33,945 nt of DNA from a bacterium (lineage in GTDB: Bacteria > Electryoneota > Electryoneia > Electryoneales > Electryoneaceae), in the NCBI GenBank assembly GCA_043801585.1, contig JAZDLX010000114.1, positions 1-33,945 of the forward strand, in the 5' to 3' direction. Shown piece by piece: positions 1 to 33,945 of this stretch (the stretch's first letter is position 1; each line of letters opens with the position of its first letter). Below the pieces are notes generated by a model that was not told the origin of the DNA, did not search any database, and saw only the letters and a program-made list of their open reading frames with translations. The position numbers were made by a program, and so were the translations under genes.

Positions 1-207
1 CTCCAGCAAGTCACGAAGCTCCTGCTCATCGAGCTGGAAGTGGGTGCCGAGGATCGAACGGATATTCTCCATCTCCTCCGTGCTGATCTTCTCGTCCGCA
101 AAGGCCACATCCAACAGGAGAATGGTGACGGCCAGCGCGAGTTCGCAAGTATCTACTGCAAGACCAGGATCACGCCGGCGGATGCTCTCAAGGATGCTCT
201 TTTCCAT
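1..207 (-). CDS. TerB-family (tellurite resistance TerB-like) protein, 5' part, runs off the window
   Basis: Not in the ORF track. Manual translation from ATG at 207: MEKSILESIRRRDPGLAVDTCELALAVTILLLDVAFADEKISTEEMENIRSILGTHFQLDEQELRDLLE, which fits the TerB pattern LLxxVAxADxxIxxxE...F.L. Confidence 0.75.
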   Translation of the reverse strand, partial: MEKSILESIRRRDPGLAVDTCELALAVTILLLDVAFADEKISTEEMENIRSILGTHFQLDEQELRDLLE

Positions 208-407
208 GGTTCCATCCAATGCAGATCATGAGGAGGTTTTATGAAAACTAGACATTTCTATCATCGTGAAAAAGACGGGAAGGAAAATGAATCAACTGCG
301 GCATCTGTGTTTTGGAGATTGGAATTCATCAACGGTTGACGGGCGTGCAAGGTGAGTCAAGATTTCGAAGTTCCGTGGTCCTTCGGCAGGGAAATTCTAT
401 TGGCGAG

Positions 408-435
408 AAAAAGAGGCTCCTTGAATAAGGAGCCT
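408..435 (-). terminator. Rho-independent terminator after tRNA-Thr
   Basis: 9-bp stem AGGCTCCTT/AAGGAGCCT followed by a T-run on the minus strand. Confidence 0.75.
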
Positions 436-442
436 TTTCCTG

Positions 443-515
443 AGCCACCTGTCGGATTTGAACCGACGACCTGCGCATTACGAATGCGCTGCTCTACCAA
501 CTGAGCTAAGGTGGC
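443..515 (-). tRNA. tRNA-Thr (anticodon CGT), CCA not encoded
   Basis: GCCACCTTAGCTCAGTTGGTAGAGCA-GCGCA TTCGTAA TGCGC-AGGTCGTCGGTTCAAATCCGACAGGTGGCT forms a full cloverleaf. Confidence 0.97.
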
Positions 516-568
516 GACTGCAAAAACGAGGACCGTTCGCAGTGCCAGAACGGTCCTGAAGCGACGTG

Positions 569-597
569 AATATAGGTTTTTGTCGTGAAACGTGCAA
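569..597 (-). promoter_or_regulatory. sigma70-like promoter of tRNA-Thr
   Basis: TTGCAC-N17-TATATT about 55 nt upstream of the tRNA. Confidence 0.6.
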
Positions 598-682
598 CGT
601 TTTGGCGAACGCCGGAGACTCGCAGGGCAACATCTCCAGAATCCAAAAGCACTTCCCGGTCGTCAGGTGGATCTTCGTTCTG

Positions 683-1327
683 TCAATCGTCGAAGAACGG
701 CGCCACGTTATCGAGCGGCACCTTCAACGTCTGCGGCGATTTCTCTTCAACGACCAGGTGCTGTACGATTTCGTGAATCACCTTCATCTGGACAGGTTTC
801 GTCAGGATCGCATCGGCGCCACTGCGCAGGGCCACTTCGGCATTCTCACGGGTGTGGTGGCCTGTGATCACGATGACACGGCAACCGCGGAGACGGTTGT
901 CGCTGCGAATGTCCCGAAGCACGTGAAATCCATCCAGTCCCGGCATCATCAGGTCGAGGAATACCAGGTATGGAATTGAACGGCTGAGTTTCCTGCCCGC
1001 ATCGTATCCGTCAACGGCGTAATCAACTTCGATTGCCGGGAACCGTTCACGGATGCCCATCACCAGCGCCTCGCGGGTTGCTTCGTCATCCTCGACAATA
1101 AGTACTCGTTTTTGCTGGGCTTCAGAGCCGGAGTAGGGATTCATCCGCTGCTGGTGCTTGCGAAGGAATCGAGCAAGATCTTCGCGATGGATGCGGCGGT
1201 GGCCTCCCGGGGTGCGCGCTGCCGGAAGCCAACCCTTGCGCACCCAGGAGTTGACCGTCTGGTGGTGCACGCCTACGATTTTCGCTACTTCAAAGGTGGA
1301 CAGCAACTCCTTTTCGTTTAAATCCAT
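683..1327 (-). CDS. Response regulator with N-terminal MerR/excisionase-like HTH and C-terminal REC domain
   Basis: LSTFEVAKIVGVHHQTVNSW...RTPGGHRRI (HTH_17/MerR-like); LIVEDD...LDLMMPGLDG...ITG...KP (receiver domain). Confidence 0.9.
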   Translation of the reverse strand: MDLNEKELLSTFEVAKIVGVHHQTVNSWVRKGWLPAARTPGGHRRIHREDLARFLRKHQQRMNPYSGSEAQQKRVLIVEDDEATREALVMGIRERFPAIEVDYAVDGYDAGRKLSRSIPYLVFLDLMMPGLDGFHVLRDIRSDNRLRGCRVIVITGHHTRENAEVALRSGADAILTKPVQMKVIHEIVQHLVVEEKSPQTLKVPLDNVAPFFDD

Positions 1328-1625
1328 CGTTCTGTCCTTTTTGCGTTAGGAGGGTAAAATTTCGGTATCAGTTATATAATCAATTGAAGCTTTCTTCGTT
1401 GTTAATTTAAATAATGAGTCGTCAAGAGTAAACTTACAACTGAGCCTCTGGAGCAATACCAAATTCTTAAATCCATCGCCCTCAAAGGTTACGATTGTTA
1501 CGCTTGATGAGGCAAGAATATTTCACTCGATCAACCAAACCACAAAAATTGACACCTTTTTATCGTAATTCGTATTACGTTGTTCTCATGGAATCCGGGT
1601 TTGGTCAGGCAGGGTCAACAAATGG

Positions 1626-1649
1626 AAAAGGACCGGTTTTCACCGGTCC
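1626..1649 (-). terminator. Terminator after tRNA-Phe
   Basis: GGACCGGT-GAAA-ACCGGTCC-TTTT on the minus strand. Confidence 0.75.
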
Positions 1650-1657
1650 CAAGGGTG

Positions 1658-1730
<73 letters not shown>

Positions 1731-1759
1731 GTGCTTCCGTTTTCTCCCGGCGAGCGCAA

Positions 1760-1788
1760 AAAGTAGCCCCCGACCCCCTGAAAGTCAA
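1760..1788 (-). promoter_or_regulatory. sigma70-like promoter of tRNA-Phe
   Basis: TTGACT-N17-TACTTT about 30 nt upstream of the tRNA. Confidence 0.65.
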
Positions 1789-1940
1789 GCAGATACGGGA
1801 GCCCCCGGGGCGCGGGAACAACGATTGATAATCCTGAACAATAAGCACATCAACTTCCTTTTCCGATTTGAGAATCGGCTCACCCCCGACCTTGCTCCTG
1901 TGACCGCGCCGAGTCAAATGAACCGGATGCAATGAATCGT

Positions 1941-1969
1941 TTGACGGAATGATGGTTCCTGATTATACT
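1941..1969 (+). promoter_or_regulatory. sigma70-like promoter of the HDOD gene
   Basis: TTGACG-N17-TATACT. Confidence 0.65.
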
Positions 1970-2045
1970 TGTTTCTTCTTTGGTGATTCAGGCGGGGTGA
2001 TGCCCGCATTGACCTGATCCGGCGACGTTCCCCGGTCTGGAGGTT

Positions 2046-2936
2046 TTGGTGGATCCAAGGGTTACCATTCAATCACTTCTGGAGAACCTTGAAACTCTTC
2101 CCACTCTTCCAGAAATCGCCCTCCAGGTGCTTAAGCTCTCCGGAGATCCAGACGCCGACATCAACGATTACCATGCACTGATCAGTCATGATGCGGCTTT
2201 GACCGCGAAAATCCTCCGCGTGGCGAACTCCGCGTATTACGGTCTTCGGAACAAGGTTTCCACCCTGAAAATGGCGGTGGTGATGCTGGGGCTGGAAGAA
2301 ACGAACCGTCTCGCTCGCGCCTTTTCCTTCCTGCAATCCTTCCCCCAGGGCAAGACCGGATCACGCTTCGAGTTCAACCGTTTCTGGTTGCACAATATCG
2401 CTGTCTCCGAAATCATCCAGGGGTTGTCTTCGCGCATCGCCTACAATCACGCGAGCGAAGTTTCGACAGGCGGTCTCCTGCACGATATCGGGGTCATTGT
2501 CGCCGCATCCTTCTACCAGAACGAATTCATCGAAGTCATCAACACCGTTGTAGAGAAAAAAACGAACCGCCTGGAAGTCGAACGGGAGATCTACGGGATG
2601 GATCATACCGTAATCGGGAAAACCCTGGCGGAACGCTGGAACCTTCCGGAAAATCTGGTCGAAATCATTCGTTACCACCACGATCCCACCTCAGCTTCAC
2701 CGGAACATCTGTTCGATGTCAGTCTCGCTTACATGGCAAATCAAATTGCCCAATTTTACGGCGTCAACCTGATCGTTTTGGATGAACCGTCCGTCGATGT
2801 CGTTGGCGATCCCAATTGGGATATCCTCCTTGAAACCAGCCTGAATCCCTCACGGCTGAGTGCAAAGGATCTGATCGCTTCCTGTTCGGAAGACATCGAG
2901 AGGGCTCGCGATTTCTTTGAAATGAGCACCCACTGA
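2046..2936 (+). CDS. HDOD domain-containing signal transduction protein
   Basis: LPTLPEIALQVL...DAALTAKILRVANSAYYG...FWLHN...GLLHDIG...DHTVIG..LAERWNLP...IRYHH; RBS GGAGG at 2039-2043 (start TTG 2046 or GTG 2049). Confidence 0.92.
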   Translation: MVDPRVTIQSLLENLETLPTLPEIALQVLKLSGDPDADINDYHALISHDAALTAKILRVANSAYYGLRNKVSTLKMAVVMLGLEETNRLARAFSFLQSFPQGKTGSRFEFNRFWLHNIAVSEIIQGLSSRIAYNHASEVSTGGLLHDIGVIVAASFYQNEFIEVINTVVEKKTNRLEVEREIYGMDHTVIGKTLAERWNLPENLVEIIRYHHDPTSASPEHLFDVSLAYMANQIAQFYGVNLIVLDEPSVDVVGDPNWDILLETSLNPSRLSAKDLIASCSEDIERARDFFEMSTH

Positions 2937-3272
2937 GCAAATGTTGAATCGCCGCTTGTTTCGTCCCTGAAGACAGCATCCGGTCCACAAATCCTCAACG
3001 ATTCGATCAGGAAAGATCAGCCTTTCCTTGAGATTCCACCGGAGCTATTATATTCTGTAATATACTGTTATATTGATGTTTAGTTGCAATATTCGACTCT
3101 CTTGCGCTTGCAGTGCTGAGAAATCGTCCAACAAAAGTTAAAGGAATCGGTGAGATATGCCGATAGAGAAAATGAACGGGACAACCCGTTTCTGGACGGT
3201 CCCATCCACTTTGGGAGGTCTGCCGAATGTAACTGCCCTTCCGACGCACATGCGATGGAGAGACCCCTTGCT

Positions 3273-3308
3273 GTCAGACACACCCGGCTTTCAGGCCGGG
3301 TGTCTGAC
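3273..3308. terminator. Strong hairpin just after the saccharopine dehydrogenase-like gene
   Basis: GTCAGACA(CA)CCCGGC...GCCGGGTGTCTGAC inverted repeat, no clear T-run. Confidence 0.45.
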
Positions 3309-3325
3309 TCCAGGCCGTCTCGGCA

Positions 3326-4471
3326 TCATTTGACAGGCCGCACGCTGCAATCGATCCTGACCCCGCGTTCCGCCAACCGCTCGACCAGCAGATCGGCGTT
3401 GACCACCCGCTCCTGGTAAAGGACCCCACGTTCGGGAATTTCCCCTTCGGTGACCATTCTCAGGATAAGGCTGCCCGGCCAGGCGGTGGTGCGCTGCATC
3501 GAGGTGAACTGCTTCTGCGTGTCGTAGAGATCCACCATTTCATAGACGACTTCGGAGGGTTTTCCCCCTTTATTGCCACGGACGGTTACGCGCATCAGGG
3601 TTTCATCCGGCGGGTCATGCGGCAGTGATTCAACGAGCATCTCCTCAAACACCTCCCGTGGCACATACCTCCGTCCCTCGGCTTCGATCACCTTTTCGGA
3701 GCGAAAACCGATGTCGAAGGCGAAGCGGATCAATTCCACGTGCCCGGGATAGCGAATGGTCTTGCAATCCAGTTCATCGAGGACATCGGCGAACGTTTCA
3801 GGGAGTGTGCTGACTCCTCCAGATGTATAAAACGCTTCGAACTCCCTGTCACCAAAGGAGAGCTTCTCGAGGCCGGTCAAGCTCGGACGTGTGGTCTTTT
3901 CGCCGCCGGTCACAATCACGCTCGGCTCGAGGTATTCGTTCGTCAGACCGCGGACGCTGAAAATGAGTGCGTAGTTGAGCGGCGGCTGAGGATCCTGGGG
4001 AAGCCCTCCCACCCGGATGTACGCGGCGCTGGCCTGATCCAGTTTTTTCACTCCACCGGCAACAAGTACTCCCGCAAGTCCGGGAGTCAGCCCGGTATCC
4101 GGAACGATGGCAACGCCAGCCGACTTCGCCTGTTCGTTCAGCTCGTGCTGGGCATGGACTACGTCGTGGTTGCCGCCGTAATCGACGGTGTTGCACGCGG
4201 CCTCTATCGCCCATTTCGTGAGATCGAGGTTCAGCGAATAATCGGCAGCGAACACCGCTCCATCCGCCCATTCCAGGCTTGGGAGGACCTCGTCACGGTT
4301 ACGGAAATTGACAACCGAACCGGCCGAATCCGGGAGACCGAGGAAGGCGAGCGCTTTGCTCAGGTTTTTCGTGTCAGCATCGGCGAGGCGGACCTCGGCG
4401 CCGGATTCGATCAGATCCCACGCGGCGGCCAATCCCTGGCGTCCTGAACCCATGACAACATAGCGCGGCAT
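3326..4471 (-). CDS. Saccharopine dehydrogenase / lysine 6-dehydrogenase family oxidoreductase
   Basis: Rossmann motif GSGRQG; DTGLTPG; VGGLPQ.P.PPLNY..FS..GL.NEY; EAF.TSGG; KTIRYPGH; MQRTT. ATG 4471 has AAAGGA RBS (alternative start 4477). Confidence 0.88.
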   Translation of the reverse strand: MPRYVVMGSGRQGLAAAWDLIESGAEVRLADADTKNLSKALAFLGLPDSAGSVVNFRNRDEVLPSLEWADGAVFAADYSLNLDLTKWAIEAACNTVDYGGNHDVVHAQHELNEQAKSAGVAIVPDTGLTPGLAGVLVAGGVKKLDQASAAYIRVGGLPQDPQPPLNYALIFSVRGLTNEYLEPSVIVTGGEKTTRPSLTGLEKLSFGDREFEAFYTSGGVSTLPETFADVLDELDCKTIRYPGHVELIRFAFDIGFRSEKVIEAEGRRYVPREVFEEMLVESLPHDPPDETLMRVTVRGNKGGKPSEVVYEMVDLYDTQKQFTSMQRTTAWPGSLILRMVTEGEIPERGVLYQERVVNADLLVERLAERGVRIDCSVRPVK

Positions 4472-4506
4472 TGTCATTCCTTTCGTATAACGAACGTCAA
4501 ACCCAA

Positions 4507-5313
4507 TCAGGCGGACAGTATCAGGCGAATCGCATCGGCCAGCAGGAGAACAGCGAAGATTTTACGATAGGTGGACGATTCCACACGGCGATTCAGCATC
4601 GCACCGATCTGTGCACCCGGAATACTCATGGCGGCAAGCGAGATGACGGCGACGACATTGACCAGTCCGACGAATCCATCTCCGGGATCGACCACGGGGA
4701 CCGCCGTCAGTTTCTGAAGGGCGCCGGCCATCGCGGCGAAGCAAATGACTCCCGAAGAGGTCGCGGCGAGATGCCGTGTGGGGACATGGGTGAGAAACGC
4801 CATCGCTGGGACCAGAACCACTCCCCCCGCCAATCCCGTAAATCCCGCGAATACTCCGACACCGAATCCCAGCAGCAGCCAGACAGTCGTGCTGAGGGAC
4901 TTCATCGGCCTGTCCGAGGCAGGTTTTTCGAGGAACATGCGCGACGCGACGAGCAGCAGTGCGATTGCCAGCGCCACCTGCAGGTTCTCACCTGGTACGT
5001 CCAGCGAAACCATGCTTGCCAGCCAGCTTCCAGTAAAACTCGATGCTGCGAGCAATGGAACGAGCCGCCAAAGGACATTCCCCTGCTTATGATGGCGCAT
5101 CAACGAAGACCCGGACGCAAAGGTTGACACAGCAAGCGAGGTTCCCATCGCCGCCTGTACAAAAACGACGTCCGGCACTTTCCAGATGTGGAACAAATCG
5201 AGCAATACGGGCACCAGGATGATCCCCCCGCCCACACCGAGGAATCCGGCGGTCAAACCAACCGCAAGTCCAATCCCGAGCAGCAGCAGTATCGTTATCA
5301 ATCCAAGTTCCAA
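4507..5313 (-). CDS. Sulfite exporter TauE/SafE family membrane protein
   Basis: GFLGVGGGIILVP and GFTGLAGGVVLVP repeats, AMGTSLA, about 8 TM segments; GGAGG RBS before TTG. Confidence 0.9.
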   Translation of the reverse strand: MELGLITILLLLGIGLAVGLTAGFLGVGGGIILVPVLLDLFHIWKVPDVVFVQAAMGTSLAVSTFASGSSLMRHHKQGNVLWRLVPLLAASSFTGSWLASMVSLDVPGENLQVALAIALLLVASRMFLEKPASDRPMKSLSTTVWLLLGFGVGVFAGFTGLAGGVVLVPAMAFLTHVPTRHLAATSSGVICFAAMAGALQKLTAVPVVDPGDGFVGLVNVVAVISLAAMSIPGAQIGAMLNRRVESSTYRKIFAVLLLADAIRLILSA

Positions 5314-5386
5314 GGGGCCTCCGGTGGCAACACAGAAGGAAAAGAAAGGTGTTCATCCGTTTGGGTTCAACAAGACAACTCAGATG

Positions 5387-5950
5387 TCAGATATACTCCT
5401 GACCATGCCAGGGGGTTTCCGGTTTGCCCGCTCGATGATTCGCCCATCGCGCAAGCGTGAAAAGAAGATCAGAGAGACGGTTGACAAAAATCAGGCTGTG
5501 CTCGTTTACAGCACCCCCCGTTTCGATCAATTCCGTCAGCCTCCGTTCTCCGCGCCGGCAGATGGTGCGGGCGATGTGGAGCGCCGCTCCCGGCTGCGAT
5601 CCACCGGGGAGGATGAAATGTGTCAGCGGGGGCAGAATCTGGTCCAGCCGATCGATTTCCCGTTCAAGAGCGGTCACATGTTCCTGCTGCAAACGGGGTA
5701 TCTTCGCCCCCTCCTCGCTGAGAGAGGAATCCGCGGCGACATCGCTGCAGAGCAGGTGAACGTGATTCTGGATTCGCTCGAGAACCGCCTCAAGTTCGGA
5801 ATCGTCGGTTATCGAACGAGCATAACCGATCCAGGAATTCAGTTCGTCAAACGTCCCATAGGCTTCAACCCGCGGATGGTGTTTGGCAACACGTCCTCCG
5901 CGAAGAAGACTCGTTTCGCCTCGATCTCCCGTCTTGGTGTAAATCTTCAT
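5387..5950 (-). CDS. pduO: ATP:cob(I)alamin adenosyltransferase, PduO type
   Basis: KIYTKTGDRGET...RVEAYGTFDELNS...FILPGG...LHIARTICRRGER...NRLSDLLFTLAR signature. Confidence 0.95.
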   Translation of the reverse strand: MKIYTKTGDRGETSLLRGGRVAKHHPRVEAYGTFDELNSWIGYARSITDDSELEAVLERIQNHVHLLCSDVAADSSLSEEGAKIPRLQQEHVTALEREIDRLDQILPPLTHFILPGGSQPGAALHIARTICRRGERRLTELIETGGAVNEHSLIFVNRLSDLLFTLARWANHRAGKPETPWHGQEYI

Positions 5951-5977
5951 GAAAGGCCGCCGGACATTACTGGAACG

Positions 5978-6361
5978 TTACTCGGCGGATTCGCCGCCGC
6001 CCACGGCTTCCGGTTCGATCGGCTGCTTTGCTCTCGCCCTTCGCAGCGCGACCAGCCGCTGCATGTCAGCCGCGACAATCGGATCGTTTTCGAGCTCGCC
6101 CATGATCTGGATGAGATACTCCCGGTTGAGATTCCCCGGGGCGAGTACGATGCGATACAGTGCGAAACCGCGCCAGCGGCGTTCTTTTACCCAGCCTGCG
6201 AGGCGAAGACGCCCCAGGTGACGGGATACTTTCGGCTGAGCCAGCTCGAGCGCATGGCCGATGTCCGCCACGGACAGCTCACCCGCCTGTTCGAGCAGAA
6301 TCAGAATCCGTAAACGGCTCTCCTCGCCCATCGCCCTAAGGATTTCAACCGTCTCATCCAT
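5978..6361 (-). CDS. ArsR/SmtB family transcriptional regulator
   Basis: RAMGEESRLRIL..L...ELSV......L...QPKVSRHL..LRLAGWV..RR....YR. Confidence 0.9.
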   Translation of the reverse strand: MDETVEILRAMGEESRLRILILLEQAGELSVADIGHALELAQPKVSRHLGRLRLAGWVKERRWRGFALYRIVLAPGNLNREYLIQIMGELENDPIVAADMQRLVALRRARAKQPIEPEAVGGGESAE

Positions 6362-6622
6362 GTGGCCACCCTCATGTTTTCATCTATACGCAAAAGCGAA
6401 AATAGCAAGACAGAATGCAGGGTACAACCGACTCTCTCCGGTCTCGAATCCGTGAGGAGCCGAAAAATCGAGAGAACCGGCCGATGGGAGGCTAATGAGC
6501 CTCCATCAGTATTTCCTCGCACTCTTCTTCGAGAAGCTAACATGTTCTTAACTCATGTTGCGCAGTTTTGCAAGCTACAGGTATCCTTTACGCGGCGGTG
6601 ATGAGACCGGAAGAAGACAAAA

Positions 6623-6847
6623 ATGAAGGATTCGGGATTCTCACTGGATGGGCGTTTCGACCGTGATTCGATCGCCGGAATGCTTGAGGACATGGCTACC
6701 GGAATGCGTGACGGCAACCTGACTCTTGAACGTGATGGCGATTCGCTTAATCTTCATCCGAACAGCGGTGTTCACCTCACCGTGGAAGCGGTACAAAGAC
6801 ATTCAGAAGAAACGATTGCACTTCGCATCCAATGGAAACGAGGTTGA
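6623..6847 (+). CDS. amphi-Trp domain-containing small protein
   Basis: 74 aa, DRDSIAGMLEDMATGMRDGNLTL....L.LHP...V.LTVEA......I.LRIQW pattern with a C-terminal Trp. Confidence 0.75.
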   Translation: MKDSGFSLDGRFDRDSIAGMLEDMATGMRDGNLTLERDGDSLNLHPNSGVHLTVEAVQRHSEETIALRIQWKRG

Positions 6848-6917
6848 GGTTCAACGGTCGCGTGTATTCCTCGAACCAACAGCTTCCGGTACTCATATGT
6901 GTCGTGGGGAGCGGATG

Positions 6918-7466
6918 TTACTCCACCGATGACTTTTCCACGGAGGACAATGACCAGTAGCGCCCGTCCAGGTAGACGATCTGCTGACGGCTGAGGGGGT
7001 CCACTTTTCCGCTTCTTCTCACAATCCTCTCCTCCGCATGAATCGCCAGAACCTCGCCGATAAACAGTGTATGTGATCCCAACTCCATTCTTTCCCTGAC
7101 CTTGCACGCGAGAATGATCGGCATCTCGACGATCATCGGTGCTTGCGCGAGAGGTGCGCAGGCCGTCGCTGTCAACCCCAGCGTATCAACTTTGTTTTCC
7201 TTTCGCCCCGAAACCGCCCCGCAATGCTGTACAGCCTTAAGTTGATGAACGAACGGCACATTGACGGTGAATTCGCCGCTTTCATCGATCAATTGGTGAC
7301 TGAATCGTGACGGCCGGATGGCGACTGCAACCTGCGGAGGTTCCGAACAGACAACACCAAACCAGGCGCAGGTCATCAGGTTCGGAGCATCGACCGTGCC
7401 GCAACCGATTAATACGGCTGGCGCCGGAAACGTGTGTACGTAGGGCTTCAGTTGGATGTGGGGCAT
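6918..7466 (-). CDS. Flavin reductase family (FMN-binding split barrel) protein
   Basis: PAPAVLI...NLMTCAW......PP.V.V.IRP.RFS..LI..SGEFTVN...CG..SG....K...ELGSHTLFIGEV. Confidence 0.9.
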   Translation of the reverse strand: MPHIQLKPYVHTFPAPAVLIGCGTVDAPNLMTCAWFGVVCSEPPQVAVAIRPSRFSHQLIDESGEFTVNVPFVHQLKAVQHCGAVSGRKENKVDTLGLTATACAPLAQAPMIVEMPIILACKVRERMELGSHTLFIGEVLAIHAEERIVRRSGKVDPLSRQQIVYLDGRYWSLSSVEKSSVE

Positions 7467-7615
7467 TTTTGTCTCCCGTCGAAATTCCGGGCATTCAACC
7501 CGTATTCATGGACAATCACCGTAAAAAATCAGAAACAGTCCCTGAATACTGACAGTTGTGCCCTGAAAACACCTTCAGTCACAAAAGTGTCTGAATGAAG
7601 TCACTGATTTCCTCG

Positions 7616-7644
7616 TTGACGCACCCAGCACGATAACGTACCTT
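7616..7644 (+). promoter_or_regulatory. Possible sigma70-like promoter of the acyl-CoA ligase
   Basis: TTGACG-N17-TACCTT. Confidence 0.5.
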
Positions 7645-7684
7645 CATCAGGTCATTGCATGCCACAACCATCCCTGGGGGAATC

Positions 7685-9430
7685 ATGTACCGTTACGAAC
7701 GCTACCTCCGCGCCGATCGAGGGCTGTTTCCATTGTCTGAGCTTGCTTCAAGGAGTGCGCAGGACTTCAGCACCCAACCCGTGATGAGACGCTGGAATGG
7801 CGACGGTTACGATGAAATCACCTACGGCGATTTTGCCAGACAGGTTCAAGCGATCGCCCGCTGGCTGGTTGATAACGGCATCGTCCCGGGAGACCGGATT
7901 TCCCTGCTTGCGGAAAACCGTCCCGAGTGGGGCATGGTGTATCTCGGTGTGCAGGCCGCCGGAGCGATCATTGTCCCGGTGGACAGCATGATGCCACCGA
8001 GTGGGATACGTCATATCATCGCAAACAGTGAATCCCGTTTCCTGTTCTGCAGCGAGAAATTCCACAAGGCGGTAGAAGAACTGGCGCCGATTTCAACGCT
8101 CGAGAAGATCATTTACATGGATGATATCGAGAGCGAAGAATCCCTCTCCTTCTCAGCCGTGCTCGAGAGCGGAAATGCAAGCAATACGTCTCTGCCGAAA
8201 CGTCAGATGGATGAGTTGGCGGCCATCATCTACACATCCGGCACGACAGGCCACAGCAAAGGGGTCATGCTGACTCAGCAAAACCTGATGAGCAACGTGG
8301 CCGCAGCCAGCCGGATCCTTCCATTGGGACCTGAAGACACCTTCCTGTCCGTGTTGCCGATGCACCATACCTACGAGTGCACCACGGGATTTCTGCTTCC
8401 GATCTATTGTGGAAGTTCGATCACCTACGCACGCAGCCTGAAGTCGCAGGAGTTGCTCGACGACATGCGCCGGACAAATGTGACGATTATGGTTGCCGTG
8501 CCGCTGCTCTACGAAAAGATGTACGAGGGAATCACACGCAAACTCTCGAAAGCGCCGTTGGCAACACGGTTGGTGGTCGGAGTGCTATTCGGACTCTCGC
8601 GGTTCTTCGGAATGTTCGGCCTGCGGGCCGGCAAGGTGCTGCTGCGGAGTCTGCGTGAAAAAGCGGGCATGGGCAGTGTGGTCTATTTCGTCAGTGGAGG
8701 TGGCCCGCTGGATCCGCGCATCGCGGATTTCTTCTCCCTGCTGGGACTCAACGCGCTGCAGGGATTTGGTCTGACGGAAACCAGTCCGTTGACTCATGTG
8801 AACCTTCCCGCCCGTCCAGACAGCGTCACCGTCGGCCCACCGATCTCCGGCGTGGAGCAGCGGATCGACAACCCGAACAGCGAAGGGATTGGCGAAATCG
8901 TCCTGCGCGGACCGAACATCTTCAAAGGGTATTACAAGAACGATGAAGCGACAAAGGAGGTGCTCAGCGAGGACGGCTGGTTCCACACGGGCGACCTGGG
9001 GAAGATCCATCCAAACGACTTTTTGCAGATTACAGGCCGGATGAAAAACATGCTGGTGACAGCGGGCGGAAAGAACGTTTACCCCGAAGAGATCGAGCAT
9101 TTTCTCAACCGCAGCCGGTTCATCGCCGAATCTCTGGTGCTCGGCATTCCCCGTCCCACGGGCTATGGCGATGAGGTAGCGGCGCTGATCTACCCCGACT
9201 ACGAACAGCTTGACCTGTATTTCGAGGAGTTGGGATCGAAGCCGAAGGACGAGGACGTCGTCAAGCTGATCAAGGGCGAGATCAAGGAGGCGCAGAAGAA
9301 CCTTCAGGATTACAAACGAATCCACCGATTCCGCCTGATGGAAGAGGAGTTCCAGAAGACATCCACGCGAAAAATCAAACGGTACCTCTACAGCGGGGAC
9401 ATGCTCGGGCTCAACGGTGAGAATGTTTGA
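7685..9430 (+). CDS. fadD: Long-chain fatty acid--CoA ligase (AMP-binding enzyme)
   Basis: IIYTSGTTGHSKG, GFGLTET, WFHTGDLG, GRMKNMLVTAGGKNVYPEEIE; start ATG 7685 after GGGGGAA RBS. Confidence 0.9.
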   Translation: MYRYERYLRADRGLFPLSELASRSAQDFSTQPVMRRWNGDGYDEITYGDFARQVQAIARWLVDNGIVPGDRISLLAENRPEWGMVYLGVQAAGAIIVPVDSMMPPSGIRHIIANSESRFLFCSEKFHKAVEELAPISTLEKIIYMDDIESEESLSFSAVLESGNASNTSLPKRQMDELAAIIYTSGTTGHSKGVMLTQQNLMSNVAAASRILPLGPEDTFLSVLPMHHTYECTTGFLLPIYCGSSITYARSLKSQELLDDMRRTNVTIMVAVPLLYEKMYEGITRKLSKAPLATRLVVGVLFGLSRFFGMFGLRAGKVLLRSLREKAGMGSVVYFVSGGGPLDPRIADFFSLLGLNALQGFGLTETSPLTHVNLPARPDSVTVGPPISGVEQRIDNPNSEGIGEIVLRGPNIFKGYYKNDEATKEVLSEDGWFHTGDLGKIHPNDFLQITGRMKNMLVTAGGKNVYPEEIEHFLNRSRFIAESLVLGIPRPTGYGDEVAALIYPDYEQLDLYFEELGSKPKDEDVVKLIKGEIKEAQKNLQDYKRIHRFRLMEEEFQKTSTRKIKRYLYSGDMLGLNGENV

Positions 9431-9455
9431 TCAGGTGATCATTAAGATCGTTCCC

Positions 9456-9489
9456 GCGCGCATGAGAAATTTCATGCGCGCTTTCTTTT
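9456..9489 (+). terminator. Rho-independent terminator of the acyl-CoA ligase gene
   Basis: GCGCGCATGA-N6-TCATGCGCGC followed by TTTCTTTT. Confidence 0.85.
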
Positions 9490-9522
9490 GAGGTGCGATA
9501 TTCTTCGGAACCGATGCACCCT

Positions 9523-9556
9523 AAAAAAGCGCCACGACTGTACGAGCCGTGGCGCT
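9523..9556 (-). terminator. Minus-strand terminator with no recognisable protein gene immediately upstream
   Basis: AGCGCCACGGCT-CGTAC-AGTCGTGGCGCT-TTTTT; the 12-bp stem has a G-U pair that only works on the minus strand. Confidence 0.8.
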
Positions 9557-9898
9557 CACGTCGGCGACCGAACCACCCGAATGAGATCTGCGGCTCCACA
9601 CCCGGGTTCCTCCTCGAGCTCGTTCACCGGCGTCAGCATGGTCAGACCGTTCCATTGCTGACGACATTGCAACCCATCCAACAACGAGATCCTCCGTTAT
9701 CGTCATGGCCTGCTTAGACATCTGTCTCGCCCCTGGAGCGTAGCCGGAGCCTCCAAGGGCGACAGCCGCACTGATGCGAGTTGTGTTGGTTCCCTGTCAA
9801 CAGATACCTCGCATCGTGCAGAAAACCGGAGTTTACAAGAGCATAAAAGCCGGCATCCCCCACCTCCCACATCTATCGGGATTCGAGGATTCCGGCTC
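9523..9898 (-). ncRNA. Candidate structured ncRNA, unit B
   Basis: Promoter-like TTGCAT-N18-TATTTT (9935-9906); stems 9848-9897, 9768-9819, 9727-9762, 9631-9663; terminator 9523-9556. Confidence 0.45.
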
Positions 9899-10011
9899 TG
9901 TTTGTAAAATATCCAGCAAAGAACTGAATATGCAACAGAATTGTCGTGCCCAACACAGGAAAGCGGGGCACCTGAGCTCTATAACCTGCACAAGCGATGA
10001 AATCACCGAGA

Positions 10012-10398
10012 ACAGAGCAATTATTGAACAGCGCTCTGTCACCGACCGGACAGAAGCGCATCGGACGCGGAAGCCGGAGCCAGCGTATCCGCACCACCTC
10101 CTGTGTGTGGGCTTCGGTCGGTCAGGAGGATGATGATATGCATTTTGTGAACTTCTTCGTCCGACAGCAACGCATCGCGCGTGCGGACGAGATCACGTTT
10201 GAATCAATAACGGCAAAACCTTGGCTATTCAGAGCTGCATGTTTGAAGAAGTGAAAGACTGATAAAAGATGCAGCAGGAAAATCCATACGATTGCGCGGG
10301 GCAAGCCTCCTTTGATCCTCAAGACATGCCAGCCCCTCCACCCTATAAAAAAAGCCGGTTCTCCGTTCGCCCATTCTGGGCGGTGGAGAATCCGGCTC
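10012..10398 (-). ncRNA. Candidate structured ncRNA, unit A (3' end uncertain)
   Basis: Promoter-like TTGACA-N18-TACTTT (10433-10404); stems 10353-10397, 10234-10275, 10157-10190, 10041-10122, 10012-10039. Confidence 0.35.
10347..10397 (-). terminator. Hairpin plus U-tract: terminator of the HD-GYP gene and/or 5' stem of unit A
   Basis: AGCCGGATTCTCC...GGAGAACCGGCT-TTTTTT on the minus strand. Confidence 0.6.
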
Positions 10399-10479
10399 GA
10401 AAAAAAGTATGGGAAATTCCTGACTTTTGTCAAGCTGTAACTGTTTCACAGGAAATAAACACAAACATCATCCATCTGC

Positions 10480-11661
10480 TCAGAGATCGTAGAGGAAATC
10501 CAGTTTGAGACGGAAGTCATCAGCGAAATCGACTTCGACTGGTACTCCCAGCCTTTCATGGAACTGATCATACAGCAGGGTCACCATCGGACGGTTGAGG
10601 TTCTCCCGATTGACCTTGCTGACAACACCTCGATAACCAACATACTTGTAATATGTAGAGGATTCGAGAATTTCTACGTTCGATCCTTCCGGCAGGGTGT
10701 TGATCACGGACATCGCCATCTGGGTGATGTGCTCGTTGAACCAGCTTGGGGTATTTTTAACAATTTCCTGCACCGCTTCGATTGGCGTGAACAGTGTGCG
10801 CTCAATTTTTCCGGAGACAAGATTGTCAAAGTAATCGGCAGCAGCAATGATCTCCGCGAATCGATGAATCGTCCCGCGGTTTTCGCGGTTGACCTTGGGC
10901 GGTTCACCTGAACCTTTCATGCCCGCCGGGAATCCACTTTCATCCTGCCTTTCATGATGCTGCAGAACGGCCATCGTAATGTGGATGTTGGTGGTTGGAT
11001 CCCGTTCAAGCAGGACGGCTCCCATCTGAGGGTGCATCTTGTAAAGATCTCGCTGCTCTTCGGTGCGATCCAGCGGATGAACCGATGCCAGGTCTGGATC
11101 AAGCCGCAATTTGCCAAGGTCGTGATAGAACGCAGCCTTGGCGAGCAGGATCATTTCCGCACGGGCGAAAGTGAATCCCAGTCCGATCAGAAGGGACAAA
11201 ATGGCCACGTTTGTCGAGTGATTGATCAGCTGGTTTTCCGCGAGATGAACACCGGGAAAATAGACAGGCCTCCGAACGCGGGTGACATCGTTAACCATCA
11301 TCTCGATCGCACGATTGACCAGTTGCTTGGTCTCGAGATCCATCCCGGGCTCTCGCTCCGAGGATGTACCCGTACGCCTGTAGCGTTCCCGAGCAACTTC
11401 ATCGGTGTCAAAGAGTGCGATTTGATTCATTGCCTGCGCAGCAATCTTGCGGGCTTCAATCCCGATCAGGTCCTCAACCTGAATCGACTCCGTTCCGCTC
11501 TCGAGGATGTAGACATAATAGAAGCCCATTTCACGGATCCGCTGAACGGACAGTGGGTCGATCATTGTTCCTTCGGCGAGTAACTTCCGATAGTTCTGAT
11601 CATAAATCGGACGACCAAGCAACATGCCGGTTTTCAAGTTCTTCACGCCGATCTGTCGCAT
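10480..11661 (-). CDS. HD-GYP domain protein (cyclic-dinucleotide phosphodiesterase-like)
   Basis: HSTNVA, HDLGK, HPQMG, HHERQDESGFPAG, IIAAADYFD; N-terminal LKTGMLLGRPIY..LL..G; ATG 11661 after GGGAGG. Confidence 0.88.
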   Translation of the reverse strand: MRQIGVKNLKTGMLLGRPIYDQNYRKLLAEGTMIDPLSVQRIREMGFYYVYILESGTESIQVEDLIGIEARKIAAQAMNQIALFDTDEVARERYRRTGTSSEREPGMDLETKQLVNRAIEMMVNDVTRVRRPVYFPGVHLAENQLINHSTNVAILSLLIGLGFTFARAEMILLAKAAFYHDLGKLRLDPDLASVHPLDRTEEQRDLYKMHPQMGAVLLERDPTTNIHITMAVLQHHERQDESGFPAGMKGSGEPPKVNRENRGTIHRFAEIIAAADYFDNLVSGKIERTLFTPIEAVQEIVKNTPSWFNEHITQMAMSVINTLPEGSNVEILESSTYYKYVGYRGVVSKVNRENLNRPMVTLLYDQFHERLGVPVEVDFADDFRLKLDFLYDL

Positions 11662-11855
11662 CCACAACCTCCCTTACTCCGCGTATACACCACACCAGGC
11701 GAGACTGCATAACGTGATGTAAGGGTTCCTGCCAGATCCCCCATTTCAGTCGATATACTGACTCACAATGCGCTTCACCATGGCATAAATAAAATAGGGA
11801 AAAAGTATTAGTTTTTAGTGTTTTCTCGGACTCTTCCACAGATTCAGGGAGCAAC

Positions 11856-13778
11856 CTAAGGAGCTGAAACCTGAGCACGGATGAGGAAGGCGTCTTTGTA
11901 CTCCGTCCGCCGTACCTGGCGCAATTTCACCCTTGCAGTGTTCTCATCGGTGAACTGGCCGGCCAACAACAGCAACGCACCGTTTCGCGGAACCACCTCC
12001 ACGTTCAATCCCAACAGAGTCGAGGCCTGTTGCGCCAGCTTTTCCGCCTGAGACCTTGAGGTACTCGCCAGATACATGATCTGAATTCGCCACCCCTGCA
12101 CCATTGCAGGCTTTTCCACGACGACCGGCTTGGGTTCAGGAACGATGACCGGCTTGGGTTCAGGAATGATGACGGATTCCGGTTTTGTCACGGGGGGCAG
12201 TGCGAACACAGGAGTTACGATGGGCGGTTCAGGTTCGCTGATGACGATGGGTTCAAGCTCCGGTTCTGGCTCAGGTGTTGGGATCTCCTGAATCGGTGTA
12301 TATTTGGCAAGACCGGTTGTTCCGATCCGGAAGAAGTTACCCCCGTCGCTGAGAAGTTTCAGAGCCATCCCTGGTGCTCCGGTGAGCAGGGTATCCATGC
12401 GGCCGTTCGAGGATGCAAACGAGATCACCGTGCCATCAATCGCGCTTACCACTTCACCGCCGCCATCGTAAGGCATCCACACGGGAGGCTGATCGCCCTT
12501 CCCTTCGACACTCCAGATGGGTTCATCCGCCCCACCAAGCGTGTAGTACGACCAGACAGCGCCATCGGCCGTACGTTCCGCGAGAGCGAATCCGTTTTCA
12601 CTGAAAACGGCTCCGGGATCCGGCATCGATGGAGTCTCGTTCGGGATGATGATCCGTTTCCCGTTTCGATCAAGATCGAGGGAGCGCTGCGGGATTGTAT
12701 ACCTGTGCCGATATACAGTCCAGAACGCAGGATTGGATTTCAGTTGAGTGCTGACTTGGTCCGACTGGAACCAGACATCATCGACGCTTTCGGCGGAAGG
12801 TTTCAGCTGCTGGGTGCGTAGAGGCCTCAATCCCGCCCAGTCCACCGCGGTAAGCTCTCGCGTCGACGCGAAGGTCATGGATTCGCGAAGGCCATAGACC
12901 CAAAGGGTGTCCATCCTGCGGACGCTGGCGCCGGAATAGGGAAGCTCCAGACGGGCCATCTCCTCCCCACTGTCAGGATGACGAAGGTGGCTGTAGGTTC
13001 CAGAATATCCATCGCTCAGGAAGAGCACGCCACGCGGGTGGTTGAGCGTCGAATGGAGGTTTGTGGGATCCTTATCATTCGCCGTCCAGATCGCGTCGCC
13101 GGTGTCACTGCGATGCTTGGACAGGCGTGTACGCGGATTCTCATCACTGCCGATGTGCTCTACGATGAAATCCCCACCTGTGCCCTTGGCAAGAAATTCG
13201 GCCCATTGGCGTGAGTGCAGATGCCAGCGGAGGTCGCCGGTAGCAAGATCGACGTTCAATAACCAGGCGTCGGGACGTTCACCCTTCGCCCGTTCAAACA
13301 GCCGCAACGCCCTCGTCGGAGTTAACAGTTTGGGAGCGGACTGGCAAGCGAGAAAAAGCTGTCCGTTGGAAATGGCTTTGCCGAAGGGAAGATATTCGGG
13401 CAGATAGCTCGACCAAATCACCATTCCACTGCCCAGGTCGAGAGCGGAAATCAATGCGTCGCCACTCTCCGAACGTCCCTTGTACTTCTTGCCCATGTAA
13501 GTGACGTAGACCGCCATGCCTTCGCCGATGACCGGGAGCCCGATCAGCGCATCGCCATCGGGGAATGAATGGCTCCAAAGCTTTTTTCCACTGTCAAGCG
13601 AGACTGCCTCGATCCCGTCCGTCGTCACAAAGATGATCGAACGGAGATCCTGAACGGCGTCGAGCACCGTTGTCCCCGGTTCTACCTCATACTTCCAGGT
13701 CTGCTCCCATGTTGTCGCCAGCGACGAAGATCCGATCATCAGGACCATGATCAGGGAAACCGTGATCGAGGATTTCAT
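11856..13778 (-). CDS. Secreted PQQ/BamB-like beta-propeller protein with Pro-rich linker and C-terminal SPOR domain
   Basis: Signal peptide MKSSITVSLIMVLMIGSSSLA; repeats AVSLDSGKKLW, ALDLGSGMVIW, VDLATGDLRW, SDTGDAIW; PEPKPV linker; GWRIQI...AGQF..EN.A.......YKDAFL (SPOR); GGAGG RBS before ATG 13778. Confidence 0.8.
   Translation of the reverse strand: MKSSITVSLIMVLMIGSSSLATTWEQTWKYEVEPGTTVLDAVQDLRSIIFVTTDGIEAVSLDSGKKLWSHSFPDGDALIGLPVIGEGMAVYVTYMGKKYKGRSESGDALISALDLGSGMVIWSSYLPEYLPFGKAISNGQLFLACQSAPKLLTPTRALRLFERAKGERPDAWLLNVDLATGDLRWHLHSRQWAEFLAKGTGGDFIVEHIGSDENPRTRLSKHRSDTGDAIWTANDKDPTNLHSTLNHPRGVLFLSDGYSGTYSHLRHPDSGEEMARLELPYSGASVRRMDTLWVYGLRESMTFASTRELTAVDWAGLRPLRTQQLKPSAESVDDVWFQSDQVSTQLKSNPAFWTVYRHRYTIPQRSLDLDRNGKRIIIPNETPSMPDPGAVFSENGFALAERTADGAVWSYYTLGGADEPIWSVEGKGDQPPVWMPYDGGGEVVSAIDGTVISFASSNGRMDTLLTGAPGMALKLLSDGGNFFRIGTTGLAKYTPIQEIPTPEPEPELEPIVISEPEPPIVTPVFALPPVTKPESVIIPEPKPVIVPEPKPVVVEKPAMVQGWRIQIMYLASTSRSQAEKLAQQASTLLGLNVEVVPRNGALLLLAGQFTDENTARVKLRQVRRTEYKDAFLIRAQVSAP
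12123..12170. repeat. 24-bp tandem repeat (2 copies) encoding I(V/I)PEPKPV in the Pro-rich linker
   Basis: gaccggcttgggttcaggaa(c/t)gat twice. Confidence 0.85.
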
Positions 13779-13797
13779 GCAGACCTCCATGAGATTT

Positions 13798-14739
13798 CTA
13801 CCAGCGGAACGCCAAGCCGACACGTGGCGTGTTCGCCAACTCATTGAAAAGATAAGCGATACCAGCCTCCAAGGCAGCCGTTCCGAGCATTCGTTGGCGA
13901 ATCCCAAGTCCGAGAGTCACATCCCGATTTTCGCGTGTCGTGCCGATATTTTGCGAAACGCCAGCACGTAATGCGATAATTTTCAATAATTTATATTCTG
14001 TACCGAGGGCGAACCGAGTTTCCACATCGCCGTACACAGCCGGAAGGAAATCAAACGTGAAGAGGGAGCGGTCACGCAACCTGTAGGCGATGCCCGCCGA
14101 CATCCGGGAGGGAACCCCCTCGCTGTAGTTGCCCTTGACGTTGCTGTCCCAGGTCATGTTATTCAACACGTCGTAGACGGCGACCGCGGCGGAAAGTCCC
14201 TGAGCCCAGGGGATGCGCCAGTAGAAACCGAGGTCGATTCCCCAGCCCCAGGCATCTCCGGTCACCTGTCCGACGCCGCCGTCTTCGTTGTTGCCAAAGG
14301 CGGCCCAGCGGAATTTGGTCGTGATGCCGAAGGAGAAGTCGTAAGCGGTTCGCAGACCCGGGAGATGTTCACCGGACACCCCGTAGGAGACGGCAATGGT
14401 GTTTTCCCGAAGGACATCATCGCCGCTGCTCTCGGCGTACCACCCGACACCGGACCGTCTCATCGGCAACGAACCGGAGAGGTAGTTGTAGGGAATCAGG
14501 TTCAGTTGGCGGGCATAGGTGAAAGCGGCGGCATAGTTCGCCTGTTGAGCGAGTGCTGCGGGATTCCAGCGGGCGGCGTTCTCATCGTCAGCAACCGCAA
14601 CGTACGCGCCTCCCATGCCGAGCGGACGCACGCCCAGTCCGATGTCCACATAGGCTGCCGGAATCCCGGAGAGATCCTGTGCTCCAGCGCCGGAGGCGAG
14701 CAGCACCAGGAATCCCGCGACAACAAGCTTCCTGTTCAT
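13798..14739 (-). CDS. PorV/PorQ-like outer-membrane beta-barrel (T9SS-associated, FadL-like fold)
   Basis: Signal peptide; DIGLGVRPLGMGGAYVAVADDENAARWNPAALA signature; C-terminal aromatic residue (LAFRW). Confidence 0.82.
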   Translation of the reverse strand: MNRKLVVAGFLVLLASGAGAQDLSGIPAAYVDIGLGVRPLGMGGAYVAVADDENAARWNPAALAQQANYAAAFTYARQLNLIPYNYLSGSLPMRRSGVGWYAESSGDDVLRENTIAVSYGVSGEHLPGLRTAYDFSFGITTKFRWAAFGNNEDGGVGQVTGDAWGWGIDLGFYWRIPWAQGLSAAVAVYDVLNNMTWDSNVKGNYSEGVPSRMSAGIAYRLRDRSLFTFDFLPAVYGDVETRFALGTEYKLLKIIALRAGVSQNIGTTRENRDVTLGLGIRQRMLGTAALEAGIAYLFNELANTPRVGLAFRW

Positions 14740-14747
14740 GTCCCTCC

Positions 14748-17700
14748 TCATTTGATCAGCACCACCGGTTTCAACTCCTCCTTGCGGCCTTCAGGATCCT
14801 CCGCGATCACCCGGACGACGTACCGTCCATTCCGCGCTTGCCGGCCATCTTCGGTCAATCCGTTCCAGATGATCGAACCAACGCCCCCCAATCTGCTGTA
14901 CACCCCTTTTTCCACCGAAACCCGATCGATCAGGGTACGCACATGCTGTCCCACCATATTGTAAATCTCAATCGTCAGCCAGACGTTCGGAAAGAGGCTC
15001 TGCAATTCGAATTCAACCGAGAGCGGGTAATCACCCTCGGGACTGAATGGATTGGGAGTAAAGATGAGGTTATCAATCGCCAGCGGTTTTGCACCCGCGA
15101 TCACAGCGTAAAGCCCCTCCACTCCTTGTGACGGTGTGGGTACGATGGGAGCCGTGATGGACTCACCGTCCGACGACACAGTGCTGCCGTCCAGCTCGAT
15201 CCATTTCAGGTTGTCAATATCCCATCGGGCGAGTGAAGGATTGCGTTGCGGGGCGCCAGCAGGCAGCAGAAGAGTCAACTCATAGGCCACCCTCTCCTCG
15301 TTCAACGATCCCTGAAGCAGGATTCTGTGTCCGACCTCCTGCAGCGCTTCGATACCCTGCTGGAACCGCTGAAGCTGAACAAGCTTGGGGGTTCTCAAAC
15401 GCAGGCTTCCCTGATTCCCGGCTATCGCTTCAGCCGAGAACCAACCGGTCAGCCGGGTGCCGTCAATGCCCTCCGCGACAAAGGAATCACCCGGCGCCGA
15501 GGTAACGGGCACATACAGCGTCAACCCCTCGCTGGCGGCGCCGTTCTGATCGTTGAAGATACCCAAGATGGAGGTGAGCGGATCGGTGGCCGAAATGCGA
15601 ACCGTTCCGAATTTTCCACTGTCTGACTGGAAAACCGCATTTTGGGTAAACGGCGTGGGAGCAAAGTTCGACTGGTAGAGGGAATCCACGGTCCACTCGG
15701 GAGCCACCTGCATCAACGTGCCACCCGTGTCCGTGGCGACAACGGTGAAGACGATGGAGTCCCCGGCTGCAATCTCGATCGAGGGTGCGCTGACCTGGAG
15801 CGTGCCGAGCGTGCGCATAACGTTGTTCAAGGGCAACATGGACGATGCCGTCAGCGTCGACGATCCGGTCTCTTGCGTGACCAGCACCCTGACAGTGTCC
15901 AGCCCCTCGCCCGTGGAGAGGTAGATCGCGCTGTCCGCCCGCAATCCGCTGGTGTCCACCTCGAACATCGAACTGGACCAGGTAACACTCCCGGAGTCGA
16001 TAACGGATTCGGTCAACAGGCTGTCGAGTTCGTCAAATGCGCTGACCGTGAGCAGAAGCGGGACTCCCGGTTGCACTTCCTCCACGGAGGGCGACAGCAC
16101 GACCCGGCTGAGACGCCCGATACTGCTGACTGTCAGGGTTGACGCGCCCCCCGGACCGCCGATGACCAGACCGCTGTCCGTGGTCAGTTCCGGGTAGAAG
16201 GTGATCGTTCCCGACCCGCTTTGTGGCGGGATCATCCCTTGATAGGTCACATTCGCCGCGATACTCGTGCCGCCCCGAACGGAGTGAGAAGGAATTGTTA
16301 TTGATTTCCGTACTGAACGATCCACATGACGGAAAAGAGTCGGCGCGGATACCGATGATGATCCGGACGACGTGCTCGTGACTTCCACCATCGGAACTGT
16401 CCGCGAAAAGCCCTCTCCCACGGCCGTGTAGTAAAGCAGGGCCGAAACGATCGTATAGGAGTCGGGCACCTGGATCTGAACCGTAATGCTGTCCCCGACA
16501 TTCCCCACAGAGGGAGGCGTGTACGGCAATCCGAGTGGAATCACCACGCCAATCGAGTCACCGTTCACAATGGATCTGCTCAATGGAGCGACTGGCAGCA
16601 ACCCGGTGACCGGTGTCACCTCGATGAGATAATCGCCATCGGAGAGATACGGATCGGTGATCGCAACGCCATCCACGTCCGTAACCAGGACAACTGAGAA
16701 CAGGCCGTCCGTGGAAGCGACGGAGACAACGTTCCCTGCGACCGGATTCCCCGATTCATCCACGATCGTAACACCGATCTGGCCACTCGCATAGACAAGG
16801 TTGACGGTCGCCGTTTCACCATCGGACAACAGGAATCCGGCGGATTCGACGGTGCCGAGGGAATCGTGTGTGGCGGAAATCCGGTAGGTATAGGGCGCGG
16901 ATACGGATTGTGCGAAGCCTCCCATACTATCCGTGGACGTCGTGTAGGCGTGGGTTCCATCGAGGGCTGACATCACGATGGTGGCACCTTGGACGGGAGT
17001 GGTTCGATGGACGAGCGATCCCTGAATGGTACCTGATCCCTGCCCCGGAACGAGGACAAAATCAAGATCCGGGTGGCCTTCTCCTGATGTGTGCAGAAAC
17101 GTCCTGTTGGATGGAGATGTCGCGCTGGATGGTTGAACTGTGAAACCGCCATCCGACGTCAAAGTGAATGAAAAATGTCCAGCGGAATCTGTGGTGTCGG
17201 TTTCCAACGTATTTCCAGCGTCATTTTTCCATCTGATGATGATATCCGGAGCGGGATCGTTTCCATCGAAACCGAAGATTGTCCCCGTGGCCAGATCCGC
17301 AACGGCATCGAGAGTCAGGTTAGCGGCAGCCACCTCACCGGAAGTCAGGTCGATGCTAACGCTTGCAGTCTGATAGCCGTATTTATCCGCAGAGACTGCC
17401 CAGGAGCCACTTGCGATATTGGTGAAACCGAAATCGCCCGATCCTCCTGTCACCGTTGAAAGTGTCTGAGAACCGACAGCTGTCACAACGGCGTTCGGGA
17501 GCCCGCCACCTTCAACGTTGGTGACCCTCCCGGTAATGGACGTTGACTCCGCCGTAAAGGTCCAATCGAGGTTCAGGATTTCACCAGCGGGCAGTTCAAC
17601 CTCCTGAGAATCAGGAATGACATAGCCATCCGCAGAGGCATGGACCGTTAATATTCCCGGGCGCAAACCGCGAAGACGGTAAGTGCCGTCGGAGGTGCCA

Positions 17701-20700
17701 TAGATAAAGGAAAACGTTCCCGTAGTCAGGTTTTCAGTCTCATACAGAACCCTGCTTGACAATGCGGTCCCTGAGGAAGTTGAAGCGGTTCCCGTTAGTT
17801 CGCCGGTGGTGCGTAGCGTGAGATCGCGCATGACAAAGCTGCCAGCGGGCACCGCAAAACCGTGCTGGTAGCTGGTTGCGCTCCCATCCGAATTCGTTCC
17901 AAGCAGCACAAGAGAACCGGATGGAGCCAGCAATCCGTAGCGACCATACGCATCAGTAACTGTCGAATGTATCTCTCCGCTGCGCGCCCTCAGTTCGACT
18001 TCCGCCCCAGAAAGCGGTTCACCGTTTTTATCCGTGAATACTCCAAACACGCCGTTTGTAAGCGGAGTCAGACGTATTGAATTCAACGATGAACCCGGAG
18101 CGACTCCCGTTATGACTCGTGCCTGAAAACCGGGAGGTGAGACGGAGATTGTGTACACACTATCCGGATCAAGGCCGGTAAATGTTAGAAAGCCCAACCC
18201 GTCACTCACGAGAGAAGTGTCCCGGATATCGTTCCCTGAAATACTGACGACGATGCCTCTCTGAGGGATGTTTGTGTCTTCTGGTTTGAGGTATATGAGG
18301 TACGTGATCTGGTCAACAGCTGAGACAAGTGTGATGTTCAACGTATCACGAACTTGGCCGTCTTCGAAGAAAACGGTGTCCCGAACCGCTCGGTATCCCT
18401 GTTTAGAGAAGACAAGCGTGTGAGTACCTTTGCCAAGATTGCGCAGTGAATAGAGACTATTTTTATAGACAGGTGAGCTGTTATCGAGAGTGATCGAGGC
18501 ACTATTTATAGCTGCCCCCCCCTCATCAAGAATCGTTCCGGAGATCACCCCCTCTTTGATCGTGACGGTGAGATCCGCCGAAGTGATATTCGTGTCTGTC
18601 GCACTTACGCTGCGGGTTTCTGAGATTCTTGTCGCCACACCGGTATTTACCGTCAGCGAATAGTCCGTGAATCCGGGCAGGGCTGAAAACGTGAAGGTTC
18701 CCAATGAATCGGTTGTAGCTTGTTGTGTGGAGGACGAAGCAATGAGAACAACGGTAGCGCCGATCAAGGGGTTTCCGGCATCGTCATGAACCTTGCCGCC
18801 GATATTGACCGTGGTCACCAGCGGTGTGAAATCGATTGCCGTTCTGGCCTCGCCAACAGCGAGAGATGAAATCGTGCGGCTTGCCGGTGAGTATTGCGTA
18901 CCGGGCTTGGCAGGGGCGACCACCCACGTTCCACTGTTGATGTTTTCGAATCGATACGCCCCGGCCACATCGCTGTAGGCGACACGGGTACCGCCGTTTG
19001 ATCGCGCCGCAGTTAACGTTACGCCCGATTCGCCTGTCGTTCCTCGAATCGAGGCCGTTCGCTGGATCAGGGTCAGTGCAACTCCCGTTACATTCGACGT
19101 GCCGGTAGTAACCGTGACATCCGCTTCTTCCGTTGTCCCCGCTCCCAGCGCTGTCGTGATCCGGCAGTTGCTGTTTGTCGCGACCCCAGTGATCGTCCAG
19201 ACTCCAGCCGCACTCGAAGTCGTTGTCAGCACGCTGCCGTCAGAGAGACTCGTCACACGAACCGGGACGTTCCCCAACGCAGTGGGAGTCTGGTTTGCGG
19301 TTGTTCCGCTGATGGTCAGGGCGTTGCGGGGCATGGTGACGTTGTAGGTGTTCCCGGCGTGGGCGGCAGCAACCGTATTTATCTGGTATCCCGAAAGGGT
19401 GAACGTCAAATCGTAAGCGTCAGGAAGATTCAGTCCGTTGATTGTGTACACCCCTCCTGGAGACGAGATGCTCTCAACGCTGTACCCCGTTCCGGAAACT
19501 GCTCTCACTTGAACCCCGGTCAATCCGGCGCCTGCCTGATCCTTGATGGTTCCAGTGAGCGAACCCGTGTTGGCAGTCGCCGTCAGATTCACCGTCAGTG
19601 TTGCGTTGGGTGCAACCGTCTGCCCGGTAAGCGGGGTCGCCGTATAACCGGACTTCAGCGCTTCCACACGGTAAGTGCCTGCGGAAATCGTGGGAATCGT
19701 ATACGTACCGTTGGATCCGCTGAGTGTCGAATAGGTTGCACCCGTGGAAAGCGTAGCGCGAACGGTGGCGTTAGAAACCGGGCTGCCGGAAGATGTAACG
19801 CTGCCTGTGATTGAACTCGTTTGCGCGACGAGCCGCAACGCCGAGCCTGAGATGACCTGTCCGTCCACAACCAGCCCAACGGTCAGCGTGTCGGGTGTAA
19901 ATCCAGTCTTGCGCCCGTATAACGTATAGCGTCCGCCGGTCACTTTTAAGAACTGAAAGAATCCCCCGGCGTCCGATGTGGTCTGCCGTACCGTGCCGTC
20001 GGACCGTTTCAATTCCACTGTCGCGCCCGAGAGCACTGCATTCGAAGCGTTCTTCACAGATCCTGAGACGGTGGCATAGTTGGCTGTCAAGCTGTAATTG
20101 ACGTTTGAGAGGTTTTGGCCGCCGCTGACAGTTACCGAGCTTGTTGCAGTCAGGTGCGTGGCCGCTGAAATGTCCATCGTCCAAGTTCCCGGCAACACAC
20201 TCAACGAATAGGTTCCGGAGGGTCCGGTGGTCGTTGAAACCGCCGAAGCGCCTGAACTGGCGACAACGGTTGCGTTCTCAAGGGGTGAGCCATCGCTGGA
20301 TGAAACTTTTCCAGAAATGGACGCTCCGAGCAGCGACATCGTGAGGGAAACCTGTTGCTGTCCCCCGGCTGTCAGCACGCCTGTTGTCGCCGACGCACTG
20401 CTGAAACTGGTTTTCGTGGCGATCACCGTGTACGCTTTGCCGCTCTCCACGGAAATGGAAAACGCACCCGTCACACTGGATGATGTTGTGATGCCTCCCG
20501 TGGTGGTTCCGGACGGCCGGATGGTAACTGTGACACCGTAGAGAGGTCCGGCGGAACTGGAGATAAGACCGCTGACGGTGCCGGTATTCGGCTGCAGTGC
20601 AAAATTTCGCCCGGTGGTCACCGATCCGGGTTGCATAGTCAACGTCAGGCTGGTCGGATTCAACACTGAAAATCCGGATTTTCTCGCTGTGATTGTGCAG

Positions 20701-23246
20701 GTTCCGGGGATCAGTCCCAGCGTATAGGAACCGCCGGATCCTGTCGTCACCTGGACGGAGGTTCCCCCCGTCGAGGGAGTCGCGGTGACCGTGGCACCGA
20801 TGATCCCCGTGCCTCCATAGGCGACAACGCCACTGACCGTTGCCACATTGGGCGCCAGGGTAGCGACGACACCAGTCTGCGCCTCCCCCCAGTTCACTGT
20901 CCAGGGTCCACTGGATTCCGTGGAGTACCCCGTCCGTGAAATCGTCAGAGTGTGCGTTCCGGCGGGAACGCTGAGTGTGAAAGCGCCCGAATTGTTCGAC
21001 GTTGTCGCCGCCCCACCGCCTGTCACGGTAGCCTGGGAAACAGGAGAACCGCTGGGCGTTCGGACAGTCCCGGAGATCGAGGAGGGGTTGGGTGCAAGGT
21101 TCAGGGTCACGCCGTTGGAGGTCTCACCTGGACCAAGGGTCAAGGTCACGGGTTGAGCTGTATACCCGCTGAGCACCCCTTTCAACACCCAGGTTCCCGG
21201 AGGCAAGCCGAGGTTGAAACTCCCGTTATCGGCCGTCGTTGTGGTGACGATTTCACCAGCCGAGGGCACCGCCTGAACGGTAACTCCGCCACGGTTCATC
21301 ACCGTTCCACCTTCCGCGATAAACCCGGAAATAATCGCCGCCTGCGGATTCAAGGTGATGTTCTTCGTTACGTTTGCACCGTTCACGACCACACTGATCG
21401 GTCCACTCGGCAGGTAGTACCCCGCCTTGATCGCAGACAGCGTCCAGGTTCCGTTGCCAACGGTGAAACTGTATCTCCCACTCTCTCCCGTGAACGTGGA
21501 TGCCTGTTCGATGCCTTTTTGAATAACCACCTGGCCAAGGGGAATCGGCTGACTGTTTGTGTTCAGGACAGTCCCGTTGACCGTAAACGTGTAGGGAATA
21601 AGCAGCAGGGGTCCGCCGTTGTTGTTCAGATCGAGTGTCTGGCCGCTGGTGACCGTAACCGTGCGTGTGGAACTCGGTTGGTAGGAAGGTGCGGAAGCCT
21701 TGAATGTCCAGGTTCCCACGTTGAGCCCGACGGTGAATTCGCCGGAAGTGTTCGTGGTTGCCGTCAGTTGCACGCCAAGCGCACTGGTCGCCCGAACGGT
21801 TGCATTGCCTATTGGTGAACCGCTGTTCGATGTCACCTTGCCGACGACGGTGCTTGGACGCGGCTGCATCGTGATGGCGATGGAACGCACGACATCCTTG
21901 ACGACGCTGACAGTGGCCGAGGTAGCATCCAGGTAGCCCTGTTTGTGGGCGTGGAGGATGTAGCTGCCGACCGGAGCCAAGAAATGGTAAGAACCGTTAT
22001 CATCCGTGGCAATCGATTGAATATTCGGACCCTGAACTGCCTCGAAATCAACCTGGGCAAGGTCAATCGGGTTGTCAGTCGCATCTTTTGTGGTTATCCG
22101 AAGTTCACCGGACTCGATCACATAGGTGAACGACGAGCTGTCGGAGATCGTTCCGGAACCGAGGCCATCCGACGCAATCACTTTCCAGTTGTATTGCCCA
22201 CCCTGCAGCAGGGAGGCCGCTGGAAGGATCACCGCGTTGTCCGTTGTCTGTGCGCGCCAGACCGGGAAGAGGATTTCGGTTCCATTGGAGTACAATTGGA
22301 ACCTGGACAGGTAAACGAAGTAGCTGCTTGCCTGCGACACGATACTCCACTGGAACCGTATTTCAGGATCGAAGAGTGCTGCGCCACGCTGTGGAGACTG
22401 CAGGACAGGCAACGTGAACGGAGGAGTCGTCTGGACCTCAAATCCGCTCACCTGTCCGACAACGGAGGAGGTATACTCGACAGAATTACCATAGCAATTG
22501 AGCACGGTCCAGTTGTACCGGGGACGGGTGCCTGAACTGTTGGATCCGACCAGTGGGGGAACCATTTCGTTCGCAATGGTGCCCGAAGGATCGGGGACGC
22601 CATACTGGATGGACGTGTTTGGCGTGATCGCCTGCCAGACAACATTGGCGCCCTCGACCCGGGTTCCCTGATCGTCCTTGATGATGGTAAACGGCTGATC
22701 CGCGACGAACACCAGGTAATAGGGAACGCCAGTCACTCCCTGCCAGGTGATTGTCGGAGATGTCGTACTGATGCCTGATCCACCTGCGGGGGTGATCGGG
22801 CTCTGCGGAACCGCGGCGGACGCTGCAGCGCGCAACACCCGGAAGAAGGTGGAGATGTCCGTGCCGCTGCTACTCGATCGGATGAAACAGGTCAGCGGCC
22901 CCACCGGTAATCGAGAGGCGAGCACACGGATCCGCCCCGGCTGCGACAGCAATGGATTGGACAACGAATTGTATGCGTTGAGGTTCGATCCCGGTGAACC
23001 CGGCGCGTAGTTGAAGATACCCGTGACCGCAGGAGTCCAGGTAATCTCCAGGGTGTCCGCGGATTCCGTGATGTTCAGGGGCACAGAATTCAGAACAAGA
23101 GCGGCGCTGGTGTTTTCCGTGGACGTCAGCGTGCGGAGGTTGATCAGGGGTGGCCCGGCGTTCGCGGATGCCACAATGCCTCCCGCCGCGATTACAAGAG
23201 CCGCTGCGATCCCGATCAACCGTCCTGCAGATCGTCTAAAATTCAT
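14748..23246 (-). CDS. Giant (~2830 aa) surface protein with ~22 carboxypeptidase-regulatory-like/Cna-B-type beta-sandwich repeats and a T9SS-like (FlgD-Ig) C-terminal sorting domain
   Basis: Signal peptide MNFRRSAGRLIGIAAALVIAAGGIVASANA; repeats ISGxV...GxP...ATV....G.Y....PG.W...A.K.GY; C-terminus PNPFSPEGD...IEIYNMVGQHVRTL...IWNGL..G....G.YVV...VVLIK. Confidence 0.88.
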   Translation of the reverse strand: MNFRRSAGRLIGIAAALVIAAGGIVASANAGPPLINLRTLTSTENTSAALVLNSVPLNITESADTLEITWTPAVTGIFNYAPGSPGSNLNAYNSLSNPLLSQPGRIRVLASRLPVGPLTCFIRSSSSGTDISTFFRVLRAAASAAVPQSPITPAGGSGISTTSPTITWQGVTGVPYYLVFVADQPFTIIKDDQGTRVEGANVVWQAITPNTSIQYGVPDPSGTIANEMVPPLVGSNSSGTRPRYNWTVLNCYGNSVEYTSSVVGQVSGFEVQTTPPFTLPVLQSPQRGAALFDPEIRFQWSIVSQASSYFVYLSRFQLYSNGTEILFPVWRAQTTDNAVILPAASLLQGGQYNWKVIASDGLGSGTISDSSSFTYVIESGELRITTKDATDNPIDLAQVDFEAVQGPNIQSIATDDNGSYHFLAPVGSYILHAHKQGYLDATSATVSVVKDVVRSIAITMQPRPSTVVGKVTSNSGSPIGNATVRATSALGVQLTATTNTSGEFTVGLNVGTWTFKASAPSYQPSSTRTVTVTSGQTLDLNNNGGPLLLIPYTFTVNGTVLNTNSQPIPLGQVVIQKGIEQASTFTGESGRYSFTVGNGTWTLSAIKAGYYLPSGPISVVVNGANVTKNITLNPQAAIISGFIAEGGTVMNRGGVTVQAVPSAGEIVTTTTADNGSFNLGLPPGTWVLKGVLSGYTAQPVTLTLGPGETSNGVTLNLAPNPSSISGTVRTPSGSPVSQATVTGGGAATTSNNSGAFTLSVPAGTHTLTISRTGYSTESSGPWTVNWGEAQTGVVATLAPNVATVSGVVAYGGTGIIGATVTATPSTGGTSVQVTTGSGGSYTLGLIPGTCTITARKSGFSVLNPTSLTLTMQPGSVTTGRNFALQPNTGTVSGLISSSAGPLYGVTVTIRPSGTTTGGITTSSSVTGAFSISVESGKAYTVIATKTSFSSASATTGVLTAGGQQQVSLTMSLLGASISGKVSSSDGSPLENATVVASSGASAVSTTTGPSGTYSLSVLPGTWTMDISAATHLTATSSVTVSGGQNLSNVNYSLTANYATVSGSVKNASNAVLSGATVELKRSDGTVRQTTSDAGGFFQFLKVTGGRYTLYGRKTGFTPDTLTVGLVVDGQVISGSALRLVAQTSSITGSVTSSGSPVSNATVRATLSTGATYSTLSGSNGTYTIPTISAGTYRVEALKSGYTATPLTGQTVAPNATLTVNLTATANTGSLTGTIKDQAGAGLTGVQVRAVSGTGYSVESISSPGGVYTINGLNLPDAYDLTFTLSGYQINTVAAAHAGNTYNVTMPRNALTISGTTANQTPTALGNVPVRVTSLSDGSVLTTTSSAAGVWTITGVATNSNCRITTALGAGTTEEADVTVTTGTSNVTGVALTLIQRTASIRGTTGESGVTLTAARSNGGTRVAYSDVAGAYRFENINSGTWVVAPAKPGTQYSPASRTISSLAVGEARTAIDFTPLVTTVNIGGKVHDDAGNPLIGATVVLIASSSTQQATTDSLGTFTFSALPGFTDYSLTVNTGVATRISETRSVSATDTNITSADLTVTIKEGVISGTILDEGGAAINSASITLDNSSPVYKNSLYSLRNLGKGTHTLVFSKQGYRAVRDTVFFEDGQVRDTLNITLVSAVDQITYLIYLKPEDTNIPQRGIVVSISGNDIRDTSLVSDGLGFLTFTGLDPDSVYTISVSPPGFQARVITGVAPGSSLNSIRLTPLTNGVFGVFTDKNGEPLSGAEVELRARSGEIHSTVTDAYGRYGLLAPSGSLVLLGTNSDGSATSYQHGFAVPAGSFVMRDLTLRTTGELTGTASTSSGTALSSRVLYETENLTTGTFSFIYGTSDGTYRLRGLRPGILTVHASADGYVIPDSQEVELPAGEILNLDWTFTAESTSITGRVTNVEGGGLPNAVVTAVGSQTLSTVTGGSGDFGFTNIASGSWAVSADKYGYQTASVSIDLTSGEVAAANLTLDAVADLATGTIFGFDGNDPAPDIIIRWKNDAGNTLETDTTDSAGHFSFTLTSDGGFTVQPSSATSPSNRTFLHTSGEGHPDLDFVLVPGQGSGTIQGSLVHRTTPVQGATIVMSALDGTHAYTTSTDSMGGFAQSVSAPYTYRISATHDSLGTVESAGFLLSDGETATVNLVYASGQIGVTIVDESGNPVAGNVVSVASTDGLFSVVLVTDVDGVAITDPYLSDGDYLIEVTPVTGLLPVAPLSRSIVNGDSIGVVIPLGLPYTPPSVGNVGDSITVQIQVPDSYTIVSALLYYTAVGEGFSRTVPMVEVTSTSSGSSSVSAPTLFRHVDRSVRKSITIPSHSVRGGTSIAANVTYQGMIPPQSGSGTITFYPELTTDSGLVIGGPGGASTLTVSSIGRLSRVVLSPSVEEVQPGVPLLLTVSAFDELDSLLTESVIDSGSVTWSSSMFEVDTSGLRADSAIYLSTGEGLDTVRVLVTQETGSSTLTASSMLPLNNVMRTLGTLQVSAPSIEIAAGDSIVFTVVATDTGGTLMQVAPEWTVDSLYQSNFAPTPFTQNAVFQSDSGKFGTVRISATDPLTSILGIFNDQNGAASEGLTLYVPVTSAPGDSFVAEGIDGTRLTGWFSAEAIAGNQGSLRLRTPKLVQLQRFQQGIEALQEVGHRILLQGSLNEERVAYELTLLLPAGAPQRNPSLARWDIDNLKWIELDGSTVSSDGESITAPIVPTPSQGVEGLYAVIAGAKPLAIDNLIFTPNPFSPEGDYPLSVEFELQSLFPNVWLTIEIYNMVGQHVRTLIDRVSVEKGVYSRLGGVGSIIWNGLTEDGRQARNGRYVVRVIAEDPEGRKEELKPVVLIK

Positions 23247-24750
23247 AGCTGATGCCCATCCGCAAAACGTCCTCCGGCAACCCCGCAATCATGATCTCAT
23301 AGCGCAGGTTTCTGCTGACATGAAAGGAAAATCCAAGATCGAGACGTGGAATGATCACCATGTTCCCACCGGGGATCGGGTTCCCGCTTCCGTCCACGTA
23401 ACCGTCGACATAATCCTTGCCGAGCATCGCGCCGACACCGAAGAAAAAAGGACCGGGTGCGATACCGAAATATCCACCGTATTGAAGCACAATCCCACGT
23501 CCGTAGAGGTGGGTTGAGTAGCTGGAATCCTGAACGCTTTTCTCCTGCACCACAACGTCGTAGCCGAATTTTCCATTGAGGTAGTAGATTCCGGACAGGC
23601 TTGGGCGCAAACCACCGCCCGCCGCGATGGTGACGGTTGCGGCATCGGGGACGTGCAGTGTCAACCGGTCGCTGAGCAGGTAGGTGTTCGGGTAGGTGCG
23701 GGTGATCTCCGTGACGTCTGAAATCCGGTTCACATCGAAGGGGTCCTCATCCGCGCCGGCACTCAATTTCAGCGCGGGGAATTCGTCCACGACCATTGTC
23801 ATGCTTCCATGCAATTCAGGTGGCTGCTGGCGAACAATCTCCGCACCCAACCGCCAGGATTTTTCGGATTGTCCGGCGATGGTGAAACCTGCGCGCACCG
23901 TCCACCAGGAGCCGGAATATCCACCGACTGCAAGCGAATGGAGTGCATTGTACCAGGGATCGGCGTCGTTGTTGAACGCCCATTGCTGTCCCCCGCGCGT
24001 CATGATGCCATCGATGTTGTATCCGGCATTGAGATCGATCGCAACCAGGGTTCGGGTCGCGCTTGCACCGAGGGTCAACCAGCGGAAGACATCACGCGAG
24101 AACGCCACGACGAGCCGGTCGGCGTCGATTTCGAGGAGATCGTTGATCCGAGTCTGGATCGCGAAGGCGACCGCGTCGGCAGGATTGGACTCCACCGTGT
24201 CGATGCGCTGGCGAAATCCCGCGTGGAGCAGGTCCATCTTCAGGTGAATCGGACGATCGTATCCAAACCCGATCCGCCACCCGCCGAAGGGCACCGCGAC
24301 AGCGAATGCGTTGAGGCTGCTCGCGGACCGCGCAACTGTTCCATCAAACACTGGATAGGAGAAATCATCCGTGCTCTGAAATCCCTCGATGTAGCCGTCT
24401 ACAGCGTCATTAATGCCCTGTTGAATGTCGAAAGGAATACTCGAAAAACGGATACCTACTTCCGGGTGAAGGGTGATACCGATGATCACATCGTGTCGAA
24501 CAAAACGCAGTCCAGCGGGATTTCGGAATACAGCGTAGGGATCCGCCTGAACCGGAGCTGCCGCACCCACGGCGACGCTGGTGACACCCGGACCCCCGGC
24601 AAGCATGCTGTTCAATTCGAAATTCAGATTCATCCTGCCACCGTCGAAATAGGTCAGGATAGGATCTGTCGATTGTTGTGCTCTCGCTCCCTGCTGCGTG
24701 GACAATAACCCCAGAGCAAGCAACGCAAACCACCTCGTCCAAACCCTCAT
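23236..24750 (-). CDS. Outer-membrane beta-barrel protein, FadL/OmpP1/PorV-like
   Basis: Signal peptide; DPYAVFRNPAGL plug-like motif; amphipathic beta-strands; C-terminal GISYEF; overlaps the start of the giant gene. Confidence 0.7.
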   Translation of the reverse strand: MRVWTRWFALLALGLLSTQQGARAQQSTDPILTYFDGGRMNLNFELNSMLAGGPGVTSVAVGAAAPVQADPYAVFRNPAGLRFVRHDVIIGITLHPEVGIRFSSIPFDIQQGINDAVDGYIEGFQSTDDFSYPVFDGTVARSASSLNAFAVAVPFGGWRIGFGYDRPIHLKMDLLHAGFRQRIDTVESNPADAVAFAIQTRINDLLEIDADRLVVAFSRDVFRWLTLGASATRTLVAIDLNAGYNIDGIMTRGGQQWAFNNDADPWYNALHSLAVGGYSGSWWTVRAGFTIAGQSEKSWRLGAEIVRQQPPELHGSMTMVVDEFPALKLSAGADEDPFDVNRISDVTEITRTYPNTYLLSDRLTLHVPDAATVTIAAGGGLRPSLSGIYYLNGKFGYDVVVQEKSVQDSSYSTHLYGRGIVLQYGGYFGIAPGPFFFGVGAMLGKDYVDGYVDGSGNPIPGGNMVIIPRLDLGFSFHVSRNLRYEIMIAGLPEDVLRMGISYEF

Positions 24751-24980
24751 AGACACGCAGCCTCTCCCGCTACCCATTCGCAGTCAATCTGGTGAACCAT
24801 AGATACCGATGAATAAAAATAAGCCCAGCCTGTGAATCTAACAATAAACTACTATCAATTTTATCAAAACACTCAGTTCGACGCATCCAATCCAACGTTT
24901 AAGCCGCTAAAGCCCAAAAACGAGAAACAGCTTGGGCAATGATTCCTCCAGGCTGATTGTCATCGTAAGCATGGCAACCG

Positions 24981-25388
24981 TCAACTAACACCTTGTTCTT
25001 TCAAGAAGGGGCCATAATTCTTATCGGTTTCAAGGATGTGATGGGTGAGCCAATCCTTCAAAAATTGCAACAACGGAACGGAGAGTACAGCCTGCCCATT
25101 TCTAAATTTGGTCTGAAATTCGATCACCTTATCCTTGAGCTTAGTGTGTTCATTTTTATGATTTAAGAAGTCTTCATAGGCATAGTTGGACATCACTTCC
25201 TCTTCTGCACAAAAGTGTGTTTTCGTGTAATTCACCAGGCTGTCGAGGATTGATCCCAGTATTTCAGACCCTTTTCCTTTCATCATTGCATCATGCAAGT
25301 CATTCAGCAGTTTGATGAGTTGCTGATGTTGCAGATCGAAAGTCTTAATCCCGACACTGTACCTGTCGGACCACTGAAGGAGGGCCAT
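24981..25388 (-). CDS. Bacteriohemerythrin (single-domain)
   Basis: W...YSVG...D.QH..L; HF..EE; H..EH; WL..HI...D di-iron ligands; AAGGAG RBS. Confidence 0.95.
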   Translation of the reverse strand: MALLQWSDRYSVGIKTFDLQHQQLIKLLNDLHDAMMKGKGSEILGSILDSLVNYTKTHFCAEEEVMSNYAYEDFLNHKNEHTKLKDKVIEFQTKFRNGQAVLSVPLLQFLKDWLTHHILETDKNYGPFLKEQGVS

Positions 25389-25638
25389 CTTGCGTCTCCT
25401 TATCCGTGCTCATCTATCATCGGTGTCAGATTCCCTTGTGTTTGAAGGTGCACAATGTACCATAAGGATACTTCATTTCTTTTGGATTCAGTGTTAATCT
25501 CTGCTAACGAATTGATTTACACAATTTATACCTACTATGGCCAGTGGGAATTTTGCATTATCCTCTCATCCCCCCCAGTACCGCGCCTGAGACAATCGGG
25601 TATACAAGAGGAAACGGAAGCGCACCTGGAGAGCCGGT

Positions 25639-26127
25639 ATGTCCGATGCCATGCCATCGAATAAGCAGCGGATGAACACCCTGCTTGAACGTGTCGATGA
25701 GGTGATCTACGGAATCATCGCGTTTTTTCTCGTCATCACAGCCTTCCTGACGTTCTATTCCGTCTCCCAGTCGATTCTGGACTATTTCAAGGACAACGAT
25801 TCCAGACACGCTGTCATCATCATTCTGGACAAGCTGATGCTGACGTTGATGGTTCTCGAAATCCTCTACACGGTGCGGATCTCCATTCGTTCGCACAGCC
25901 TCTCCGCGGAACCCATTCTCGTTGTCGGCATTCTCGCCGCCATCCGGCGCATCCTCGTCATCAGTGTGGAATCGGGGTACCTGATCACCGTCGGTCAGGA
26001 CGGATTCATCGGATTGATGGCTGAGATCGCCGTTCTTGGTCTGCTGGTTCTGATGTTCGTGGTGGCGATTATCCTGCTGCGAAGAAACAAACTGCCCCAG
26101 AATACGAAAACAACGGATCTGGAGTAG
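25639..26127 (+). CDS. Phosphate-starvation-inducible PsiE family membrane protein
   Basis: LD.LML.LMVLEILYTV......L..EPILVVGILAAIRRILV; 4 TM segments. Confidence 0.85.
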   Translation: MSDAMPSNKQRMNTLLERVDEVIYGIIAFFLVITAFLTFYSVSQSILDYFKDNDSRHAVIIILDKLMLTLMVLEILYTVRISIRSHSLSAEPILVVGILAAIRRILVISVESGYLITVGQDGFIGLMAEIAVLGLLVLMFVVAIILLRRNKLPQNTKTTDLE

Positions 26128-26207
26128 TCGGAGGGAGTTTTGTGCTCCCCTCGGTGCTCGACCATTAATGAGTTCTCCATACCATCTTTCACAAGGAGGG
26201 TTGTCCT

Positions 26208-27290
26208 GTGAACAGTCTGGAGATGATTCCGTCACCGGAATCCATCCCGGCTCCCTTCTGGCTGTTTGAAATCCTGAACGGCCTGCTGTTCCTCATTCAC
26301 ATCCTGTTGGTGAACGTCGTTCTAGGGGGGAGCCTGATCCTGCTGGTGACACGCCTTCGTACCGGCGGAACCGAGCTGGGCCGAACGTTATCCGGCGCCG
26401 TGTGCAACAAGCTCCCCGCAACTCTCGCAATGGCGATCACCATCGGCATCGCGCCACTCCTTTTCGTGCAGGTGATCTACGGTCACCTTTTCTACAGCAG
26501 TTCCGTGCTGATGGGCTGGTGGTGGCTGGCGGTGATTCCGGCGCTCATTTTGGCCTACTACGGGATTTATGTGCACAACAGGATGGGGACGTCCAAACCG
26601 CAACTGGGGACGTTCGCAATCGCCGTGTCAGCAATCATTTTCCTCTATATCTCCTTCACCTATTCAAACAACCTGACGCTCACCGAACGGCCTGAGGTCT
26701 GGGGTGCGTATCTCGGATCACGCGGCGGCACTTTGCTCAACATCGGCGACCCGACCCTGTTTCCGCGCTGGCTTCATTTTGTAACAGCGTCGGTGGCCAT
26801 CGGCGGACTGTTTATGGCGTACGTCTGGCGGCGGCGGGAACGTCACGGTGACGCACGGGCATCACAGCGAGTGAAAAAAGGATTGCGCGTGTTTGCCTAT
26901 GCGACCATCGTGCAGGTCGTGTTTGGATTCTGGTGGCTGATCGCGCTGCCGCAACCGATCATGCTGGAATACATGGGCGGCTCGATCATCCGGACGATTC
27001 TGCTGATGCTCGGTATTCTCCTCGTGTTTGGAGCGCTCGCGGTTTCATTGACGGGACGGTTCCTCCCCACCCTGTTCCACCTGCTGGGGATTCTGGCGGT
27101 GATGGTGACGATGCGCGCATTGCTCAGGTATTCCTATTTGCGTGACGTATTCCATCCCAGCACACTGGAATTGAAACCGCAGTACGGAGTGCTCGCCCTT
27201 TTCCTGGTGATCCTCGTTGCCGGTCTTTATGCGGTCTGGGTGATGATCAAGGGAGTGATGGCGGCGGAAGCGAGGAGGGCGCAATCATGA
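26208..27290 (+). CDS. Cytochrome bd subunit I-like (CydA'-type) membrane subunit
   Basis: FLIHILLVNVVLGG, AITIGIAPLLFVQVIYG, PRWLHF; about 9 TM segments; AAGGAGG RBS; ATGA overlap with the next gene. Confidence 0.7.
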   Translation: MNSLEMIPSPESIPAPFWLFEILNGLLFLIHILLVNVVLGGSLILLVTRLRTGGTELGRTLSGAVCNKLPATLAMAITIGIAPLLFVQVIYGHLFYSSSVLMGWWWLAVIPALILAYYGIYVHNRMGTSKPQLGTFAIAVSAIIFLYISFTYSNNLTLTERPEVWGAYLGSRGGTLLNIGDPTLFPRWLHFVTASVAIGGLFMAYVWRRRERHGDARASQRVKKGLRVFAYATIVQVVFGFWWLIALPQPIMLEYMGGSIIRTILLMLGILLVFGALAVSLTGRFLPTLFHLLGILAVMVTMRALLRYSYLRDVFHPSTLELKPQYGVLALFLVILVAGLYAVWVMIKGVMAAEARRAQS

Positions 27291-29944
27291 ACTATCCGAT
27301 CTGGCTCCTCGAAAGACTCGGTGGCGGCACCCTGATCGCAATGATCGCCGTGCTGCACGTCTACATCTCCCACCTCGCGGTGGGTGGCGGCCTTTTCATC
27401 TGGTTGATGGACCGGCGTGCACGGATGGCCAACGACACCGCGCTGAACAATTTTCTCCGCCGCTACAACTGGATTTTCCTGCTGGTGACAATGGTGCTCG
27501 GCGGATTGACCGGCGTAGGTATCTGGTTCGTCATCGGCCTCGTCAGCCCGGCAGCGACGTCCACACTGATCCACACGTTCGTTTTCGGGTGGGCGATCGA
27601 ATGGGTGTTCTTCATCGGCGAGATCACCGCACTGCTGGTCTATCATTACTATTTCGACAAACTAGAGCGGGCGCTGCGGGAAAAGGCCGCTTTCTTCTAC
27701 TTCCTCTTCGCTTTCCTCTCGCTGGTGATTATCAACGGCATCCTCTCGTTCATGCTGACGCCGGGGAAATGGCTGGCGACGGGCGATTTCTGGGACGGCT
27801 TCTTCAACCCGAGCTACGTCTCGTCAACGCTGTTCCGGACGTTTGTCACGGTGATGGTCGCCGGCATTTTCGGTTTCCTCGTTGGCAGTTTCCAGAAGGA
27901 TGAGGGCCTTTCCCTGCGCATGGTCAGAACCTGTTCACGTTGGATCATCGCAGGCATTGCCGGACTCGTGCCGACGGGGTTCTGGTATTACTACTCACTG
28001 CCGGCAGCGACGAGGGAAGTCGCGTTCCAGTTGAATCCACAGATCATCCCGACCTTCACCCTGATGCTGGTGATGACCGCCATTGTTGCGGTGATCGGGT
28101 TGATCTTCATTTTGAAACTGCCCAGGATCGCCCAGCGGATCTTCGCGATCGTTCTGGTTCTCGCCGGGGCCTCCTGGATGGCTGGATTCGAGTACACACG
28201 CGAGATCGCACGCAAACCGTTTGTCATTCATGACTATATGTATTCATCCGGAATCCTCGTCCGTGATGTCGACAGGCTGAATTCCGAGGGTGTGCTGCCC
28301 AACGCGAAATGGACATCGGTGCACGAAGTCACCGCGGACAACGTGATGGAAGCCGGTCGGGAGCTGATGCGTCTTGAATGCCTCGCCTGCCACACCCTCG
28401 GCGGCCGCAACGATCTGCTGTCGCGCACGGAAAACATGACCTACATGGGGATGATGGCGTCCCTCTCGGGACAGGGCCGGGTGATGGGCTACATGCCGCC
28501 GTTCATCGGCACATTCGCTGAGAAGGATGCGCTCGCACGGTACATCGTCGCGGGACTGCACGGCAAAGAGATCGTAACTCAGCCCGGTTCACACACGCCG
28601 GGCGCAGGCGCCGGAGCCGATCCAAAATCGGTGGGGAAATCATCCAACCATGTGTTGCTCGCATGGAACGACCTGGGGATGCACTGCATCAGCGACAGCG
28701 ACCCCTGGTTCGTCATCCTGCCACCGGCGAACACTCTCGAAGCGCAACTGATCAAACGAGGGAATCCCCCGCAGATCGTGACGACAGGCGTTCGTCTGAC
28801 CTTCGAAGCGCCTGCCGGATTTGGGAATCCGGTGGATCACGTGCCCTTCTGGGATTACGCGAAGATCAACTTTGGAGCCGATCTGGCGCCGAACATCGGG
28901 CTTGGCGGCCTTGGTCTCGACGGTGATTTCGCGTTGAAAAACGACGGCATCTCGTTCATCGCGCAGATGATTCCGGTTACGCCCTATCCGGATGGCGGCG
29001 GCTACAATCCCTATCCGCAGTTCACTGTAAAAGCGTTCGACAAAGCGACGGGTGCGCTGATAGCAGAAACCCGGGCGGTAACCCCAACCTCCACCGAGAT
29101 GGGATGCCGTAACTGTCACGGCGGTCCCTGGCGCACCGAGGATCAGGCGGGAGTCTCCGGTAAAACAGCGAAGAACATCCTCGCTTCTCACGACCGGCTG
29201 AGCGGCACGGACCTGCTGAAACAGGCCAACGCCGGCAAACCGATGATCTGCCAGACCTGCCACCCGGACCCCGCGATCGGCGCCAAAGGTTTGCCCGGTC
29301 ACAACTCCCTCTCCGCCGCGATGCACGGCTGGCATGCCAGCTACATGGTGGAGAAAGGCGGCGACGCCTGTGTTCTCTGCCATCCGGCCTATTCGTCTGG
29401 ATTCACCCGTTGCCTGCGCGGAGTCCATGTTCGTTTCGGAATGGACTGCACGAGCTGCCACGGGACGCTGGATGAGCACGCCGCCGGGCTGCTGAAGCGT
29501 GAGATGGAAAACGGCACCGTGTCCGCCGGGCGACTCTCGCGCCCCCTTCACTTGACCCGGGTGGCGTCGCTGGAGGAGGTCAATCCGCGCACACCCTGGC
29601 TGCAGGAACCGGACTGCATCACCTGCCATGCCGATTACGATAAGCCCGTGGAGGGAGCCTCGTCCTACAACATGTGGACGAAGGACGGATCGGAACTGTA
29701 CCGGAACCGCGCAGGCGAGGCGGGGGCTGTCCGCTGCATCGCCTGCCACGGAAGCACTCATGCGAACTATCCGGCACGGAACGAATACGTGGCGAATCTC
29801 GACAATTTCGGTCCGTTACAGTACCAGGGTCTGCCCTACTCCATCGGGGCAAACTTCAAATGCACTGTCTGCCATACAGTGCTGCTTGATTACGCGATCC
29901 ATCATGACAACCTTCCCCGGATGGTGCGGAATCCTGTGAAATAG
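27287..29944 (+). CDS. Cytochrome bd oxidase subunit I-like protein fused to c-type cytochrome domains (8 CxxCH)
   Basis: SHLAVGGG, GGLTGVGIW, FGWAIEWVFFIGE, NGILSFMLTPG, EYTREIARKPFVI; CLACH, CRNCH, CQTCH, CVLCH, CTSCH, CITCH, CIACH, CTVCH. Confidence 0.85.
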   Translation: MNYPIWLLERLGGGTLIAMIAVLHVYISHLAVGGGLFIWLMDRRARMANDTALNNFLRRYNWIFLLVTMVLGGLTGVGIWFVIGLVSPAATSTLIHTFVFGWAIEWVFFIGEITALLVYHYYFDKLERALREKAAFFYFLFAFLSLVIINGILSFMLTPGKWLATGDFWDGFFNPSYVSSTLFRTFVTVMVAGIFGFLVGSFQKDEGLSLRMVRTCSRWIIAGIAGLVPTGFWYYYSLPAATREVAFQLNPQIIPTFTLMLVMTAIVAVIGLIFILKLPRIAQRIFAIVLVLAGASWMAGFEYTREIARKPFVIHDYMYSSGILVRDVDRLNSEGVLPNAKWTSVHEVTADNVMEAGRELMRLECLACHTLGGRNDLLSRTENMTYMGMMASLSGQGRVMGYMPPFIGTFAEKDALARYIVAGLHGKEIVTQPGSHTPGAGAGADPKSVGKSSNHVLLAWNDLGMHCISDSDPWFVILPPANTLEAQLIKRGNPPQIVTTGVRLTFEAPAGFGNPVDHVPFWDYAKINFGADLAPNIGLGGLGLDGDFALKNDGISFIAQMIPVTPYPDGGGYNPYPQFTVKAFDKATGALIAETRAVTPTSTEMGCRNCHGGPWRTEDQAGVSGKTAKNILASHDRLSGTDLLKQANAGKPMICQTCHPDPAIGAKGLPGHNSLSAAMHGWHASYMVEKGGDACVLCHPAYSSGFTRCLRGVHVRFGMDCTSCHGTLDEHAAGLLKREMENGTVSAGRLSRPLHLTRVASLEEVNPRTPWLQEPDCITCHADYDKPVEGASSYNMWTKDGSELYRNRAGEAGAVRCIACHGSTHANYPARNEYVANLDNFGPLQYQGLPYSIGANFKCTVCHTVLLDYAIHHDNLPRMVRNPVK

Positions 29945-29966
29945 CGATCCCAAGAAGTATTCCTAC

Positions 29967-29996
29967 AAGCCGAAGCAGTCATGCTTCGGCTTTTTT
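29967..29996 (+). terminator. Rho-independent terminator of the cytochrome operon
   Basis: AAGCCGAAGCA-GTCA-TGCTTCGGCTT-TTTT. Confidence 0.9.
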
Positions 29997-30196
29997 ATGT
30001 GCTTGCAGCAAGAACGCCAAATATCGGATTTTGACTGAAATCAGGATTGGCAGGGAGATTGGATTTAATAACCGTATTCATCATTCATATGTTTAGTGTG
30101 ACTTCAATTCATATTTAGTATTCTAATAATTCTAACGTCAAATTACGATTATTAAATGATTCAATCACTGAGAGATTATATTTCAACGATTATTAA

Positions 30197-30225
30197 TTGA
30201 AATGATTGAACTCAATCCTTACCTT
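30197..30225 (+). promoter_or_regulatory. Possible promoter of the GNAT/racemase operon with an inverted repeat in the spacer
   Basis: TTGAAA-N17-TACCTT; GATTGA-AC-TCAATC inside the spacer; AT-rich region. Confidence 0.45.
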
Positions 30226-30312
30226 CCTGATGCTTTCCACACTCCCTTTATCTTTTCAAAAGATTGTTTTACATAATTTTACACATCAACATCAGACACC
30301 TGGAACGACTTG

Positions 30313-30786
30313 ATGAACAGCAGCGAAAACGTAGTACAAGACCATGTGCAGTTCACAAAAGTGGATTCGAATGAGGCATTTCCTGCCTTCGCTGGCCGCC
30401 ATGCGGTAGAATCGTTTCTTCATGACAAGATGCAACCCTTCAACGATAAAGCCGGCGAGATCACTCGTGGGATCGACTTCGCCTTCGGCCTGAACGGTGG
30501 ATTGGGTGGATTTGTGATGCTTGCCCACCACGGCGAAGAACTCGCGGGTGTGCTAGTGATGCTGAAAACCGGCATGAGCGGTTTTATCCCCGAGAACATC
30601 CTCCTTTATGTGGGAGTGGACCCGAAGCTTCGAGGACATGGAATCGGAAGGAAACTGATCGGTACCTCCATCGGCGAGTGCGAGGGGTGTGTCAAACTTC
30701 ATGTCGAATACGACAATCCCGCGAAACGGCTCTACGAACGGCTCGGTTTCACCAGCAAGTACGCAGAGATGAGGCTGGCACGATGA
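30313..30786 (+). CDS. GNAT family N-acetyltransferase
   Basis: YVGVDPKLRGHGIGRKLI...LHVEYDNPAKRLYERLGF. Confidence 0.92.
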   Translation: MNSSENVVQDHVQFTKVDSNEAFPAFAGRHAVESFLHDKMQPFNDKAGEITRGIDFAFGLNGGLGGFVMLAHHGEELAGVLVMLKTGMSGFIPENILLYVGVDPKLRGHGIGRKLIGTSIGECEGCVKLHVEYDNPAKRLYERLGFTSKYAEMRLAR

Positions 30787-31940
30787 ACAGGCTCACGATC
30801 GACCTTGACGCCCTGCACAATAACATTCAGGTGATCGACGGTTGGATGCACGATCACGGTGCGGACTGGACGTTAGTGACAAAGGTGCTCTGCGGTCACA
30901 CCGAAACGCTCGACGCCCTCCAGACGATAGGAGTTCGCTCGATGGCGGACAGTCGTCTCGACAACTTTCGTGCAATCAACAGGGTCATCGAAGACTTCGA
31001 AGCGTGGTACCTCCGCCTTCCCCACCTGACCGCCATCCCGGAAATCGTCCGGCTCACTGATGCCAGCCTTAACAGCGAGGTGAAGATCATTAAGGAGCTC
31101 GACAGGGAGGCTCGAAAGCAGGGCACCATCCACCGAGTGATTGTCATGATCGAACTGGGCGACCTTCGTGAGGGAGTACTGCCCGGGAATCTCGTAGACT
31201 TCTACAAGGCCATCTTCGAACTGAAAAATGTCGAAGTGATCGGAATCGGCGCGAACCTTGGCTGCCTTTCCGGCGCAGTGCCGAGTGTGGATCAACTCAC
31301 CCAACTGGTACTCTACCATGAATTGCTCGAGTTGAAATTCGGACGAACACTGCCGCTGATCTCAGCCGGTACGAGCGCCACTCTCCCATTGCTTTTGAGG
31401 GGCGAGGTGCCGAAAAAAGTGAATCACTTTCGCATCGGTGAATCGGTGTTTCTTGGAACCGATCTTCTCGGCGGCGGAACGTTGCCGGGCCTGCGCGATG
31501 ACGCCTTCACCCTCGAAGCGGAGGTGGCGGAAATAAGCGAGAAAAGCCTCGTCCCCTATGGTGAGACGAGCACCCTGGCTCCCTTCGGCATGGAGATCAC
31601 GAACGACAACAATGTGGGAGCTCGGGGATGGCGCGCGGTACTCACTCTCGGTGCTCTGGACACGGAAGTAAGCGGACTTATTCCGTTGAATCCGGAGCAT
31701 AGCATCGCGGGAGTATCGAGCGATGTCCTCGTCGTCAACCTCGGAGAAGACAAGAGCGGGCTGAAGATCGGCGATTCGATCAAATTCCGCCCTAATTACG
31801 CTGCGCTTCTTCGTCTGATGGCCAGCAGTTACATCCGCAAACAGGTCATCCCCTCGGTGAAAGACCTGCGCGAAGGTTTAAGCGTGCAGGACGAAGTGAA
31901 CGTCATGCCGGTGATTGAAAGCGAGAACGGAAGCGACTGA
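30783..31940 (+). CDS. Alanine/ornithine racemase family PLP-dependent enzyme
   Basis: IDLDAL..N; VTKVLCG (PLP Lys); ADSR; MIELGDLREG; GANLGC; SAGTS; RIGE; SSD; start ATG 30783 overlaps the GNAT stop (ATGA). Confidence 0.88.
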   Translation: MNRLTIDLDALHNNIQVIDGWMHDHGADWTLVTKVLCGHTETLDALQTIGVRSMADSRLDNFRAINRVIEDFEAWYLRLPHLTAIPEIVRLTDASLNSEVKIIKELDREARKQGTIHRVIVMIELGDLREGVLPGNLVDFYKAIFELKNVEVIGIGANLGCLSGAVPSVDQLTQLVLYHELLELKFGRTLPLISAGTSATLPLLLRGEVPKKVNHFRIGESVFLGTDLLGGGTLPGLRDDAFTLEAEVAEISEKSLVPYGETSTLAPFGMEITNDNNVGARGWRAVLTLGALDTEVSGLIPLNPEHSIAGVSSDVLVVNLGEDKSGLKIGDSIKFRPNYAALLRLMASSYIRKQVIPSVKDLREGLSVQDEVNVMPVIESENGSD

Positions 31941-31964
31941 TCCCCAACGGAGCCTTGCCCCGCC

Positions 31965-33416
31965 ATGAGCCGTGATCAGCTGATCGAATGGGCAATCATC
32001 ATCGCGTACATGAGTTTCATCTTCGGCAAGGGTGTCCTCAAGTTCCGCAAGATCGGGAACTCGGACGACTACCTTGTGGCGGGCAGAAACACCCCGTGGC
32101 CGTTGATTTTTGCAACCCTCGGCGCCACGGTGATCGGCGGCGGGGCTTCGATCGGAGCAGTGGGAAAAACGTTTGAGTGGGGACTGCTGTTCGTCTTCGT
32201 TTCCAGCGGTGTCTTCCTCCAGTTCATCTTCAGCGGACTCGTCGTTGCGCCCCAGTTCCGTCGCTGGAACCTTTACACGATCGCTGGTTATTTCGAGCGC
32301 AGGTACGACAAACGTGCTCGCTTCGTCGCCTTCGTGCTCTCATTGGTGTTCAGTGTGTTCATCATCGCCGCACAGATGGCGGCCTTCGGATCGGTCCTCT
32401 CCACCCTGTTCCCCAACCTCGTCGATGACAAACTAATGATCAAGCTGGCGATCCTGATCGGCGGTACAATGGTCGTCACCTACAGCACGGCGGGAGGATT
32501 GCTCGCGGTGATCTGGACGGACATCTACCAGTTCATCATCCTGTTCGCGGGATTCCTGCTGACGCTTTTCTTCATCCTGCCAGACCTCAGCATCCAATGG
32601 TCGCACATGAGACAGGTGATTCCCCACGAGTTCTTCGAGGTCACCGGAGGTAAAGGCTGGATTTTCATGATCACGACCTTCTGTGCGTTCCTGCTCGGGG
32701 AAACGTTTGGACCGGGGTACGTGACGCGGTTCGTCATCGGCAAGGACATCCGCCATACCAAGTGGGGCATTGCGGGGGTTGGATTCTTTCTCACCTTCAC
32801 GTTTCCGATCATCATCTTCTTTATCGCCCTTTATGCCCGGATTCATTTCCCGAATATCGAGCCGCAGCAGGCGCTACCGCTTACCGTGCAGGAACTGCAC
32901 AATCCATTCATCGCGGGGTTGATCATCGCGGCGCTGCTCTCCGCAGTGATGTCGTCCGCCGATTCGGCGCTGAACAGCGCGACCGCCATTTTCGTCAAGG
33001 ACCTTTTTGAGCAGTATCTCACACACAAGAAACTGGACGATCACCGAACACTCGTGTTGGCGAGAAGGATGACAGTTCTGCTCGGTGCGATCTCTACCCT
33101 GATCGCCATCCTCTGGCCGGACATCATCGGACTGCTCCTGTTTACCTACCATATCTGGGCTCCGGCGATCATCCTGCCAATCGTCGTCGGGGCAATCTCG
33201 AAAGAATATTCAAAGAAGCTGTCGAGCCAGGTGACAGCGACGATGGTGATTGCGGTCATCGCTACAATGGCCTACCGGACCACGGAGTTGGCAGCGACAT
33301 TCGATCCGGCGGTATTTGGAGTGGGTGTCGCGATCTCGATTTTCCTGCTGTTGAGACTTGGTGGGAAAATGGGTGGTGGTTCAGAACATCTCGGCACTGA
33401 ACCGGACGTGGTATGA
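31965..33416 (+). CDS. Sodium:solute symporter (SSS) family transporter
   Basis: DDYLVAGR, ATVIGGG, YSTAGGLLAVIWTDIYQ, LLSAVMSSADS; about 13 TM segments. Confidence 0.93.
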   Translation: MSRDQLIEWAIIIAYMSFIFGKGVLKFRKIGNSDDYLVAGRNTPWPLIFATLGATVIGGGASIGAVGKTFEWGLLFVFVSSGVFLQFIFSGLVVAPQFRRWNLYTIAGYFERRYDKRARFVAFVLSLVFSVFIIAAQMAAFGSVLSTLFPNLVDDKLMIKLAILIGGTMVVTYSTAGGLLAVIWTDIYQFIILFAGFLLTLFFILPDLSIQWSHMRQVIPHEFFEVTGGKGWIFMITTFCAFLLGETFGPGYVTRFVIGKDIRHTKWGIAGVGFFLTFTFPIIIFFIALYARIHFPNIEPQQALPLTVQELHNPFIAGLIIAALLSAVMSSADSALNSATAIFVKDLFEQYLTHKKLDDHRTLVLARRMTVLLGAISTLIAILWPDIIGLLLFTYHIWAPAIILPIVVGAISKEYSKKLSSQVTATMVIAVIATMAYRTTELAATFDPAVFGVGVAISIFLLLRLGGKMGGGSEHLGTEPDVV

Positions 33417-33426
33417 AAACCACGTC

Positions 33427-33945
33427 TCAGAACGTGTAGCCGATGCTGACGCTCGAAGTAAAGGGGTTGGAGGTGCCGCCGTAGATCGTCCAGCTCAACG
33501 GTCCGAAACGGGTGAGCCAGCCGAAGGTAAGCGCCCATCCCCCCTCGACGTCCTTGCCGTTCAGCGCCCAATCCCAGTGATCCGTGACCCGACCCATGTC
33601 CGTCTCCGCCACGATGAAACGTTTTGACCAAGCCTCCCACTGAAGCCCGGCACGGAAGATTTGCGCATAATCGCCCGAACGGGCGCCGTAATCCAGCCCG
33701 TAAAGCCTGTCGAACTGGCCGATGATATAGGTCGGAATCGGCCAGAAACGGGTGTTTTGAACAGATCCGGCGAAACCGTGCAACTTGAGCGTCCATTTCT
33801 CCCCCAAAGGCACATTCAGGTCGAAGAATCCTTCCCGCTTGAGGTAGAAAGCTCCACGATTATAGATGTCGTGGACGGATTGGGTAAACAAAAGCTGGAC
33901 CATCGATCCCTGGGTGCCAAAGTTGAGCCGGTCAAGCGTGTCATA
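33427..33945 (-). CDS. C-terminal part of an Omp85/BamA-type beta-barrel protein (possibly patatin-like PlpD type); start lies outside the window
   Basis: Frame is open to the window end: YDTLDRLNFGTQGS...GWLTRFGPLSW...SIGYTF; DTLD...F...G and T.FGP motifs, terminal Phe. Confidence 0.65.
   Translation of the reverse strand, partial: YDTLDRLNFGTQGSMVQLLFTQSVHDIYNRGAFYLKREGFFDLNVPLGEKWTLKLHGFAGSVQNTRFWPIPTYIIGQFDRLYGLDYGARSGDYAQIFRAGLQWEAWSKRFIVAETDMGRVTDHWDWALNGKDVEGGWALTFGWLTRFGPLSWTIYGGTSNPFTSSVSIGYTF

Follow-up and report, generated by a model that had tools for sequence, protein, structure and literature searches.

A conserved intergenic locus with two predicted promoter-plus-hairpin modules and two candidate structured RNAs in an uncultured bacterium of the Electryoneaceae

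The window, the whole of a 33,945-nt stretch of bacterial DNA, contains a 1049-nt gap between genes whose minus strand carries a conserved non-coding locus. We predict that two promoter-plus-hairpin modules within this locus drive two tandem structured RNAs, a reading that we regard as probable though well short of assured. The narrowly distributed candidate non-coding RNA locus is real; what it adds is a new orphan RNA, not a system of a new kind.

Under the predicted arrangement, transcription would start 6-8 nt past each of two -10 boxes, where a GC-rich hairpin with a trailing run of Us has its base. Each hairpin would stop the transcript arriving from upstream, hairpin A acting on the mRNA of a gene for an HD-domain protein and hairpin B on RNA A, and each would also form the 5' end of the next RNA. 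As an early terminator the 5' hairpin might gate the polymerases entering the body of the RNA, and as a cap it might shield surviving transcripts from 5'-end-dependent decay. The principal product is expected to be RNA B, a transcript of ~376 nt (9898-9523) with four conserved helices and a strong terminator of its own; RNA A would hold only one conserved domain, of 110 nt and three hairpins. The conserved loops (ACARGGAAC, AANNGUCUGA, GAGGAGGA and the two GGCUCCGGCU tips) would most likely serve to dock a trans-acting protein or RNA partner.

Setting and conservation of the locus

The gap (9431-10479) separates two convergent genes, a plus-strand gene for an AMP-binding acyl-CoA ligase (7655-9430) and a minus-strand gene (11667-10480, stop codon at 10480) that encodes an HD-GYP-type HD-domain protein. 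The ligase gene has its own terminator (9456..9481, plus strand; dG -19.6, z -4.79), which is convergent with the RNA locus, is excluded from it and marks its outer edge. The GC content of the gap is coding-like (0.53-0.54), whereas the remaining gaps in the window fall to 0.36-0.45. Open reading frames in the gap are short and rich in Arg, Cys and Trp, and Pfam searches gave no match for any of them or for any open reading frame in the counterpart region of a second species of the same genus (G001). In G001 the order of SPOR-domain gene, HD gene and RNA region is preserved, and in both species the RNA locus comes immediately after the HD gene and shares its strand. The two genomes differ beyond the locus. 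In G001 a flavin-reductase gene begins 240 nt past the terminator of unit B, on the same strand; the window differs in having ~2 kb, including the convergent AMP-binding gene (7655-9430), between unit B and the flavin-reductase operon. The next gene downstream of unit B in the window is convergent, with no same-strand gene following.

Comparison of the two species showed 74.8% identity over 377 columns for unit B (9898-9525), with indels of 1-2 nt, 82.4% identity over 108 nt for a block of unit A referred to here as A3 (10136-10031), and 77% identity for the HD gene. Elsewhere in the intergenic parts of the locus, blastn detected no match between the window and G001. Mismatches were distributed over codon positions 1, 2 and 3 as 31, 42 and 32 in unit B, as against 40, 28 and 200 in the HD gene, 51% of whose third codon positions differ between the two species. 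Identity of 75-82% without codon periodicity, at a locus where ordinary intergenic DNA cannot be aligned, therefore points to selection on a feature other than protein. An initial annotation of this DNA had seen no convincing protein gene in the gap, and the lack of codon periodicity and of Pfam matches, together with reading frames that differ between the species, agrees with that view.

Promoter-like sites and the hairpins that follow them

Promoter-like sites were sought with a pattern derived from the organism's own tRNA genes (TTG(A/C)nn, a spacer and TAnnTT, no more than 150 nt upstream). The pattern lies upstream of 19 of the 41 tRNA genes, both tRNA genes of the window among them, and its spacer is 17 nt long (N17) in 18 cases and 18 nt long (N18) in one. 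Genome-wide there are 250 matches with N17 and 89 with N18, compared with 55-67 for spacers of 15, 16, 19 or 20 nt. N18 is thus a minority class only ~1.4-fold above the off-spacings, and a lone N18 match is weak evidence; at the genome-wide density of 0.0136 per kb per strand, ~0.014 such matches are expected on each strand of the gap. When both strands of the gap were scanned with spacers of 16-19 nt, exactly two matches were returned, both N18 and both on the minus strand, and the plus strand gave none. Site P_A (10404..10433, minus strand) reads TTGACA-N18-TACTTT, with TTGACA at 10433-10428 and TACTTT at 10409-10404, and site P_B (9906..9935, minus strand) reads TTGCAT-N18-TATTTT, with TTGCAT at 9935-9930 and TATTTT at 9911-9906; both fit the genome's tRNA-promoter pattern. 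The initial annotation had named these two elements with their 18-nt spacer, and both are present where it placed them, with the AGCCGGA of the following hairpins starting, on direct reading, 6 nt (10397) and 8 nt (9897) past the -10 boxes.

The 6-kb G001 locus also contains exactly two matches to the pattern, at homologous places and both with N18. The counterpart of P_A is TTGACA-N18-TACCTT, 8 nt before AGCCGGA, and that of P_B is TTGCGC-N18-TACATT, 7 nt before AGCCGGA and amid otherwise unalignable sequence, such that all four sites in the two species have an N18 spacer and stand 6-8 nt ahead of AGCCGGA. This recurrence at homologous places is the strongest argument for our prediction, made from sequence, that both sites are real promoters. 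The common 18-nt spacer suggests that they would be weak or regulated ones. A scan with the E. coli consensus listed P_A only, as TTGACA-16-CATACT, and missed P_B.

Each site is followed by a stable hairpin on the minus strand. Hairpin A (10347..10398), which begins 82 nt past the HD stop codon, runs from G10398 to U10352 with Us continuing to 10347, and has a 7-U run, a dG of -31.4 kcal/mol and a z-score of -6.96. Hairpin B (9845..9898) runs from G9898 to U9847 with Us to 9845, and has a 4-U run, a dG of -28.7 kcal/mol and a z-score of -4.21. Unit B ends in an intrinsic terminator (9523..9557, minus strand) made of a 13-bp stem (9557-9527) and six Us (9528-9523), with a dG of -23.1 and a z-score of -4.80; 200 shuffles were used for each of the three. 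The paired hairpins of the form AGCCGGA...CCGGCU followed by Us, as originally described, are confirmed at 47-52 nt and are stable against shuffled sequences, and the strong terminator reported at the end of unit B (9523-9556) is conserved in G001, where its dG is -24.1. The 5' arm of hairpin A is invariant in G001 and its apex stem is altered yet paired (dG -36.3), and hairpin B has both arms invariant and an apex that is likewise altered yet paired (dG -33.1). All three are therefore GC-rich hairpins with a U-run in both species (dG -23 to -36), the U-runs of hairpin A, hairpin B and the unit B terminator being 7, 4 and 6 nt here and UUUUUCUUU, UUUU and UUUU in G001. The E. coli-type scan listed none of the three, which failed its stem and T-run criteria. 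In all four cases (both hairpins, both species) no more than 1-2 bases at the predicted 5' terminus stay outside the stem. The spacing of 500 nt between the two hairpin starts is exact in the window but amounts to 437 nt in G001, and it is not a conserved feature.

The 3.28-Mb genome contains the 13-nt arm AGCCGGAWTCYYC at three places, namely hairpin A, hairpin B and one site within a long open reading frame, and a genome-wide search found hairpins of the form AGCCGG...CCGGCUUU only at this locus. Since the hairpin pair is unique in the genome, it is neither a genome-wide repeat nor a stock terminator. Only 5 of 339 promoter-pattern matches in the genome directly precede a hairpin and T-run, and P_A and P_B are two of the five. 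Another of the five, on contig C157 at about position 16982, stands ahead of a protein gene in an attenuator-like arrangement.

Hairpin A is the only terminator candidate past the HD stop codon, and a canonical one; it is likely to serve the HD gene as intrinsic terminator and RNA A as 5' stem-loop or early terminator. Transcripts crossing unit A have no terminator other than hairpin B, which likely combines the role of terminator of RNA A with that of 5' stem-loop or early terminator of RNA B. With a 7-U hairpin placed right after P_A, an RNA of ~50 nt (10398 to ~10347) is expected as the main product there. A further-reaching proposal would make the hairpins a matched pair of switchable gates, in which a dedicated factor reads the invariant arm AGCCGGAWUCYYC at +1 of two weak promoters and both RNAs are co-activated. 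The result would be a small regulon made up of RNAs alone, in which RNA B represents a new folded class held by loop-loop contacts; we consider this version unlikely.

The same arrangement could be read without independent promoters, as 950 nt of structured HD-gene 3'UTR crossed by three leaky terminators, with the domains acting in cis or being processed. Hairpin A as sole and canonical terminator candidate past the HD stop, and the position of the locus, which in both species follows immediately on the HD gene and shares its strand, are what such a 3'UTR would lead one to expect; moreover, the pattern scan found no conserved promoter ahead of the A3 block in either species, and the enrichment of N18 matches is slight, as given above. 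However, two pattern matches recur at homologous places in unalignable surroundings, 6-8 nt before the hairpins, where ~0.014 were expected, and if polymerases had first to pass a -31 kcal hairpin with seven Us and afterwards another terminator, little RNA B would be made. We therefore judge a promoterless 3'UTR unlikely and retain two predicted promoters.

Unit B might also be a present or former cis leader, attenuator- or riboswitch-like, of the flavin-reductase operon, from which the insertion of the ligase gene would have severed it in the window. The same-strand flavin-reductase gene 240 nt past the terminator in G001 speaks for a leader, as does the promoter-proximal hairpin-plus-U element ahead of a protein gene on contig C157. 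Nevertheless, the terminator of unit B is strong in both species and has no evident alternative pairing, no Rfam riboswitch or leader matched, and unit B is 75% conserved in the window despite its separation from the operon by an opposite-strand gene; either gene arrangement could, besides, be the ancestral one. A leader function is in our estimation quite unlikely, and we continue to treat unit B as the template of a separate RNA.

Folding of units A and B

Folded as a whole (9520-10400), the minus strand of the locus reaches -365 kcal/mol (z -6.70) and the plus strand -315 kcal/mol (z -4.48), with 20 shuffles each. The expectation that the region folds better than shuffled controls thus holds for the whole, and it is less uniform piece by piece. 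The unit B core has z-scores of -3.9 in the sense and -1.7 in the antisense orientation, and only -1.6 in G001 (40 shuffles each). Strand was also assessed across species, by taking the structure from one species alone, counting the pairs broken in the other and comparing this count with random placement of the same substitutions. On the minus strand 30 and 29 pairs were broken, as against 39.6 +/- 3.7 and 40.6 +/- 3.8 under the null, and only 11 and 5 of 2000 randomizations broke as few; the corresponding plus-strand counts were 58 and 374 of 2000. The fold z-scores, the cross-species comparison and G-U pairs that work on one strand only all favor the minus-strand orientation, in keeping with the initial annotation.

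In the consensus structure, unit B is a chain of four helices on the minus strand. Helix P1 (9766..9821) carries the conserved 9-nt apical loop ACARGGAAC, and its pairs (helices 4-5 of the consensus) number 18, with four one-side changes and none broken. Helix P2 (9722..9765) is tipped by GGCUCCGGCU with a C(UCCG)G tetraloop and has 17 pairs (helices 6-7), three of them changed on one side and one on both; its U-G pairs fit the minus strand only. After a variable segment (9664..9721, minus strand) of low identity to G001 comes helix P3 (9631..9663), which has the conserved loop AANNGUCUGA, includes a run of 21 nt unchanged in G001, and shows one one-side change in 11 pairs (helix 9). Helix P4 (9562..9629) contains the conserved internal loop GAGGAGGA and 23 pairs (helices 10-11), with eight one-side changes, one both-side change and none broken. 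In the RNAalifold consensus of unit B, which was fitted to the same two sequences that score its pairs, all 210 cells of the 105 pairs are standard pairs in both species. Substitutions have touched 21 of these pairs on one side, all accommodated through G-U, and five on both sides, the two species being too few for a statistical test of covariation. When the pairing partners were slid by 1-3 columns as a control, only 36-47% remained paired.

Unit A is organized differently. Its minus-strand spacer (10137..10346; 208 nt here, ~50 nt in G001) cannot be aligned between the species and has z-scores of 0.0 sense and -1.6 antisense. The A3 block (10026..10136, minus strand) is a three-hairpin domain with 82% identity to G001, its second hairpin being tipped by GGCUCCGGCU; its z-scores are modest (-1.2 sense, -0.5 antisense; 40 shuffles), and of its 34 consensus pairs three are changed on both sides and none is broken in the two species. 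The tail that follows (9936..10025, minus strand) consists of species-specific hairpins, is unalignable with G001 and has no canonical terminator, and the stretch 9899-10025 has z-scores of -3.5 sense and -0.2 antisense (40 shuffles). The chain of 3-4 long stems attributed to each unit accordingly applies to unit B and only partly to unit A, given the values for the spacer and the A3 block. A loop-loop pairing within A3, ACCGACC with GGUCGGU, is tentatively proposed from the two sequences; an A-to-G change in the other species retains it as a G-U pair. A search for further conserved pairings produced numerous candidates of equal quality, among which two sequences do not allow a choice.

A length of 375-400 nt had been assigned to unit A as well, which does not hold, as only the 110-nt block (10136-10026) is conserved and no terminator lies between this block and hairpin B. 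Unit A would therefore either end at ~9845, for a length of ~550 nt, or be processed. Transcription of the A3 block is predicted to need read-through, either from P_A or from the HD gene.

Nor is the supposed paralogy of the two units over their whole length supported. Their bodies cannot be aligned, alignment of the two units yielded nothing beyond the hairpin arm, and covariance models gave no cross-matches, with models R1 (built on the consensus structure that includes helix P1) and R2 for unit B and model R3 for the unit A block each matching only their own site in the genome. What the units have in common is the N18 promoter, the 13-nt arm (identical at 10 of 13 positions) and the GGCUCCGGCU tip, a 10-mer that occurs five times in the genome, twice at this locus. 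Complementarity of AGCCGGA to the UCCGGCU tips was noted and set aside, since it mostly reflects the palindromic nature of CCGG and the stability of tips with a UCCG tetraloop.

The evidence for structure also bears on whether conservation acts on DNA, or is residual, such that the locus would be a gene remnant, a mobile-element scar or protein-binding DNA and the hairpins plain terminators. The coding-like GC content would suit a remnant, the inverted repeats could be operator-like, and the locus is confined to one genus; downstream of the HD orthologue (58% identity) in G008, of the nearest other genus, only a short gap precedes a protein gene, and the RNA locus is missing. However, there is neither codon periodicity nor a Pfam match, plasmids and phages contain no similar sequence, and no second copy of the locus was found in the genome. 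In addition, the identity is far above the neutral level indicated by third positions of the HD gene, and the 21 one-side changes keep their pairs through G-U, which is valid on one RNA strand only. We regard conservation at the DNA level as very unlikely, and RNA structure as the probable object of selection.

Small proteins are the most improbable alternative: a unit B frame (start 9599) does follow GAGGAGGA-N8-GUG, in which a box of Shine-Dalgarno type precedes the start codon by 8 nt in both species, and its first 19 codons are alignable, but 10 of these 19 codons differ with only one difference synonymous, the frame has 62 codons here and 19 in G001 and in the window reads across the terminator and stops past the predicted end of the RNA, and in the A3 frame after AGGAGG (start 10097) the start lies only 2 nt past the box and the products diverge completely after ~25 residues.

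Known RNA families, comparable systems and distribution

A search of the whole window with the 4227 models of Rfam 15, counting scores at or above each family's gathering threshold, returned only two tRNAs. A permissive scan of 9350-10560 gave best E-values of 1-8 at 14-21 bits, compared with thresholds of 37-80 bits. These RNA-family searches bear out the initial annotation, which could not match tmRNA, RNase P, SRP or 6S hallmarks at the locus. The genes for 6S, RNase P and SRP RNA are normally single-copy, and in this genome they were found above threshold on other contigs (RF00013 on C113, RF00010 on C41 and RF00169 on C55). For tmRNA, including its two-piece form, ARAGORN and RF00023 gave nothing here, and an assembly-wide tmRNA search found none; G001 carries both the locus and a normal tmRNA on another contig (141.5 bits), so the locus is not a tmRNA.

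A CsrB-like sponge was likewise considered and rejected. The locus resembles CsrB/RsmZ in being a stand-alone multi-hairpin RNA of a few hundred nucleotides with its own terminator, as predicted here, and the loop ACARGGAAC resembles the consensus CsrA site. It differs in that GGA is not enriched (22 occurrences against 17.7 +/- 3.1 in shuffles, 59 of 500 of which reach the observed count; 29 of 500 in G001) and in that no CsrA gene (PF02599) was matched in the genome, which is 92% complete, with the E. coli, B. subtilis and T. maritima controls responding.

Other systems share single elements of the layout. Bacterial transcripts can be stabilized by a 5'-terminal stem-loop, as in the ompA 5'UTR hairpin, and the hairpins described here are similar in being stable and in beginning no more than 1-2 nt from the predicted 5' end; stabilizers of the ompA type differ in having no U-run after the hairpin and no terminator role. 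PrrF1 and PrrF2 are near-identical short base-pairing sRNAs, whereas the bodies here are unrelated, measure 376 to ~550 nt and have only promoter spacing, the 5' arm and one tip in common. The prrF1-prrF2 locus of Pseudomonas aeruginosa is a tandem small-RNA locus with a read-through RNA, PrrH (PMC2851614, PMC7948967). It resembles our locus in placing two non-coding RNA genes side by side on one strand, each (here by prediction) with a promoter and a terminator of its own, and in having the first terminator just before the second gene, where read-through can give a longer RNA; it differs in that here each promoter lies upstream of the preceding terminator and not after it. In a Shiga-toxin phage, the late promoter is documented to be of this kind: it is always active and is terminated immediately downstream, which yields a short RNA (PMC7547250). 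The likeness to lambdoid P_R'/t_R' and to StxS, where antitermination relieves the block, lies in an intrinsic terminator no more than ~50 nt past the promoter, with a short RNA by default and a long product that would need read-through (PMC7547250). The present locus differs from P_R'/StxS in having no phage context and no nearby Q-like gene, and in that the hairpin stands at the predicted +1 with non-coding RNA downstream.

If the RNAs are made as predicted, they would add a structured RNA missing from current catalogues, from an uncultured lineage about which little is known, in a compact layout where one hairpin is at once the stop of one transcript and the first element of the next. Such a layout would suit in vitro study of how promoter-proximal terminators set RNA output. 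Practical value is limited, with two species, no functional hint and no cultured host.

Distribution was followed with the covariance models and with sequence searches. Models R1 and R2, run with stricter filters, matched in 2 of 79 genomes of the phylum, namely this genome and G001, and model R3 matched in 2 of 16 genomes of the family, plus two matches at E ~1. A blastn search of 40 relatives returned only G001. An 18-mer search allowing up to 2 mismatches in the 79 phylum genomes gave hits about as frequent as its reversed control, at loci without extended blastn similarity. The suggestion of an undescribed class stands only narrowly, for an orphan RNA that these searches found in two species of a single genus. 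An exact 21-mer search across species genomes returned G001 and two loci that R3 did not match. In one scan of metagenome contigs the exact 18-mer identified 30 loci, of which only two (L046 and L052) matched the models, with scores equal to those of G001. One DNA sequencing run (X1) yielded a single 245-nt contig with two differences, both in non-conserved spacer, and hence from the same organism.

Gene arrangement beside unit B

Comparison of the window with the corresponding locus of G001, a second species of the same genus, showed that the neighborhood of unit B, the minus-strand candidate ncRNA at 9898-9523, differs in gene content on one side. Positions 7467-9524 of the window correspond to 3499-3736 of the G001 locus, leaving approximately 2 kb extra in the window. 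This extra DNA consists of an acyl-CoA ligase gene and the terminator belonging to it; the gene is oriented in the opposite direction and separates unit B from the flavin-reductase operon. Upstream, the gene row that includes the SPOR-domain and HD genes of the window also contains a very long open frame (14748-23288, minus strand; 2846 codons).

tmRNA genes in the two species

A tmRNA gene was not found by ARAGORN in the 225 contigs of G000, the 92%-complete assembly containing the window, and a search of G000 with the Rfam tmRNA family (RF00023) returned solely tRNA-like matches, all below threshold. G001 has a normal tmRNA gene at the extreme end of a contig (C85:1-355). The location of the G000 gene probably coincides with an assembly break.

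Housekeeping promoter pattern and other hairpin elements

The regions upstream of G000 tRNA genes revealed a housekeeping promoter pattern of TTGAC or TTGCn, a 17-nt spacer and TAnnTT, with minus-strand examples at window positions 1759-1787 and 568-596. Genome-wide in G000, the 17-nt spacing was about 4-fold more common than off-spacings. One match on contig C157 (approximately 16982-17110, plus strand), TTGCGC-N17-TAACTT, is followed after 10 nt by a -31.5 kcal hairpin and UUUUU, and 3' of the hairpin by a ribosome-binding-like GGGAGAAG and the ATG of a 180-codon frame; this layout resembles that of a promoter-proximal attenuator controlling a protein gene.

Separately, a motif scan detected a repeated element in G000, at least 120 nt long, whose two copies on C11 (approximately 7717, minus strand) and C118 (approximately 16462, plus strand) are almost identical and end in a CCCGGC-UUUUU-CCGGGCGG hairpin.
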